NCBI GenBank assembly: GCA_963708295.1
Contig: CAVPSJ010000020.1
Span: 32,001 to 96,000, forward strand
DNA length: 64,000 nt
Direction: 5' to 3'
Source: an uncultured delta proteobacterium
Lineage (GTDB): Bacteria > Desulfobacterota > BSN033 > UBA1163
In this document: positions 1 to 64,000 of the stretch, piece by piece
Layout of the letters: every line of letters starts with the position of its first letter
Position numbering within the stretch: the stretch's first letter is position 1
The notes under the pieces: generated by a model
What the model saw: only the letters and a program-made list of their open reading frames with translations
Databases searched by the model: none
Told to the model about the DNA's origin: nothing
Translations under genes and position numbers: made by a program

Positions 1-2811
1 CTCGGAGAAAAAGCCGGGGCCAGGATCGATGAGATTCTAAAAAACTACACCGAATTCCAGGTGAAGACCATCGACAGCTTCATGACCTCCATTTACAAGG
101 CCTCCGCCGTAGATTTGGGATATAGCCCTGACTTCGAGATCGTCATGACCCCGGAAGGCATCATGGCCTATGCCTTCAATCGATTTCTTCGGGGAGTCCG
201 AGAAAAGACTCCGGAGGCTGAATTTCTCGAAAGACTCCTGGGAATCATCGTTGAGAACAGGGGAGGGGAGTCTGCCTACCTCTGGGATCCCTCCGAGGAT
301 TTTCTTGAAGAAACCGTGGAGCTTTACCGTCAGCTCTCGGGGATCGTCAAAGAGGCAAAGATCTTTGACGCAGAGAAAGAGATCGAATCCATCAAGCGAG
401 AGATTCAGAAGGCGGCGGAGAGGCTGAACGGTTTGATCGAAGCATCGGGTCTCACCAAAAGCAAGGGAAGTTCATTTTACAGAATTTTGGAGGCGGTCAG
501 AAACAATCATTTTCCTGACCTCGTCGACAAAGGTCTTTCGAATGTTCCCGTCGTCAAACCCAAGAAGGAAGGGGAGATCACCGGGTACGAGAAAATATCC
601 GAAGCGTGGAGCCTCCTCGGCAATCAGATCAGGGAATATGTCGAATTCTATGCGGCGACCTATTACGTTCCCTATCTGAGGACCTATGAGGCCTTCAAGG
701 ATATCCTTGAAGATGTCAAAAAGAGAGAAGGGACGATCTTCATTCATGACATCAACAAAAAGCTTTCGGACTATCTCCGCCGTGAAATTGTGCCCGATGT
801 CTACTTTCGGATCGGAGAGACGGTCTATCACTACCTGATCGATGAATTCCAGGACACCTCTCCCATGCAGTGGGCCAACCTGTTTCCCCTCATCGAAAAC
901 TCCCTTTCCCAGGGAGGAAGTCTCTTTGCCGTCGGTGACACCAAGCAGGCGATCTATGGCTTCAGAAACGCAGATTACAGGATCATGAAGGGGCTTGAAT
1001 CCAAAAATCCTTTTTCCTCCGCCCTGCACAGCGTCCAAGAGCTGGAGATCAATTACCGCAGCCGCGAGGGGATTGTCGATTTCGGCAGGGCCTTCTTCAA
1101 GCAGGTGATCGCTCACCATGACAAATACAGGGAGCCTGCGAGCAGGAGCGGGCTCATCGATTATGAACAAAAAGTGAAGGAAGACCGCAGGGGATCGGGA
1201 TTTGCGGAAGTGATCCTCTGCGAGAAGCTGGAGGACGAACCTGCTGAAAGAAAGAAGATCCAGGATTTAATCAAAGAGATCATCGGGAGGGGGTACCTTT
1301 ACTCGGACATTGCGATCCTGGCCTATCGAAACGAAGATGTGGTGAATATTACCACGTGGCTCAATGAGATCAACGTGCCTTTCATCTCCTACAGCAGCCT
1401 TGACATGAGAACAAGGAAACTCACTGCAGAGATCGTTGCCCTGCTCTCCTTTCTCGATTCTCCGCCCGATGATCTTTCCTTCGCGGGGTTTGTCCTGGGA
1501 GAAATCTTCAGGAAAGCCCTGGAAAGAGACGAAAAGACCTTCAAATTGGAAACGTTGCATGCGTTTTTCTTCAGGAACCGGAAGAAATCCCCCCTCTATA
1601 AAGCCTTTCAGGAGGAATTTCCTGATCTCTGGGAGATTTATTTTGAAGATCTCTTCAAGTCGACGGGTTATCTCCCTCTCTATGACCTGGTGAACATGAT
1701 TTATTGCAGGTACAAGGTGTTCGATACTTTCGGGGAAGAGGAGGCCACCCTCATCAAGATCCTGGAGGTCATAAAAAATTTTGAGGGAGAAGGCAGAAAC
1801 AATCCCGGCGATTTCCTCAGAGGCGCCATGGACGAAGAGGAAGGCGAGCCGGATTGGACCATCGATGTCCCTGCGGGAATCCCCGCCGTGAAGGTGATGA
1901 CCATCCACAAGGCAAAGGGATTGGGGTTCCCGGTAGTCCTCCTTCTGCTTTATGAGGAAGCAACGCGGGGTTTCAAGTACATTCTTGATGACAAGACGGA
2001 TGGAGTCCATTTGCTCAAGATCAACCAGCAGATCATGAGAGCCAGCGATTTTCTGCAAGAGAGATATGAAGAAGAAAGGCTCAAGGATCTGGTAAACAAG
2101 CTCAATACCCTTTATGTGGGTTTTACGCGGGCCGAAGAAGAGCTTTATATCATCGGAGTCCAGGGGAAGAGAGTGCAATTCCCAATGGATCTCCTGAAGG
2201 AGATGGATTCTCAAACCGGAAAGAAGCGCCCTCCTGAATCCCGCTCTCCTGGAACGACCCAAGAAAAAATGGGGATCCTTCATCCCCCTGACCCGATCCG
2301 ATTCCCCTTTGCAGGCGTTGAGGAGCTCAACCTGGAGGAAAGGATGAGAGGGGAGCTTGTTCACAGGGTCCTCTCTTTGGTCGACGGCTTGGATGAAAAC
2401 ACCGCATCGGACCTCGAGCGGATCATCCGGCGGGCGAATAACGAATTAAAGACCGACTTCCCCCAGGAAGCCATGAAGAAGAGTCTCCTGGAATTTCTGA
2501 ACCATAAAGAAGTAAGCCCTTATTTCCAGGCCGTTCCAGGGAGGGCCATCAAAAAGGAGCAGGAATTTTCAGATTCCCGGGGAAATCTCTTCAGAATGGA
2601 CAGGGTGATCTTCGAAGAAGACCAGATTTCCGTCATGGATTATAAGACAGGGACCGACAGAAAAGCAGAGAAGGAGCATATCTCCCAGCTCAAGAATTAT
2701 ATCCGGATCTTAAAAGAGATTTATCCGGATAAGAAGGTCGAGGGTGTCATTGCTTACGTGGATCTGAAAGAGATGGAAAGGTCGAAAGGAAAAGCTTTGG
2801 TTCGTAGTTGA
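1..2811 (+). CDS. addA: AddA/RecB-like UvrD helicase-nuclease (5' end outside window)
   Basis: SF1 motifs TIDSF, YLIDEFQDTS, VGDTKQAIYGFR, NYRS, MTIHKAKGL, LYVGFTRA; C-terminal PD-(D/E)xK nuclease (RMDR..MDYKTG); adjacent addB-like gene. Confidence 0.85.
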   Translation, partial: LGEKAGARIDEILKNYTEFQVKTIDSFMTSIYKASAVDLGYSPDFEIVMTPEGIMAYAFNRFLRGVREKTPEAEFLERLLGIIVENRGGESAYLWDPSEDFLEETVELYRQLSGIVKEAKIFDAEKEIESIKREIQKAAERLNGLIEASGLTKSKGSSFYRILEAVRNNHFPDLVDKGLSNVPVVKPKKEGEITGYEKISEAWSLLGNQIREYVEFYAATYYVPYLRTYEAFKDILEDVKKREGTIFIHDINKKLSDYLRREIVPDVYFRIGETVYHYLIDEFQDTSPMQWANLFPLIENSLSQGGSLFAVGDTKQAIYGFRNADYRIMKGLESKNPFSSALHSVQELEINYRSREGIVDFGRAFFKQVIAHHDKYREPASRSGLIDYEQKVKEDRRGSGFAEVILCEKLEDEPAERKKIQDLIKEIIGRGYLYSDIAILAYRNEDVVNITTWLNEINVPFISYSSLDMRTRKLTAEIVALLSFLDSPPDDLSFAGFVLGEIFRKALERDEKTFKLETLHAFFFRNRKKSPLYKAFQEEFPDLWEIYFEDLFKSTGYLPLYDLVNMIYCRYKVFDTFGEEEATLIKILEVIKNFEGEGRNNPGDFLRGAMDEEEGEPDWTIDVPAGIPAVKVMTIHKAKGLGFPVVLLLLYEEATRGFKYILDDKTDGVHLLKINQQIMRASDFLQERYEEERLKDLVNKLNTLYVGFTRAEEELYIIGVQGKRVQFPMDLLKEMDSQTGKKRPPESRSPGTTQEKMGILHPPDPIRFPFAGVEELNLEERMRGELVHRVLSLVDGLDENTASDLERIIRRANNELKTDFPQEAMKKSLLEFLNHKEVSPYFQAVPGRAIKKEQEFSDSRGNLFRMDRVIFEEDQISVMDYKTGTDRKAEKEHISQLKNYIRILKEIYPDKKVEGVIAYVDLKEMERSKGKALVRS

Positions 2812-2825
2812 GGAGCTGCGATCCA

Positions 2826-2950
2826 TCCCCCTCCCAACCTCCCCCTTGAAGGGGGAGGGATAAAAAAATTCCCGTTGAAGAGGAGGAGTCAAGAAGTCGC
2901 CCCGACTGTTCCCTCCCCTTCAAGGGGAGGGTGAGGGTGGGGATGGGGGG
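2826..2950. repeat. REP-like palindromic repeat, family A (CCCTCCCCCTTGAAGGGGGAGG hairpins)
   Basis: Inverted pair of CCTCCCC-TT(G/C)AA-GGGGAGG hairpins; related copies near 32.1, 37.05, 38.8, 41.1, 45.9 and 47.9 kb. Confidence 0.8.
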
Positions 2951-2968
2951 TGTAAAGTAGGGAATCAA

Positions 2969-5791
2969 ATGAACGTCCTTTTGGTTTCTTCATCGGAGAA
3001 TCTGATTGAAAAAGTAGCGGACCATCTCGTCGGCATGGGGAGGGACTATTCTTCGAACCTCGTGATCTTTCCGGGCAAGAGACCCTCTTATTTTCTCAGG
3101 AAAGTTCTGGCGGATCGTGAGAAGTCGAGTTTCATCCCGCCTCTGATTCTCTCCATGGATGAGTTCATTGAACATGTCCATGACGAATCCCTGGGGCTTG
3201 AGGGGAGGAAACTCGAAGCCATCGATGCGGTTTCGATCCTTTACAACATTCATGCCGCCTCGCCCGAACATCTGGGAAGGAGGAGTTTTCTCAGTCCCGA
3301 CACGTTCTTTCCGGTCGGGATGAAACTGTACAAAGACCTGGAAGAGCTTACGATTGAAGGGATATCCCCGAAGAAGGTCAGAGAGGTCGACAGCATCGCC
3401 GGGGAGAACATCCCTCAGGCGACGGCGAGGAGACTTCAATCGCTCTCGTATTTCTACGAAGCGTTCTACCAACGGATGGAGGAAGGGCATTTTTCCACGA
3501 GGTCTTCGAGATACCGGGCGGTTTCGGAGAAGATCGACCGTTTAAATCTGGCTCGTTTTCAGAAAGTGATCGCCGCAGGTTTCTTTGCCCTGACCGAGTC
3601 GGAGAAAAATATCTTTAAATCCCTGATGAAAAGGGAAAACAGCCTCTTCCTTTTTCAGGAGGGAGAGGGGATGAAGAAGAAGCTGTCCGGCCTGGGGATA
3701 CCGATCCAAAAGGAATTCCAGCCCGCCGAGCCTGAGATCCATTGCTATAAGAGTCCGGATTCCCATGGCCAGGTCCTCGGTGTAAGCACCCTCTTGAAGG
3801 ACAGGATCGACCAGAAAGAACGGATGGGCGAAAACATGGTCATCGTTCTTCCCTCTTCGGAAGCCTTGATTCCCCTTTTCCACCAGGCCCTGAGTCGCCT
3901 CGAGCCGGACAACTACAATGTCTCGCTCGGTTACCCTCTTCAGAGAACCCCGCTCTTCGGTTTTTTCAATAATCTCATGGAGGTGGTTTCTACCATGGAT
4001 GGGGATCGTCTCTATGTCCCCTATTACCTGGAGTTCGTTCTTCATCCTTATACGAAGAATATCTATTTTCAGGGGAAGGGAGAGATCACCCGGATTCTTT
4101 TCCATACCGTCGAGGAGACCCTGACCGCGAAGCGAACCAGGAAGTTTTTGTCCCTGGAAGAACTGGAGAACGATGAGGCCATCCTCCATGCCATCCAGGA
4201 TAAACTATTGAAGGCTGATCCGGGGATAACCCTGGAGGGGATGAGAGACCATCTCGGGACGATCCATGGGCATACCCTCCGGAAGATGCTCTCTTTTGAA
4301 AACGTAGGGGACTTTGCAGGGAAACTGAAAGAGGTGATCGAATACATTTATCAAAACAGCACGGCCCGTCTCCATCCCTTTTTCTATCCCTATTCGGACT
4401 CCTTCCTCACCCACCTGGACATCCTCTCGAAGTCCATGATGAAGGAGATCCAGTTTCACGAGGTCACAAGCTATTTCAACCTCTTTAAGAAATATATCAT
4501 GACTTCCTATACTCCTTTCGCCGGAACACCTCTGAGAGGAGTCCAGGTCCTTGGGTTCCTGGAAACGAGGAATCTAAAATTTGAGAAGGTCTTCTTTCTC
4601 GACGCGAATGAGGGCATCCTCCCGGATACGACGAGAGAGGATTCTTTCTTGCCGTTCAAAGCCAGACAGATCTTGGGGCTTCCCACCTATCTCGACAGGG
4701 AAGAGATGATGTTCTACACCTTCGATACGCTGATCCGGGGAGCCAAGGAGTCCCATCTTTTTTACGTCGAAAATGATGAGAAAGAGAAGAGCAGGTTTGT
4801 CGAGAGGCTCCTCTGGGAGAGGCAGAAAAGAGAGGGTAAAAGGGATGACAAGGGCTATGTGAAGACCATCCAGTACGCCGTCAACCTGAGAGAGGAGAAC
4901 CCGCGTCCCGTTCCTAAATCGGCGGAGATGGTCCGGTTCTTAAAGGAGTATTCCTTCAGCGCCAGCTCTTTAAATATCTACCTCTCCTGTCCCCTCCGGT
5001 TCTATTACGAATATGCTCTGGGGCTGAGGGAGAGGGAGATCCTCTCGGACGAGTTTGAGAAAGAAGAAATCGGATCGTTTGTTCACCTCGTCCTTTTCGA
5101 TTACTTGAAGAGAAAGGCAGGATCGGTTCTGACTGAAAGGGAGATGAATCTCAAGGAATTCGAAAAAGTCTTCGCTGAGAATTTCGAGGAGCAATACGGA
5201 AAAGACCCTACGGGTGAGAGCTATCTCCTCAGGAACCAGGTGGAAAGGCATTTGAAAGATTTCATCAGGAATTACCAGGTGCCGAGGATCAAGGAGTTTC
5301 GGACAAAAATCCTGGGTCTTGAGCAGCGGGTGGACGTGAAGATGGATTCCTTCAAGCTCGGGGCGCGGCTCGACCGGGTCGAGAAGAGGGGGGAGAGGAC
5401 CGCCATCATCGATTACAAGACATCCGCGAATAAGAATTATCTTACCATCCGTTATCAAAAGCTCGACCTGAAGAGCAGGGATTCCTGGGGCGAAGCCATC
5501 GGAACGCTTCAGCTCCCGTTCTATCTCCTCACTTATTCTCACTTAACGGGAGAAAAGCCGGAGGCCATCGATTGTATGTTCTTACTCCTCGGGAGGACGA
5601 GGATCGGCCCTGACATCGAAGTCCCCCTCTTCAGGGACGAAGCCGAGTTCAGGGAGAATTATGGAAATCTGACGGAGGTGATTTTCAGTCTCCTGAGAGA
5701 AATCGTGAACCCGGGTCAACCCTTCATGCCTACCGTTGACCCAAAGAAAAACTGCGGGAAGTGTCCGTATGGTTATATTTGCACAAATTAG
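2969..5791 (+). CDS. addB: AddB-like PD-(D/E)xK nuclease subunit with Fe-S staple
   Basis: Inactivated helicase N-terminus; nuclease RLDRVE..IIDYKT; Cys staple YLSCP...CGKCPYGYIC. Confidence 0.8.
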   Translation: MNVLLVSSSENLIEKVADHLVGMGRDYSSNLVIFPGKRPSYFLRKVLADREKSSFIPPLILSMDEFIEHVHDESLGLEGRKLEAIDAVSILYNIHAASPEHLGRRSFLSPDTFFPVGMKLYKDLEELTIEGISPKKVREVDSIAGENIPQATARRLQSLSYFYEAFYQRMEEGHFSTRSSRYRAVSEKIDRLNLARFQKVIAAGFFALTESEKNIFKSLMKRENSLFLFQEGEGMKKKLSGLGIPIQKEFQPAEPEIHCYKSPDSHGQVLGVSTLLKDRIDQKERMGENMVIVLPSSEALIPLFHQALSRLEPDNYNVSLGYPLQRTPLFGFFNNLMEVVSTMDGDRLYVPYYLEFVLHPYTKNIYFQGKGEITRILFHTVEETLTAKRTRKFLSLEELENDEAILHAIQDKLLKADPGITLEGMRDHLGTIHGHTLRKMLSFENVGDFAGKLKEVIEYIYQNSTARLHPFFYPYSDSFLTHLDILSKSMMKEIQFHEVTSYFNLFKKYIMTSYTPFAGTPLRGVQVLGFLETRNLKFEKVFFLDANEGILPDTTREDSFLPFKARQILGLPTYLDREEMMFYTFDTLIRGAKESHLFYVENDEKEKSRFVERLLWERQKREGKRDDKGYVKTIQYAVNLREENPRPVPKSAEMVRFLKEYSFSASSLNIYLSCPLRFYYEYALGLREREILSDEFEKEEIGSFVHLVLFDYLKRKAGSVLTEREMNLKEFEKVFAENFEEQYGKDPTGESYLLRNQVERHLKDFIRNYQVPRIKEFRTKILGLEQRVDVKMDSFKLGARLDRVEKRGERTAIIDYKTSANKNYLTIRYQKLDLKSRDSWGEAIGTLQLPFYLLTYSHLTGEKPEAIDCMFLLLGRTRIGPDIEVPLFRDEAEFRENYGNLTEVIFSLLREIVNPGQPFMPTVDPKKNCGKCPYGYICTN

Positions 5792-5940
5792 CAGGTTGCT
5801 GAAAAATGGCCACCTGCTGCGTTTCCCTCTTCCTTCGTCGTTGCGGCGTACCGCCAAGTACGCCTCACTTCTCAGGATTTCGGGGGCCTTGCATCTGGCC
5901 CTTTTTGAGCAACCTGGAAAAGATGACTTTTTCAGGACCT
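5789..5940. mobile_element. MITE-like repeat, family B
   Basis: CAGGTTGCTGAAAAA...TTTTTGAGCAACCTG inverted ends; homologous copies at 16.26, 39.71 and 61.83 kb. Confidence 0.75.
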
Positions 5941-5961
5941 TTCGATGAAAGCGAGGACAAT

Positions 5962-7507
5962 ATGAACGGCGCGGAAAGCTTGATCCGGACCCTCATCGCC
6001 TCCGGGGTGGAGGTTTGCTTCGCCAATGCGGGGACCTCTGAGATCCACTTTGTCCTTGCCCTTGACAAGATCGAGGGCATGCGATGCATCCTCGGAATGG
6101 CTGAGACCGTGGTCACCGGCTGCGCCGACGGCTATGCGAGAATGGCGGAAAGACCGGCCATGACGCTGCTTCACTGCGGACCCGGCTTTGCCAACGGCAT
6201 TGCCAACCTGCACAATGCGCGCAGGGCGAATACACCCATCGTGAACATCGTCGGCGACCAAGCTTCTTACCATCGGCCTTTCGACCCACCGTTGGCTGCG
6301 GATACCGAGGGGCTGGCTCGCGCGGTTTCCCACTGGGTTCGAACGAGCGGTTCCGCAAAGGAGGCGTCCCTGGATGGCGCAGAGGCCGTACAGGCCGCGC
6401 GAACCCCTCCGGGGCAGATTGCCACGCTGATCGTGCCGGCCGATGTTGCCTGGGGTGAGGGAGGCGTTCCGGCAGCGCCCCTGCCGGTGACGCCACGCCA
6501 GCCGGTGGCGCCGGAGGCTGTCCGGAAGGCGGCGCGGATTCTCCGTGCCGGTGAGCAAGTCCTGCTGCTCCTGAGCGGGCCGGCCCTGACCGAGAGCCGG
6601 TCTCTATGCCGCCTATCGGATTGCCCACGCGTCCGGTGCAAGGCTTCGGACGCCGATGCAGGTGCCGCGCATGGCCCGCGGCCGGGGCAGGGTGCCGGTA
6701 GAGCGGGTGCCGTACGTGGTCGACACGGCCCTCCGTGCGTTATCAGGGCTCAAACACGTCATCCTCGTCGGCGCAAAGCCTCCAGCCGGGTTCTTCGCCT
6801 ATCCGGGGAAACCGAGCCTGATGACTCCTGAGGACTGCACGATGACGGTGCTTGCGCGGCCGGAGCAGGATGGAACGGCCGCCCTCCAGGCACTTGCGGA
6901 TGAGATCGGCGCGCCTCGTGTCGTGCGGATTGAAGAGACGGGCCCGAAGCCGCATCTTGTCAGCGGTCCCTTCGAGTCGGAGGCCTTCGGGCTGACCCTG
7001 GCCACACTCCTGCCCGAGAACGCGATTGTCGTCGATGACTCGGTCACTTCGGGTAGATCGGTCTTTCCGGCCACGTTCAACGCGGCGCCCCATGATTGGT
7101 TCCAGGGGACCGGCGGCGCGATCGGCCACGGCTTTCCGTGCGCTACGGGCGCTGCCGTGGCCTGCCCGGACCGCAAGGTCGTGTGCCTTCAGGCCGACGG
7201 GGCTGGCATGTATTCGCTGCAAGCGCTGTGGACCCAGGCGCGCGAAAAGCTTGACGTCGTGAACATCGTCTTTGCCAACCGCGTGTACAAAATTCTTTAC
7301 GGGGAACTGCGGTCCACGGGCGCGGAGCCCGGGCGCGCGTCCGACACCCTCTTCGACCTCGGGCATCCTGACCTCGACTGGGTCGGTTTGGCCAAGAGTG
7401 TGGGGGTGGAAGCAGTCAGCGTAGAGACACTGGAGGGGTTTGCCGATACATTCCGCGCCGCCTGCGGCCGCCGGGGACCGTTTCTGATTGAATTCCGGAT
7501 TCTCTAG
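5962..7507 (+). CDS. Acetolactate synthase large subunit-like TPP enzyme (frameshift near 6595)
   Basis: MNGAESLIRTL..CFANAGTSE N-domain and ADGAGMY...N TPP motif in two overlapping frames. Confidence 0.85.
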
Positions 7508-7544
7508 GGCTGCGGTAAACCCCGGCTCCCCGTTTCTTCCTTTC

Positions 7545-7574
7545 TTGACAGGATGGACGAATAACTGTCATACT
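7545..7574 (+). promoter_or_regulatory. Putative sigma70 promoter
   Basis: TTGACA-18nt-CATACT with TG extension upstream of the YtfJ-like gene. Confidence 0.4.
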
Positions 7575-7780
7575 GACCTTCGGTGAGAGAGGGAAGCCCA
7601 TATCAGATGGGGAATGCGCCTGCCTGCCGGTAGGCAGGGATTCCGGAATTGAAACGAAGAACACCATGGAAGAGCGCACGGGGCAGAGATGAAGCTCAGA
7701 GTGGATGTGGATCGGGTGGGTTGAGCGGAGCAGACTTCAACCCGAGAGCACGTTCTTGTGAACCATTCAGGAGGGGAGTC

Positions 7781-8311
7781 ATGAAGCATTTCGTCAAAGG
7801 GTTGATCTTTGTTCTGGCCGCCTTTTCGGTTAACCAAGCTGCCCTGGCTGTTGAAATGGGCGAGATTCCTCCGAGGGTAGAATTGAAAGAAAAACTGGGG
7901 GGACGGCTGGATGGAACTCCCTGGAGCAGCGAGGAGTTACGAGGGAAGGTTCATGTCCTTTTTTACGTCGATCCTGACGAAAAAGATACGAACAATGACG
8001 CCAGCGAAGCTCTGGATAAAGAGAAGTTTCCCGGCGATAGGTATCAATCGGTTGGGATCATCAACATGGCAGCGACCTGGCTTCCCAACTTTGCCATTTC
8101 TTCGTCCCTCAAAGATAAACAGAAGCGGTATCCCAGAACCATCTATGTGCGGGATGACAAGAAAGCGTTGGTGAATGCGTGGAAGATTGCCGACAACAGC
8201 AGCAATGTTCTCGCCTTTGACAAACAAGGGAAACTGATCTTTCGAAAAGACGGAAAGCTCAGCGCGGAGGACATCCAGGCACTCATCAAAGCCATCCGGG
8301 ATCATTTGTGA
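7781..8311 (+). CDS. YtfJ-family exported thioredoxin-like protein
   Basis: Signal peptide; PWSSEELRGKVHVLFY, GIINMAATW; RBS GGAGGGG. Confidence 0.75.
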   Translation: MKHFVKGLIFVLAAFSVNQAALAVEMGEIPPRVELKEKLGGRLDGTPWSSEELRGKVHVLFYVDPDEKDTNNDASEALDKEKFPGDRYQSVGIINMAATWLPNFAISSSLKDKQKRYPRTIYVRDDKKALVNAWKIADNSSNVLAFDKQGKLIFRKDGKLSAEDIQALIKAIRDHL

Positions 8312-8367
8312 TCTTTAAAGCATCCCAGGAGAGTGAGGACGAGCAAACGGAAAGGAGATGAGAAGAG

Positions 8368-9141
8368 ATGGAAAGAAAGAAATTCATCTATCTGTTTCTC
8401 TTAGGTGCCTTTTTTCTTGTTTCTTCTTCATGTCACCCCCGGCGTGTTTCAGACATTAAACCGAACATGACCAGAGAGGAAGTGGCCTCCTTATGGGGGA
8501 AAACACCTCTGATCGCCCATAAAACGGCTGACGGGAAGGCCGTCGAGATTTGGGAGTATCATTTTTCAAACTCCGATTCGATCTGTTGGGTCACCTTTTC
8601 TCAAGATAGAGTCACGACGACCCAATGTCGTCCTCAGCGGGTTGGAACGTACTGGAGTTCTTCACAGCCTGGGGAGAGCAAAGTGGAACCTCCTTTAAGT
8701 GAGCGGAGTTTGGTACGGGAGGGTTACTTTGCAGTGGAGCTGGCTGAGGTTCTAAAGATAGGAGAGGTTAAAAACGAGGCGGAGGCGGAGAGCAAGTTGG
8801 CTTCGGCCGGTATTGCGCCCAAGAACGGATGGATTGCAGATTACCCTTTGACACCCAGGATCATCGGGGAGTTGGAAAATGCCGTTGGAGAGGCTGCGGA
8901 TTCGGGCAAAATAACGATGAATCGTGAGGAGGCCGTCAGGGCGTTTCAGGACCTGACCGCAAGCCTCGAGAGTCAGAATGCCGGAGTTGAAACGGCGCCT
9001 GACAGGGAACCCTATCCTGAACCCTATGTTTACCCCAGGTTCCGTTATTACCCCTACTCCTATCCCTATCCATACCCCTACCCATACCCCTTCGGGGGTA
9101 CCTACCGTTTTTACTACCCCCACCGCAGGCATTGGAGGTAG
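8368..9141 (+). CDS. Hypothetical lipoprotein with SmpA/OmlA-like N-domain and Tyr-Pro-rich tail
   Basis: Hydrophobic leader ending SSSC; MTREEVASLWG..WEY; (YP)n C-terminus. Confidence 0.65.
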   Translation: MERKKFIYLFLLGAFFLVSSSCHPRRVSDIKPNMTREEVASLWGKTPLIAHKTADGKAVEIWEYHFSNSDSICWVTFSQDRVTTTQCRPQRVGTYWSSSQPGESKVEPPLSERSLVREGYFAVELAEVLKIGEVKNEAEAESKLASAGIAPKNGWIADYPLTPRIIGELENAVGEAADSGKITMNREEAVRAFQDLTASLESQNAGVETAPDREPYPEPYVYPRFRYYPYSYPYPYPYPYPFGGTYRFYYPHRRHWR

Positions 9142-9183
9142 CAAGGGGCTCTGCTTTTTTGAGCGTCTTCTTGTCAGGAAGGA

Positions 9184-10953
9184 TTACTCTGAAATATTGT
9201 GGGGGAGCGGTTCTGTCTTAACGGCTGGGAGGATGAAGTGAAAGGTCGCTCCCTTCCCCACTTCCGATTCCACCCAGATGCGTCCTCCGTGGCGTTCCAC
9301 AATCTTTTTGCAGATCGCCAATCCGATGCCGGTACCGGCATACTCCTGCCGGCTGTGAAGCCGCTGAAAGATGACGAAGATGCGCTCGGCGTACTCCGCG
9401 GCAATGCCAATGCCGTTGTCCCTTACGGAAAAGGTCCAGCCGTTGCCGTTTCGGCTGGCCGAGATGTGAATGCGGGGTGGCTCGTTGCCCCGGAACTTGA
9501 CGGCGTTTCCGATCAGGTTTTGGAACAGCTGCCCGAGCTGGGGGCGGTCAGCCATCACCATCGGGAGAGGGTCGTGGGTGACCAGGGCCCCATTTTCTTC
9601 GATGGTGACCTTCAGGTCGTCGACGGACTGGGCGAGGACCTCTCGGGAGTCGGTGGGGGAAAATTCCTTGCCTTGCGTTCCCACGCGGGAGTAGGCCAGC
9701 AGGTCATTGATCAGCTTCCACATGCGGATGGCCCCGTCCGCAGCGAAGCGGATGAACTCGTCGGCGTCGGAATCGAGCTTACCTTCGTATCGCTTGGACA
9801 GCAGCTGGACATAACTCGTCACCGTGCGCAGCGGTTCCTGAAGGTCATGGGAGGCCACATAGGCAAATTGCTCCAGGTCTTCATTCGACCGGGCCAGTTC
9901 CTCGGTTTTCTTTTTCAGGGCCTTCTCCACCCCTTTGCGCTCGGTGATATCGTGCGCAATCGCTCGCACCACGGGCGAGATAACACCTTCCGTACGGAGC
10001 GTATTGTGGTATTCCCAGATGCGGTATTCACCATCGGCGGTCCGAATCCGGAAGAGCCCTTTAGCGACACGGTACTTCTGGATCGTATCAAGGTATGCGG
10101 CGAATTCGTCCCCGGACCGAGCTTCTAACAAATCTCGAATATTCTTGTTCAGAAGGTCTCTCTTGTTGTACCCAAGAAGTTTTACGCCCTCCTGGTTTAC
10201 GGAGAGAATCTGACCTTGGAGGTCATGCGTGCAGATCAAGTATTGGCTGCGCTCTACCAGGTCTCGATAGAGGTCTTCGCTCTCGCGAAGGGCATCTTCC
10301 GTCTGCTTGCGCTCCTTCATCTGTGTGATCAGCTGCTCGTAAGCCTGCCGATAGCGATTCTCGGATTCTTTAAGGCTCCGCTGATGATTGAGCAATCTCT
10401 GCTGGGCGTGGCGGAATCCGTGTTCCAGAAAGACGGCGATCAAACCTACCACAAAAAGTGATATGAGAAATCGATATTTCAGCTCCTGAATTTCAAATGA
10501 GGGGATTGTTTGAAAATCAAAATGAAGGATGAAAAAAGCCAGAATGCCGTAGAAGACGGACACCCAGATCAGTCCCTCGGTCAAACCGACTGCAAAGAAG
10601 ACCAGGAGAGGGTAAATATAGCACCATCCGATTCGACTGAAACTCGATTGAAAGCCGATCTCGTAGAGAAGGGTAATGCCAACCGCTGCAATGAACAGCC
10701 TAAAAGAAACGGAGTAGATCTTATATTCCAGTTTCTCGTCGGCTCTCCTCCTGATGACAAAGCCAAGGAAGATGACGATCAGAAGCATGGCCCAATTCAA
10801 AAGAGCTACGAAGTAATTGCCTTTGATGAGATTGTACAGGATCATTCCGCATACAAGAGGGATTCCGAGGTAAACGCTGATTCTCACCGTAGACCGCTTC
10901 CGGTGCTTCAACAATTTGAATTGATCCATGTCGGGAACGTTAGGATCTGTCAT
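9184..10953 (-). CDS. Membrane-bound PAS sensor histidine kinase
   Basis: 5-6 TM helices, PAS domain, H-box SHDLQEPLR, N/G boxes NAVKF, DNGIGI, GTGIGL. Confidence 0.9.
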   Translation of the reverse strand: MTDPNVPDMDQFKLLKHRKRSTVRISVYLGIPLVCGMILYNLIKGNYFVALLNWAMLLIVIFLGFVIRRRADEKLEYKIYSVSFRLFIAAVGITLLYEIGFQSSFSRIGWCYIYPLLVFFAVGLTEGLIWVSVFYGILAFFILHFDFQTIPSFEIQELKYRFLISLFVVGLIAVFLEHGFRHAQQRLLNHQRSLKESENRYRQAYEQLITQMKERKQTEDALRESEDLYRDLVERSQYLICTHDLQGQILSVNQEGVKLLGYNKRDLLNKNIRDLLEARSGDEFAAYLDTIQKYRVAKGLFRIRTADGEYRIWEYHNTLRTEGVISPVVRAIAHDITERKGVEKALKKKTEELARSNEDLEQFAYVASHDLQEPLRTVTSYVQLLSKRYEGKLDSDADEFIRFAADGAIRMWKLINDLLAYSRVGTQGKEFSPTDSREVLAQSVDDLKVTIEENGALVTHDPLPMVMADRPQLGQLFQNLIGNAVKFRGNEPPRIHISASRNGNGWTFSVRDNGIGIAAEYAERIFVIFQRLHSRQEYAGTGIGLAICKKIVERHGGRIWVESEVGKGATFHFILPAVKTEPLPHNISE

Positions 10954-11186
10954 ACGAATGTTTTGTCCTTTGAGACGGTCAAGACCGTTCCTGAACAGCA
11001 AAAACTCTTAACTTCTATCTTCCATGGATGCAAGAAAGCCGTGGTTCATTGAGATAGACCACAGCCCCCTTCATTTTGATTCCCAATGGCTCAGCAACAT
11101 AGCGGTTTCTGAAGAGTTTTCCATCGCACGATCACCTGGAGTTTGTTTTTGTCGTGAAATACTCATAAGAAACCTATTTTATAGCC

Positions 11187-11202
11187 AGCAATTCTAGTGC
11201 CG
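11187..11202 (-). promoter_or_regulatory. Putative sigma54 (-24/-12) promoter
   Basis: Minus strand CGGCACTAGAATTGCT has GG-N10-GC spacing, about 235 bp upstream of the kinase. Confidence 0.55.
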
Positions 11203-11546
11203 AAACTGAAAAAGTCTCAAAATTGTTGGATATTACAGCATTTTTAGAAAAATGAGGATTCTGGGCAGGGTTGACGAAGTGCCCTTTTTTGTCGCTAAAC
11301 GATCCTCGTTTAGTGGGGGCGTTAAGATTCGCCAAAGGAACCGGAGAATTACGGATGGCCCTTTTTCAATAACTTCCACTTCTTTAAACCTCAAAAATGG
11401 TTTATATTAAAACCTAAAATGGAAGGTGAGAGGCGGGATTATTGGCACACGATCAAATTTGCTTTAGGGAGCGCATCGATGCCCTCCTCACAATACGAGG
11501 AAGGGAAAATGGAAGGGGCCATCCCATCGGCGAGGAGGTATAAGGC

Positions 11547-12305
11547 ATGAGCATCGTTCGAAAGGTTGCTGTCGTTACGGGAGCGGGAACCGGAATCGGG
11601 AAAGGTACGGCCTTGGCTCTTTTGCGAGAAGGGTATTCGGTTGTCCTAGCCGGGCGCCGTGCGGAGCCTTTGGAAATGGCGGTGAGAGAGGCTGGGCCGT
11701 GTGGATCGGAAGCACGGGCCGTACCTACCGATATAAGTGAACCCGCCTCGGTCCATAGGCTGTTTATGAAGACAAAGGAGATCTTCTCCCGGCTCGACCT
11801 GTTGTTTAACAATGCGGGAACCGGCGCGCCCCCCATCCCTCTGGAAGATCTGACCTATGAGCAATGGAGATCGGTTGTAGACGTCAATCTGACCGGAGCA
11901 TTTCTGTGCACCCAGGAAGCCTTCAAGCTGATGAAGAGCCAGACTCCCCGCGGAGGGCGCATCATCAATAACGGATCCATCTCCGCTCACGCGCCGCGGC
12001 CGAACTCTGCTCCGTATACGGCCACCAAGCATGCGATCACAGGTCTTACCAAGGCAACGGCTCTTGACGGGCGCAAGTACGATATTGCGTGCGGCCAGAT
12101 CGATATCGGCAACGCTGGGACCGAGATGGCTCTACCGATGAGAGCCGGCATTCTGCAGGCCAGCGGCATGATTGCGGTTGAACCGACGATGGATGTCGAG
12201 CATGTCGCCAGTGCAGTGGTCTACATGGCCAGCCTGCCGCTGGATGCGAACGTACAATTCATGACCATCATGGCGACCAAGATGCCTTTTATCGGGCGAG
12301 GATGA
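11547..12305 (+). CDS. SDR family oxidoreductase
   Basis: [12 protein letters not shown] and YTATK motifs. Confidence 0.92.
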
Positions 12306-12332
12306 CCGGGAGAGGAGTAGCGCAGATACCCC

Positions 12333-12614
12333 ATGGTGTGGATCGTCTTAGGAGTCCTCGCGGCTTCATTGACCATGTTCGGGTTTGTCCCGCAAATCAT
12401 CAAGATGTGGAAAACCCACTCGGCCAAGGATGTGAGCGGACTCACCCTCATCCAATTTGGTGTCGGGGTTACGCTATGGATGTTGTACGGAATCCATCGC
12501 AAAGATTTTATTATCATCGGCGCCAACGCCGTATCCTTAGCGACTCTCCTCATCGCGTTAGGATATTATGTCAAGCTCAATCGGAGGACTCAAGCCAAGA
12601 GGAAAGGAGAATGA
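12333..12614 (+). CDS. SemiSWEET/PQ-loop transporter
   Basis: 93 aa, 3 TM, FVPQIIK..SAKDVS..LWMLYG..ANAV. Confidence 0.88.
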   Translation: MVWIVLGVLAASLTMFGFVPQIIKMWKTHSAKDVSGLTLIQFGVGVTLWMLYGIHRKDFIIIGANAVSLATLLIALGYYVKLNRRTQAKRKGE

Positions 12615-12724
12615 GGTCGAGGGGTCGGTTTTTCATTCGGCTGTCTTGGCCCAACCTGGATAACAGGTTATATTAATTCATTCCTTTCGGGCGGGGAAAA
12701 CCTTTGGCGGTCAGAAGAAAGAAG

Positions 12725-13351
12725 ATGAAAAAGATTGGAAGATTCCACGTACTGACCGACACGTGTCTTCAAGCCCAATTTTCCCACCTGGAGCTTGCTC
12801 AGCTTGCTATCGCCGGCGGGGCGGATACGATCCAGTTACGCGAAAAGGCTGCGGAGACAAGGGAGATGATCCGTGTGGCCGAGCAGATACAGGCCCTCTG
12901 CAAGCGAGCCGGCGTCACCTTTATTGTCAATGACCGGGTGGACGTGGCCATCGCTTCTCGTGCCGATGGTGTTCATCTGGGGCAGAACGATTTCCCGATC
13001 CCCCTTGCCAGAACCCTCCTGGGGGAGGGGGCCATCATCGGCGGTTCGGCAGGAAACATGGAAGAGGCCCGGAAGTGCCTCTTGGAAGGTGCGGATTACA
13101 TCGGTTTCGGCCCTGTCTACCTCACGACCTCCAAAGAAGATGCAGGCCCAGCGAGCGGGCTTGACCTCCTGAAACAGGTCGTCGAAGAGATCCCCCTGCC
13201 TATCGTTGCCATCGGTGGTATCACGAGAGAGAATGCGTCACGGGTGATCCAGGCAGGAGGCCATGGAATTGCCGTGATCTCTGCTGTCTGCTGTCAAAAA
13301 GATCCTGCGGAGGCAGCCCAATGCCTGCGCCGCTTGCTGGAGGGCGATTGA
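12725..13351 (+). CDS. thiE: Thiamine-phosphate synthase
   Basis: QLREK, IVNDRVDVA, GVHLGQND, AIGGI. Confidence 0.93.
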   Translation: MKKIGRFHVLTDTCLQAQFSHLELAQLAIAGGADTIQLREKAAETREMIRVAEQIQALCKRAGVTFIVNDRVDVAIASRADGVHLGQNDFPIPLARTLLGEGAIIGGSAGNMEEARKCLLEGADYIGFGPVYLTTSKEDAGPASGLDLLKQVVEEIPLPIVAIGGITRENASRVIQAGGHGIAVISAVCCQKDPAEAAQCLRRLLEGD

Positions 13352-14395
13352 ATGCCTGAGAAGGTGGGGGATATCGGGGAGTTCGGGCTTATTCGGAGAA
13401 TCGACCATCTCCTGATTCATGAGGGTATTCGTTCTGAACGGGTGACCCTTGGAATCGGCGATGATACGGCCTCCTTTCTTCCACGCCCCGGGTATGAGGT
13501 TTTGGTTACGTGTGATTCCGTAGTGGAAGGCCGTCACTACTTGCCCGGAAAGATCAGTCCCTTGGATCTGGGGAGGCGGGCGATGGACCTAAATATCAGC
13601 GACATCGGAGCCATGGGAGGAAGGCCTCTCTATGCCCTCATTTCACTCGGACTGAGAGCGGATGTCCCTGTCCAGGATGTCGAAGAGATGTATCGCGGCT
13701 TTCTCAGGGAGCTAAACCCTTTTGACGCTTCTATCATCGGCGGAAACCTCACCCAATCCGGGGATGGGATGTTCATCGATATTACCTTGATCGGCGAGGT
13801 GGAGCAGGGAAAAGGAGTGCGACGTTCCGGGGCAAGACCGGGAGATGTCATCTGGGTTACCGGATATCCGGGCCAGGCGGCTGCGGGTCTGCAGCTCTTA
13901 CTTCGTGCACCGGAGGACTCACAGATATTAGGACATCCTTTGGTCAAGATTTATACCAACCCCTCCCATCGAGCTCGGGTGGGGGAGGCGATCGCAAAAG
14001 CCGGGCACGCTACAGCCATGATCGACACGAGCGATGGATTTCTAGGAGATCTGGGGCATATCTGCGAAGAAAGCAGGGTAGGGGCAGAATTATTCAAAGA
14101 GAAACTTCCTTTGAGTGACGATCTCCGCGAGGCGGCTCTGATGCTTCACCAAGACCCCTATGACTTCTTCCTGGGGGACAGTGATGATTATGAGCTGGTG
14201 ATCACCTGCCGGCCCGAGGGTGCGGCCCCGCTTCGTTCCGTTGTTTCCCGGTGCTGTCCTGTGTTGTTGACAGAGGTCGGAAGGATCACGGAGACGGTGG
14301 GCAACATCGTGCTGCTCCTCCCGGACGGGGACCGACGCTCGATCAACCGTTCGGGATGGGATCATTTTCGACTCATCGGCGGGGCTGGGGGTTGA
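13352..14395 (+). CDS. thiL: Thiamine-monophosphate kinase
   Basis: GEFGLI, GIGDDTA, NISDIGAMGG, MIDTSDG, DYEL. Confidence 0.93.
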   Translation: MPEKVGDIGEFGLIRRIDHLLIHEGIRSERVTLGIGDDTASFLPRPGYEVLVTCDSVVEGRHYLPGKISPLDLGRRAMDLNISDIGAMGGRPLYALISLGLRADVPVQDVEEMYRGFLRELNPFDASIIGGNLTQSGDGMFIDITLIGEVEQGKGVRRSGARPGDVIWVTGYPGQAAAGLQLLLRAPEDSQILGHPLVKIYTNPSHRARVGEAIAKAGHATAMIDTSDGFLGDLGHICEESRVGAELFKEKLPLSDDLREAALMLHQDPYDFFLGDSDDYELVITCRPEGAAPLRSVVSRCCPVLLTEVGRITETVGNIVLLLPDGDRRSINRSGWDHFRLIGGAGG

Positions 14396-14457
14396 GGGTT
14401 CAAGGACGTCTTTTCAGAGGGTAGAGGTTGACCAAAATTCGGAGAGGAAAGAAGAAG

Positions 14458-15270
14458 ATGTTCAACGAAACGATGGCTCAGAAGGCGGCTGAGAATTTGA
14501 AGCTTGTTCGCGAGAAAAGACCGCTCGTCCACAACATCACGAATTATGTCGTCATGAACTATACTGCGAATGCGCTCCTGGCCTGTGGCGCATCCCCGGT
14601 CATGGCCCATGCATCGGAAGAGGTGGAGGAGATGGTTTCCCTGGCAGGCGCATTGGTGCTCAATATTGGGACGCTGAGCCCTCCCTGGGTGGAGGCGATG
14701 CGAAGGGCCGGGAAACGGGCGAACGCGCTCCATGTCCCGGTGATTCTTGATCCGGTGGGCGCCGGGGCAACCCGGCTCCGCACCGATTCTGCAAAGCGGC
14801 TGATTGAAGAGGTTTCGATTCAGGTGATTCGAGGGAACGCTTCGGAGATCCTTTCTCTGGCCGGAGAAAAATCATCCGTTCGCACAAAGGGGGTTGATTC
14901 CGTACACACCGTGGACCAGGTTTCGGAGACGGCGGGAGTTCTTGCCAAGGAGCTCAGGACGACGCTTGCCATCACCGGCCCGGTGGATTTGATCACCGAC
15001 GGCGAGCGGGTCTGCCGCGTGATGAACGGACATGAGATGATGAGTCGCATGACAGGAGCGGGCTGTACCGCGACGGTGGTGATTGGTGCATTTCTCGCCG
15101 TTTGCCCCGACCCTCTGGAGGCAGCGACCACAGGCCTTTCCTATTTTGGCCTGGCGGGCGAAAAGGCCGCGACCAGCGCCATGGGGCCTGGCAGCTTCCA
15201 GATCGCGCTCCTGGACGCCCTCTTTGGGATGAAGGAAGATGAACTCAGGGCGGGAGCTAAAATTGAATAG
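14458..15270 (+). CDS. thiM: Hydroxyethylthiazole kinase
   Basis: PLVHNITNYV, GASPVMA, DPVGAGAT, TGAGC. Confidence 0.94.
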   Translation: MFNETMAQKAAENLKLVREKRPLVHNITNYVVMNYTANALLACGASPVMAHASEEVEEMVSLAGALVLNIGTLSPPWVEAMRRAGKRANALHVPVILDPVGAGATRLRTDSAKRLIEEVSIQVIRGNASEILSLAGEKSSVRTKGVDSVHTVDQVSETAGVLAKELRTTLAITGPVDLITDGERVCRVMNGHEMMSRMTGAGCTATVVIGAFLAVCPDPLEAATTGLSYFGLAGEKAATSAMGPGSFQIALLDALFGMKEDELRAGAKIE

Positions 15271-15426
15271 GAGCGCCTCCCGCTCGTTCTTCGTTCGAGA
15301 GGCAAGAGGACCCGCCTGCCTCTTCTTGCCTCCATCCTGCAAGGCAGGGGGAACGCGCAGCCAGGCGAAATCTCTTGTAGGGGACGCATATATGCGTCCC
15401 CTATGGCGATTGCCAGCAGCCTGTTA
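15271..15426. repeat. Palindromic intergenic repeat with family-B-like end and nested TAGGGGACGCATATATGCGTCCCCTA hairpin
   Basis: Ends CAGCAGCCTGTTA; nested hairpin is shared with about 39837-39863. Confidence 0.55.
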
Positions 15427-16236
15427 ATTCCTCGGATATCCTGGCGGATAGGGCGCATATTCATCTTCATCCCACAGCCTGTTTTCAGGTTCCTGCCTGC
15501 AATTAAGAATTCCTTTCCTGCACAGGACCTCACGCCATTCGTACTTGACGAGGGTTTTCTGGGCCGGCATGAGATCGGGCTCGAAGGCGACTCGGGTGAC
15601 GGGCGAATATTGTTCGTCGCCGAAGCCAGTGCCGGCGCTCTCATCCTTGGCACCTCCCGCTTTGCCCTTTGCGGAGCTCCCGGCTGAGGGCGTTGAAGGT
15701 GTGTTGCCCCGCCTCTTCTGCTCGTACAAGAGCTTTGGTTGTTCTTTTTCCCGGTAGATTGCGACGGCGATGACGCCCATGGCAGTGGAGTCGCTGAAGG
15801 TTCTCATCGTATAGGAGTCGGCTGTGTCGGTGAAATAAAATTTGTGTACCTTATCCCCGGCGGTCCGCCACCCGTCATATTTTCCATGCTCGTAGCCGTT
15901 CACAATGTACATGTCTTCGCTGTTCTTCAAGTCCGATTTTTTGCCTGAAATGATGTTTCTGCCGTCAACGGCGATGACTGCGCCGATCCGGTCGGGTGTC
16001 ATGTTGCGTATGACAATGCCGTAGTTCTCCCCCCGTCTTGCCTCCAGGTACTTCTTGATGACGGTGGTCCCTCCTTTCGAAAAATCCTTGTGCGGGAGGG
16101 TCAGGAAGTTGCTCCCTTTTTCCGAGACAATCTCGATGCTCACCTCCCCCCTTAACCCGCCTCCGATATGGCCGCCCGCGGGCAGTGCCGCTGTCATGAG
16201 GACGACTGCAATGATGGATCCCAATAAGTAGCGCAT
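15424..16236 (-). CDS. Conserved-looking secreted hypothetical protein
   Basis: Signal peptide, RBS AAAGGAGG; VIAVDGRNIISG and GVIAVAIYRE segments. Confidence 0.75.
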   Translation of the reverse strand: MRYLLGSIIAVVLMTAALPAGGHIGGGLRGEVSIEIVSEKGSNFLTLPHKDFSKGGTTVIKKYLEARRGENYGIVIRNMTPDRIGAVIAVDGRNIISGKKSDLKNSEDMYIVNGYEHGKYDGWRTAGDKVHKFYFTDTADSYTMRTFSDSTAMGVIAVAIYREKEQPKLLYEQKRRGNTPSTPSAGSSAKGKAGGAKDESAGTGFGDEQYSPVTRVAFEPDLMPAQKTLVKYEWREVLCRKGILNCRQEPENRLWDEDEYAPYPPGYPRN

Positions 16237-16261
16237 GGTGCTCCTCCTTTCTGTTTGATCT

Positions 16262-16500
16262 TTAGCAGATTGGTGAAAAATGGCCATCTGCTGCGTTTCC
16301 CTCATCCTTCCCCGTGTCAAGCACGGGGCAGGCTTATTGCAGCGTACAGCCAAGTACGCCTCAAGCCGACTCACCAACTCGTCGGCGTGGCAAGATGTCG
16401 CTCCTTACTCGTCGCGACGCCACTCTCAGGATTTCGGGGGCCTTGCATCTGGCCCTTTTTGAGCAATCTGGAAAAGATGGCGTTTTCAGCAGACTGTTAG
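16262..16500. mobile_element. MITE-like repeat, family B, with nested hairpin insertions
   Basis: Same scaffold as 5789-5940 plus an inserted CCCGTGTCAAGCACGGG hairpin and a ~60-bp insert. Confidence 0.75.
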
Positions 16501-16635
16501 TCCAATAGACAACAGAGACCCTGAAAAAGTTCCCGTCCCCCTCTCCTTTGCCTGGAGTTCTTTGCTTTAATTTTCGGGTTTTGAATGTTAGGATTAATGA
16601 CAAGAGTTATTTCTCTAAGAGAGGAGGAGATTGCG

Positions 16636-17223
16636 ATGTCTTTAGTTGGCAGGCCTGCCCCGGATTTTGAGCTGGAAGGCTATTTTAACGGGCAATTCAG
16701 CAAATACAAGTTGTCGGATGACAGAAGGAAATGGGTCCTTCTTCTTTTCTATCCGCTCGATTTCACCTTTGTCTGTCCCACCGAAGTGCTCAACTTTTCT
16801 GCAGCGGCTGAGAATCTCGCCAAACTCAATTGTCAGATTTTCGGCATCTCCGTGGACTCGATTTATGTCCACAAAGCGTGGGTTGATTCGAAACGCGAGG
16901 ATGGCGGCCTTGGCGGAAGCCTCAACTTTCCGTTGCTCTCCGACCTGAATAAGGTGACGACACGAGACTATGGCATCCTCATGGAGGCGGAGGGAGTGGC
17001 CCTTCGAGGGCTTTTTCTGATTAGCCCTGATGGCGTCATCATGCATTCTACCATCAATAGCCTATCGGTGGGGCGCTCCGTCAGCGAAGCGACGCGGGTG
17101 CTAAAAGCCTTCCAATTCGTCAGCATGAACGATGGGCTGGTCTGCCCTGCGGACTGGGAGGAAGGAAAAGATAGCATGGCTGCCAATTCGGATGGGTTGA
17201 AAAAATACCTGGTCAGCCATTAA
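16636..17223 (+). CDS. 2-Cys peroxiredoxin (AhpC/TSA)
   Basis: FYPLDFTFVCPTE and VCPADW. Confidence 0.92.
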   Translation: MSLVGRPAPDFELEGYFNGQFSKYKLSDDRRKWVLLLFYPLDFTFVCPTEVLNFSAAAENLAKLNCQIFGISVDSIYVHKAWVDSKREDGGLGGSLNFPLLSDLNKVTTRDYGILMEAEGVALRGLFLISPDGVIMHSTINSLSVGRSVSEATRVLKAFQFVSMNDGLVCPADWEEGKDSMAANSDGLKKYLVSH

Positions 17224-17263
17224 AAAGGCAAGGGTCGCGGTGAATTTGCGCGATGCGGGACGC

Positions 17264-19340
17264 TTATTGAGCATCGGTTAGAATGATCCGGGCATCGACT
17301 GCGATCGCTCCTTTCTCAAGCGCTTTGACAGGATTGATATCCACTCCTCTGATCTCGGGGAAATCTATCATGAGCTGAGAAAGCCTGAGAAGGTTCTCAA
17401 CCAATCCACCGATATCGAGAGGCTTTTGTCCTCGGACCCCTTTGAGGATGCTTGACGTCTTCAACTCTGAAATCATCTCCTCTGCCTCGGACCGATTGAT
17501 CGGAGCCACCCGGAGAGAAGTCTCCTTGAAGACCTCCACATAAATTCCCCCCAGCCCGAAGAGAACCACCGGACCAAAAGAAGGGTCTCGTTTTGCCCCT
17601 AAGATCACTTCTCTACCCTGTGAGATCATCTTCTGAACGAGAATACCGGATGGATCTCCATCTGCCAGTCGTTGGATCTCTTGGTACGCCTCCTCTGCCT
17701 CCGGGAGGCTGCTAACATTAAGAATGACTCCCCCCATGTCAGACTTATGTGAGATCTTGGGAGAGATGATTTTGAGGGCAACGGGTCCTTCGATCTGGCC
17801 CATCGCCTTTTTTAAATCCTCTTTTCGATCAACTACCCGGTAATCCGCCACCGGGATGCCGTAGGCCTGGAGCACCTCGAAGGCCTCGGGGAGGAGGAGA
17901 TCTCTCTTCTCTCCTCTTGCTTTTTGAAGGAGGAACTTTGCCCGGACGACTTCCACAGGATAGAGAGGGGGTTTTTCTCTTAAAATGTTTTGCTTCCGAT
18001 AGTGCTCCCTGGAAACAGCCAATGCCCCCAAGGCCTCACTGGGCTCCGTAAAGATCGGGTAGTCGATCGTCCTTTTGACATAGGCCAATTCTTCCTCGTC
18101 GGTAAAATAGCACAGAGCCACTGGTTTTTGATAGCGGAGGGAAAGTTCCTTAACGGCATGAATCAATTTCCGGGAAGGCTCCTTTTCGTCTCCGGCGGCT
18201 CCATGCTGGAAAAGCACCCCATCCACTTCGTTAATTCTCAGGACCTGGTCAAGAATCTTCGTGTAGAGATCAAAATCGAAGAGGTCTCCCAGGTCGAGAG
18301 GGTTGGTGGGCTGGATGACTTTCGCCCTGAAGTAACTGTGAATAAGTCCCGTGAGCTCCTTTGCCAGGGGGAAGGAGTCGGAAGCCATAGCGTTCGGCAG
18401 AATCAGCAGCGACGATGGCAATGCCTCCGGAGCGGGAGAGGGCGATCAGGTTGTTTCCCTTCATGGCAGGAAGGGAGAGGATCTTAACCGCACTCACAAA
18501 GGATCGAAAATCTTTCGTCCGGATGATGTCCGACTGCTTCGTTGCTGCATCCACCACCCGGTCATCGTTTGCCAGGGCCGAGGTATGAAGCTTGGCGATC
18601 TCGTGGCTTCCTTCGCCAATATTGGCTTTATGGAGGATCATCGGTTTAGGAGTGGATCGTGCCAGCTCCATGAGTTCCCTTCCTCTTTCAAGGCTCTCCA
18701 GGTAGAGGCCGATGATTTCGGTCTGCGGGTCCTGGATGAGATAGTTGAGGTAATCCACCTCGTTGAGATCCCGTTTGTTCCCCATGCTCACCACTTTTGC
18801 AATCCCCACATTGGCGCTGGCAAGAAGGTTCAAATAGAGTAAGGATACTCCGCCGCTCTGGGCCAGGACAGAGACTTTCCCTTTGTTGATCACTCGCCCC
18901 TTCAGCTTGACAAAAGGGACGACAAAACCGTTTTCGATATTGATAATTCCGATTCCATTGGGCCCGACCATTCGTATTCCCCACTTTTTCGCGATGCGGT
19001 GGACCTCCTTCTCCAGGGCGGCGCCTTCTTCCGAATATTCGCTAAACCCCCCCGATTCAACGATGGCCCAGCGGATTTTCTTCTTCCCGCAGGCTTCCAA
19101 TATTCCCGGTACGGTTTGAGCCGGGGTGAGGATGACCGCCACATCGATCCCTTCTTTGAGATCTTCGATGGAGGTGCAGAATCTCCTTCCGAAAAGAATT
19201 CCTTCTTTTTGGCCGACCAAAAAGATTTCTCCGTTAAATTGAAATTCGAAGAGGTTTTCGACGATGTTTCGGCTGAGGTTGTTGGGGTTCTCGGAGACGC
19301 CGATCACGACCACCGATTTTGGATAGAAGAGTTGATCCAC
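17264..19340 (-). CDS. ADP-forming acyl-CoA synthetase (acetate-CoA ligase family), frameshift near 18370
   Basis: CoA-binding FYPKSVVVIG, AQSGG, NPLDLG; C-terminal ATP-grasp ISHKSDMGGV, DINP; GTG start with AAAGGAGG. Confidence 0.85.
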
Positions 19341-19611
19341 GTTTTGCCTCCTTTCTATGGAAGAGATCATATCTTGATGATGCGAGGTTTTCAACAAAAA
19401 AGAAGACATTTCTAATTTGGCTTGGCAATCCGGAATGCGGTGGGTGACAAGTCTTCGTTCCGCCGTATCGCCGTTAAGCTTTTCAAATGTCATTCCCTCT
19501 CCGACATACCCCTTCCGGGGTGATATTGGTGACGGTCTCAAACATCTCAAGTGGTGCCCGGGGTGTTTAAGAATACACAGGGTCTTGCCAAAAAATACAG
19601 TGTATACCCCA

Positions 19612-19639
19612 TTGACTTTTCTTCCCATGTGGGTAAATT
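19612..19639 (+). promoter_or_regulatory. Putative sigma70 promoter giving a near-leaderless transcript
   Basis: TTGACT-16nt-TAAATT ending 8 nt before ATG 19648; no SD sequence. Confidence 0.4.
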
Positions 19640-19647
19640 GCTGTATT

Positions 19648-19912
19648 ATGAAGAGAAAACTTGTCTGTCTCCTGCTCATTTGCTTCTCTCTTCTCCATCC
19701 TGGGACTTGCATTTCATCACCATGCGGATGGAGTCCCCCATGACAATTGCTCTATCTGCTCTTATGTCTCCCACCATTCAAATTTGGTCATTCAGGATTT
19801 TCCTCAAATTTCATTACTCTCTTCAAATGTTTTGTTCATCTCCGTGGAAAATACGGTCAACATCTCATGCCTATGTTACCATCCCTGTTCAAATCGAGCC
19901 CCTCCTGCATAA
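19648..19912 (+). CDS. DUF2946-like metal-binding leader protein ending in RAPP (1-nt frameshift near 19687)
   Basis: MKRKLVCLLLICF / FSILGLAFHHHADGVPHDNCSIC...SNRAPPA*. Confidence 0.7.
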
Positions 19913-20050
19913 AGGACAAACCGGAATTTGATTCTTCAACGTGTACAGGACCATGTGATGTCATCCTCTCTCTTTCTCTTGTTGATGGATGCATGACAGG
20001 GGAATAATTCTATCTTAAATCGACAGTATCGAATGCATGGAGGAATCAAA

Positions 20051-21606
20051 ATGAAAACGATTCTTATCTCCATCATTATGTTCTTTGTCTTTTATTCCAT
20101 TGGGTTCGCCCAGACTTTGGAGGACCGCATCAAAATATTGGAAGAAACACTTAAAAAACAGGAGCAAACCATCAAAGAGCAACAAAAGCTCATTGAAGAT
20201 TTAAAGGCTGAGATGAAACAGGCAAAGCCTCCAGAACAACAGGTAGTAGCACAACCCAAGGAGACTCTCACCTCCTGCAGGGGCAGGAACCTCAGAAGAC
20301 ATCAACCCTTGAAAAAGTGAAGGAGGTCCTTCTCCCGAAAGAAGGAGAGCCCAAAAAGGACATTCTATCTTACCAGGTGGGCGGAGCGACAATGCGGCTC
20401 ATCGATGTTTCTTTCGATGGTCTGTTTGCCGCTGGAGCATCGACAGCAACAGACAACCAATTGCAAATCTTGCAGAATGGTGACCATGATCCAAGAAAAC
20501 GCGGTTTTACGGTACAGAATGTGGAGCTTTCTTTTATGGGGGCGGTCGATCCCTATTTCAATGCCGAGGCACACATTGTTTATCTCATTGATCCGATCAC
20601 CGGAGATTCACGGGTTGAGTTAGAGGAAGCCTTCTTTACCACACAAAAGTTGCCCTACGGGCTTCAGTTAAAGGGAGGTCAGTTCGTCACCGAGTTCGGG
20701 ATCATCAATTCGCAGCACCCCCATCAGTGGGATTGGCAGGATGCGCCGATCATCAATACGCGTCTCTTTGGCCCTGATGGGATGAGAGGCCCTGGATTCC
20801 GAGCGGGGTGGCTCACGCCTCTCCCGTGGTACTCTGAAGTCTACTTTGGCATGCAAAATGCCAATGGCGAAACAATGGCCAGCTTCCTTGCGAACAGAGA
20901 ATTTTTTGAAGAACGCCCTGTAGGGGGTCGGCCCTTTGTAGACCGGAGTGTCAAAAGTTTGCAAGACCTTGCCTACCTCGGCCGCTGGGTCAATTCATGG
21001 GACTTAAGTGATGAAGTGACCATGAAGCTGGGCTTTTCAGGGGCCTACGGTCCAAATGCAACAGGTTCTGATGGTCAGACTTGGATCTATGGTTCTGATC
21101 TCAAACTAAAATGGCGTCCGGTGAACAATTTTCGGGGATGGCCCTTCCTTCTGCTGCAATCGGAAGTCATGGGGCGTAATTACCGGGCAGACAGTTTCTT
21201 AAGTCCAGGACCCGACGGGATTTTTGGAACTGGTGATGATATTAGGCTACCACATGAAACGCTTAAAGACTGGGGATTTTATTCCCAGTTGCTCTGGGGA
21301 TTCCGGAATAATTGGGCAACGGGAATCCGATTTGAATATGTCAGTGGAAGCGGAAATAGCGTTAACGTTGATTTCCTAACGGGGACGGTAAACGTGCTGT
21401 CCAGAAACCAAGATCCTTTCCGGGACAACCGTTACCGCATCTCTCCTCTGCTCGTGTGGCAGCCCACAGAATTCTCACGCTTTCGACTCCAATATAACTA
21501 CGATCATAATAAAGAGGTACTCCCAGGCTTCAGCCATCGGGCTGCCTCTTCTGTGTGGTTAGGGGCCGAAATCATGCTCGGTGCCCATGCGGCCCATAAG
21601 TACTAA
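20051..21606 (+). CDS. Metal-uptake-associated outer-membrane beta-barrel (frameshift near 20270-20320)
   Basis: Signal peptide, coiled coil, ELSFMGAVDPYF, NSQHPHQW, C-terminal GAHAAHKY. Confidence 0.75.
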
Positions 21607-21623
21607 ACGAAAGGAGTGACTTC

Positions 21624-22687
21624 ATGCGAAATTCACTTTTGATAATTGCCACATGCCTTGTCGGGCTGTTTCTCCTTTTTCCGTCGATATTCCATGTCCC
21701 TTTATCCATGCCCAGGGGGCCTCCAAACCCCTCCAGGTCTGTGCCACAGTTCCAGATCTGGGGAACCTCGCACAGGAAATAGGGGGTGACCAGGTTAAGA
21801 TTACCGTCTTCGCCAAAAGCCAGGAAGATCCCCACTTCGTCGAGGCCAAACCCAGCTTCATCAAGGCCTTGAGTCAGGCAGACCTCTTTCTCCAGATCGG
21901 TATGGAGTTGGAGATCGGATACGCCCCTGTCCTCCTGCAGAATGCCAGAAATAGCCGGGTCCTCGTCGGAGCCCCGGGGTATGTGGATTGCTCTAAGGTG
22001 ATAACCCCCATGGAGGTTCCAACAGGGATTGTGGATCGTTCCATGGGCGATGTCCATCCTTTAGGGAATCCCCATTACTTATTGGATCCATTGAATGGTC
22101 TCCTCGTTGCTCGGCTGATCAGGGACAGGCTTATAGAACTCCGGCCGGAGAAGAAGGCGTTCTTCGAAGAACGCTATACGATGCTCTACCGCAAAATGGG
22201 CGACGCACTGGTAGGAGAGAAGTTGGCCCGAAAATACGAATTTGAAAAATTAGCCATTTTATACGAGGAAAGGAAGCTCGAGCCTTTTCTTAAGGACCAG
22301 AAGGAAGAAGGTTCGCTCGGAGGTTGGTTGGGGATGATGCTTCCCTACCGGGGAAGCAAGGTTGTTGCTGACCACAATCTGTGGCCTTATTTTGCTCGAA
22401 GATTTGGCATTTCATTGGTTGGTTTTCTTGAGCCAAAGCCCGGGATTTCCCCCACCACGAAGCATCTCCAGGCTTTGGTAGAGCAGATGAAGGCTGAAAG
22501 GGTTAAGGTCATTTTATCTTCACCTTACTTCGAGATTCGCTATGCTCAGTTCGTGGCAAAAAATACGGGTGCTAAAATTGTTCTCTTCGCCCATCAGGTG
22601 GGTTCGCGCCCGGGAACAGATAGTTATATCCGGATGATTGATTATAATGTCCGGGAACTGGCGAGGGTTTTGGGAACCCAATCCTGA
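21624..22687 (+). CDS. Zn/Mn/Fe ABC substrate-binding protein (ZnuA/TroA family; frameshift in signal peptide)
   Basis: EDPHFVE, GDVHPLGNPHYLLDP, EPKPGISPT. Confidence 0.88.
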
Positions 22688-22773
22688 TGTTGCCAACTCT
22701 TCCCAGGTGTGCAATGATGGATGTCAAGGGCCGTGTCTAAGAAGTATAGCCGAAGGAATGGATCAGTGGGAAA

Positions 22774-23544
22774 ATGGAGAATGATCAAGTCGTCCTCGAA
22801 GTAAGCGGGCTATCGTTAGCTTATGGCAGAAGAACGGTTCTCCGGGAAGTCAATCTGCGGGTGATGGCCGGCGAATTCTGGTTCTTCCTCGGACCCAACG
22901 GTGTCGGCAAAACCACTCTTGTCAAGGCCTTGCTTGGGATGCTGCCTATCCAGGAGGGGAAGATTTTTCTCAATCCCAGTTTAGCCAGCCGGGAGTTGAT
23001 TGGATTCGTTCCCCAGCGTTGCGATCTCAATCCCACGTTGTCTACGACGGTGAGCGAGTTCGTGCTCCTGGGCCTTACCGGTTTGCGGATGAAGAGGAAG
23101 GAGACGCTCGAACGGCTTGCTTGGGCCCTTGAGAAGATGAATCTCGAAGACATGAGAATGAGGAACTACTGGTCCCTTTCAGGCGGACAGCGTCAAAGGG
23201 CTCTGGTCGCCCGGGCTCTGGTGCGGCGGCCAAAACTCCTCATCGCCGACGAAGCGACGAAAGACCTGGACCTTTCTACCACCATTGCGCTCATGCAATC
23301 TTTAGCCGGTCTCAATCGAAACGAAAATCTCACCGTTCTTTTCATAACCCATGATCTGCCCTTGGCGGCCCGTTTCTGTACCCACACGGCTCTCTTCATC
23401 AATGGTTTCGTCCGATCTGGAAGCTGTCAGGTCGTATTAAACTCGGAAGACCTCGAAAGGGCCTATGGGGTCCCTGTATGGATTCACCAGGACCCCACGG
23501 GCGCCCTGAGCGTCCATATCGACGGAAGTGGGACACCTCCATGA
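22774..23544 (+). CDS. Metal ABC transporter ATPase
   Basis: GPNGVGKT, LSGGQRQR, IADE, ITHD. Confidence 0.9.
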   Translation: MENDQVVLEVSGLSLAYGRRTVLREVNLRVMAGEFWFFLGPNGVGKTTLVKALLGMLPIQEGKIFLNPSLASRELIGFVPQRCDLNPTLSTTVSEFVLLGLTGLRMKRKETLERLAWALEKMNLEDMRMRNYWSLSGGQRQRALVARALVRRPKLLIADEATKDLDLSTTIALMQSLAGLNRNENLTVLFITHDLPLAARFCTHTALFINGFVRSGSCQVVLNSEDLERAYGVPVWIHQDPTGALSVHIDGSGTPP

Positions 23545-24401
23545 TTCAAAGTTTTCTCTCATCCTGGGCCCTTTTTCACCAGAGCTATCTGACCGGATGG
23601 CTGATCTGCCTCCTGCTGTCCATCATCGGCGTTTTGGTCGTCGCCCGAGATCAAATCTTCATCGGGGCTGCCGTTTCCCAGGCATCAACGCTCGGGATAG
23701 CCCTCACGATGTGGGCAGCCCTTGTGTTTCAATTAGAACGGTTTCCATGGTTTCAATCAGACGTCTTCTTCTCCGCCATGGCAGTGATCTTCTCCATTCT
23801 GGCTGCGTCGATCACAGGCCGGGGAGGCGAAACCGGGAAAGAGAGCCACGAAGCCATTACAGGTTGGGTCTTCCTTATTTCAGCCAGCCTTTCCATTCTC
23901 ATCGTTTCCCATAGTCCCCATGGACTGGAAGAAATCCATCGGCTTCTTTCGTCCAGCATCATCGGGGCAACAACCTCCGATATCTGGACCTTTAGCCTCC
24001 TCACTCTCCTTACGGCTCTCCTGATCCTCCTCTTCTATCGGAAGATTCTCCTATTTACGCTCGATCCTTCGATGGCATCAGCCATAGGCATGAAAATGAA
24101 GATCTGGGGGCTGGCTACTTCAGCCTGGCTGGGGCTTGCCATAGGACTCTCGATCCGGGCCTCCGGGATGCTCTATACCTTCGGATGCCTCGTTCTTCCG
24201 GCTCTCGTGGCAAAGAATCTATGTCGGGAGGTGCGATACATGTTTCTGGTGGCACCTATCGTTGCTGTAGGAACCGGTGCCATCGGTTTTTTGTTAGCCA
24301 ATCAATATGATTACCCGCCAGGACAGATGACCGTCGCCTTGTTTTGTTTAGGGCTGACCATCGCATGGATTTTTCGAAGGGTGAGGAAAGCAAAAAGCTG
24401 A
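23541..24401 (+). CDS. Metal ABC transporter permease (ZnuB-like)
   Basis: Polytopic; FIGAAVSQ, FTLDPSMA, LVLPA. Confidence 0.88.
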   Translation: MIQSFLSSWALFHQSYLTGWLICLLLSIIGVLVVARDQIFIGAAVSQASTLGIALTMWAALVFQLERFPWFQSDVFFSAMAVIFSILAASITGRGGETGKESHEAITGWVFLISASLSILIVSHSPHGLEEIHRLLSSSIIGATTSDIWTFSLLTLLTALLILLFYRKILLFTLDPSMASAIGMKMKIWGLATSAWLGLAIGLSIRASGMLYTFGCLVLPALVAKNLCREVRYMFLVAPIVAVGTGAIGFLLANQYDYPPGQMTVALFCLGLTIAWIFRRVRKAKS

Positions 24402-24464
24402 ACGAGGGTTGGCTTAAACTTTTTTTGTTTATTTTCTTTTAACTTGAAATTCTGCCTGTATCCG

Positions 24465-24750
24465 CAAAAGAGGGAAAGGGTTGCGATTGTTGGAGCCCTA
24501 ATGTAGGGGGGAATGTTCTTTTCGAGAAGGCTCACCGGGACCTGTGTGACGGTATCAAATTATCCCAGGACCACGGGAAAAGTATCTTGCGGAAAAGGAA
24601 ACCCTGGGGGCGAGATCTTCGCGGTAATCAATAGTCCGGGGATGAATTCCTTTCCTCGCAGCACTGAAAAGGAACAGGTAGCCCGCTTCATCTAAAAGAG
24701 AGGCCTAACGTGTGTCCTCCACGTGGTCGATGCCAAGAACCTACGGCCCT
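24465..24750 (+). pseudogene. feoB: Degenerate FeoB G-domain fragment
   Basis: Across frames: RVAIVG-PNVG, RLTG..VTVSNYPRTT, VINSPG, VLHVVDAKNL; contains stops, substitutions and frameshifts. Confidence 0.7.
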
Positions 24751-24777
24751 GAGTCCAGAGTCAAAAGGAGGTTTAAG

Positions 24778-25615
24778 ATGAAAGGGCTAAAGAGGTTCTT
24801 GGAAATTCGTCGGTCTGCTGCTGGTTATTCTATCCGGGATGTCAGTTCCATCCTTCGCGGAAGAAAAGGAGAGCAAAGAAACGAAAAAGATTCAGGACAA
24901 CTCTTTCTTGATTGAGGAAGCATACAATCAAGAGCCGGGGGTCATCCAGCATATCCAAACATTTCAGTATATGAAAGACGGAACATGGGGGTACACCTTC
25001 ACGCAGGAATGGCCAATCAAAGGACAGACGCACCAGTTTTCCTACACCATTCCAGTCTCTCATTTGACTGATCCAGGGCGAACCGGTATGGGTGACGTGG
25101 CTCTGAACTATCGGTATCAGCTTATCAATAAAGAAAGGATTGCGATGGCTCCCAGATTCTCCCTGCTGCTCCCCACCGGAAGTGTCAAGAAGGATTTTGG
25201 CAGGGGTACCGTGGGGTTTCAGACAAACATCCCGCTCAGCTTAGAGCTTTCCGACAAATGGGTGACTCACTGGAACATGGGAGTGACATTTACGCCGAAT
25301 AGAAAGGGACCGGATGGAGGAAAGGCCAACACCTTCGACTTCAATGCGGGAGCAAGTGTGATCTACCTGTTGTCAGAAAACTTGAACCTGATGCTCGAAG
25401 CGGCTTGGAATTCCAACCAATCTGTTGAAGCGAATGGGACAAGAGAGATAAACTATACATTCTTTATCAATCCGGGGGTTCGTTACGCGATCGACTTTAA
25501 ATCAGGCCTTCAGATTGTGCCTGGGGTTGGCTTTCCAATTGGGGTGGGACCTTCCCGGAATGAATATGGTGTATTTTTATACCTCTCTTTTGAGCATCCA
25601 TTATCATTATTCTAG
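24778..25615 (+). CDS. Outer-membrane 'transporter' beta-barrel (MetA-pathway-like); frameshift in signal peptide
   Basis: RBS AAGGAGG; IQDNSFLIEEAYNQEPG, GMGDVALNYRYQ, LLPTG, YLSFEHP. Confidence 0.75.
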
Positions 25616-25629
25616 CAGAAAAAATTGTC

Positions 25630-25814
25630 CGCCTCCAGATTTCAGGCATGACACGGGCACGGAGTTCGATCTGCCTATCTCTTACAAGTTGACCAAGGGA
25701 ATATCTTTCATCGTGGGGCTAGAAAAGTTCTATACGGGCCGCTTTTTCGAGCAGGCTTCTGGAAGCAAAAGAAACATCGAGTATGCTTATATCCAGGCTC
25801 AAGTGGAGTTTTAG
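25630..25814 (+). pseudogene. C-terminal remnant of an alginate-export-like porin
   Basis: GTEFDL..SYKL...YAYIQAQVEF* with terminal Phe; no start codon or N-terminal part. Confidence 0.5.
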
Positions 25815-26115
25815 CGGGCTGAATAAAGGAAACGCTCCTCGGTTGTGTTGCAGATGCAAAGAGGAACGGTTTAAGTTCTACAAAGGATTTCAGGCACCCA
25901 TTTCAGCTAGGATGGGGTTCAACCTGCCTTTATGGACTGCAAAACGAAATAGTCTGGATTTCTCAATAGAAAATACTGTTTCACCCCATTCAAGAATGGA
26001 GCTATTTGGATCAAAATGATTCTAATCCTGTAAGGACAGTCCCCTGGGGAGAACAGTAATTCGCGTGGAATTCTGGATTTTGCGTTTGAATACTTTTTCA
26101 TGAGGTCCGTGAAAC

Positions 26116-28160
26116 ATGCCCCGTGATATCCCTGTAGGAAATGGGACGTTGCTGATCACGTTTGATCAGGATTACTGCCTGAGAGATATTTATTATCCCT
26201 TTGTCGGGAAAGAGAATCATACGGATGGACATAAGTTCAGATTGGGGGTCTGGGTCGATGGCAAGTTCGATTGGGTCAAGAGCGACTGGGGGCTCCGTCT
26301 CGATTATGCCTATGAAATGCTGATGACCCAGGTGACCGCATCCAATGATCCTCTCGGAGTCAGTCTTCACTGCCATGATATGGTAGACTACAGAGAAAAC
26401 ATCTATATCAAGAAGATCCTTCTGAAAAATCTCGTCAATCGAGAAAGGGAGTTTCGCCTCTTTTTCCACCATGACTTTCATATCCTCGAATCTCCGGCGG
26501 GAGATACGGCCTATTACGATCCTGATGAGAAGGCCATCATCCATTATAAAGAAAACCGCTATTTCTTGATGAGCGGCATACGGAATCAACAACAGGGGAT
26601 AGACCAGTATGCAACCGGAATAAAGGAGTTTCACGGGCTGGAAGGCACGTGGAAGGATGCTGAAGATGGAAGGCTCGAAGGAAGTCCCATTGCACAGGGT
26701 TCCGTGGACTCCACCCTGTCTTTTTCGATAAACGTCAAACCCGAGGGAGAGCAAACGATCTATTACTGGATGGCGGCAGGAAAGGACTATACTGAAGTGA
26801 GCCGGCTAAATAAGATGATTATGGGCCATGGGGCAGAATATTTTATCAGGCGGACAGGCAATTACTGGAGTGCCTGGTTAAACAAGGAAAAGATCTATTT
26901 CTCAAATCTTCCAGCAAAGATTGTTGAGCAATATAAGAAGAGCCTCCTGATATTAAGGACGAATATTGATTCCAATGGAGCCATCATTGCAGGAAATGAT
27001 TCGGACATTCAGCATTTTGCAAGGGATACCTATAGTTATATGTGGCCGAGGGATGGAGCCCTGACTGCCCATGCCCTGGATATGGCGGGTTATCTCGGAA
27101 TCACACGACATTTTTTTGATTTCTGCCTCAATATCATCAGTAAGGGTAAAGAATCCTCAGGATATTTCCTCCATAAATATAACCCCGATGGTTCTCTCGG
27201 GAGTTCATGGCATCCATGGGTCAACGCTCATGAAAAAATACTGCCGATCCAGGAGGATGGGACAGGGTTGGTCGTCTGGGCGTTGTGGTTCCATTTTGAT
27301 AGATTCAGGGATATCGAATTTACTGCCAAGCAGTATGAAAATCTTGTGATCCGGTGTGGAGACTTCCTCGCATCGTATCAGAGACGGTAAAACGGGACTT
27401 CCGCTTCCATCCTACGACCTGTGGGAAGAAAAATGGGGGATCCACACCTTCACCGTATCAACGGTCTACGCCGGAATTCGAGCCGCAGAGAAATTCGCCA
27501 GTCTCTTCAAAGATGACAAGGAGAATCAAGATATACCAGAAGGCAGCAGAGGAAGTGAAGGCAGCCATGGATCAATACCTCTACAGCGAAGAGCATGGGA
27601 GGTTTTTAAAAACCATCGTCCCCAGAAAGGATGGTTCTTTTGATTTAGATCTTACCATCGATGCCAGTATTTATGCCCCCTTCTATTTTGGCGTCTTCGA
27701 ACCGGATGATGAAAAGGTTGTCAATACCATGAATGCCATCAAAGAAAGGCTCTGGGTAAAAACGGAGGTCGGCGGAATAGCAAGATACGAAGGGGATCGC
27801 TATCATCAGGTCAGCGATAATATCCAGGATGTCCCGGGAAATCCATGGCTCATATGCACTCTCTGGCTTGCCCAGTGGTATATCGCTAAGGCGCAGACTT
27901 TAGAGGAACTCCAGGAAGCGATCCCGATTCTTGAATGGGTTGCCTCAAGGGCTTTGCCCTCGGGAGTTCTTGCCGAGCAGGTTCACCCCTTTACCAATCA
28001 ACCCCTTTCTGTATCACCCCTCACATGGAGTCATGCAGCATTTGTAACAACCGTCCTTGAATACCTGAATAAGGTGGGGGAGGTTGATATCTGTCCAAGT
28101 TGTGGAAATCCAATGGACAGCCATGAGCATGAAGGTGAAAAGGAGCGCCACCTTTCATGA
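26116..28160 (+). CDS. Glycoside hydrolase family 15 (glucoamylase/trehalase-like); frameshifts near 27380 and 27520
   Basis: YSYMWPRDG, SYDLWEE, GVLAEQ, PLTWSHA. Confidence 0.88.
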
Positions 28161-28175
28161 TGGGGAGGTAAAAAT

Positions 28176-28397
28176 ATGGCAAAAGTGGAAGACAATTATG
28201 AAAATGAAACCATCTGTATTAAATTTTGTGGAGTGTGTCCAACCTATCCCGGTGTTAAAAGTGAGCTATTATTCTGCGCCAGAGGAAAAAGCCGTTCACC
28301 CAAACAGAAATCAGGGTGTAATTGCGGTACGTGTGATATCTGGGACAAATACGATTTGACCGATTTTTACTATTGCATTGAAGGAGCAGCAGAATAG
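28176..28397 (+). CDS. DUF2769-like Cys-rich small protein
   Basis: [25 protein letters not shown]. Confidence 0.8.
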
Positions 28398-28401
28398 CGA
28401 A

Positions 28402-30471
28402 ATGAAGAACCTTGACGAGCTCTGCATCAACACGATTCGGATGTTATCCGTGGACATGGTCCAGCAAGCCAACTCAGGACATCCGGGAATGCCGATGGGG
28501 GCGGCCCCCATGGCCTATGTCTTCTGGACCAGATTCTTAAGACACAATCCGAATCATCCCAAATGGCCCGATCGTGACCGTTTTGTCCTCTCGGCCGGTC
28601 ATGGCTCGGCACTTCTTTACTCGCTTTTGCATCTCACGGGATACGATTTGCCTATGGAAGAATTGAAACGATTCAGACAATGGGGAAGTAAGACCCCCGG
28701 GCACCCTGAGCATGGAGAGACGCCGGGGGTTGAATCTACCACAGGTCCTCTGGGACAGGGATTCGGAAACGGCGTGGGCATGGCCATCGCCGAGCGTTTT
28801 CTGGCGGCCAGGTTTAATCGTCCGGGGCACGAGATCGTCAATCACTACACCTATGCCATCGTGAGCGACGGAGATTTGATGGAAGGGGTCGCTTCTGAAG
28901 CGGCTTCCTTAGCCGGACACTTCAAGATTGGGAAAGTTGATTTATCTTTACGACAATAACGCCATCACCCTCGCCGGAGAGACGAAGCTGACCTTTACGG
29001 AAGATGTGGGCAAACGTTTTGAGGCCTATGGCTGGCATGTCCAGAGGATCGATGATGGAAATGACGTTGAGGCGATTTCAAAAGCAATCTCAGCGGCTCA
29101 AAATGAAACGGTTCGCCCCTCCCTCATCTCGATTCGGACCCACATCGGTTACGGCAGCCCCCACAAGCAGGATACGTTCGAGGCCCACGGATCTCCTCTC
29201 GGCCCTGACGAGGTCATTGCAACGAAGAAGAACCTCGGGTGGCCCCTTGAGCCGACGTTTTATATCCCGGAGGAGGCTCTGGCCCATTTCAGAAGCGCCG
29301 TTCCGTAAAGGGAGCACAGCTTGAGGAAAAATGGAAGGCCGAGACTGGAGTCCTACGGAAAGGCTTATCCAGAGCTTCGGAAGGAATGGGATCAATGGAT
29401 GAACTCAATCCTTGCCGGAGGGCTGGGATAAGGATATTCCTATCTTTCCCCCGGACCCGAAAGGACTCGCCACGCGGGCTGCCGGAGGTCAGGTGATGAA
29501 TGCCATCGCTTCCACGTCTCAATTTTTTAATCGGAGGCTCGGCAGATTTAAATCCTTCAACCAATACGGTATTGAAAGGGAAAGGAAATTTTCAACCCCC
29601 CGGGTCCGGTGATGGAAGCTATTCAGGGCTCCGTATCCGGTTCATGGGGATATGAAGGGGCCAACGTTGCCTTTGGTGTAAGAGAACATGCCATGGGAAG
29701 CATCCTCAGTGGCATGGCTCTTCACAGGGGGCTGCTTCCCTATCGGGAGCACCTTCTTCGTCTTTTCAGACTATATGAGGCCCGCGATCAGGCTTGCCGC
29801 TCTGATGAAACTCCATGTCATCTATATCTTCACCCATGACTCCATTGCCGTCGGAGAAGACGGGCCGACCCATCAGCCCGTGGAACAACTCTTCAGTCTC
29901 AGGGCCATCCCGAGCCTAACGGTGATCCGGCCCGCAGATGCGAATGAAACGGCTGAGGCATGGAGAATAGCCGTTGAGAATAAGAATGGACCTACCGCGA
30001 TCATCCTGACCAGACAGAATGTCCCGGTGATAGACCGGGGAAGGTTTAGCCCGGCGACGGGGCTCAGAAAGGGGGCTTATATCTTGTCTGATTCGTCCTC
30101 TGGCAAGCCGGAGGTGATCTTGATCGCAACGGGTTCAGAGGTTCATCTCGCTCTGGAGGTTCAGGAGAAGCTTCTGGCGGAGGGCGTAAAAACCCGTGTG
30201 GTCAGCATGCCTTCCTGGGAACTTTTTGAACAACAACCGGAAGACTATCGCCAGGAAGTCCTGCCGCCGGATGTTACCAAAAGGGTGTCTATTGAAGCAG
30301 GAGTTACCCTGGGTTGGCATCGATATGTCGGGAGGGAGGGAGAGATCATCGGCATCGATCATTTTGGAGCCTCGGCTCCCGGGAACATCCTTCTAAAAGA
30401 GTTCGGTTTTACATCCGATCAATATACTGAACAGAGTGAAGACTCTTTTGGCAAAAAAGAAAGGGAGATGA
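28402..30471 (+). CDS. tkt: Transketolase (multiple 1-nt frameshifts)
   Basis: [37 protein letters not shown] spread over several frames. Confidence 0.88.
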
Positions 30472-30473
30472 GA

Positions 30474-30962
30474 ATGGCCATTGCCATCGCCGCAGACCAT
30501 GCCGGATTCTGTTTGAAGTTGCTTATTGTAGAGTTTTTAAAAAACCTCGGACATGATATCGTGGACCTCGGGACTCAAAGCGAAGAACCCGTGGATTATC
30601 CTGACTACGCCCGGGCGGTGGCGCAGGAGATCCTGAGCCGAAGAGTGGAAAGAGGAATCCTGATCTGCGGAAGCGGAGTAGGAGCCTGTGCGGCGGTCAA
30701 CAAGTTTCCCGGCATACGGGCGGCCATTTGCCATGATACCTTTTCGGCCCACCAGGGTGTTGAGGATGATGATCTGAACGTCCTCTGCCTCGGCGCAAGG
30801 GTAATCGGACCTGAGCTCGCGAAAGAGATCGTTCGTGTTTGGCTCTCAGCAGCATTTTCAGGGGCGGAGAGGCACCGCCGGAGACTGGCCAAGATTGACC
30901 AGATAGAAAAAGAATTCATGAAAGCAGGACGAAAGAAACGTGGGGAGGTGGACGATGAATAA
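30474..30962 (+). CDS. rpiB: Ribose-5-phosphate isomerase B
   Basis: ADHAGF, VDYPD, CGSGVG, GARVIG, RHRRRL. Confidence 0.93.
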
Positions 30963-32103
30963 GAACCCGTTAATCGGGCTTAAGGAAATCGGACAGAGCG
31001 CTTGGCTCGACAATCTGAGCAGAAAGCTGATCCACTCGGGCGAATTGAAGCGCCTGATCGATGAAGACGGGTTGAGCGGAATCACCTCCAATCCGACCAT
31101 TTTCCAGAAGGCGATTTCAGGGAGCACTGATTATGATTCTACCCTGCGAAGGATGATCGATCAAGGAGTAAAGGACGAGAAAGAACTTTTTCTCGGGCTG
31201 GCCATGGAAGATGTCTCCGATGCGGCAGATCTCTTGTGGCCTACCTACCAGTCAGCGAATGGGCAGGATGGATTTGTGAGCATCGAAGTGTCTCCTGACC
31301 TTGCTTACGAAACAGATGCAACGATTTCAGAAGCGAGGCGTCTATTCTCAACGATCGGGAAAAAAAACATACTGGTGAAGGTCCCGGGGACGAAACAAGG
31401 GGTCCCTGCGATTGAGGAATTGACGAGCGAAGGGGTCAATGTCAATGTAACCCTTCTCTTTTCGACGGAGCGATATGAAGAGATCGCGGAGGCTTATCTC
31501 AAGGGGCTGGAAAGAAGGGCAAGCAAAGGGCAGCCGATCGATGAAATCGCTTCTGTGGCCAGCTTCTTTGTCAGCCGGGTGGACACACTCGCGGACAAGC
31601 TTCTCGAAGTTCGGCTTTCCTCGGCCGCCTCGAAGACCGAGAAAGATAAATTAGCGAATCTTTTTGGAAAGGCAGCCGTGGCGAATGCAAAGGTCGCCTA
31701 TAAAAAATACAGGAACATCTTCTCCGGCCGACGTTTTCTCGCTTTAAAAGCAAAAGGCGGCCACATCCAACGAATATTATGGGGAAGTACGGGAACAAAA
31801 AATCCCAAGTATAGCGATATCAAGTATGTGGAGGAGTTAATTGCTCCCGACAGCATCAACACGCTTCCAGAAGCAACCATCAAGGCCTTTAAGGACCATG
31901 GTCAAGTGAAGATCACCATTCACAATGATCTTGGAGACGCTGAAAAGGTGTTTCCTGAGCTGAAGTCGATGGGAGTAGACATCCGTGAAGTGACGGACCA
32001 GCTGGAAAAAGAAGGGGTTCAGCTCTTCTCCGACTCCTTCTTTGCTCTGTTGAAGGAGATCGCAAAGAAGAGAGATTTGTTTTTGATGCAACCACATTCC
32101 TAA
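30955..32103 (+). CDS. tal: Transaldolase
   Basis: [30 protein letters not shown]. Confidence 0.94.
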
Positions 32104-32113
32104 GGAGTCGAAT

Positions 32114-32390
32114 CCCATCCCCCTCCCGACCTCCCCCTTGAAAGGGGAGGAGGGGGTTGATTACCTCTCCCTTGAAGGGGGAGGAAGGTACTGTTTCCCC
32201 TCCCCTTCAGGGGGAGGGAAAGCCCTGAACCATGTAAGGTTCAGGACCAACCATGCATCCCACGTGGTACATGGGGTGGGGTAAACGGATGTCTAGTCAA
32301 TTACGGACCGATTAATGACTCTCATTTCACTCAATGGATTGCCCCTCACCCTATCCCTCTCCCACCGGGGAGAGGGGAAGGTGAGGGGGG
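32114..32390. repeat. Compound family-A palindromic repeat cluster
   Basis: Three CCCCTT(G/C)A..GGGG hairpins, nested CCTGAACC..GGTTCAGG and CCATG..CATGG hairpins, and a CCCCTCACC...GGTGAGGGG hairpin. Confidence 0.75.
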
Positions 32391-32476
32391 CCTAGTTTTC
32401 ATACCCGCTGCGAGCCCTGCACCGCATGGTGTACAGGGCAAGCAACGGGACTTTCTAACGGGGTAAAGGAGAAACT

Positions 32477-33397
32477 ATGCAAATCGGTATGATCGGACTC
32501 GGACGGATGGGAATGAACATGGTCAGGCGACTGCTCAAAGGAAGACATAAGGTCGTCGCCTATAACCGCACACCTGACCGCGTCAAAGAAATTGTCAAAG
32601 AGGGAGCGGATGGAGCCTATTCTCTCGACGAATTGGTTGAAAAACTGAAGCCCCCCCGTCTTGCCTGGCTCATGCTCCCTGCGGGCGGGCCCGTGGATGA
32701 GCACATCAAGGAACTCCAGAGCCTGCTTGCCAAGGGTGACATCCTTGTGGAGGGGGGAAATAGTTATTACAGAGAGGACATCCGTCATGAGCAAGAGCTC
32801 AAGCCTTTTGGAATCCATTACATGGATGTCGGCGTGAGTGGAGGCATTTGGGGGCTTAAGATTGGTTACTGTTTAATGGCCGGAGGAGACCGGAATATCT
32901 ATAAGCACCTTGAACCCATCTTCAAGACCCTTGCCCCCAAGGACGGATATCTTTACTGCGGGAAAACAGGTTCAGGGCACTTCGTAAAGATGATTCATAA
33001 CGGGATTGAGTACGGCATGATGGGTGCTTACGGAGAGGGTTTTGAAATCCTGAAAGCTTCACCCTATGGAAAGGACCTCGATTTTTCAGAGGTTGCCCAT
33101 CTTTGGAACCAGGGCAGTGTGGTCAGGTCCTGGCTTCTGGAGCTTGCGGAAGGCGCATTCGAAAAAGACAATAATCTTTCATCCATTTCAGGCTATGTTG
33201 AAGATTCCGGCGAAGGACGATGGACGGTTCAACAGGCCATCGATACAGCTGTCCCCGCTCCTGTGATTGCCTCTTCCCTTTTTCAGCGATTCCGTTCTCG
33301 CAAGACGGATGCTTTCTCGGATAAAGTTCTTGCAGCCCTGAGACAGGAATTCGGCGGCCATGCCATTCTGAAAGCGGGCCAAAAGAAGCCTAAATGA
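32477..33397 (+). CDS. gnd: 6-phosphogluconate dehydrogenase, decarboxylating (short type)
   Basis: GLGRMG, GVSGG, HFVKMIHNGIEYG, DSGEGRW, FGGH. Confidence 0.94.
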   Translation: MQIGMIGLGRMGMNMVRRLLKGRHKVVAYNRTPDRVKEIVKEGADGAYSLDELVEKLKPPRLAWLMLPAGGPVDEHIKELQSLLAKGDILVEGGNSYYREDIRHEQELKPFGIHYMDVGVSGGIWGLKIGYCLMAGGDRNIYKHLEPIFKTLAPKDGYLYCGKTGSGHFVKMIHNGIEYGMMGAYGEGFEILKASPYGKDLDFSEVAHLWNQGSVVRSWLLELAEGAFEKDNNLSSISGYVEDSGEGRWTVQQAIDTAVPAPVIASSLFQRFRSRKTDAFSDKVLAALRQEFGGHAILKAGQKKPK

Positions 33398-33407
33398 AGG
33401 TGAGATA

Positions 33408-34979
33408 ATGGGTTCAGACGTTAATAAAAAGGCCGGTGGAACTGCTTCCCAGATGAAAACGGAGCCGGTTTACCCAACCGCTGGCCCTTGTGCTATCGAG
33501 ATTCCAGGGCCGTGCGGCCTGGTCATTTTCGGTGCTTCGGGAGACCTTACGAAAAGGAAAATACTTCCTTCCATCTACCGACTCCAAAAAAATCGCTTGC
33601 TTCCGGAAAAATTCTTTATCCTGGGGACAGGCCGGACAAAGATGAGTACGGATCAGTTCCGCGGAGAGGTGCTTTCTGCGGTGAAAAATGTATTCACAAA
33701 GGATTTCGATGAATCCTCCTGGAATGAACTCGCAGACAGAATAGATTACTGTCCGATTGATTATACCGTTCAGGAAACCTACGCTCGATCGCTTAAAGAG
33801 AAGCTTCTTCAGATCGAAAAGAAGCACCAGACAGGAGGGAATCGAATCTTTTATTTAGCCATCCCGCCCACTCTTTATGAGAATGTCATTTCAAATCTCG
33901 GAGCGACGGGACTTTCGCAGGGAGAACGGGGTTACACGCATGTGGTCATCGAAAAACCCTTCGGCCGGGACCTCGATTCAGCCAGAAGACTCAACCGCAT
34001 TGTTAAGAATTCTTTTGATGAAAAACAGGTCTACCGGATTGACCACTTTCTGGCTTTAGAGACCGTTCAGAATATCCTCATGCTTCGATTCGCCAATTCC
34101 ATTTTCGAGCCCTTATGGAACCGGGGGTATATCGACCATATCCAGATCATGGCCTCAGAAACACTGGGCATTGAACAGCGGGCGGGATATTACGAGGAAG
34201 CGGGTGTCATCAGGGATATGTTCCAGAATCACATGTTTCAGCTCCTCGCCCTGACGGCCATGGAGCCCCCGGCCAGCTTTGGGGCGGAACCTGTGAGAGA
34301 CGAAAAGGTCAAGGTTTTTAACTCCATCCAACCATTTCCAATGGATCGCTTGAGCGACTTCGTGGCGATCGGACAGTACGGAAAGGGCAGGATCGATCAG
34401 AATCCGGTTGCCGGGTATCGGGAAGAGAAAGGGGTTTCAGAAAAATCGGTCACGCCCACCTTTGCAGCCATGAAGGTGCTGATTGATAACTGGCGGTGGA
34501 ACGGGGTGCCGTTCTATCTCCGGTCCGGGAAAAGATTATCCAGCCGGAGGACGGAGATTTCCGTTCATTTCAAGCCCGTTCCACACTTGATGTTCTTGAA
34601 TACCTTGAACGAACCCATCGAACCGAATCGATTGGTCCTCCGCGTTCACCCGGACGAAGGAATGAACCTCATTCTTCATACGAAGAACCCCGGCTCGGAA
34701 GTCTGCCTTAATCCGATTTCAATGGATTTTTGCTATCCGAGGAATGTTTTGATGGATGCCTATGAATGGGTATTACTGAATTGTATGCATGATGACCAAT
34801 TACTATTCGTCAGGGAGGATGGCGTAGAAAAATCATGGTCCTTGCTCACTCCGGTGATAGAGCGCCTTGAATCCACGACCTCCCCGGATCAATTTCCTAA
34901 TTATGCCTCAGGTTCATCCGGGCCCAGGGAGGCAGACATCTTGATCCAGAGGGACGGTCGGGCATGGAGACCCCTGTAA
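33408..34979 (+). CDS. zwf: Glucose-6-phosphate dehydrogenase
   Basis: FGASGDL, EKPFG, RIDHFL, DMFQNH. Confidence 0.93.
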   Translation: MGSDVNKKAGGTASQMKTEPVYPTAGPCAIEIPGPCGLVIFGASGDLTKRKILPSIYRLQKNRLLPEKFFILGTGRTKMSTDQFRGEVLSAVKNVFTKDFDESSWNELADRIDYCPIDYTVQETYARSLKEKLLQIEKKHQTGGNRIFYLAIPPTLYENVISNLGATGLSQGERGYTHVVIEKPFGRDLDSARRLNRIVKNSFDEKQVYRIDHFLALETVQNILMLRFANSIFEPLWNRGYIDHIQIMASETLGIEQRAGYYEEAGVIRDMFQNHMFQLLALTAMEPPASFGAEPVRDEKVKVFNSIQPFPMDRLSDFVAIGQYGKGRIDQNPVAGYREEKGVSEKSVTPTFAAMKVLIDNWRWNGVPFYLRSGKRLSSRRTEISVHFKPVPHLMFLNTLNEPIEPNRLVLRVHPDEGMNLILHTKNPGSEVCLNPISMDFCYPRNVLMDAYEWVLLNCMHDDQLLFVREDGVEKSWSLLTPVIERLESTTSPDQFPNYASGSSGPREADILIQRDGRAWRPL

Positions 34980-35734
34980 TCGAAAAGTCGAATGGGAAGG
35001 TCGAGGTACTGTCGGATTTAGAAGCCCTGAGCCTCCGTGCTGCCTCGATCTTTGTGATTGCCACAAAAAGCTCGATTGCAAGAAAGAAGCGATTTGCGGT
35101 GGCGATTTCAGGAGGATCGACTCCGGGAAGATTGTATACGCTCTTGGGTTCCGAGGCCTATCGCCATCAGGTCGACTGGCAATCCGTCCATTTTTTCTGG
35201 GCGGATGAGCGCTGTGTGCCGAAGGATGATGAAGCAAGCAATTTCAGGACCGCTTTCGATCCCCTCATATCAAAGATTGCTTTGCCCGACAAAAACATTC
35301 ATCGAATTAAAGGGGAGGAAGCCCCTGACAAAGCTGCCAGGGGTTACGAAGAAGAGATCGGAAGATTTTTCGGAGGATCGGAAAGGCCACGGTTTGATCT
35401 GATTATTCTTGGAATGGGAGAAGACGGGCATACGGCCTCACTCTTTCCGGGCTCGAAGTCACTCGAGGAAACGGTCAGGCTTGCTGTCCCGGTCTATTTG
35501 GAGGAGCCCGAAAAGAATAGGATCACCCTTACCCTTCCTGTCTTAAACAATGCCGATCAGATACTCTTTCTCGTCGCAGGATCTTCCAAAGCTTCTGTCC
35601 TGTCCGAGATCTTAGGAGAGAAAGAAAAAAAGAAAGGGTTTCCTGCGGGAATGATCCGTCCTGCCCACGGAAACATCACATGGTTGATTGATCATGAGGC
35701 AGCTGGGAAATTAGGAGGGTTGAGGTTTCATTAA
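34964..35734 (+). CDS. pgl: 6-phosphogluconolactonase
   Basis: SGGSTP, DERCVP, GMGEDGHTASLFP. Confidence 0.94.
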   Translation: METPVIEKSNGKVEVLSDLEALSLRAASIFVIATKSSIARKKRFAVAISGGSTPGRLYTLLGSEAYRHQVDWQSVHFFWADERCVPKDDEASNFRTAFDPLISKIALPDKNIHRIKGEEAPDKAARGYEEEIGRFFGGSERPRFDLIILGMGEDGHTASLFPGSKSLEETVRLAVPVYLEEPEKNRITLTLPVLNNADQILFLVAGSSKASVLSEILGEKEKKKGFPAGMIRPAHGNITWLIDHEAAGKLGGLRFH

Positions 35735-35764
35735 AGATCTCAAAATTGTAATGACATGTATTAA

Positions 35765-35930
35765 AATCTCCCCCCTGCCTTCGCCGAAGCGGCTTCGCGC
35801 AGGCAGGTCGCCCCTCTCCATCGACAAGCTCAGGATGGGAGCAAGTCGAACCATTTGCCAAATCCCGCGGAAGGCGGGACCTTTGTAAAGCCTGCCTGCC
35901 GGTAGGCAGGGGAGGTGAGGAGGGATTTTA
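35765..35930. repeat. Family-A scaffold carrying four nested short hairpin insertions
   Basis: CCTGCCTTCGCCGAAG..GCAGGCAGG, TCGACAAGCTC..GTCGA, TCCCGC..GCGGGA, CCTGCCTGCCGGTAGGCAGG. Confidence 0.65.
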
Positions 35931-36030
35931 TAAAAACAATGTTATCATTAGAAGTCGTGGGATATCTTAACACCCACTGGAAATCTGGTAAAATTGAAAC
36001 ACCTCATAACGTGTGTCAGGAGGAGGAACA

Positions 36031-37002
36031 ATGAACGATTTCGAAAAACAGGTTGCGGGAATCAACGGTCAGGGATTGCACAGCGCGAGCATCGAGACAT
36101 TACAGGTCAATCTCGGGCTCCTGTGCAACCAGCGGTGTACGCACTGCCACCTTGAGGCCTCTCCACAAAGAGATGAAATCATGGAATGGCCTGTGATGGA
36201 GCTGGTCCTGGAGGCGGCCAAGAGTGCCCGGTGCCAACGGGTCGATCTCACCGGCGGAGCCCCTGAGCTCAACCCCCATTTTCGCCAATTTGTAGCGGCT
36301 CTTCGTCGGGACAGCATTTCCGTGCAGGTGCGAACGAACCTGACCGTGCTCTTTGAACCGGCTATGGAAAGCATGCCGGAATTCCTCAGGAAGCACCGGG
36401 TTCGGGTCGTGGCATCCATGCCATGTTATCTGGAAGAGAATGTTCGTGCCCAACGCGGCGTGGGGACCTATGAGAAAAGCGTTGCAGCGATCAAAATACT
36501 TAATGGTTTTGGGTATGGTTCTGACCCGGAATTGCCCCTCAACCTCGTGTACAATCCTGGGGGACCGTTTCTGCCACCCGCACAGTCGGCGCTTGAGGAA
36601 GACTACAGGCGCGAACTGGGTCAGCGCTTCGGCATCGTTTTTAATCACCTTCTCACCATCGCGAATATGCCTCTGGGGCGGTTTCGAAATGAGCTGGACC
36701 GGCAGGGCCAACGGGAGACCTATCTGCGACTGTTCCGAGATTCATTCAATCTTGAAACTGTGTCCGGGTTAATGTGCCGCAACCAGTTGAGCGTAGGGTG
36801 GGACGGGACCCTCTATGACTGCGATTTCAACGTGGCCCTTGGCCTTCCCGTGAACCACGGGGCTCCTGATCATATCAAAAACTTTAAAGCGGAAGACTTG
36901 ACGATGCGGCGAATTGTCACCGGAGATCACTGCTTTGGATGCACCGCCGGATCAGGGTCCTCCTGCGGCGGAGCACTGGTATCTTTCTCCTCCCCTCGGT
37001 AA
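36031..37002 (+). CDS. arsS: Arsenosugar biosynthesis radical SAM protein ArsS-like (Cys form)
   Basis: LQVNLG..CNQRCTHCH, DLTGGAPE, LMCR, YDCDFN, HCFGCTAGSGSSCGG. Confidence 0.85.
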   Translation: MNDFEKQVAGINGQGLHSASIETLQVNLGLLCNQRCTHCHLEASPQRDEIMEWPVMELVLEAAKSARCQRVDLTGGAPELNPHFRQFVAALRRDSISVQVRTNLTVLFEPAMESMPEFLRKHRVRVVASMPCYLEENVRAQRGVGTYEKSVAAIKILNGFGYGSDPELPLNLVYNPGGPFLPPAQSALEEDYRRELGQRFGIVFNHLLTIANMPLGRFRNELDRQGQRETYLRLFRDSFNLETVSGLMCRNQLSVGWDGTLYDCDFNVALGLPVNHGAPDHIKNFKAEDLTMRRIVTGDHCFGCTAGSGSSCGGALVSFSSPR

Positions 37003-37142
37003 CGAGCCGTGTCAACCCGAGGAGGAGGAGGAAGACCGTTGTGTTCCTCCCCCTTCAAGGGGGAGGCTAGGAAGGGGATGGGGATGTTGAACTCGTTTCA
37101 GCATCTCATTTGACGCGTTTGTATTACTCCCGGGAGGTAACC

Positions 37143-38664
37143 ATGTCTCAGATCCCGCAAGTTTTACCTCATGACGTTCACAATGAGGCTTTGGTTTCCA
37201 ATGTCCACCCAAAGGATTGGGAAAATCCTGAGCCTGCCTCTCGTTACAACCTGGTGGTGATCGGAGCAGGGACGGCGGGGTTAGTAACCGCAGCCGGCGC
37301 CGCAGGACTTGGGGCAAAGGTTGCCCTCGTGGAGCGGCACCTTCTCGGAGGCGATTGTCTTAATGTGGGATGCGTCCCCTCGAAATGCATTATTCGCTCC
37401 TCACGAATGGCGGCGGAGATTCGTGAGGCCGACCAATTTGGCATCCGGGTTCCGGAGGGTATGGGGATCGATTTTCCTTCCGTGATGGAGCGCATGAGAA
37501 GGCTTCGGGCCCAAATCAGCGCTCATGATTCGGCCAGACGGTTTAAAGATCTGGGGGTCGATGTCTTCCTGGGAGAGGGACGATTCACAGGTCCTGATAC
37601 GGTAGAGGTCGGAGGGAAGATTTTAAGATTCAAGAAGGCAGTCATCGCGACAGGCACGAGGCCCGTACACCCTGCCATTGACGGTATAGCCCAAGTTGGT
37701 TTTCTCACGAACGAAACCGTATTCTCCCTGACGGAGCAGACCGCGGCGAATGGCGGTCATTGGGGGAGGGCCTATTGGATGTGAACTGGCTCAGGCGTTT
37801 CGGCGGCTGGGTTCTGAGGTGATTCTCTTTCACAATGCTTCCCATATCCTAAACCGCGAGGACAGCGATGCGGCAGAAATTCTCCAGAAATCCTTCATTC
37901 GCGATGGGATCCGATTGGTCCTTAACTGTAAGACCAAACGGGTTGAAAAGAAGAATGGGAACAAGGTCATCCATATCGACTGCGGGGGAAAAGAGGACGA
38001 GATCGCAGTGGACGAAATCCTGGCGGGGGCGGGCCGGGCTCCGAATGTGGAGGGCCTGAACCTGGAGGCCGTGGGCGTGAAATACGATAAGAGGGAGGGA
38101 GTAGAAGCGAATGAATATTTGCAGACGACGAATCCGAGGATCTATGCTGCCGGCGATATCTGCCTGAAGTACAAGTTCACCCACACCGCCGACGCCACTG
38201 CCCGGATGGTCATCCAGAATGCCTTGTTTCTGGGCCGCAAGAAACAGAGCGCCTTGACGATTCCATGGTGTACTTACACGGATCCGGAGATTGCCCATGT
38301 CGGGATGTATGAGGCAGATGCGCAGGAGAAGGGAATCGCTGTTGACACCTTCATTAGGCCGCTGAATGACGTCGATCGTGCCATCGCCGATGGAGAGGAA
38401 GAAGGTTTTGTCAAGATCCACGTCAGGAAAGGGACGGATAAGATTCTCGGGGCAACGATCGTCGCCCGTCACGCCGGAGAGATGCTGAGTGAGATCACTC
38501 TGGCGATCGTGGGCGAGATTGGACTGGGAACACTGTCGAACGTGATCCATCCCTATCCCACCCAGGCCGAAGCCATCAAACAGGCAGCCGATGCCTATAA
38601 CCGCACCCGATTGACTCCTTTCATTAAAGGACTCTTCACCCGGTGGTTGGCCTGGACGAGATAA
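37143..38664 (+). CDS. Mercuric reductase-like pyridine nucleotide-disulfide oxidoreductase (frameshift near 37740)
   Basis: GGDCLNVGCVPSK, GGGPIGCE, IHPYPT; lacks the MerA C-terminal CC pair. Confidence 0.85.
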
Positions 38665-38696
38665 CCAAGTTCTACTCAGACAAATGAGTCATCTAA

Positions 38697-38835
38697 CCCC
38701 ACCCCCGCCCCATGCACCACGTGGGATGCATGGCTGGTCCTGAACCTTACATGGTTCAGGGCTCCCTCCCCCTGAAGGGGAGGGAAATTGGTATGCTCCT
38801 CCCCCTTCAAGGGGGAGGGTAGGAGGGGGATAGGG
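38697..38835. repeat. Compound family-A repeat, inverted copy of 32114-32282
   Basis: About 85 bp near-identical reverse complement including the nested hairpins. Confidence 0.75.
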
Positions 38836-38988
38836 TAACTGTTGGAGTAGTATCAAAGTTACCATATCATAAGAATAGATGTCTCATTAAAATCTCCGCG
38901 TTTCATAAATTTGGCAAAGAGGAGCCGTTCGACGGAGAGTTCACGGCCATGAGCTTGTCGAGGGGTTAGGGGAGATTTTCGGAAGAAT

Positions 38989-39708
38989 ATGTCTAATGAA
39001 TTGAAAACCATTCCTTCAAGACCCACCAAGAGTCGAATGGGAGCAATAATAAAAGCTCTCGTGTTTGTCGTCTTCATCGTCGCAGCCATTTACGTCATCC
39101 GGTTCACACCGGTCAAAGATTTTCTCACCCGGGAGGCATTGAGTCATCGCCTAGAGTCTGCAGGCATGTGGGCCCCCCTATTTTTCATACTTGTCTATGC
39201 CGTCGGGGTGTGTTTTTTTGTCCCTGGGACTTTGCTCACTGCCCTTGGGGCGGCTATCTTCGGCGCTTATTGGGGATTTTTGTACGTCTGGATCGGGGCG
39301 ATGATCGGGGCGAGTGCTTCTTTCTGGATCGGGCGAACCCTGGGCAGGGAGTTTGCGGCTTCCCTCATCGGAGACCGGCTCAAAAAGTATGATGACGCCA
39401 TTGAGCGAAATGGGTTTGCGACGGTGCTCTATTTACGCCTGATCTATTTTCCCTTCACCATCATGGACTTTGGAATGGGGATTACGAAGGTGCGGTTCTG
39501 GGATTATTTTGCGGGAACCGGATTGGGCATCCTTGTCGGAACGTTCATTTTTACCTTTTTCATCGGCACACTGAAGGAGGTTTGGGCCAGCGGTCAATGG
39601 GGTCAATTACTTTCCTTCAAGCTGTTCTTCTCTGTGGGTCTCTTTGTCTTTTCCTTTTTCATCCCAAAGATCATCAAAAAACTGAAGAAAGAAAATGAGC
39701 GGGGCTAG
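38989..39708 (+). CDS. TVP38/TMEM64 (DedA/VTT) membrane protein
   Basis: FVPGTLLT..G..FG, LRLIYFPF; polytopic. Confidence 0.88.
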   Translation: MSNELKTIPSRPTKSRMGAIIKALVFVVFIVAAIYVIRFTPVKDFLTREALSHRLESAGMWAPLFFILVYAVGVCFFVPGTLLTALGAAIFGAYWGFLYVWIGAMIGASASFWIGRTLGREFAASLIGDRLKKYDDAIERNGFATVLYLRLIYFPFTIMDFGMGITKVRFWDYFAGTGLGILVGTFIFTFFIGTLKEVWASGQWGQLLSFKLFFSVGLFVFSFFIPKIIKKLKKENERG

Positions 39709-39953
39709 CTGGATGCTGGGAAGTCATCTTTTTCAGGTTGCTCAAAAATGGCCCTGCCTACGCCGAGGCTTCGGCAGGCAGGCAGATGCAAGTTGAGTCT
39801 GCGAAATCCCGTTTACGGGGGCACCCGAATTCTTTTGTAGGGAACGCATATATGCGTTCCCTAAGGTGATGTACGCCGCAACGACGAAGGGTGAGGGTAA
39901 CGCCGCAGATGCCTGCCTGCCGGTAGGCAGGGGCGTTTTCCAGCAACCTGTTA
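39706..39953. mobile_element. MITE-like repeat, family B (reverse orientation) with nested hairpins
   Basis: Spans from the TAG stop (39706) to the opposing TAA stop (39951-39953). Confidence 0.75.
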
Positions 39954-41099
39954 AATTCCTTTGGAGAATGGCTGTGCATATCCCGTCAATTCTGCATACC
40001 CCAACCCGTTGATCGGACTGCCCTGATATTTTCCTTCGACCTTTACACTTCCTTCCCAATAGGTCACCCGTGTGGATTCCTTGGTGATCAACTCCTGATC
40101 CTTGACCGTAGGCGAGAGGGTCAATTCAATTTGACGGGCCGGGACCGTTATCTTCCATTTAGAGGGATAGAGCGCTCCGCTCTTTGAACTTTTCCATCGG
40201 TCAAGGACTTCGATCTGAAATTCTTTCTCAGGGAGATGCTGATGGTTTCCGTCAGGAAATATGATGGTTCCACTCGAATAGGGATCGATTTTTCCGTCTC
40301 TATGCCGAATCTGATAAAACATTAACTCTATGCCATTATCCAACTGAATACTGAACCAATCCCACCCCAGCTGATATTCCCGGAGTTGAGCGGAGCCGAA
40401 TTCATGGTCCATCCAGCTGATTCCTTGAACAGGGACTTCCTTATTCTGTAAGAAGATCTTTCCTTCCGTTTTCAGGCGAGGGATGGAATAGTAATGCGAG
40501 GCAAATCCTTCTCCTTCGCCCTTCTGGCTAACCCCGTTTTGCCCATGGATCACCGGATTTTTGTCCGGTGTCAGCATCAGCTCCAGCCCAAACCTTTTAT
40601 CTCCGGCCTTGAGGGAGTGGTTTTGCATTGAAGGACCTTTCTCTTCGACAGACCAGTCCTCGATCCAGATTCGGAAGGTCTTTTCACCTGTCTTGTAAGG
40701 GGAAGCCCCTGCCTCGCCCAGGCTTCCACGACTGATCTTTTCAAGATATTCAAACTTTCCTCTGGATTCATCCGTGATCGCAAGATGAGCGAAATAGAGG
40801 TCGCGAATGGACCACTTCGATTTTTGTTGTTTTTTCTCCCTGTTCAAGCCCGTTCTAAAAAAGGTGAGTTGATAGCCGAAGGATCTTTTTTCTTGAGTTT
40901 GAGATTGGAGATGCCCGGAATAATACCACCATTCCGTCTTAAATTCAGGATGAGAAAAATGGTCTTGGGGAAAAGAAAAGACCTTTCCGGGAAGCGCCCG
41001 TTTGAAGTTTTGGCCTACGAGCGGAGAAGCAAATAAAGCAAGGCTCAGAAAAATTACAAAGCAGGCAGTCATTGCGAGCCAAAGCCGAAACAATCTCAT
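39951..41099 (-). CDS. AttH/CrtC-like lipocalin-domain secreted protein
   Basis: FPQDHFSHPEFKTEWWYYSG, FGYQLTFFR, SWMDHEF, GWDWF, YWEG, GYAELTGY. Confidence 0.85.
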   Translation of the reverse strand: MRLFRLWLAMTACFVIFLSLALFASPLVGQNFKRALPGKVFSFPQDHFSHPEFKTEWWYYSGHLQSQTQEKRSFGYQLTFFRTGLNREKKQQKSKWSIRDLYFAHLAITDESRGKFEYLEKISRGSLGEAGASPYKTGEKTFRIWIEDWSVEEKGPSMQNHSLKAGDKRFGLELMLTPDKNPVIHGQNGVSQKGEGEGFASHYYSIPRLKTEGKIFLQNKEVPVQGISWMDHEFGSAQLREYQLGWDWFSIQLDNGIELMFYQIRHRDGKIDPYSSGTIIFPDGNHQHLPEKEFQIEVLDRWKSSKSGALYPSKWKITVPARQIELTLSPTVKDQELITKESTRVTYWEGSVKVEGKYQGSPINGLGYAELTGYAQPFSKGI

Positions 41100-41391
41100 C
41101 CTCGATCCCCTCGCCCTCCCTTTGCACCTCTTCTCCCTCTCCCCTCGGTTTCGAGTCGCAACGACTGGTGGGAGAGGGTGGGGGTGAGGGGGAAAATTTG
41201 CCGAGAGAGTATTGGAACTACCCGTAACCATAAAAGGGCACATTTTTTGCACAAAAAAGACAGCGCAGAACCAGAAAGTCTTGGAACTCGGGATGAATTG
41301 GATTTTTCACCTAAAGATCTCAAGTTTTCCAAAAAATCCAATATCATACGAAGTTTGTCTTTCATAGGATTATATGCAAAATGCCAAATAG

Positions 41392-41529
41392 AATCAACCC
41401 ATTTGACTTCCGGTCTGTAGCCCGGGGTATGCCCCTCGGCCTGAGCTCGGGTCGAAGGTTCAGGGTTGATACTGAGCGGCGGTTTTTACCGCGATTTAGG
41501 ATTCGGAGTTTGGCGCAATCGAGCCTATC
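41392..41529. repeat. Repeat family D, copy 1
   Basis: GCCCGGGGTATGC..TCAGGGTTGATACTGAGCGGCG..TTTTTACC..TTTGGCGC shared with 50337-50447. Confidence 0.75.
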
Positions 41530-41707
41530 AACAATTATGTACAATTTTAGATACAGAAGCGCCAAAAACTGGTAAAAAGCCAGAACTAGGAGACCCGATT
41601 CCAAACAAATACGAATTTCGTCTATTAATTATTCGCCCCGGAAGACATGAATAGATACGAGAGAACTTTCCTTTTATAGATTTAGGGGACGTTGGTTCTA
41701 AAACAAC

Positions 41708-41736
41708 TTGACAGGTAGCGCGGAAGTATGTAAGGT
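41708..41736 (+). promoter_or_regulatory. Sigma70 promoter overlapping left TIR; predicted leaderless start
   Basis: TTGACA-17nt-TAAGGT ending 6 nt before ATG 41743; no SD sequence. Confidence 0.55.
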
Positions 41737-41742
41737 GGTTTT

Positions 41743-42741
41743 ATGCCGAGACAACCAAGACTGGATGCTCCTGGAGCGTTGCATCATATCATAGGCCGAG
41801 GCATCGACCGGACAAGCATATTCCGCACAGATCAAGACCGGGAGGATTTCGTTAATAGGCTGGCAGAATTGTCGATGGCCGGGGAGCTAATCGTGTATGC
41901 TTGGTCCCTGATGGCCAACCACTTTCATTTATTGCTTCGGACAGGTCGGCAGTCTATTTCGAAGAGCATGAGGAAACTTCTTACGGGATACGTCGTGAAC
42001 TTTAACCTGCGGCACAAGAGATATGGTCATCTCTTTCAGAACAGGTACAAGTCGATCATATGTGAAGACGATCCCTATCTGCTGGAATTGACGAGATACA
42101 TTCATTTGAATCCGTTAAGAGCAAGGATAGTTAATAGCTTGGAAGCCGTGAGAGACTATCGTTGGACAGGTCATGCTGCGATCCTTGGGAGGGTGAGGCA
42201 GGAGTGGCAGGATATTGAGGCAATTAGGGCCTATTTCGGTAAGGGGCGTCGGGCAGTTAAGAGATATGAGGAGTATGTGAGAGAAGGGGTATCCCTTGGG
42301 AGGAGGCCAGAATTAGTGGGCGGTGGACTGATACGTAGTTTAGGGGGATGGTCACAGGTGCTGTCGTTGAGGAGGAAAGGAATCAAGGTTGCATCAGACG
42401 AAAGGATCTTAGGGAGGGATGAATTCATACAAGAGCTTATGTCCGAAGCTGAGGAGAGAGAAAAGGAGAGTTTGAGACTGAGTCGTGAGGTTCCAGGACT
42501 ACCAACGTTGGCGAAGAGAATCATAAAGGGGACAGCGGTAGAGGAATCGGAGTTACGTTCGGGGACGCGAAAGAGAGAGGTAGCGAGAGCAAGGAGGCTG
42601 TTTTGTCAGTTGGCGATAGGGAAGATGGGGTATCCCGGTGCAGAAGTTGCCCGTTTTCTTGGGGTGACGACTTCTTCGGTTAATCGGTTGGCCGTTTCCA
42701 AGGAAGTGGTCGATTTAAAGAAATATCTTAAGTTGTTTTAG
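41743..42741 (+). CDS. RAYT-like Y1 HUH transposase with C-terminal DnaA_C-like HTH
   Basis: HHIIGRG, NHFHLL (HUH), GHLFQNRYKS, RYIHLNP (catalytic Tyr), AEVARFLGVTTSSV HTH. Confidence 0.9.
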   Translation: MPRQPRLDAPGALHHIIGRGIDRTSIFRTDQDREDFVNRLAELSMAGELIVYAWSLMANHFHLLLRTGRQSISKSMRKLLTGYVVNFNLRHKRYGHLFQNRYKSIICEDDPYLLELTRYIHLNPLRARIVNSLEAVRDYRWTGHAAILGRVRQEWQDIEAIRAYFGKGRRAVKRYEEYVREGVSLGRRPELVGGGLIRSLGGWSQVLSLRRKGIKVASDERILGRDEFIQELMSEAEEREKESLRLSREVPGLPTLAKRIIKGTAVEESELRSGTRKREVARARRLFCQLAIGKMGYPGAEVARFLGVTTSSVNRLAVSKEVVDLKKYLKLF

Positions 42742-42755
42742 AACCAACGTCCCCT

Positions 42756-43306
42756 CTGTTTACTAACGCCAAATCTTCATTCATCTCTAAAAGCGGACTG
42801 ATCCGATCCTCCCTGAGTGCCTTCACATCATTCACATTCACTCTTCTCCCCAGGTTACGGCTCAGAATATTCTGCAAACTATTGATCAGAGATGTCCTTA
42901 GCCTCACCAAGTGCCCCCGTTTCCTTAGAAGATCTCTTACCGGTCTCTCTTCCCTCGGATAAATGTAACCCTCTGGCAAAATCCCTAACCGCAGCATCTC
43001 CGCCAACCAAAACGCATCGTGTTTATCATCCGAATGCTTTAACCCGGAATATTGTTGAATCGCTGACGGATTGGCCAGGTGGACCTGATACCCGTTCTCC
43101 ATCAGCCCATCCACCATCCAGTACCAGTTATATGTCGATTCCACCGCAATCCCCACGAGCTTCTCCTGAAACGGCTTCAGTGTCTCTCGAACCAATCCAA
43201 TATCATTCGATAACCTCTTCTTAAAAACCCTCTTTCCCTCTCCATCGATGATCCCAATAAAATTGTTGTTGCCATGAAGATCACATCCCGCATATAATCC
43301 CTTCAT
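42756..43306 (-). pseudogene. IS110-family recombinase, N-terminal RuvC-like DEDD domain only, truncated at the TIR element
   Basis: GCDLH, AVEST, ANP, KHSDDKHDA, RDLLRKR; RBS AAGGAGG; C-terminal domain absent. Confidence 0.85.
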
Positions 43307-43410
43307 AAGGCACCTCCTTGGGTTAAGATTCGGCTCTTTGCCCAAGCATACCACACTCCGTGGTATGTTCAGATGGTGCCTTTTATATGATTATCAGGTC
43401 TTGAAATATA

Positions 43411-43484
43411 GCGTGCCCAGCGAAGAGTAGCGCAATCTATCGGGTGGAAGTCCCGTCGTGGTAAAAGCCAGAGCCACGCAGCTT
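43411..43484 (+). ncRNA. Probable 5' fragment (start of domain I) of a group II intron
   Basis: GCGTGCCCAGCG start, CGGGTGGAAGTCCCG stem-loop and CGTGG..CCACG stem; pattern recognition only. Confidence 0.5.
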
Positions 43485-43683
43485 GGATGGCAGGATGGTT
43501 ATGCACTTCAAAGATAAATTGGTTGAACTTAATAGTGGAGAAATGATCGTCATCCCTAAGGGAGTGGAACATAAACCCACATCCAGAGAGGGTTATAAAG
43601 CTCTTCTCATAGAGCCGGAGGGTGTCGCTAATACTGGCGACGTTAAGAGCGAGATGACTATAAAGAAAATAGAATGGATATAG
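43483..43683 (+). pseudogene. C-terminal half of a cupin protein
   Basis: GEMIVIPKGVEHKP..LLIEP..NTGD..EWI*; first cupin motif and RBS missing. Confidence 0.7.
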
Positions 43684-43815
43684 AACCCCATAACTTGCTG
43701 CAGTAAGTAATTCCCATCCCACTCATCTCCAGGCACGCCCCGCACGAACGTCCCACTAATCGGCGAACGTCCCGCTGACCGAATGATCCCATCTCGGGGA
43801 GACACCATTGGCACC

Positions 43816-44217
43816 CTATTGGGTCTCGAGCCACTTCATGGCTTCATCAGGGTCGCTAAACATCTTTACTGTAACGCCGGTATCAGCATATTCTTTAATG
43901 ATTCGTTTCATAACCATTTGTCCTATAATTTTCTCTGGGAGAACAAGAGCCCAATATTTCCACCCTGCCTTAATGACACGAGGCCTCCAAACGGTCGCAG
44001 TCCATTCCATGTCCTCCTTACCGATTACGGTATTTTTTCTGTCATCGGATAACCATTTTCGAGCCCCATTTTTCTCAAGTATCGTAGCTCCTTCACTTAA
44101 TCCGTCCTGCAAATCCTTCCCACATGTAAATTTATGAAATTGATGGTGGACGATCTTCTTATCATGATGATACCATATAGTGATAAATTCGTTGTCAAGA
44201 ACAACTTCTTTTTCCAT
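43816..44217 (-). CDS. Hypothetical protein, STAS/SpoIIAA-like
   Basis: KWLSDDR, WALVLP, FSDPDEAMKWL; RBS AAAGGAG. Confidence 0.7.
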   Translation of the reverse strand: MEKEVVLDNEFITIWYHHDKKIVHHQFHKFTCGKDLQDGLSEGATILEKNGARKWLSDDRKNTVIGKEDMEWTATVWRPRVIKAGWKYWALVLPEKIIGQMVMKRIIKEYADTGVTVKMFSDPDEAMKWLETQ

Positions 44218-44406
44218 AATTCAAGCTCCTTTCAAAAGATTGGCCGGCAAGTGTCGCGCAAGCCCCGCTTCCAGGGGGGAAGGGTATAATTGAAAAGATA
44301 TTTCCTTTGCTCGCATTCCTCTCGCCACTGGTGGAATGTGGAGTCACCCATTGGCGCCTGTTAAGAGGTGGCGGGGTCGGCCCCTCGAAATTGGTCCGGG
44401 GCCGCG

Positions 44407-44682
44407 TTAAAGCCTTTTCTTTATCGTATCATAAACCTTTTTTCTATGAATGATACCGAGTATCCAAACCTCTTCATCCACAATTCTAAAGACTACGCGA
44501 TAATCCCCAACTCTCAACTTCCAATAGCCACGGAGTGTTTTTCGCAATGGTTCACCGTATTGATGAGGCGCTGTCGTCAGCCGGTTTTCAACAGCGTTCT
44601 TAATGCGAGTTCGGAGCCTTGCGTCAAGAAGGGGAATATCCACGGTTTTCACATCAGGATGGTATCTGAGTTCGAATGGCAC
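44407..44682 (-). CDS. RelE/ParE-family toxin
   Basis: GEPLRKTLRGYWKLRVGDYRVVF..IIHRKKVY. Confidence 0.9.
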   Translation of the reverse strand: MPFELRYHPDVKTVDIPLLDARLRTRIKNAVENRLTTAPHQYGEPLRKTLRGYWKLRVGDYRVVFRIVDEEVWILGIIHRKKVYDTIKKRL

Positions 44683-44684
44683 AG

Positions 44685-44909
44685 TTACCAAACCTCATGA
44701 TGCTTCAGTGCCTTTGTTCTTGCGAATGTCCGTTCTCTTTTCTCCGCGAATGCCGAAAGCGCTCTATCCTCCTCGATGTCCAGCGCCTCTTTCACGAGGT
44801 CCCGTACTTTTAACGAGAGGGAAACACCATCTCTGCTCGCCAGTTGCTCGATGGTATGGTAAAGAGGCTTCTCCAGAACGACGTTGATCCGTGGGTTCTT
44901 TGCGGGCAT
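44685..44909 (-). CDS. RHH-type antitoxin
   Basis: PRINVVL..SLSLKVRDLVKEAL..ED, HHEVW; directly upstream of the toxin. Confidence 0.85.
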   Translation of the reverse strand: MPAKNPRINVVLEKPLYHTIEQLASRDGVSLSLKVRDLVKEALDIEEDRALSAFAEKRERTFARTKALKHHEVW

Positions 44910-44928
44910 AATTCTTACCTCCAAAGCT

Positions 44929-44958
44929 AATGTAACACTTTTGACACACTAGCGTCAA
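44929..44958 (-). promoter_or_regulatory. TA promoter/operator
   Basis: TTGACG..TGnTACATT with repeated AGTGTGTCA / AGTGTTACA. Confidence 0.5.
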
Positions 44959-45105
44959 CCAAATGTTTCCCTGACCCGTCCCCTCGATTCGATGGTTGAC
45001 GCCTGCCCCGTCCGTTGCTATCTTTAAATAGAGGATTTCAGTGATCCTTTTCGCATCTGAGCGAATTTGCACAAAAAAGAGACTCTCGAAAAGCGAGGTT
45101 TTTCA

Positions 45106-45886
45106 ATGGCAGGATCAACCATCTGGAAAGGGACCATCCACTTCGGGGATACGGATTTGGCCGTAAAGCTTCATACTGCGGTGAGGGAAGAACGGATTCA
45201 GTTTCACCTCCTCCACAAGCACGACAAGGTGAGACTGCGTCAGCAGATGGTCTGTGCGTACGAGAAACAGCCGGTGCCGGCGGAAGAACAGTCCAAAGGG
45301 TTTGAAGTGGAGGAAGGAAGGTATATTATCGTAGATCCGGAGGAACTCGAACAAACCGCTTCCGAAAGCAGCCGGATGATCGAGGTTCATGAATTCGTCA
45401 AAACGGAGCAAATTGACCCCTTTTTCCTAGGACGCGTCTATTCTCTGGAGCCGGATAATCCGGAAATTCATGGAAAGGGATACAACGCGCTTGTCGGAGC
45501 TTTGAAAGAGATGGATGTGGAAGGCATCTGCACCTGGACCATGAGAAAGCGGTCCTATCTCGGGGCCCTGCAGGCACGCGGGAAGGTTCTTCGTTTGAAT
45601 ACGCTGCGGTATGCCGACGAGGTGATTCCGGTAGAATCTCTCCAACTGCAGGACGTTCCGGTGTCGGAAAAGGAGCTGAAAATCGGGAGCGATTTAATCA
45701 AGCAGTTGACGGCTCCTTTTGAGCCGGGGAAGTTTGAAAATGAACATGAGAAGAAGTTGCAGGATATGATCGCGAAAAAAGCCCGCGGGGAGAAGATGGC
45801 GGTCCTGGCCCCTAGAGCGCTTGAAACCCACGAAATCAGACCAGTTGCTTCAGGTTCTCGAAGCGAGTCTGAAGAAAGCCGCCTGA
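45106..45886 (+). CDS. ku: Ku protein 1 (frameshift near 45817; inferred true C-terminus LLQVLEASLKKAA*)
   Basis: IWKGTIHFG, FHLLH, KGFEV, LRYADEV. Confidence 0.85.
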
Positions 45887-45912
45887 CGGGAAGCATGAGA
45901 GGGCAGGGACAA

Positions 45913-46030
45913 CCCATCCCCACCCCAGCCCTCCCCTTGAAAGGGAGGGGGAAGTTATATTTCTCGTCCTTGAAAGGAGGGTGAAATTATACTTCTCCCC
46001 CTTCAAGGGGGAGATTAGAGGGGGATGGGG
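45913..46030. repeat. Family-A palindromic repeat between the two ku genes
   Basis: CCCTCCCCTTGAAAGGGAGGG and CTCCCCCTTCAAGGGGGAG hairpins. Confidence 0.75.
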
Positions 46031-46045
46031 TTTCGGAGGAATGAG

Positions 46046-46828
46046 ATGGCTGTGCAGGGAATATGGAGTGGAACGATCAGTTTCAGCCTGGTGGCGATCC
46101 CGGTACGGTTGGTGACCGCCGTTGAGCCAGGCCGGGTCTCATTTCACCTGCTCCACAATAAGGATTATTCTCCCCTCACAAGAAGAATGGTTTGTCCGAA
46201 AGAAGGAACGACTGTCCCGCGGGATGAGATCATAAGGGGATATGAGATCGCGCCCGACCAATACGTCCTGATAACGGACGAGGAACTGGAATCCGTCTCG
46301 CCGGAGCGGAGCCGCACGATCGAGATCGTCGAGTTCATCGATCTGAAGGAAGTGGACCCGATCTATTATGATCACCCCTATTATCTCGTTCCTTCGAAAG
46401 GGGGCGAAAAAGCGTATCGGCTGCTGGTCGAGGTGTTGCGCCGGACAAACAAGGCAGGGCTCGCAAAATTCGTCCTGGCTGAACGTGAGTATCTGGTGGC
46501 TGTTATACCCAGGGACGAAGCGCTGGCCCTCATCACGCTCCATTACAGCGATGAAACCCTGCCCGATGAAGGCCTTTCACCAAAGAAAGGGAAGAACGGG
46601 GCCGAGGAGGAAAACCGGATGAAGAAAAGCGTGAAGCAGATGATCAAAGATTTTCATCCGGAAAAATACGCGAACGAGCGCCGGAAAAGGATTATGGGGC
46701 TCTTGGAGGCGAAGGCGAAAGAAAAACCCCCGGTGGAGGCTCCTGCGGTAGAGGAGAAGGAGGGGGAAGGTCCGGCCGATCTGGTGGCTGCGCTGGAGGA
46801 GAGTATGCGGAAAATGAAAGCCAGTTAG
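46046..46828 (+). CDS. ku: Ku protein 2
   Basis: IWSGTISFSLVAIPV, RGYE, DPIYYDHPYYL, DLVAALEES. Confidence 0.92.
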   Translation: MAVQGIWSGTISFSLVAIPVRLVTAVEPGRVSFHLLHNKDYSPLTRRMVCPKEGTTVPRDEIIRGYEIAPDQYVLITDEELESVSPERSRTIEIVEFIDLKEVDPIYYDHPYYLVPSKGGEKAYRLLVEVLRRTNKAGLAKFVLAEREYLVAVIPRDEALALITLHYSDETLPDEGLSPKKGKNGAEEENRMKKSVKQMIKDFHPEKYANERRKRIMGLLEAKAKEKPPVEAPAVEEKEGEGPADLVAALEESMRKMKAS

Positions 46829-46932
46829 AGACCCTGCTTTCTAGCGATCTAAGATTGTCGCTTTGTTCCGCTTACCTACTAATGAAGTAAAAACAATCGC
46901 CGCGGCTTTTTCTAACGGGGCAAGGAGAAACG

Positions 46933-47838
46933 GTGAGCCGTACATTCGTCAAGATGGCCGGGAGGAGACTCTCTTTATCTAACCTCGAAAAGGACCTTTA
47001 CGCTTCCTACGGTTTCACAAAGGCCCACATCTTGGAATACTACCGCCGGATCGCACCGTTCATGCTCCCTCATTTGAGAGACCGGGCATTGACCTTGAAG
47101 CGTTATCCGGAAGGGGTGGAAAAGGATTTCTTTTTCGAGAAGCGTTGTCCTTCTCACCGTCCGGCCTGGGTGAAAACAGCAGAGATCCCGCAGGAGGACG
47201 GAGAGCGGATGACGGTCTGCCTGGTCAACGATCTGGATACACTGATATGGGCGGAGAACCTTGCGTCCATTGAACTCCATGTGCCGCAAGCCAGGGCCGC
47301 TTCTCCCGAGATGGCCGATTCGATGGTCTTTGACCTGGATCCCGGCGATCCAGCAGGCATCCTGGAGTGTGCCCGGGTGGCGCTGATCCTTCGGGAACTG
47401 CTCTCCCGGATGGGGCTTGCGAGCTATGTCAAGACTTCAGGGAAAAAAGGGCTCCATGTCTATGTTCCCTTGAACCGGAAAGGAACCACCTTCGAGGATA
47501 CCAAGACGTTTTCAAAGGCTGTTGCAGAAATCATGCAGAAGCATTATCCGGATCTGGTGACTGCGAAAATGACAAAGGAAAACCGGAGCGGAAAGGTTTT
47601 TATCAACTGGTCTCAAAACGACGCATCGAAGACGATGATCTGCGTTTACTCTCTGCGCGCCCGGGAGAAACCATTCGTCTCGTTTCCGCTCGAATGGAAG
47701 GAAATCGACCCTCTGGCCGGGCGTGGCGATCCGGAAAGGCTGCAAGTCATACATTCAGAGGCGGTGAAAAGAGTTGAAAAAAAAGGTGACCTTTTTCGAG
47801 AGGTGCTCGTGAAAGAGCAGAAGCTTCCTCATTTATAG
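46933..47838 (+). CDS. LigD polymerase (AEP primase-polymerase) stand-alone domain
   Basis: LSNLEK, RYPEG..FFEK, FDLDP, KTSGKKGLH, YSLRAR. Confidence 0.92.
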   Translation: MSRTFVKMAGRRLSLSNLEKDLYASYGFTKAHILEYYRRIAPFMLPHLRDRALTLKRYPEGVEKDFFFEKRCPSHRPAWVKTAEIPQEDGERMTVCLVNDLDTLIWAENLASIELHVPQARAASPEMADSMVFDLDPGDPAGILECARVALILRELLSRMGLASYVKTSGKKGLHVYVPLNRKGTTFEDTKTFSKAVAEIMQKHYPDLVTAKMTKENRSGKVFINWSQNDASKTMICVYSLRAREKPFVSFPLEWKEIDPLAGRGDPERLQVIHSEAVKRVEKKGDLFREVLVKEQKLPHL

Positions 47839-47839
47839 C

Positions 47840-48000
47840 TTCCCCTTAACCCCCCTCTTTCCCCCCTTAAATTAAGGGGGGATGAGGTGGTTTGCGTTAA
47901 ATTAAGGGGGGAGGAGGGTGGGTTCCCTAAATCCCTAAATTAAGAGGGATGAAGAGGGGTTACCCCTCCCCTTAGAGTAAGGGGAGGTCCGGAGGGGTTA
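47840..48000. repeat. Family-A-like hairpin repeat variant (CCCCCTTAAATTAAGGGGG)
   Basis: Several TAAATTAAG-centred palindromes. Confidence 0.65.
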
Positions 48001-48011
48001 CGAGGACTGTT

Positions 48012-49622
48012 ATGGGATTAAAAGATTACGCAGCTAAACGGGAATTCGAGAAAACACCCGAGCCGAAACCGGGCCTTCGACAGAAGGGAGACCGTCTCGT
48101 TTTTGTCGTTCAAAAGCACGCGGCACGGGCCCTTCATTATGATCTCAGGCTGGAGCTGGAAGGGGTGCTGAAGAGCTGGGCCGTGCCGAGGGGGCCCTCG
48201 CTGAATCCTTCCTTGAAAAGGCTGGCGGTTCTGGTTGAAGACCACCCGCTGGATTACAAGGATTTTGAAGGTGTTATTCCGGAGGGCAGTTACGGCGCAG
48301 GAAGCGTGATCATCTGGGACAGGGGTTTTTATCGTCACCCTTCCACCCGAGATGAGAACGAAAGTGAGAAACTTCTCCTGGACGGGTTCAGAAAAGGGGA
48401 TTTGAAGTTCGTCCTTGAAGGGGAAAAGCTTCACGGTGAATTCGCGCTGGTAAGAATGAGAAAAGACGAGAAATCGTGGCTTCTCCTGAAGAAAAAAGAC
48501 CGATATGCGGCCCAGGGGGAGATTCTCAAGGAGAGCCGTTCCGTCGTGTCCCAGAAGACCCTGGAGGAGATGCTCGAGACCGACACTCAGAAGTCGTTCA
48601 GGCAAAAGAAACGAAACCAGATCCGCCTTCACGAAGCGGTGGAAAGCGAAGACCTGGAGGATGCGCCGGTCAAACCGATGCCGCACGGTATAGAACCGAT
48701 GCTCGCGACGCCAGTCACGAAACCATTTGATCATCCGGACTGGATCTTTGAGGTGAAATGGGACGGGTATCGGACCGTTGCCGAAATCAGGGACGGGAGC
48801 GTTTCGCTTTATTCCCGGAACGGGATCTCGTTCGACAAAAAGTACTCTCCTATTGCGGAGTCGCTTCGAAAATTCGGATTTGACGCTGTTCTGGACGGCG
48901 AAATTGTTGTCGTGGATGACCAGGGACGCCCTGATTTCCAGGCGCTGCAGCATTACCAGGACTCCGGGGGCGGTCATTTGCTCTACTACGTTTTCGATCT
49001 CCTCTACTTTCGTGGACATGATCTGACGGACCTACCCTTGGTCAGGCGAAAGGAACTGCTGAAAAAAATTCTTCCGTCCGCCCCCAAAATACGATTCAGC
49101 GATCACGTATGGAAAGAAGGCGTTTTGTTTTATGCCGTTGCTAAAGAAAAGGGACTGGAAGGGATTGTGGCCAAACATTCTCAAAGTGCGTACGAGACGA
49201 GCAGAAGGAGCCGGCAGTGGCTGAAGGTGAAGACGCGGCTCACGCAGGAGGGCGTCGTCGCGGGATTTACAGAACCGGGAGGCAGCAGAAAATATTTTGG
49301 CGCCCTTGTCCTGGGCGTATTCGAAGGGGACGAATTGATTTACATCGGCCATCTGGGAGGCGGATTCACGGCGAACAATCTCAGGGAGATTCGCGAAAAA
49401 TTGGAGCCCCTGATCCAAAAAGAATGTCCCTTCACTTTGAAGCCAGAGACCAATACCCCGGTCACCTGGGTGAAGCCGCAGCTGGTCTGCGAGGTGGCTT
49501 TATCCGGCTGGACTGGAGATGGCGTGATGAGGCAGCCCGTTTTCTTACGGCTCCGGGAGGATAAAACCACCCGCGAGGTGATGCGCGAAATGCCCTTGAG
49601 GAGCGGTGGTGGAGGACAGTAA
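48012..49622 (+). CDS. ligD: LigD phosphoesterase + ATP-dependent DNA ligase
   Basis: QKHAARALHYDLRLE (PE), EVKWDGYR, LDGE, EGIVAK, WLKVK. Confidence 0.92.
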   Translation: MGLKDYAAKREFEKTPEPKPGLRQKGDRLVFVVQKHAARALHYDLRLELEGVLKSWAVPRGPSLNPSLKRLAVLVEDHPLDYKDFEGVIPEGSYGAGSVIIWDRGFYRHPSTRDENESEKLLLDGFRKGDLKFVLEGEKLHGEFALVRMRKDEKSWLLLKKKDRYAAQGEILKESRSVVSQKTLEEMLETDTQKSFRQKKRNQIRLHEAVESEDLEDAPVKPMPHGIEPMLATPVTKPFDHPDWIFEVKWDGYRTVAEIRDGSVSLYSRNGISFDKKYSPIAESLRKFGFDAVLDGEIVVVDDQGRPDFQALQHYQDSGGGHLLYYVFDLLYFRGHDLTDLPLVRRKELLKKILPSAPKIRFSDHVWKEGVLFYAVAKEKGLEGIVAKHSQSAYETSRRSRQWLKVKTRLTQEGVVAGFTEPGGSRKYFGALVLGVFEGDELIYIGHLGGGFTANNLREIREKLEPLIQKECPFTLKPETNTPVTWVKPQLVCEVALSGWTGDGVMRQPVFLRLREDKTTREVMREMPLRSGGGGQ

Positions 49623-49623
49623 A

Positions 49624-50388
49624 ATGATGAAAATCTATGTCGGCACAAGCGGGTATGCGTACAAAGAATGGAGAGGAAAATTCTACCCTGAAAAGATCTC
49701 GCCCAAGGAAATGCTTCGCTTCTATTCGGAACGACTCGCCGCGGTCGAGATCAATAATACCTTCTATCGCATGCCCAAAGAGAGCGTGCTCGTATCCTGG
49801 GGAGAACAGGTTCCGGGAGGTTTCGTCTTCGCGCTCAAAGCGCCCCAGGTCATAACGCATCTGAAGCGGTTGAGAGATGTGTCCGAGGAGACCGACTACC
49901 TCTTCAGGACACTGTCGGTTCTGGACAGGAAGCTTGGGCCGGTCCTCTTTCAGTTTCCCAAGAGTTTTCGTGCAGACCGGTCCGCGCTGGAAGATTTTCT
50001 CGCACTGATTCCCCGCGATATGGCCTCGGCGTTCGAATTCCGCAGCCCATCCTGGCTCAATGACGACATTCTGGACCTCCTTCGTAAAAAGGGAGCCAGC
50101 CTGTGCACCGCCGATTCGGATGAGAATCCGGTACATGAGATCATTCCTACGGCATCATGGGGATATCTGCGCCTGCGCCGTCCCGACTACACGGATGCCG
50201 ATCTGTCGCAATGGATGGAAAGAATCCTTTCGCAAAAATGGGAGAGGGCCTTCGTGTTTTTTAAGCATGAAGACGAGGCGGGGGGGGCCGAGATGGCGAT
50301 GCGTTTTCAAGAGCTTATCGATTCAAGGATGAAGAAAATCGACCCATTCGATTCCCCCGTCCGAAGCCCGGGGTATGCTCAGGGTTGA
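49624..50388 (+). CDS. DUF72 family protein
   Basis: VGTSGY, VEINNTFY, ITHLKRL, EFRSPSW, YLRLR. Confidence 0.9.
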   Translation: MMKIYVGTSGYAYKEWRGKFYPEKISPKEMLRFYSERLAAVEINNTFYRMPKESVLVSWGEQVPGGFVFALKAPQVITHLKRLRDVSEETDYLFRTLSVLDRKLGPVLFQFPKSFRADRSALEDFLALIPRDMASAFEFRSPSWLNDDILDLLRKKGASLCTADSDENPVHEIIPTASWGYLRLRRPDYTDADLSQWMERILSQKWERAFVFFKHEDEAGGAEMAMRFQELIDSRMKKIDPFDSPVRSPGYAQG

Positions 50389-50447
50389 TACTGAGCGGCG
50401 CTTTTTACCCCAATCCAAAATCGGGGTTTGGCGCTGTCGAACGTATC
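50337..50447. repeat. Repeat family D, copy 2 (supplies DUF72 C-terminus and stop)
   Basis: Direct repeat of 41392-41529 without a ~26-bp nested insert. Confidence 0.75.
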
Positions 50448-50557
50448 GAAACAGGAAGAATAAGGAAAGCCGCTTAGAGAACAAGTTCTGTCCCCTGGGG
50501 GACCGTTACTTAAGTCTTCTCGGAAGATATCGCAGAAAAATCCGGCGTCCGGCGAAT

Positions 50558-51658
50558 CTATCCCGGGAATTTTCTTTCCTTTAGAATCTCCCGGTGCAAT
50601 TCGTTAAAGTTCTTCGGGGGAATAGCATTCGACTTCCTGACCAGCTTCACCGCTGAGGCAGGGCAGGGCACGGCGCAGACTCCACAACCGATGCACCAGT
50701 CTTTATCAATCACGGGGAAATCCCCTTCCATCCTGATGACCTGAACAGGACAGATCTCCACGCAAGCTCCGCAACCCGTACATCGCTCCTTATCTGTTTC
50801 TCTGAGGAAGTAGGTCGCCATCAGGACATCCCTTGGAATTTTCTTTCTTCTGATCGTCCCGACGGACCAGCAACAGCAGCCGCAGCAGTTGCAGGTGTGT
50901 TTGACTCCTTCCCTGGCATTGTCCACGAGATGAACCAGGCCTGCTTGTTCAGATTTTCTAATGACCTCAAGGGCCTCTTTTTTCGTAATCTCTCTCCCGA
51001 TGTCCTTCTCGATCAGATATTCTGCAAGGTCATCGTATTTGATACAGTTCTCAAGAGAATGATCGCATCTCTTCTTTCCAATCAGATGGGCGGTTGCCCG
51101 GCACGGACAATGGACCAGCGCAATCATGTTAACCTTCTCGATGACCCGCTCCATCATCTCAAAAGGGAATACAGCGTGACTGTCCGGCTCAAAAGACGGA
51201 GTGGCAGGGATATAACGAAAAGGCTTTGTTTTGGCGTTCCCGTAGGCCTCTTTCAATTGCTCTTTCCCGGAATATTTGGCAACCAGCTCCGCCATCTTTT
51301 TTGCATTCGGAGTATTGACCCCTCTCCAGAAAAAGGTCTGGGGGAAGCCGTACCCAAACTGTTGGAGCGCATACCCCATACTCCCGTCCTTCATCTTTTT
51401 AGAGAACAGAAGTCCTCGTTGGGCTAAGTTTGATAGGATCGATTTCAGCTCTTCCATTGAAATGTTTTGAGGAGGGGCAATTTTTGCAACCGGGACAGGG
51501 TCAAGAGGGATAACTTTAGTGGGTATGGCTAAGGCCACTTCCGCTTCCAAAGGGGTGAAGTTTACTTTGAGGATCTCCAGAAGCTCTTCTTTCTCCGGAT
51601 ACCCCATGCCCAAAGAAGACAGGTGCCTCGCCAATCGCTTGTAAATTTCATCGGCCAT
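50558..51658 (-). CDS. 4Fe-4S dicluster ferredoxin-domain protein
   Basis: CPCR, GLVH, CNCCGCCC, CTGCGACVEICP, CIGCGVCAVPCP. Confidence 0.88.
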   Translation of the reverse strand: MADEIYKRLARHLSSLGMGYPEKEELLEILKVNFTPLEAEVALAIPTKVIPLDPVPVAKIAPPQNISMEELKSILSNLAQRGLLFSKKMKDGSMGYALQQFGYGFPQTFFWRGVNTPNAKKMAELVAKYSGKEQLKEAYGNAKTKPFRYIPATPSFEPDSHAVFPFEMMERVIEKVNMIALVHCPCRATAHLIGKKRCDHSLENCIKYDDLAEYLIEKDIGREITKKEALEVIRKSEQAGLVHLVDNAREGVKHTCNCCGCCCWSVGTIRRKKIPRDVLMATYFLRETDKERCTGCGACVEICPVQVIRMEGDFPVIDKDWCIGCGVCAVPCPASAVKLVRKSNAIPPKNFNELHREILKERKFPG

Positions 51659-51668
51659 ACAGCCTCCG

Positions 51669-51870
51669 TAGAACCTGGGATGATGGAGTATTGGAGTACT
51701 GGAGTAATGGAAAAAGCAACCTCCAGATTCGAATAAGAAATAACATTGTTTTAGTCATTACTCCATCCATAGAACCTGGAGTATTGGAGTAATGGAGTGC
51801 CTGAGGAACTAAACAGAAAATAACATTGTTTTTATTCATTACCCCATCACTCCACCACTCCATTATTCCA
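51669..51870. repeat. Octamer-periodic inverted repeat (TGGAGTAn ... nTACTCCA), two ~100-bp units
   Basis: TGGAGTAT-TGGAGTAC-TGGAGTAA runs with complementary runs; TAGAACCTGG and AAATAACATTGTTTT duplicated. Confidence 0.75.
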
Positions 51871-51884
51871 TTTTTAACTTATCT

Positions 51885-54442
51885 TCATTCCATCCTCAAC
51901 GATTCCACCATGTTCATTCTGGCAGCCCGCCGGGACGGGATGAGCCCGGCACCGATCGACGTGACCATAACCACCAGCCAGGACTCGATCAAACTCCAGA
52001 TGGGAACGGAGAACTGGATGGTCCATCCAAAGGACTGTTTGTTAATGACATAAACGAGAAGGACGGAAAGGAGAAACCCGCAGACGAGGCCGAAAATATG
52101 GCTGAAAAAGCCAATCATCCCTGCTTCGATCAGCGTGGTTTTCTCGATCTGTCTGCGGAAGGCACCCACTGCCCGGATGATCCCGATATCCCGCTGCCTT
52201 TCGATGATCAGCGCATTCAAGGAGTTAATAATTCCAAGAATGGCCACGATCATAGCGATAAATTCCAGCGCATAGGTAATCGCAAAGGTCTGGTCAAAGA
52301 TCTTCAGAACCTCTTTCCGCAACTCCCGGTGGGAAACCACAAAGAGACGATAAGGTTTGGAGTATCTTTCCCGGATCATCTCCTTGAAGGCCTCCTGGGA
52401 GACCCCTTCTTGGAGATAGATTCCGGCGCTGTGAAGCGTCTCATCGTTCCACAGCGATTGAAAGATTTTTTTCTCCAGCAGGATCATTCCCCAATCTGAA
52501 GAATAATCGTAGAAGACTCCGGAGATCAGAAACTCTTTTTCCCCTTGGGGGGTGTTGACCTTTATCCGGTCTCCGGCCTTCACGTGATGCCTGAGTGAGA
52601 AACTCTCGGTGACGAGAATGGCCCGGCCGGCGGCAAACTGCCGGAGAATGGCCCGAGGATTCCCTTGTGTGAAGCGGATCACCTTCAAGTTGAGAAATAC
52701 CTCTCCATCGACAGATGCGATCAGGGCGGGCTGGCCTTGATATTCGACTTCCAATGCCCTGAAGGGATCAACAGCCTTCACTCCGGGAAGAGAAGGCAAG
52801 GCCCTGGAGACCTCCAGGGGGAGGAGGGCGGAGTACCCTGTGATGGAGTAGGAGCCCGGGAAGATGAACACGTCCCCGTTGATCGATTGTTCCACCCAGA
52901 GATCCACCGTCTTCCGGAAGCTCAGGATCATGATCGAGATGCTGATCAGCATCGAGAGGGCGGTCATCAATGCGGCAATCGTGATCACGGTCCTGGCCAT
53001 CGAATCATGGATATATCGACTCGCCAGTTTTCCTTCGGGACCAAAGAGGAAACGGAGAGCCGGAGCCATCAGACGGTTCAGGAGATGGGTGGCAGAAGGG
53101 ATCAGGAAGGAGACCCCTACGACAATGAGAAGTGCAGCCATGAAGCCCAAGATGGGCCGGTGAGCGATGGGTTTCTGGAGGGCAAAAATGAGCGAAAGGA
53201 TGAGAAGACCCATCCCGATGAGATTGAAACGCCCGGTACGAGTTTTTACTTTCTTTTCGAGGGTTCCCAGCGCCAGGGCCTCCGTGGGGGCGATCCCTGA
53301 GGCTTCCCTGGCGGGGCCGATCGAGGAGAGAACCGAAGCAAGCACTCCCATTCCAAAGCCTGCCATTAACACGGACGGAGAGATCAAGAGATGTTCTGCC
53401 TTGACCAGAATATAGAGAGCCGTAATCGTTCTTGAGACGAGATAAAGCATGGCCTTTGCCAACCCTATCCCGATTCCTATCCCGAACAGACTTCCCAAAC
53501 ATCCGATCCATGCCGCTTCACTGATGAAAAGACCGAGGACCTGGGGTCGGGTCAGACCGATGCTTCGAAGAATTCCAACCTCCCGCCTCCTCTGAATGAT
53601 CGAGATGGAGATGGCGTTATAGATCAAGAACATTCCCACAATGAGAGAGATAAAGCTGAGGGCAGTCAGGTTGAGGTGAAAAGCCGAAACCATTTTTTCG
53701 ATTTGACCGCTCCGGGTATCGGACCGGCGAATCTCGACTCCGGGAGGGATTACTTTTTTCAGGTCTCTCTCGATCGTGTCCGCCGCCATGGATTTGTCTA
53801 CCATCAGGTCAATCCGGTCGATGAGGCCGACCTTCTCCAGGGCTTCCTGAGCGGAGGCGATGTCGATGAGGCCGAAATTTCCTTCCAGCGATTTGGCAGG
53901 CCCCTCCATCTTTAGAAGATGGGTGATGGTAAAGGGTACCTTTTTTGATCCTACGATGAGATGGATTGGCCCTCCTTTTTCAACCCGTGCCGGCTGGCCA
54001 GTTTTTCGGTGATGGCAATGGAATTTGGCGTTTTCAAAAAGAGGAGGTCCGACGCATCCGTTTCGTAGAATTGATATTCCCTGAAGGGCCGATCACTAAA
54101 GACGTCAACGCCGAGGAGATAGAGGGGTTCTCCGATGGGCTCATCGATTTTGGAGACATATTGAATGACGGGTGTGGCGGCCTTGACTCCGCGAACGCTT
54201 TTTACCTTGAGGTAGACGTCTTCAGAAAAGCCCCTCCCAAAGGAGGTAACCTGGAAATTGGCTTTCCCCGAGACATGATCGACGGAGGCGTTGAAGGATT
54301 CGATGGCCGTGTAAATGGCCGTCTGGACACTGACGAAAACAGCCACTCCCAGGGCGATTCCTATTATGGACAGGAGGGTTCTGCCTTTATGGTGACGGAG
54401 ATGGCGGAGAGTGATATTCTTGAGGAGGTGAAAGAGGACCAT
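51885..54442 (-). CDS. FtsX/MacB-like ABC permease (AttF/G-type); frameshift near 53965
   Basis: RTLLSIIGIALGVAV; two FtsX repeats RRREVGILRSIG and RQRDIGIIRAVG. Confidence 0.85.
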
Positions 54443-54448
54443 ATAGAA

Positions 54449-54620
54449 AAATCCGAAATACGAATATCTAAATCCGAAACAAATCCAAATTCTCAAATTT
54501 CCAATGTTCTAAACTTTTTTCAGCGATCTGTTTTAAGTTTTGAATCTTGGTCATTCGGTATTGTTTCTAATTGATCGCTAATGCGATGCTTCGCCCGGAT
54601 TTCGTGCTTCGATATTCATA
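54449..54620. repeat. Heptamer-periodic imperfect inverted repeat (AAATCCG/AAATACG)
   Basis: AAATCCGAAATACGAATATCTAAATCCGAAACAAAT and complementary arm ATTTCGTGCTTCGATATT. Confidence 0.65.
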
Positions 54621-54629
54621 AAGTTGTGG

Positions 54630-55310
54630 TTACTCCGTCAGAAGTTTGCCGTCGCGCATTTGGATCACCCGATCGGCCGCGGACGCTCCTTCCAGGCTGT
54701 GAGTGACGAGGACAATCGTCTTTCCACGCTCGTCCCGCAATCGCGCCAGAATCTCCAAAACCTGCTTTCCCGAGGCCGAATCGAGATTCCCCGTGGGCTC
54801 ATCCGCGAGGATCATTTCGGGATCGTTGATTAAGGCCCGGCAGATGGCCACCCGTTGCATCTCTCCGCCGGAGAGTTCGTGGGGATGATGATAGCGTCTG
54901 TCCGAAAGGCCGATTTCTTCAAGGAGGCGTTCCATTTGAGCCGGCGGAGGGTTGGAGCCTTCCCGCAGCAGATAGGGGAGGGCGATGTTCTCTTCGAGGT
55001 TCAGAATGGGCAGGAGGTTGAAGAATTGGAAGATGATCCCTACGCGGTCCCGCCGAAACAGAGTCAGCTTCCGGTCGTCCATCCGGGAGATGTCCTCCCC
55101 TTGGATCATCACGGAGCCTTGGTCCGGGGAATCGAGCCCTCCAAGGATATTAATCAGGGTGGACTTCCCGCACCCGCTTTTGCCTGTAATGGCTATAAAT
55201 CCTCCTTTGGGGAGGTTTAAGTTGACATGGTCCAGGGCAATCACCGGGTTTTCCCCCGGGTGATAAATCTTTGTGACCTCCCTCAATTCGATGAAATGAT
55301 CTTCTGCCAT
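54630..55310 (-). CDS. ABC transporter ATPase (LolD/MacB-like)
   Basis: GKSGCGKST, LSGGEMQRVA, ADEPTGNLD. Confidence 0.93.
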   Translation of the reverse strand: MAEDHFIELREVTKIYHPGENPVIALDHVNLNLPKGGFIAITGKSGCGKSTLINILGGLDSPDQGSVMIQGEDISRMDDRKLTLFRRDRVGIIFQFFNLLPILNLEENIALPYLLREGSNPPPAQMERLLEEIGLSDRRYHHPHELSGGEMQRVAICRALINDPEMILADEPTGNLDSASGKQVLEILARLRDERGKTIVLVTHSLEGASAADRVIQMRDGKLLTE

Positions 55311-55468
55311 GATCAAGAAGAACAGAGATTAAATTCTCTCCGACCCTTTCTATATATCGGGGGGAATAATAAATTGTCAACTCATCAGCGGGATTTCGCC
55401 CGCCGTCGATCGATAAAGATGGGACCCATAACTAATTCGCATTGACGACCGATCGAGGGAGGGGTGAG

Positions 55469-56380
55469 TCAATCTTCAAAGCAGGCTTTCGGCACGCTGG
55501 AGAGGTCTAATCCATCGTAGAATCTTTCAATTTCGATTGAAAGTTCCTTGATCTTTCTTAATAAGGGTTCGGGAATGAGAAGAGTTGCTTGAGCCACCTC
55601 CTCTTCATAGAGGTTGTGTCTGAGATATTCGGGTTCGCTCTTGCCGAACCATATCTCTGCCTCCCACGATTTTTGATTGAAAAATTCGGTCTTGAAATGC
55701 TTCTCACTCAGCCCGAACGGGCTCCCGGGGGAGATAAAGGTCAGTACTCCGTGATTGGACGCGGGCCTGGCAGCGAGATTGGCATACATGCACATAAATT
55801 CTCCTCCGAAGGCAACCGAGCGAACTGACAGACTCCGTCCGTTGATTTTGCTTTCGACATATTCTTGAAGAAGGTAAGGGTTCGATGCAAGATTCAATTT
55901 CCAAACAGAGGAAGGCTCGTTGACGATCTGCAAATCCCTTCCTCCTCTTCCTACCCGCCGCTTCAAAATCACCTTCTGCTTTCTTCCGATGAAACGGCCA
56001 ACCCCGGCCGTATCTTCCGGGTTAAAGATCATCGTCTCCGGCATGGGGGCAATGGCCTTAAGCAACTGGTATTGATTCCACTTGTCCTCCAACCTCAATC
56101 CAGGATGAAAGGTGTTCGGGAAGGGTCCCATACCGTCCATCCAGATCTTGAAAGGTTTTAGGCTGCTGATAAAGGGAAGGGAATGAAGGTAGTCTTTGAA
56201 GGTCTTTCCATAAACTTTTTGAGAAGTCGATTCGATTCGCTGGAAGATATCCGAGGGTTTCCCAAAATGGACCGCATGGGTAAGATGATATTCATGAGCC
56301 CCGCCGGGAAGGCCGACATTCACCTCCGCCAGGTAGAGCATCAACTCAGGAGTGATCAGAAAGTCAATTCCGAGATACAT
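55469..56380 (-). CDS. Circularly permuted ATP-grasp protein
   Basis: N-terminal GIDFL..YLAEVN..PGG precedes EDKW..PMPET, VILKRRVGRGG and YLLQEYV. Confidence 0.7.
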   Translation of the reverse strand: MYLGIDFLITPELMLYLAEVNVGLPGGAHEYHLTHAVHFGKPSDIFQRIESTSQKVYGKTFKDYLHSLPFISSLKPFKIWMDGMGPFPNTFHPGLRLEDKWNQYQLLKAIAPMPETMIFNPEDTAGVGRFIGRKQKVILKRRVGRGGRDLQIVNEPSSVWKLNLASNPYLLQEYVESKINGRSLSVRSVAFGGEFMCMYANLAARPASNHGVLTFISPGSPFGLSEKHFKTEFFNQKSWEAEIWFGKSEPEYLRHNLYEEEVAQATLLIPEPLLRKIKELSIEIERFYDGLDLSSVPKACFED

Positions 56381-56434
56381 GCCACACAAAAAAAACAGGT
56401 CATCGATTCACCCGACCTGTTCTCTTGAGTTAAG

Positions 56435-56527
56435 GTCATTGCGAGGAGTAAAACGACGAAGCAATCTCATCGCTTAGCGGGTGAGATTGCCGCGCTCTCC
56501 CGCTCAGGCGGGATCGCTCGCAATGAC
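56435..56527. repeat. RPE/REP-like cruciform repeat GTCATTGCGAG...CTCGCAATGAC
   Basis: 11-bp terminal IR, internal GCAATCTCA/TGAGATTGC arm, nested TCCCGC..GCGGGA. Confidence 0.8.
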
Positions 56528-56568
56528 AACCTGGACCCATTGGATGCATTTTTCCCATAGGGCAAGAG

Positions 56569-56597
56569 GGGCCCCCTCCCTTCCTGGGAAGGGGCCC
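56569..56597 (-). terminator. GC-rich stem-loop just 3' of the peptide gene (terminator or mRNA stabiliser)
   Basis: Minus strand GGGCCCCTTCCC-AGGAA-GGGAGGGGGCCC, 12-bp stem with one G-U pair; weak U-tract. Confidence 0.55.
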
Positions 56598-56607
56598 GAT
56601 GAATGAC

Positions 56608-56670
56608 TTAACAAGATGCTTTGCATTTGCAAAGGCCGGAGAACTTCTTGGCCACCTTCTTGATGGTCAT
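56608..56670 (-). CDS. Putative RiPP precursor peptide MTIKKVAKKFSGLCKCKASC (20 aa)
   Basis: Manual translation; SD GGAGGTG 6 nt upstream; ATG 1 nt after the rSAM stop; followed by a hairpin. Confidence 0.75.
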   Translation of the reverse strand: MTIKKVAKKFSGLCKCKASC

Positions 56671-56671
56671 A

Positions 56672-57838
56672 TCATTCACCTCCCTTCAGAACCCCTCTCG
56701 CAAAACATTGAAAGAGATCGGGTTGCAAAAGATTGCTTTCAACTTTGGCCCTATAGCGGCACCCCCCTCTGCACTCTTCAATCACGTCGCATTTGCAGAC
56801 AAGGTCTTTTAATGAGATGCGAAGGATGCGGACCCAACAAGTTCGAAGTCCTTCTTCGATAGATCCCGTCGGTTCTTGACTAAAGAGACCACACTTACAG
56901 ACGGCTCCGTTCGCCATTATAGCACAAAGGTGAGCGCCGCAAGTAGAATTTCTTGTTGAACCGTGAAATCCGCCTCCAAACCCGTAAGCAAGAAAATGGC
57001 CGGCTTCAGAAGGAGACACGTGAAGGTCCTGGTTTTCTTTCAGTCTTCCCTCAACACAGGGAACATCCACATTCCATTCCTCAATTCGTTTTGATTGAAG
57101 AAGGGAGGCCAGCCGGTCGAACTCCGACAGATTTCGCCGGTGAATCATCGTCGCCACGGAAACCCGTATGTTGGCTTCTTGCAGATGGTTAACGGCGGTG
57201 ATGGCTTTTTCGAAGGTTCCTCTTCCTCGCAGCGAATCGTGACCTTCTTTCATACCATCGAGACTGATCTGGACCTCATGAACACGGAGCTTTTTGGCGA
57301 CTTCTCTGGAGATCAATGTGCCGTTGGAGAGGAGAACCGATCGAAATGGATAGTCTCGAAGAATCTCGTTTAATTGCCAAAAATGAGGGTGAAGCAAAGG
57401 CTCCCCTCCGGACAGAAGGAGTCTCAGCCCTTGGATCTCTTCAAATTGGTCCAATACTTTTTCGATCTGTTTCCTTGAGAGATCCTGATGAGAACCTTCC
57501 CCGATGTAACAGTGGCGGCACCGGAGGTTACACCGGTTGGTGATCTGGAGCTCAAGATACCGTAAGGAAGGAGCCGGGGAAGGATTCGAAACGATCTTTC
57601 TTTGGGAAGGGGCTTCCGAGAAGGCGATTAAGTTTTCGTCGAGGCAAAATCGGATGAATTCTTCATCTTCCTGCCGTACAGGAGGACTTTCACCCCGGCA
57701 GATGCGGAGAAGAAATTGATACCCATCCTCGTTCAGTTCATAAAGTTCGTCTTTTTCGATATCGTAGAGGTAGCGTTCTTCGAGATTTTTAAGAACAGCG
57801 TGAGGGGAAAGGGTGATGACCCTATTCTCGAAGGGCAT
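56672..57838 (-). CDS. Radical SAM/SPASM enzyme with N-terminal RRE/PqqD-like extension
   Basis: CNLRCRHC, SGGEPLLH, QISLDG; SPASM CGAH..AVCKC..CKC..ECRGGCRYRA..C; N-terminal YLYD..ELYELN. Confidence 0.9.
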   Translation of the reverse strand: MPFENRVITLSPHAVLKNLEERYLYDIEKDELYELNEDGYQFLLRICRGESPPVRQEDEEFIRFCLDENLIAFSEAPSQRKIVSNPSPAPSLRYLELQITNRCNLRCRHCYIGEGSHQDLSRKQIEKVLDQFEEIQGLRLLLSGGEPLLHPHFWQLNEILRDYPFRSVLLSNGTLISREVAKKLRVHEVQISLDGMKEGHDSLRGRGTFEKAITAVNHLQEANIRVSVATMIHRRNLSEFDRLASLLQSKRIEEWNVDVPCVEGRLKENQDLHVSPSEAGHFLAYGFGGGFHGSTRNSTCGAHLCAIMANGAVCKCGLFSQEPTGSIEEGLRTCWVRILRISLKDLVCKCDVIEECRGGCRYRAKVESNLLQPDLFQCFARGVLKGGE

Positions 57839-57986
57839 CGGAGATCTCCTCGGAGGTGAGGATCTTCTTTTCTAAAAGCCGCTTGAGAATTTTGTAGGCG
57901 CCGCATTCCAGGTCCTTGTCGGACTCTTTATAAAAATCGCAATGCTTACAGATCAATTCGGTCAAAGACTCTTTATCTAATTTCAC
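57822..57986 (-). CDS. Small Cys-motif protein (CKHC...ECG), overlapping the rSAM start
   Basis: GTG start with AAAGGA RBS; 54 aa; 17-nt overlap with the rSAM gene. Confidence 0.65.
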   Translation of the reverse strand: MKLDKESLTELICKHCDFYKESDKDLECGAYKILKRLLEKKILTSEEISDALRE

Positions 57987-58087
57987 GAGATTTCCTTTCG
58001 CCAAAATAGTAATCTAAAATGTGCGAGGATTCAACTTGTTTCAGTTTTCCTTCCCTTTGCTCCGAGGTTTGACCTTCAAAAAAAGAC

Positions 58088-58138
58088 TTGACAAGGTGTA
58101 TCTGATTTATTATATTGATCAGTAAAATCTGATTTATT
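58088..58138 (+). promoter_or_regulatory. Sigma70 promoter with 12-bp direct-repeat operator
   Basis: TTGACA-17nt-TATATT; ATCTGATTTATT at 58100 and 58127. Confidence 0.65.
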
Positions 58139-58182
58139 TGAACATTTAAAATTAATGGAAAATCATTCAGGAGGCGAGAAAA

Positions 58183-58461
58183 ATGGTCAAAAAACCTGAA
58201 AAAGGAGCCTGCGCCGAACCTGCCTGCGGGAAAGTGAGTTGTTGCAGGGTGGATGCACTGATCGGCGTCGACGAACGTGGGCAGATGGTCCTTCCCAAAG
58301 AAGTCAGGGATAAAGCCGGTATCCGCACAGGAGACAAGTTGGCGCTTGTGAGCTGGGAGAAGGACGGAAAAGTGTGCTGCTTGACTCTGATTAAGGCCGA
58401 TGAATTCGAAGGGATGGTGAAGGGGCTCCTGGGTCCGATGATGAAGGAAGTGATGGGATAG
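58183..58461 (+). CDS. AbrB-like Cys-rich protein resembling HgcAB-associated HgcC
   Basis: CCRVDALIGVDERGQMVLPKEVR..I..GDKL..VCC. Confidence 0.75.
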   Translation: MVKKPEKGACAEPACGKVSCCRVDALIGVDERGQMVLPKEVRDKAGIRTGDKLALVSWEKDGKVCCLTLIKADEFEGMVKGLLGPMMKEVMG

Positions 58462-58491
58462 TGCTGCTAAATAATGCGGAGGTGGCCGAAC

Positions 58492-59328
58492 ATGGAAAAG
58501 GAAGAAATAAGAAAAGTCGTAAGAGAGGGCTACGGCAAAATCGCGAAACAAGACAGCTCGTGCTGTGCTCCTGAAAAATCCTGTTGCGGGAGCGCAACGT
58601 CAGCGCAGGATATTGGCAGAAAGATAGGATACAGCGAAGCAGAATTGAAAACCGTTCCCGAGGGAGCAAATTTGGGCCTTGGATGCGGCAACCCTATCGC
58701 TCTCGCATTATTAAAAGAAGGGGAAGTGGTTCTCGATCTGGGGTCAGGCGCGGGTTTTGACTGTTTTCTCGCTGCCAACCAGGTGGGTAAGACGGGGAGA
58801 GTCATCGGGGTGGACATGACGGCGGAGATGCTCGACCGGGCAAGAGAGAATGCCCGGAAAGGCAATTATGCCAATGTGGAATTCAGACTGGGAGAGATCG
58901 AGAACTTACCCGTGGCAGACCATCAGGTGGACGTCATTATCTCCAATTGCGTGATCAATCTTTCCCCGAACAAGAAAAGAGTTTTCCGGGAAGCCTTCCG
59001 TGTGCTCAGGCCGGGTGGAAAGTTAATGGTCTCTGACATTGTGCTTCTCAAAGAGCTACCCGCCGAGGTCAAAGATTCCGTGGCCGCCTGCATCGGCTGC
59101 GTGGCGGGAGCCGTGACCAAGAAGGAGTACCTGGAGGCGGTTCAGGCTGCAGGATTTGAGGAGACCAAGATTGTGGGCGAAGCGGCTTTTTCCACGGAGC
59201 TCCTGGTCAGTGATCCGGTAGCCAGAGAGATTGCTAAGAATCTGAACCTGTCCCCGGAAAGAGCCGAGGATCTGGCGAGCTCAGTCGTGAGTATCAAGGT
59301 CTCGGCAACCAAGCCGGCCGTGAGTTAG
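58492..59328 (+). CDS. arsM: Arsenite S-adenosylmethyltransferase
   Basis: NLGLGCGNP, LDLGSGAGFD, IISNCVINL, GCVAGA, N-terminal CC pairs. Confidence 0.88.
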   Translation: MEKEEIRKVVREGYGKIAKQDSSCCAPEKSCCGSATSAQDIGRKIGYSEAELKTVPEGANLGLGCGNPIALALLKEGEVVLDLGSGAGFDCFLAANQVGKTGRVIGVDMTAEMLDRARENARKGNYANVEFRLGEIENLPVADHQVDVIISNCVINLSPNKKRVFREAFRVLRPGGKLMVSDIVLLKELPAEVKDSVAACIGCVAGAVTKKEYLEAVQAAGFEETKIVGEAAFSTELLVSDPVAREIAKNLNLSPERAEDLASSVVSIKVSATKPAVS

Positions 59329-59381
59329 GTCCGTAGCTTTCTTTTGCCTAACGCGCCCCGCCCTGCCTCTCCCCCCCCGAA

Positions 59382-59623
59382 GAGACTGTGTCGTAATCAT
59401 GAAGGAGGGTGGGCTCACGCGGGACAGGCGGTCAGGTTCCTCAGCTTTAGAATGCGGGTCGTTTACGGTTACAGGTCATCGGCCTTCTATGTGACGAAAT
59501 CTTTTCAAGGATTTGGAAGCGTGAAGCTGATCCATAAGAGGTTTCCGCTCTAAAGCTTCGTCACCCGATCGCCTATCCCGCGTGGCGGAAGAAATAGCCT
59601 CTTGTTCATTACGACACAGTCTC
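59382..59623. mobile_element. 242-bp MITE with perfect 16-bp TIRs and GAA target-site duplication
   Basis: GAGACTGTGTCGTAAT / ATTACGACACAGTCTC; GAA at 59379-59381 and 59624-59626. Confidence 0.85.
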
Positions 59624-59752
59624 GAAAGGGGGAAATCGCTGTCCTCCTTTTCTTGAAAGGGACGGGGTCGCTATCCTCGTCTTCCCGAAGAGGATGACGA
59701 TAGGGGACGGACTCTTTTGCACTTATGGACCGACTCATGATTTAGAAAAAGG

Positions 59753-59782
59753 TTGACGGTGCGCAGGGGTTAAATTTATAAT
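59753..59782 (+). promoter_or_regulatory. Putative sigma70 promoter of nifU-nifS
   Basis: TTGACG-18nt-TATAAT. Confidence 0.55.
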
Positions 59783-59812
59783 TACTTATTACAAAGAATT
59801 TGGGGGGCTTCT

Positions 59813-60655
59813 ATGTGGGACTATACAGAAAAGGTAAAAGACCATTTTCTTAATCCAAGAAATGTAGGAGAGATTGAGAATCCGGACGGAGCGGGTGAGG
59901 TCGGGTCGCTGGCCTGCGGCGATGCCCTGAGGCTCTCGTTCAAGCTGGATGAGAAAAAACGGATTAAAGACGCAAAATTTAAAACCTTCGGATGTGCGAG
60001 TGCCATCGCTTCCTCTTCCGCGCTGACGGAGATCATCAAGGGGAAGACGCTTGAGGAAGCCGCCCGGGTGACCAATCAGGATATCGCCGACTACCTGGGA
60101 GGGCTTCCCGAGGAAAAGATGCACTGCTCGGTGATGGGAAGAGAAGCTCTCGAGGCGGCAATTGCCAGCTATCGCGGGGAGAAAGTAAAAAAAGAAGATT
60201 TCGAAGTGATCTGCAACTGCTTCGGTGTGACAGATCGCGAGATCATCAAGGCAGTCCGTGAGAATAATCTGAAAACGGTGGAACAGGTAACCTACTATAC
60301 GAAGGCCGGGGGAGGATGCGGCCAGTGCCATCCCAAGATCGAGGCCATCATCGAAAAAGTGAGAAAGGAAATGGAAAAGGAGGCCCCTCCTCCCAAACCT
60401 GAGAAAAGGAAGCTGACGAACATCCAGAAGATCAAATTGATCGAGGAGACATTGGGGAGGGAGATCATTCCGGCGTTGAAGGCGGATGGAGGGGATCTGG
60501 ATTTAGTCGATATCGAAGGCAATAAAGTCCTGGTCGCCCTGAGGGGAAAATGCTCCTTCTGCCCCAGTTCCGAATTTACGTTGAAACAGTATGTCGAATC
60601 GAAATTGAGAGAGTTTGTCAGCGACGATATTGAAGTGGAGGAGGTCAGGCCGTGA
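59813..60655 (+). CDS. nifU: Three-domain Fe-S scaffold NifU
   Basis: ACGD, FGCASA, MHC; CNC..GGGCGQC; DGGD..CSFC. Confidence 0.93.
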   Translation: MWDYTEKVKDHFLNPRNVGEIENPDGAGEVGSLACGDALRLSFKLDEKKRIKDAKFKTFGCASAIASSSALTEIIKGKTLEEAARVTNQDIADYLGGLPEEKMHCSVMGREALEAAIASYRGEKVKKEDFEVICNCFGVTDREIIKAVRENNLKTVEQVTYYTKAGGGCGQCHPKIEAIIEKVRKEMEKEAPPPKPEKRKLTNIQKIKLIEETLGREIIPALKADGGDLDLVDIEGNKVLVALRGKCSFCPSSEFTLKQYVESKLREFVSDDIEVEEVRP

Positions 60656-61833
60656 AGACCGTCTATGTGGATAATAATGCGACGACAAGAGTAGCCCCGG
60701 AAGTCCTGGAGGTGATGCAGCCTTATTTTTCTGAGTACTATGGTAATCCTTCAAGCATGCATTTTTTCGGAGGTCAGGTCCAGAAGAAGGTGGATGAGGC
60801 AAGGGCAAGGGTGGCGGAATTCTTGGGGGCAGAGCCTTCGGAGATTGTCTTCACGAGCTGCGGGACAGAGAGCGACAACGCCGCGATCCTGGGGACACTC
60901 GATTCTTATCCTGAGAAGCGGCATATCATCACAACCCGGGTTGAGCATCCTGCGGTGGGGAATGTGTCTACCTATTTAGGCCGAAAGGGCTATCGCGTCA
61001 CCGAACTTTCCGTCGATCGAGAGGGACGGTTGGATCTGGATGAGCTGAGAGAGTCCCTGACCGACGGGACCGCCGTGGTCACCATCATGTATGCCAACAA
61101 TGAAACGGGCGTGATCTTTCCGATCGAAGAGATTGGCGAAATTGTCAAGGCCAAAGGGATTCCTTTTCACACCGATGCAGTTCAGGCGGCAGGGAAGATC
61201 CCCCTCAGCATGAAAAAATCGAAGCTGGATATGCTCTCTATCTCCGGTCACAAACTCCATGCACCCAAAGGAATCGGGATCCTCTACATCCGGAAGGGGA
61301 CGAAGTTTTCTCCCTTCCTGATCGGTGGCCATCAGGAGAAGGGTAGAAGAGGGGGGACGGAGAATGTTCCTTACATCATCGGGCTGGGGAAGGCCTGTGA
61401 GATGGCCCAAAAACATCTGAATGAAGAGAACACGAGGGTCAGATCTCTAAGAGATTATCTCGAGGCGAAGCTTCTGGAAAAGATTCCGAATACGTTAGTG
61501 AATGGAGACCGAAAAAACCGGCTTCCCAACACGACGAGCCTGAGCTTCGAATATGTCGAAGGAGAATCAATTCTCCTTCTTCTTTCCGATCTCGGTATCT
61601 GCGCTTCGTCGGGATCGGCCTGTACTTCGGGTTCTCTGGAGCCTTCGCATGTCCTCAGGGCCATGGGGGTTCCTTTTACCGCGGCACACGGGTCGATCCG
61701 TTTCAGCCTCTCCATCTATAGTACGAAAGAAGAGATGGACTATATCATCGAGCATCTCCCGCCCATCATCCAGAGACTGAGAGACATCTCGCCTTTCTGG
61801 AAAGATTATCTGAAGGCCCAGGGGAGAGTCTAA
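60652..61833 (+). CDS. nifS: Cysteine desulfurase NifS
   Basis: DNNATT, SGHKLHAPKG, SSGSACTS. Confidence 0.93.
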   Translation: MKTVYVDNNATTRVAPEVLEVMQPYFSEYYGNPSSMHFFGGQVQKKVDEARARVAEFLGAEPSEIVFTSCGTESDNAAILGTLDSYPEKRHIITTRVEHPAVGNVSTYLGRKGYRVTELSVDREGRLDLDELRESLTDGTAVVTIMYANNETGVIFPIEEIGEIVKAKGIPFHTDAVQAAGKIPLSMKKSKLDMLSISGHKLHAPKGIGILYIRKGTKFSPFLIGGHQEKGRRGGTENVPYIIGLGKACEMAQKHLNEENTRVRSLRDYLEAKLLEKIPNTLVNGDRKNRLPNTTSLSFEYVEGESILLLLSDLGICASSGSACTSGSLEPSHVLRAMGVPFTAAHGSIRFSLSIYSTKEEMDYIIEHLPPIIQRLRDISPFWKDYLKAQGRV

Positions 61834-62125
61834 CCGGTTGCTGAAAAACACCCATCTGCGGTGCAGTCCGGCTCGCTCATCGTCTCACGGGCGTGCCAAT
61901 AGTTGCTCCTTACCCGTCGCAACGGCATCCCTCATCCCTTCCCCGTGTCAAGCACGGGGAAGGCTTGTTGCGGCGTACGTCACCGTAGGGAATGGTATAA
62001 ACCGTTTCCTACAAAGGATGGCCTGCCTGAACGGCAGGTGAAAGGCTCGTGGGAGCCTCGTCCCGCCCTTGGCGGGAGGCACTTTTTGAGCAGCCTTGAA
62101 AAGGGATTTTTGGCTCACTTTGAAT
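61831..62125. mobile_element. MITE-like repeat, family B, with several nested hairpins
   Basis: TAACCGGTTGCTGAAAAAC...TTTTTGAGCAGCC; begins at the nifS stop codon. Confidence 0.7.
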
Positions 62126-62211
62126 AAGTCATTCATGCGAATTTTTGCTTGTCAAAATATCTGACTCTTCCGTCCAATACCCTGAATACCCTGTCTGGTC
62201 GAAAATTCTTA

Positions 62212-62278
62212 TTGACAGACGTATTTCCTTATATTAGTATTTAAAGTACTAATTATTAGTATTTAAAGTACTAATTAT
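62212..62278 (+). promoter_or_regulatory. Promoter with perfect tandem 22-bp palindromic operator
   Basis: TTGACA-17nt-TAGTAT; TATTAGTATTTAAAGTACTAAT twice (62232-62275). Confidence 0.75.
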
Positions 62279-62875
62279 ATGAATCTGATAGCCCCGGATA
62301 CTATCAACGATATCCTCGAAGCGCTTGATCGTCAGATGGAAGTGCATGGGGGAGTGCCGTTAGGCCTTGTCGTATGCGGAGGGACAGCGCTGTCAGCACT
62401 TGGTCTGGTGATGCGAACTACAAGAGATATGGATGTTTTGGGGTCAGCTTCAGAAACTCAGAATGGGGTGTCCGTTCAATCTTTGAAGAAGTTTCCAGAA
62501 TGGCTCATGGAGGCGGCAGATAGAGTGGGCCGGGATTTCGATTTACCGGAGAAATGGCTTAATCTTGGACCGGCTTCACAGGTGGAGTCTGGATTGCCAG
62601 AGGGATTTGAGAACAGATTGGTAAAGAAGGTTTATGGGCAATATCTCGCTGTTTATTTTATCAGCCGGGTTGATCAGATCCATTTTAAACTTTATGCGGC
62701 GGTAGATCAGGACGGCTACCACGTACAGGATCTGTTTGCTCTTAAGCCCGCGGAACATGAAATGGAAATGGCTGCAAAGTGGGTCGTTACTCAGGATGTT
62801 TCAGAGGTGTTTAGAGCCTTGTTAAAGGACTTTCTGAAGATACACAACTATGGAGATACGGCTAACAGAATTTAA
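62279..62875 (+). CDS. DUF6036/AbiEii-like nucleotidyltransferase
   Basis: VCGGTAL..RTTRDMD, WLN, KLYA..HVQD. Confidence 0.8.
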   Translation: MNLIAPDTINDILEALDRQMEVHGGVPLGLVVCGGTALSALGLVMRTTRDMDVLGSASETQNGVSVQSLKKFPEWLMEAADRVGRDFDLPEKWLNLGPASQVESGLPEGFENRLVKKVYGQYLAVYFISRVDQIHFKLYAAVDQDGYHVQDLFALKPAEHEMEMAAKWVVTQDVSEVFRALLKDFLKIHNYGDTANRI

Positions 62876-63837
62876 GAAGGGATTTGTCGATAAACTCATT
62901 GAAATCCATTGGAGACACTGGACTACCTTAGGTGTTGCGTCCCATGTGAAACCTGAGAAAACGTGGGTAGTAGATCTTGAGCCGCTGATTATTTCTACCC
63001 TTGCGATAGGTTTACATGATAAACGTCTTTTATCCTCATCGTTTGAGTGGTTGACGTAAGAACGGGGAATGGGTAAACCAATCGCGCCTGAAAAGGATTG
63101 TTAAAGTTTTTTCAGAGCCACTGCCGGAATTAAAAACCCTGGTCCTTTATCCTGAAATATTGGAGTTATTTGTCGATACTTATAATAGAAATGCCCGTTA
63201 TAAAATCAAATATCCAAGGATCGATTTATACAAAGCGGAAGGAAACGTAGTCAATGAGTACAGGACTTTCTTTAATGACTTCAAGATAAGAGATGTCACA
63301 ACGGAGCCCAAGCTTCAGCTTCCATCCATGATCCAACTTCTTTTAAGAAATATTTTTGGGGTCGATGCCCGCACCGAAATTCTTATTTATCTCTTGTCCC
63401 ATGAGGGCGGAAACTCGAATTCGATTGCTAAAGAGGTTTCTTATAATCAGAAGAATATCTACACCATCCTTGAGAAGTGGTCACGTGTACAGATGGTAGC
63501 AAAAATATCTGGGGAGAAAATACCGCGCTATTCTCTAACCAGGAAAAAAGGGCTGCTTCTTGCAATCGGACTAAGAGAAATGCCAAATTACTTAAATTGG
63601 ACCAAGACTTTCCTGTTGTTAGACCGACTGGCAAAAGCGATCTCCATCTCTCCGTGGTCTGACGACGAATATCTGTTGTCTTCTCTTTTTAGAGATTCCT
63701 TCAATGAAACCAAATCAATCGGGAGATTGCTCCGTATCAATATCCCTGAACCGAGTCATTACCCGGGCAAACAGTTCTTTTCCCCATTTGCATTTGGTGT
63801 TCTCGGTATTCTTAATAGACTTGGAAAAGAAGGCTGA
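62850..63837 (+). CDS. Hypothetical protein with winged-HTH-like segment (frameshift near 63057)
   Basis: WRHWTTLGV, LRNIFGVDARTEILIYLL..NSIAKEVSY; overlaps the NTase gene. Confidence 0.6.
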
Positions 63838-64000
63838 CATGATTTGGCTCCTGCCCTTTAATTTTCAGCCGTATGAAGGCTTTCCGGTCTTGATTTACTT
63901 CTTCCTCTTCCCCAAAGGTTGAAAAAAGCGTATATTGCAATCACAAATGAACAATGCGGATGGTGGGTTAAGGTTTAGTAAAATATCGAGAAACTCAAAA

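Follow-up and report, generated by a model that had tools for sequence, protein, structure and literature searches.

An intact TIRtron of an uncultured delta proteobacterium: evidence pointing to mobility and to ends outside the terminal inverted repeats

The genetic units called TIRtrons and their enzymes, the TIRYTs, were named by Di Nocera, De Gregorio and Rocco in 2013 (PMC3733652). According to the accessible text of that paper, they consist of a RAYT-like gene between GGGG-tipped terminal inverted repeats (TIRs) that can overlap the gene ends, and the TIRs also form moderately abundant families of solo, dimer and cluster repeats. Quentin et al. placed TIR-flanked Y1 genes with DnaA_C/HTH tails in TnpA-Y1 subclass 2.1 in 2018 (PMC6006769); in the available portions of their work this subclass ranks second in size among the groups of RAYT-like HUH proteins, and evidence of mobility is stated to be lacking for class 2 TnpA-Y1. 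Subgroup 2.1.2 is characterized there by an HUH-to-Y spacing near 58-67 aa and a C-terminal Bac_DnaA_C, HTH_23 or HTH_28 domain. It is equivalent to RAYT group 1 of Bertels et al. 2017 (PMC5581495), which in the accessible sections of that paper counts among the two most IS-like RAYT groups and includes 6.3% near-identical duplicates. For TnpA-REP, the parts of PMC3333891 and PMC8266576 at hand describe nicking of single-stranded DNA at a variable distance from the REP with formation of a 5'-phosphotyrosine bond, followed by recombination, and a nick-extend-rejoin model accounts for the tandem amplification of REPs. A literature search with subscription journals mostly outside its coverage returned no experimental study of TIRYTs. 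The available text of the cited papers contains neither biochemistry nor direct evidence of mobility for subclass 2.1; the element described here renders it testable whether class 2 Y1 genes transpose and to what the DnaA-like tail binds.

The window, i.e. the entire stretch of 64,000 nucleotides submitted to analysis, almost certainly holds an intact TIRtron, a member of this already described kind. A repeat scan identified a perfect inverted repeat of 26 nt whose arms, at 41684-41709 (left TIR, plus strand) and 42730-42755 (right TIR, minus strand), are 100% complementary; by our own arithmetic, about 5e-9 such pairs are expected by chance in the 7 kb scanned. The portion conserved in the family amounts to 25 bp starting from GGGGAC. 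The repeats enclose a TIRYT gene of 332 aa on the plus strand (41743-42741), supported by its open reading frame, Pfam matches, alignment and fold. Its stop codon TAG (42739-42741) lies within the right TIR. On the other side, the left TIR provides the first two bases (TT) of the -35 box TTGACA (41708-41713) of a predicted leaderless promoter (41708-41736, plus strand), in which a 17-nt spacer is followed by TG and the -10 box TAAGGT (41729-41736) and, after 6 more nucleotides, by the ATG. A consensus promoter scan made no call at 41708-41736. Sequence and spacing are conserved among homologues, the exact arrangement TTGAC-17-TA-6-ATG being kept in 25 of 33 homologues of at least 60% identity, and the distance from the GGGG tip to the ATG is 58 nt in 19 of 26 full elements. 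The perfect repeats around an HUH gene and their overlap with the -35 box and the stop codon had all been reported in a preliminary description made from the sequence, and are confirmed. The novelty implied by that description does not stand, since the kind of element had been named in 2013 and classified in 2018. Its proviso that the element might match an already described IS family is borne out in part, because the kind is described, though not as a curated IS family in the accessible text of the cited papers. What is added here to the described TIRtrons is evidence on mobility and the anatomy of the ends.

The product of the gene matches Y1_Tnp (E 1.2e-10), Bac_DnaA_C (E 0.0025, below the cut-off of this family) and REP_Tyr_transpos (E 2e-15, below the equivalog cut-off). 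It displays the HUH motif H60-F-H62 and a catalytic-type Y119 within Y-I-H-L-N-P, i.e. the class 2 Y---NP motif (Y119-IHL-N123-P124), with an HUH-to-Y distance of 57-59 aa; H60, H62, Y119, N123 and P124 are invariant across 26 full elements. The core is followed by W141-T-G-H (family consensus W-x-G-H), at the place where subclass 2.1.2 carries a conserved serine motif. The C-terminus, from about aa 253 to 318, resembles the HTH of DnaA domain IV: the profile of a 123-sequence alignment matches DnaA domain IV chains (E 6.7e-7), and Bac_DnaA_C is found in 76 of the 123 aligned homologues. The structure model, with a pLDDT of 86.5 when folded from the alignment and 38.7 from the single sequence, is closest to E. 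coli TnpA-REP (4er8, E 1.8e-5) and also matches DnaA domain IV (1j1v, rmsd 2.7), while a PDB search with the single sequence returned a chance match only. Comparison with the C4 copy reveals 83 synonymous and 49 non-synonymous codon differences; such purifying selection points to a maintained enzyme.

As in the units described by Di Nocera et al., a RAYT-like gene is thus framed by GGGG-tipped TIRs that overlap its ends. The tip GGGGACGT agrees with GGGGWSAS, which PMC3733652 gives for some or most TIRtrons, not all, at 6 of 8 positions, and the accessible text of that paper is without junctions, outer tails, tip duplications or promoter overlap. The Y---NP motif, the C-terminal Bac_DnaA_C/HTH domain and the lack of REP hairpins are shared with subclass 2.1.2 as portrayed in the available parts of PMC6006769. 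REPtrons and their TnpA-REP possess the same catalytic fold, 4er8 being the best match; unlike them, the window TIRtron has no GTAG guide or stable hairpin, carries an extra HTH and displays symmetrical ends that hug the gene, and no GTAG-tagged palindromic REP of the type of REPtrons (subclasses 2.2/2.5) adjoins the TIRYT gene. The IS200/IS605 elements (IS608, ISDra2) share the Y1 HUH fold and the absence of target duplication. They have asymmetric subterminal hairpins without TIRs, fixed cleavage sites set by guides and a short TnpA with a Y---Q motif, in contrast to the perfect TIRs, variable ends and 332-aa Y---NP enzyme of the window element. An imperfect GTTG..CAAC hairpin had been noted in each TIR. 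It is worth only -2.5 kcal/mol, and in 14 of 27 full elements both ends carry an uncompensated T-to-A change (GTAGG) that breaks it; the variable T/A position is the same at both ends in 26 of the 27. In view of this weak fold and uncompensated breakage, the hairpin is probably not functional and was rejected as a candidate signal.

The right-hand junction of the element can be placed to the base, since an identical target is available in uncut form. The 5' half of an IS110-family element occupies 42763-43410 on the minus strand, as established by Pfam, alignments of homologues and an intact contig. Its open reading frame starts at 43306 and is cut near codon 181 of 340, and its outer end lies at about 43400-43410; insertion of the IS110 into another TIR near 43390 was considered and rejected, the sequence there being the IS110's own end. 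Alignments with intact IS110 homologues end at 42763. A contig found in one public run shows zero differences over 42763-42998, continues as an intact IS110 and diverges from the window exactly at 42763, so that 7 foreign bases lie between the TIR and a precisely cut, undiverged target. These bases (42756-42762) are not from IS110 and, as judged from the intact contig and from junction and tail comparisons, would be part of the mobile unit. The right end had been said to cut an IS110 gene; a truncated IS110 is indeed present, with the break at 42762|42763, 7 nt outside the TIR and not at its edge. The missing 3' half, as had also been stated, is not on the left side, and it occurs nowhere in the 91%-complete genome. 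The TIRtron likely deleted half of the neighbouring IS110 gene, in keeping with the adjacent deletions previously proposed. No target duplication was found at the locus, as had been reported. The TIRs are likely not the exact ends of the mobile unit, the true ends being farther out. To the left, 50 nt (41634-41683) separate an attI-like site from the left TIR and may consist of a truncated cassette start and the left tail; no homologue of this segment was found.

Further copies, solo TIRs and empty sites were looked for. The genome of the element contains a second full copy at 84.5% identity, a left part at 93% that lies close to the end of a contig and has frameshifts that may stem from decay or from assembly error, and a miniature of roughly 100 bp, for 14 TIR sites in all. 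Further TIRtron subtypes are present as well, each with its own repeats, and one such sibling resides at two unrelated sites with 99.15% identity over 1063 nt. The TIR was detected in 33 of 55 genomes of the family with 0-35 matches each (reversed-pattern control: 0), and a metagenome scan recovered at least 127 stretches. Its occurrences at unrelated sites comprise full copies, miniatures and solo ends; of the 60 two-ended units, 27 measure about 1.1 kb and 33 less than 400 bp. A protein search returned 40 loci, with titles mostly of Deltaproteobacteria or Thermodesulfobacteriota. TIRs surround the gene in 17 of the 26 loci with long matches that were examined, and contig ends cut 7 of the other 9. 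The wider count, 34 of 39 homologues with TIRs, is partly circular because many loci were fetched via the TIR pattern. Full copies inside one genome are mostly 80-85% identical. The L175/L178 pair is 99.9% identical and may be a single locus, both sequences ending at contig ends; L176 is 96.7% identical to the pair, with a different left flank and a shared 9-nt tail.

It could be argued that the system is domesticated and REPtron-like, with a gene that is static or transferred horizontally at the level of the host, an enzyme that spreads only single ends and small derivatives in the manner of REPs and BIMEs, and full copies that are old paralogues. Most TIR matches are solo or miniature, as such a system predicts, and none of 72,556 plasmid records contained a full-length homologue (80% query coverage). 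We nevertheless regard domestication as unlikely: full elements have unrelated flanks (L175/L178 aside), the distribution is patchy, the gene is packed in a fixed 1,070-bp unit, and both the sibling TIRtron at two sites and the relation of L176 to L175/L178 run counter to a static gene, as does the proportion of duplicates reported for group 1 RAYTs in the accessible part of Bertels et al. 2017 (PMC5581495). The homologues are thus neither devoid of TIRs nor single-copy and syntenic. The full units are likely mobile, being multi-copy and non-syntenic and accompanied by miniature derivatives and solo ends. The autonomous TIR-bounded HUH element of the preliminary description is accordingly retained as an intact unit and revised as to its boundaries.

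Several arrangements were noted among these copies. In contig C6 of the element's own genome (G000), positions 70100-72200 form a nest of three mobile elements, in which the frameshifted left part is followed by the sibling TIRtron, which is 99.15% identical to the C16 copy and is itself interrupted in its right repeat by another IS-like element. Genome G014 (L293, L295, L297, L303), with about 35 TIR matches, displays a burst of a miniature derivative of 228 bp and would supply natural substrates well. TIR ends are joined into other TIRYT genes at L070 and L107; at L174, the sequence into which the TIR end is joined is homologous to the integrase locus L219. These joins suggest frequent local re-insertion.

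In order to locate the ends, the bases outside the TIRs were compared across the family. Among pairs of near-identical ends (inner 60 nt at 95% identity or more) with unrelated flanks, 26 of 47 share at least 5 outer bases, as against 418 of 33,881 unrelated pairs (1.2%); counted by end family the figure is 15 of 26. Fewer than 5 outer bases are shared in the remaining 21 of the 47 close pairs, and identity between near-identical ends falls beyond position -6. Comparison with uninterrupted homologues provided 16 well-aligned junctions, preselected for a gap of at most 30 nt from the TIR, in which the target stops 2-30 nt from the GGGG tip and never at 0 or 1; the homologues are 84-100% identical and diverged ones stop aligning early, so that these positions are approximate. 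The last target base is G in 5 cases, T in 5, A in 3 and C in 3. Such a lack of preference allows no cleavage dinucleotide to be named, and a purine or C|T-like cleavage rule, tried as a candidate, is unsupported at the 16 junctions; the C|T preference of TnpA-REP is thus not seen here.

An ordinary two-ended IS with exact ends at the TIR would require the outer bases to be a target preference and the loss of the IS110 half to be an unrelated later deletion. Over 165 flanks there is indeed a purine bias beyond the TIR (R at -1 in 96%, A at -5 in 64%, R at -6 in 87%) that could represent a target consensus, and one miniature, described below, sits between syntenic genes. The bias alone would yield only 1.2% sharing of at least 5 nt, versus the 55% seen, and tails that deviate from the consensus, such as GTTTA, are shared too. 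With no junction out of 16 at position 0-1, and with the IS110 break 7 nt out, devoid of microhomology and showing zero divergence from the intact IS110, ends fixed at the TIR appear quite improbable. We consider it fairly likely, on the contrary, that the enzyme cuts 5-12 bases outside each repeat and that the element is active and mobile.

A second feature of the ends is the presence of tandem copies of the tail and repeat tip (10-23 nt) at 17 of 276 ends, 7 of the 17 stopping after GGGGACG, while controls at four offsets gave 0-1 of about 265. The end rules observed family-wide thus comprise a carried tail of 5-12 nt, tip duplications ending after GGGGACG and ends that vary together. The variable-distance cleavage and tandem amplification of TnpA-REP, as described in the available parts of PMC3333891 and PMC8266576, serve as a model for these tails and duplications. 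Reciprocal products without the GGGGACG tip are scarce: of 250 inner-TIR matches only 3 are of this form, and two of these share the same flank.

Movement of the TIRs in trans by an unrelated DDE transposase, with the Y1 gene as mere cargo, was weighed as well. Perfect TIRs are typical of DDE elements, GGGG-tipped ends recall those of Tn3-type elements, and the genome is rich in other IS. The 30-nt flanks of 49 two-ended units contain, however, no fixed target duplication, the longest repeats being of 7 nt and scattered; a duplication below 5 nt at unmapped tail ends would escape this survey, which extends to the family the absence of duplication noted at the locus. Each TIRYT subtype possesses its own TIR type, the HUH and Tyr residues are invariant in all 26 full elements, and variable ends with tip duplications fit HUH chemistry. 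A DDE enzyme acting in trans is therefore a very improbable explanation, and the TIRYT itself is the preferred agent.

The question of whether one end or two are used was approached through targets. A flank with an uninterrupted homologue is available for 10 of the 60 two-ended units, and the target continues across the element in none of the 10, a count that excludes one 31-nt repeat match 1 kb away and that concerns mosaic regions, where later rearrangement is common. For the full elements L258 and L272, homologues of the two flanks were on different contigs or absent. The 377-bp miniature L237 sits in the spacer of two genes that relatives keep side by side, which indicates that insertion without gene loss also happens; in 7 relatives this spacer measures 51-264 bp, too variable for an exact empty site to be obtained, and on one side it is made up of tip duplications. 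The search for empty sites thus yielded no exact one for any element, whereas copies, miniatures and solo ends were found. Whole-unit insertion and adjacent deletion both seem to occur.

A mechanism can be proposed on these grounds. The C-terminal HTH would recognize the double-stranded inner half of each repeat; bound there, it would extend over the -35 box as well and repress the TIRYT gene. Beyond the GGGGAC tip, at a spacing that can vary, the HUH domain would nick DNA that is transiently single-stranded, with formation of a 5'-phosphotyrosine as in TnpA-REP. Strand transfer would link the tail to a target, showing little preference for its sequence and creating no duplication. If both ends were active, the whole unit or a miniature derivative would arrive at a new site; one end acting alone or repeatedly would produce a solo repeat or the loss of adjacent DNA, as may have befallen the IS110. 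A nick within the repeat tip, short copying and re-joining could generate the 10-23-nt tandem duplications in the manner of model 7B for REP/BIME. Such HTH-aimed HUH chemistry would account together for the carried tails, the absent target duplication, the tip duplications and the IS110 cut. Binding of the HTH to the TIR and autorepression, both already put forward in the preliminary description, are inferences. Among elements that carry this inner TIR the recognition helix hardly varies; in L193, L194, C12 and C14, whose inner TIRs are of other types, the helix is different, a co-variation confounded by shared descent. Autorepression is proposed because the TIR and the -35 box overlap.

We tentatively put forward, as a possibility that falls somewhat short of an even chance, that TIRtrons constitute an uncatalogued autonomous IS family combining HUH single-strand chemistry with double-strand recognition of the TIR by a DnaA-like HTH. 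Their ends would be unfixed, with a cut 5-12 nt outside the repeat at each event, and routinely used one at a time. They would act as engines of local deletion and rearrangement that seed MITE and REP-like families, and the domesticated RAYTs would have their mobile counterpart in them. Mobility of the window TIRtron, for which the locus offers a compact intact element, would if confirmed add a third way for Y1 enzymes to move to those of IS200/IS605 and REP/BIME.

The surroundings of the element are composite. The segment 41527-41633 (plus strand) is likely an attI remnant devoid of intI: its homologue adjoins an integron integrase in 3 of 3 loci tested (of 19), and in relatives the homologous stretch ends at a GTT core, ATT in the window, followed by varied genes; most relatives have GTT. 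Just past the IS110 end, 43438-43574 matches a group II intron D1-D4 fragment (Rfam RF02003, 32.6 bits, below the gathering score). At 43745-43781 (minus strand), two tandem GGGACGTTCG units resemble the TIR of a more distant TIRtron subtype (cf. L016), likely a solo end with a tip duplication. The intron fragment and the duplicated solo end mark this region as plastic, which weakens any deletion argument drawn from one locus. Toxin-antitoxin-like ORF pairs, judged by eye from translations, lie near several TIR sites, at 44407-44924 (minus strand) in the window and at C17:139693-142067, C17:278794, C13:14500 and C8:168001 in genome G000. The mean GC content is 46.8% around TIR sites and 50.0% in the genome as a whole. 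Finally, two further repeats were noted at 39729-39955 and 41400-41500, a long inverted one with imperfect arms and a short dispersed one, of a kind scattered through the spacers of this genome.

Follow-up and report, generated by a model that had tools for sequence, protein, structure and literature searches.

A small ORF of only 20 codons, located directly downstream of a gene for a radical SAM enzyme, is a real and conserved gene that is tied to this enzyme. The 20-residue peptide, the radical SAM enzyme, and a small Cys protein probably constitute a three-gene peptide-maturation module. The gene was identified in the window, that is, the whole stretch of 64,000 nucleotides from an uncultured delta proteobacterium that was analyzed. 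All features for which coordinates are given below are on the minus strand of this window.

A 20-codon gene downstream of the radical SAM gene

The radical SAM gene ends with a TGA stop codon (56674..56672), which is followed by a single base (56671) and by the ATG of the small open reading frame (ORF) at position 56670. This precursor-like ORF (56608..56670) terminates with TAA at 56610..56608 and encodes the peptide MTIKKVAKKFSGLCKCKASC, which is composed of a basic N-terminal segment of 13 residues and the invariant C-terminal sequence CKCKxSC. The ORF is preceded by the Shine-Dalgarno (SD) sequence GAAGGGAGGTG (56677..56687), which lies within the final codons of the radical SAM gene, and is followed by a GC-rich hairpin of 12 bp (56569..56597, with arms at 56597..56586 and 56580..56569) that starts 10 nt past the ORF stop. 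The preliminary description of this region had reported an ORF 1 nt past the radical SAM stop, its SD sequence, and the hairpin, all of which were confirmed.

A number of observations argue that this ORF is a gene. (i) The back-translated core pattern had a single match in the window and none in 100 shuffles, as well as a single match in the entire 4.9-Mb genome, for which the control gave 0. The matches are therefore far above chance. (ii) The 42 ORF-bearing loci used for codon comparison correspond to 33 distinct DNA versions, all of which (33/33) have a length of exactly 20 codons. Residues Ile3, Lys5, Cys14, Lys15, Cys16, Lys17, Ser19, and Cys20 are invariant in these versions, and the codons of invariant residues differ between them (TGC/TGT, AAA/AAG, and TCT/TCC/TCG), as does the stop codon (TAA, TAG, or TGA). 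(iii) In metagenomes, 120 of 122 peptide copies have a start codon exactly 20 codons ahead of the stop, a feature that was not imposed by the search pattern. (iv) A GAAAGG(A/G/T)GGTG-like box is found 5' of the ORF in most related loci, stand-alone copies included, and one subclade contains GAAAGGACGGTG or GAAAGGCGGTG in place of the usual SD box. The earlier notion of a hidden ORF is borne out, since the window peptide, like one Nitrospirota version, had no exact match among about 15 billion proteins; in the public records retrieved, the precursor had been overlooked because it is only 20 codons long. A 219-nt contig from an RNA library, retrieved in a comparison with sequencing runs that covered contigs only and small shares, was identical to 56524..56742, including the ORF, which is a weak hint of its transcription, with DNA contamination as a possible source.

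Alternatively, the conserved stretch might be an RNA element, namely, the 3' end or terminator region of the radical SAM transcript, in which the reading frame is incidental. The conserved hairpin directly after the stretch would fit such an element, as would the fact that the ORF was never predicted by gene callers. For this hairpin, 12 pairs were predicted, 9 of which show compensatory changes in 18 related sequences, and a strong stem-loop is present past the ORF stop in most loci, among the matches listed. We read the hairpin as a transcript-end or stabilizing element; it was not called in a consensus terminator scan because it lacks a T-run. However, the changes within the ORF are mostly at synonymous codon positions, it always spans 20 codons, and stand-alone copies, like those in which the peptide gene precedes that of the enzyme, retain the start, the stop, and the SD sequence. 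A search of the segment 55300..58600 against Rfam, which gave no match at E values up to 1, also speaks against an RNA element, and we thus consider this reading highly improbable.

Co-occurrence of the peptide and the enzyme

For all 15 intact orthologs found in related genomes, the peptide ORF was present 3' of the radical SAM gene, and it adjoins the orthologous enzyme gene in 25 of 37 genome loci that belong to Syntrophaceae-type bacteria and Nitrospirota MAGs and thus to two phyla. Locus L057 was rejected as an ortholog at 29% identity. When metagenomes were scanned with the peptide as the only seed, 120 loci were retrieved, 91 of which contained the enzyme: its gene was directly upstream in 73 loci, the order was peptide and then enzyme in 17, and the two were on opposite strands in 1. 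Loci without the enzyme include 10 with adequate flanks, 8 with none upstream and short downstream flanks, and 11 that were undetermined. The preliminary description had anticipated a conserved peptide beside homologs of the enzyme, and both data sets agree with it.

Among the 41 genomes around that of the window, 17 contained the enzyme ortholog and the peptide, 24 contained neither, and a control pattern gave 0. In 61 Nitrospirota genomes, we found 46 with both, 3 with the peptide and no strong match to the enzyme, 11 with neither, and a single one with only the enzyme, which is in this case a fragment at a contig end; peptide and enzyme were encoded on different contigs or far apart in 10 of these 61 genomes. 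The co-occurrence of peptide and enzyme at the genome level is near perfect, with the proviso that the counts overstate independence because the related genomes are kin. In a quick tree built from 77 enzyme matches (at least 330 amino acids, no stops or X), just 2 changes suffice to explain where the adjacent peptide was lost. In G083, G084, and G099, the contigs that carry the module genes measure at least about 1.3 Mb, and cultured carriers may therefore exist.

A short gene that is genetically coupled to that of a maturase, the mark of a precursor-maturase pair, is hence found here, and we infer from this co-occurrence and from the type of enzyme that the peptide is the substrate. Points against the peptide as substrate are that 10 to 18 of the 120 peptide-seeded loci are without a nearby radical SAM gene, that the peptide occurs without a strong match to the enzyme in 3 of the 61 Nitrospirota genomes, and that a strongly basic leader of 13 residues with a core of 7 residues is unusually short for an RRE-dependent substrate.

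The radical SAM enzyme

The peptide-maturase-like enzyme (388 amino acids, 56672..57838) contains an RRE-like domain, a radical SAM core, and a SPASM-like domain. It belongs to the radical SAM superfamily, as evidenced by its match to PF04055 (E value of 2e-23, 83.8 bits, cut-off of 29.5) and by the CxxxCxxC cluster motif (Cys103, Cys107, and Cys110; 57509..57532), which is invariant in 29 aligned orthologs. Its AlphaFold model (pLDDT of 89.9, pTM of 0.90) was compared using VIA-align to the structures of SkfB (Z of 26.3, rmsd of 5.2, 321 aligned), SuiB (Z of 26.0, rmsd of 4.2, 351 aligned), anSME (Z of 23.8, model residues 87..387), CteB (Z of 23.2), and PqqE (Z of 20.2), and the full-model alignments begin at model residues 8 and 12 for SuiB and SkfB, respectively. 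The enzyme is thus predicted to fold as an RRE domain combined with radical SAM and SPASM-like domains, with SkfB, SuiB, anSME, and CteB as the closest structures.

An N-terminal extension of ~85 amino acids resembling an RRE and a Cys-rich SPASM domain had been proposed previously, and both assignments agree with the predicted fold. The RRE-like domain (residues 1 to about 85, 57584..57838) has four strands and two helices and gave a pLDDT of 77 when folded alone. Typical RREs are PqqD-like winged-helix domains that recognize the leader peptide. The top 7 rows of a Foldseek search of the PDB with this isolated domain were all RRE domains (TbiB1, lasso B1, and PbtF RRE), with probabilities of 0.93-1.00, TM scores of 0.49-0.63, and weak E values of 0.02-0.13, none being 0.001 or better. 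The Pfam family PqqD did not match this region, and a sequence profile search of the PDB returned nothing relevant. The SPASM-like auxiliary-cluster domain (56699..56953) has the pattern C300-x10-G311-x4-C316 ... C348-x-C350-x5-C356-x3-C360 ... C378, and all seven Cys are invariant in the alignment of the 29 orthologs (A1). It contains CxC at the position at which the canonical SPASM motif, whose seven Cys serve two auxiliary clusters, has CxxC, and one fused relative has the CxxC spacing. TIGR04085 matched at 56732..56941 with 22 bits, below its cut-off of 27, and Pfam returned no SPASM row at E values up to 5. Many orthologs carry the JGI label "radical SAM protein with 4Fe4S-binding SPASM domain."

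Among the NCBIfam matches listed (25 of 81), all were far below their cut-offs, and the best score was 105 bits as opposed to a cut-off of 650. The named maturase families compared include WgkB, ScmE, GeoRSP, ACGX, MftC, CcpM, CefB, StsB, DynA, and anSME, and a Nitrospirota ortholog was likewise far under the NCBIfam cut-offs. The system had been described as not recognizable as a named family and, in agreement, neither the enzyme nor the peptide nor the Cys protein falls into a curated family. The literature search revealed no description of the peptide or the system, and large supplementary genome-mining tables could still hold the family.

The small Cys protein and the neighboring genes

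As judged by gene order and co-occurrence, a small Cys protein is the third core part of the module, a role overlooked in the preliminary description. Its gene (57822..57986) overlaps the start of the radical SAM gene by 17 nt. The mechanical ORF begins with TTG at 58004, and the form of 54 amino acids that starts at GTG 57986 is the one recorded by gene callers. This GTG is also the position at which the region described initially ends. The protein, which has a single repeat, belongs to an unnamed family with the invariant residues Cys19, Cys22, Phe24, Cys34, and Gly35 (numbering of the 60-amino-acid ORF; alignments A2 and A3); it matched no Pfam or NCBIfam family, and all its relatives are named "hypothetical protein." Its gene adjoins that of the enzyme in 63 loci and is fused to it in frame in another arrangement seen in 7 loci. 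In 4 of 5 genomes searched (G084, G099, G087, and G085), it is found at a third locus; these four are the genomes with a dispersed layout. Furthermore, the seven radical SAM loci without an adjacent peptide (L034, L037, L046, L049, L050, L051, and L054) are also without the Cys protein. A prediction of the complex between the enzyme and the Cys protein gave a score of 0.00 (mark of 0.32), which neither supports nor contradicts binding.

Other neighbors are restricted to individual clades. A gene for an ATP-grasp protein of 306 amino acids (55469..56389; PF02655, E value of 1.1e-5), for which a sequence search of the PDB gave no match, follows the peptide gene, with the hairpin and a repeat element of 93 nt between the two. 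It was present in 25 of 105 peptide-bearing loci, all from the Syntrophaceae-type clade, and is a clade-specific downstream neighbor and candidate tailoring enzyme rather than a core part. The divergent arsM operon had been taken as a hint at a role in metal(loid) metabolism, but only 4 of the 37 genome loci (L021, L022, L024, and L039) have genes for HgcC-like and ArsM proteins next to the system, and such a role was rejected as a conserved feature. NifU adjoins the system in nine other Syntrophaceae-type loci, in eight of them together with NifS; three further loci of this type have neither NifU nor HgcC-like/ArsM, and the Nitrospirota loci have other neighbors. An ABC exporter was rejected as part of the system, since it is found in close relatives only and is absent in L029, L030, and L033. 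Neither a protease nor an exporter is a conserved neighbor of the module.

Some of these neighbors bear on the question of whether the peptide is modified at all. The three Cys of the 20-mer might serve as ligands of a metal, a metalloid, or an Fe-S fragment, in which case the unmodified peptide would be a donor, chaperone, or redox partner of the Cys protein and the enzyme instead of a substrate. The alternation of Cys and Lys with three Cys presumably resembles metallothionein motifs. In addition, stand-alone peptide copies adjoin ORFs that were judged by eye, from their N termini, to be catalase-like, rubrerythrin-like, and nitroreductase-like, and NifU/NifS or HgcC-like and ArsM proteins are encoded next to the system in the Syntrophaceae-type clade. 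However, the ArsM link is confined to the few loci mentioned above, the enzyme has an RRE-type peptide-recognition domain and peptide maturases as its closest folds, and Lys15, Lys17, and Ser19 show no more variation than the Cys residues do, which simple metal binding would not demand. An unmodified metal- or thiol-binding peptide is therefore quite unlikely.

Comparison with known systems

The best match in both sequence and fold was SkfB (PDB 6efn), with a profile E value of 2.9e-22 and model residues 12..371 aligned. SkfB, the thioether synthase of the sporulation killing factor, has an N-terminal RRE and a radical SAM domain and forms a bond between a Cys sulfur and a carbon atom in a short peptide; its auxiliary domain is of the smaller "twitch" type. 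The two enzymes share about 23-24% identity, and their precursors (SkfA in the case of SkfB) are unrelated. Unlike SkfB, the enzyme studied here has a full 7-Cys SPASM-like motif, and the system has an additional Cys protein partner and is without conserved export or immunity genes. SuiB (PDB 5v1q/5v1s/5v1t), which acts on SuiA, has the same three-domain architecture of RRE, radical SAM, and SPASM (model residues 8..383 versus chain residues 2..439). SuiB takes a hydrogen from a Lys of a short peptide to form the Lys-Trp cross-link of streptide, which is relevant to the two invariant Lys of the peptide reported here. The enzymes, however, share only 15-17% identity, and our peptide contains no Trp and has no quorum-sensing context. 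For the radical SAM and SPASM part, the best match was anSME (PDB 4k36-4k39), which oxidizes a Cys or Ser of a peptide substrate, but anSME has no RRE, its family TIGR03942 scored 61 bits on our enzyme as opposed to a cut-off of 349, and we came across neither a sulfatase gene nor a sulfatase-type motif within the peptide.

Sacti- and ranthipeptide synthases such as CteB, which acts on SCIFF (PDB 5wgg/5why), also have an RRE, a radical SAM, and a SPASM domain and act on Cys-rich C-terminal regions. In sactipeptides, the Cys sulfur is attached to the alpha carbon of the acceptor residue, and in ranthipeptides to its beta or gamma carbon. In comparison to their precursors, the peptide described here is far shorter (20 amino acids, 3 Cys), is invariant rather than variable or repetitive, and differs in its acceptor-type residues. 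No match to the peptide, in forms of 23 and 20 amino acids, was obtained in NCBIfam (E values up to 1) or Pfam (E values up to 5), searches in which such short queries have low power. According to a published report, CrpC of Methanococcus voltae, another enzyme of this architecture, introduces ranthionine links into the neighboring Cys-rich protein CrpA (PMC13692751), which is a precedent for the maturation proposed here.

The PqqE/PqqD/PqqA and MftC/MftB/MftA systems resemble the module in their short conserved precursor, radical SAM/SPASM enzyme, small partner, and housekeeping-like distribution. They differ in that the RRE is fused to the enzyme in our system, the partner is a Cys protein of another family, the core residues are different, and there is no linked peptidase or further enzyme. 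As in the case of PQQ or mycofactocin, the peptide could be a mere scaffold, in which the radical SAM enzyme would cross-link or decarboxylate C-terminal residues and unlinked peptidases would release a redox- or metal-active molecule. Consistent with such a cofactor are (i) the short precursor with a C terminus that is invariant across phyla, (ii) the maturase of the RRE-radical SAM-SPASM-like type with its small accessory protein, (iii) the high prevalence within carrier lineages (49 of 61 and 16 of 24 genomes), (iv) the dispersal of the genes in some genomes, as seen for housekeeping pathways, and (v) the frequency of redox and Fe-S neighbors, with rubrerythrin-like proteins in 16, NifU in 14, and superoxide dismutase (SOD)-like proteins in 11 of 105 loci, counts that come from related loci and may mirror shared synteny only. 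On the other hand, the module has no conserved neighbor that encodes a peptidase, an oxidase, or another tailoring enzyme, and the MftC model scored 90 bits as opposed to a cut-off of 265. We consider it unlikely that the peptide is only a scaffold.

Proposed mechanism and role

In the three-gene maturation module that we favor, the 20-residue peptide would be translated from a very strong ribosome-binding site, and the enzyme would recognize its basic N-terminal 13 residues through the RRE-like domain. The active site may then modify the invariant C-terminal heptapeptide Cys-Lys-Cys-Lys-x-Ser-Cys with the participation of the SPASM-like auxiliary clusters, and the Cys protein may work alongside the enzyme as an accessory subunit or domain. 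In this reaction, a 5'-deoxyadenosyl radical would abstract a hydrogen, followed by the formation of one or more links between a Cys sulfur and a carbon within the heptapeptide. Such thioether links, of the sactionine or ranthionine type (-2 Da each), are the most likely modification; to our knowledge, Lys, Ser, and Ala are not usual thioether acceptors, which argues against them.

What the module makes is probably a conserved peptide that stays inside the cell and has a physiological role, which may be related to redox processes, metals, or a cofactor-like function, and not a variable secreted antibiotic. Three features make a modified peptide or cofactor with a housekeeping function seem more likely than an antibiotic: the core does not vary between phyla, most genomes of the carrier lineages contain the system, and proteases or exporters are not conserved.

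Should the enzyme indeed act on this peptide, these data would define an undescribed family of radical-SAM-modified peptides that is widespread in anaerobes of sediments and wetlands. Unlike antibiotic-type RiPPs, it combines an invariant core, a high prevalence in carrier lineages, and the preservation of all three genes even in genomes in which they are scattered, features that make its putative physiological role testable. The Cys protein, in some lineages a fused part of the enzyme, would represent a new accessory domain for this enzyme class. Very tentatively, the module may make a so far undescribed, ribosomally derived thiol or thioether cofactor or redox-metal peptide that forms part of the core physiology of anaerobes, the lineages concerned being the strictly anaerobic Thermodesulfovibrionales, Syntrophaceae-type bacteria, and a third unnamed lineage. 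If true, it would be a further peptide-derived cofactor system alongside PQQ and mycofactocin, with the smallest known precursor (20 amino acids, with a core of 7) and a new Cys protein partner.

The 20-codon gene

The module lies entirely on the minus strand of the window. The gene for the small Cys protein (mechanical ORF 58004..57822; a likely GTG start at 57986 gives 54 aa) overlaps by 17 nt with the radical SAM (rSAM) gene, which encodes 388 aa (57838..56672) and ends with a TGA. One base past this stop, an ORF of 20 codons begins with an ATG at 56670, is terminated by a TAA at 56610..56608, and encodes MTIKKVAKKFSGLCKCKASC. The sequence GAAGGGAGGTG is located at 56687..56677, and a GC-rich hairpin of 12 bp at 56597..56569, both on the minus strand.

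The preliminary description had proposed a small precursor ORF directly after the rSAM gene, and comparison showed that it is conserved: the same ORF directly follows the enzyme gene in all 15 intact rSAM orthologs (66 to 80% identity) of related genomes. Pooling of the fetched loci gave 42 with the ORF, corresponding to 33 distinct DNA versions, and its length was exactly 20 codons in every version. Ile3, Lys5, Cys14, Lys15, Cys16, Lys17, Ser19, and Cys20 are invariant in the 33 versions, whereas their codons vary (TGC/TGT, AAA/AAG, and TCT/TCC/TCG), as does the stop (TAA, TAG, or TGA); positions 2, 4, and 6 to 13 are variable yet basic throughout. Most loci have a GAAAGG(A/G/T)GGTG-like box upstream of the ORF, replaced by GAAAGGACGGTG or GAAAGGCGGTG in one subclade, and most of those listed have a stem-loop 3' of the stop. 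In the Syntrophaceae-type loci (18 sequences), 9 of the 12 hairpin pairs show compensatory changes; Rfam gave no match over the small-ORF region. The exact peptide was not found in a collection of ~15 billion predicted proteins and has therefore been overlooked by gene callers. A 219-nt RNA-library contig is identical to 56524..56742, including the ORF, and RNA-library contigs from relatives cover most of the operon, a weak hint of transcription, since such libraries can contain DNA. Judged by all comparative criteria at hand, the small ORF is a gene.

Coupling of the peptide to the enzyme

Linkage was assessed from two independent seeds, namely, the enzyme and the peptide alone. The enzyme-seeded set comprised 37 loci from metagenome-assembled genomes (MAGs) labelled Syntrophaceae/Thermodesulfobacteriota (67 to 87% identity) or Nitrospirota/Thermodesulfovibrionales (41 to 50%). 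An ORF ending in CKCK(A/S)SC was present just 3' of the enzyme gene in 25 of these. The remaining 12 include L032, with a frameshifted enzyme; L054, with Ns in its sequence; L055 and L056, at contig ends; and L057, which was rejected as an ortholog (29% identity); the others are L034, L037, L046, L049, L050, L051, and L052.

The peptide-only seed was a degenerate pattern, fixed at Ile3, Lys5, the core, and the stop, with which metagenome contigs were scanned; it returned at least 120 stretches, and the following counts refer to the matches listed. The enzyme gene was directly upstream on the same strand in 73/120 loci (gaps of 4 to 134 nt and one of 2112 nt), the order was peptide, Cys protein, enzyme in 17/120, and the enzyme was on the opposite strand in 1/120. 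No enzyme was found in 10/120 loci despite at least 1300 nt of upstream and 2000 nt of downstream sequence, nor upstream in another 8/120, where the downstream sequence is short; 11/120 were left unclassed. A start codon, which the pattern did not require, was exactly 20 codons ahead of the stop in 120 of the 122 peptide copies listed. At least 103 distinct peptides were among these matches, with S, A, G, R, N, H, T, or V at position 18, and two of the listed loci carried two copies each.

At the whole-genome level, the same 17 of the 41 genomes around that of the window contained both an rSAM ortholog (E value of at most 1e-100; two of the 17 are split) and the peptide pattern, and the remaining 24 contained neither; a reversed control pattern had no match in the 41. 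Extra stand-alone peptide copies were present in G001 (two), G013, and G020, each of which also has an enzyme-linked copy; this accounts for some of the "orphan" loci at least. Among 61 Nitrospirota genomes, 46 had both genes, 3 only the peptide, 1 only the enzyme (a fragment at a contig end), and 11 neither. The two genes were far apart or on different contigs in 10 of the 61; the Cys protein gene was at a third place in the four dispersed genomes checked (G084, G099, G087, and G085), and the stand-alone peptide gene retains its ribosome-binding box and terminator. These genomes are kin, and co-occurrence counts therefore overstate independence. In a quick tree of 77 enzymes, three clades were observed, namely, peptide-first (8 rows), Syntrophaceae-type (30), and Nitrospirota-type (39), and only two changes suffice to account for loss of the adjacent peptide.

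The 20-codon gene occurs two or three times in the metagenome loci L149 and L174 and in genomes G001, G013, and G020; the copies are tandem-like or stand-alone and differ in their N-terminal halves, with the same core. Two full modules per genome, with enzymes 76 to 78% identical, were seen in one MAG (L025 and L033) and in G008, with ABC transporter genes beside one copy and not the other.

The small Cys protein

The Cys protein matched no family in Pfam or NCBIfam, and every relative found is annotated "hypothetical protein." In the Nitrospirota and peptide-first clades it is a two-repeat protein of ~110 aa, and the 54-aa protein of the window corresponds, in the alignment, to the second of these repeats. 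The residues Cys19, Cys22, Phe24, Cys34, and Gly35 are invariant. In 63 loci its gene and the enzyme gene are adjacent, sharing a strand in 35 and diverging in 28; the gene is missing from 15 loci with sequence enough to judge and was left unclassed in 19. It was present in all 25 enzyme-seeded loci that carry the peptide and absent in seven peptide-less ones (L034, L037, L046, L049, L050, L051, and L054). Seven metagenome loci (L091, L096, L097, L098, L108, L138, and L175), of the clade with the peptide gene upstream rather than downstream, encode in-frame fusions of ~504 to 529 aa with the two-repeat Cys protein on the N terminus of the enzyme. In the 504-aa fusion at L091:7101-8615, the domains are ordered Cys, RRE-like, radical SAM, SPASM, and the first two Cys of the central SPASM block are spaced canonically (CxxC). 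These natural fusions are good evidence, at the level of gene architecture, that the Cys protein and the enzyme cooperate.

The radical SAM enzyme

Pfam recognized only the radical SAM core (E value of 2e-23) and Fer4_12. The best NCBIfam rows (WgkB, NirJ, ScmE, GeoRSP, ACGX, MftC, and others) scored ~90 to 105 bits against cut-offs of 265 to 650; none of the best 25 of 81 rows reached its cut-off, and a Nitrospirota ortholog gave the same pattern. The AlphaFold model, built with 29 orthologs, is confident (pLDDT 89.9, pTM 0.90), and SkfB, SuiB, BlsE, and anSME ranked top in Foldseek. VIA-align Z scores were 26.3 for SkfB (rmsd 5.2, 321 aligned, model 12..371), 26.0 for SuiB (rmsd 4.2, 351 aligned, model 8..383 on chain 2..439), 23.8 for anSME (model 87..387), and 23.2 for CteB. 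The N-terminal 90 residues folded alone had a pLDDT of 77; their seven best Foldseek rows were all RRE domains, those of TbiB1, lasso-peptide B1, and PbtF, with weak E values of 0.02 to 0.13, none reaching 0.001. Other RRE-bearing enzymes (LynD/TruD heterocyclases, ThcOx, TigE, and CteB) followed. Invariant in the C-terminal domain are C300-x10-G311-x4-C316, C348-x-C350-x5-C356-x3-C360, and C378, a SPASM pattern in which the first and second Cys of the central block are one residue closer together. TIGR04085 matched this domain with a score of 22 bits, its cut-off being 27. The initial reading of an RRE-rSAM-SPASM enzyme is thus supported at the level of the fold, but not at that of curated sequence models.

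Genomic neighborhood

Divergent from the module, on the plus strand (58183-59328), are genes for an HgcC-like AbrB-family protein with a Cys-rich N terminus (NF040962, E value of 8e-37) and, directly after it, an arsenite methyltransferase (ArsM; NF008823, E value of 3e-109), with NifU and then NifS beyond; no hgcAB was seen in the examined part of the window. The suggested link to metalloids did not survive comparison: the HgcC-like/ArsM pair is beside the system in only 4 of 37 genome loci and was rejected as part of it. Nine other Syntrophaceae-type loci have NifU there instead (with NifS in eight), which suggests that the pair was inserted between the module and NifU/NifS; L029, L030, and L031 have neither. 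Downstream on the minus strand are genes for an ATP-grasp protein (56389..55469), an ABC ATPase, a MacB/FtsX-type permease with a frameshift, and an Fe-S protein. ATP-grasp was rejected as a system part (present only in Syntrophaceae-type loci, 25 of the 105 that bear the peptide), as was the ABC transporter (close relatives only), and no protease or exporter was conserved across clades in the neighbor comparison.

The permease gene (51885-54496, minus strand) is broken into a first ORF, 54496..53951, and a second, 53909..51885; the frame of the second remains open upstream beyond the stop of the first, which indicates a frameshift, and a relative in L104 is apparently one longer ORF. The break reflects either a pseudogene or an error in the assembly. 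The 366-aa Fe-S protein (50558-51658, minus strand) contains a CNCCGCCC motif and, at its C terminus, a two-cluster ferredoxin domain; the HgcB ferredoxin is among its best NCBIfam rows (E value of 1.3e-11, under cut-off). Close relatives (L022, L025, and L033) retain this protein downstream of the module. Between the hairpin and the ATP-grasp gene, a 93-nt element (56435..56527) has perfect 11-nt inverted ends, GTCATTGCGAG and CTCGCAATGAC, and a near-copy of its end is found at 41068 (1 mismatch). In one metagenome, depth rises to 1326 and 694 in the bins overlapping this element, most other bins having ~10 to 100, and its ends are the break points of many contigs. The element thus resembles a miniature repeat present in multiple copies.

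Recurrent neighbors in Nitrospirota are rubrerythrin-like, 2-oxoacid:ferredoxin oxidoreductase subunit, Fe/Mn-SOD-like, DsrC-like, and small ferredoxin genes, and stand-alone peptide copies adjoin ORFs that resemble, by eye, catalase, rubrerythrin, and nitroreductase. This redox flavor is a lead only, which shared synteny may explain.

Proposed mechanism and role

We propose that the basic N-terminal segment of 13 residues would bind to the RRE-like domain as a strand and that the invariant C-terminal heptapeptide would enter the active site. The 5'-deoxyadenosyl radical would remove a hydrogen from a carbon of Lys, of Ser, or of residue 18; ring closure through a Cys sulfur would then give a thioether, possibly more than once. 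SuiB shows that hydrogen abstraction from Lys is possible with this fold, and the invariance of both Lys residues and of Ser19 suggests that Lys15, Lys17, and Ser19 may take part in the chemistry. In sactisynthases and ranthisynthases, SPASM clusters hold the thiolate and accept the electron (see also PMC13692751); by analogy, the SPASM-like clusters here could do the same.

Systems in which an RRE-dependent radical SAM/SPASM enzyme is paired with a precursor containing Cys are already known. New are (i) the precursor family, of 20 aa with a 7-aa invariant core and unannotated in the collection searched, (ii) the obligatory Cys-protein partner or domain, (iii) the variant SPASM spacing, and (iv) the distribution, similar to that of housekeeping genes, in at least two phyla and one further clade. 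Our searches found no curated model that describes the system, and the paper texts searched contained no description of it. The invariant core, the high prevalence (49/61 and 16/24 genomes), the few copies per genome, and the lack of conserved export or immunity genes argue against a diversifying antibiotic and in favor of a peptide or cofactor with a physiological role.
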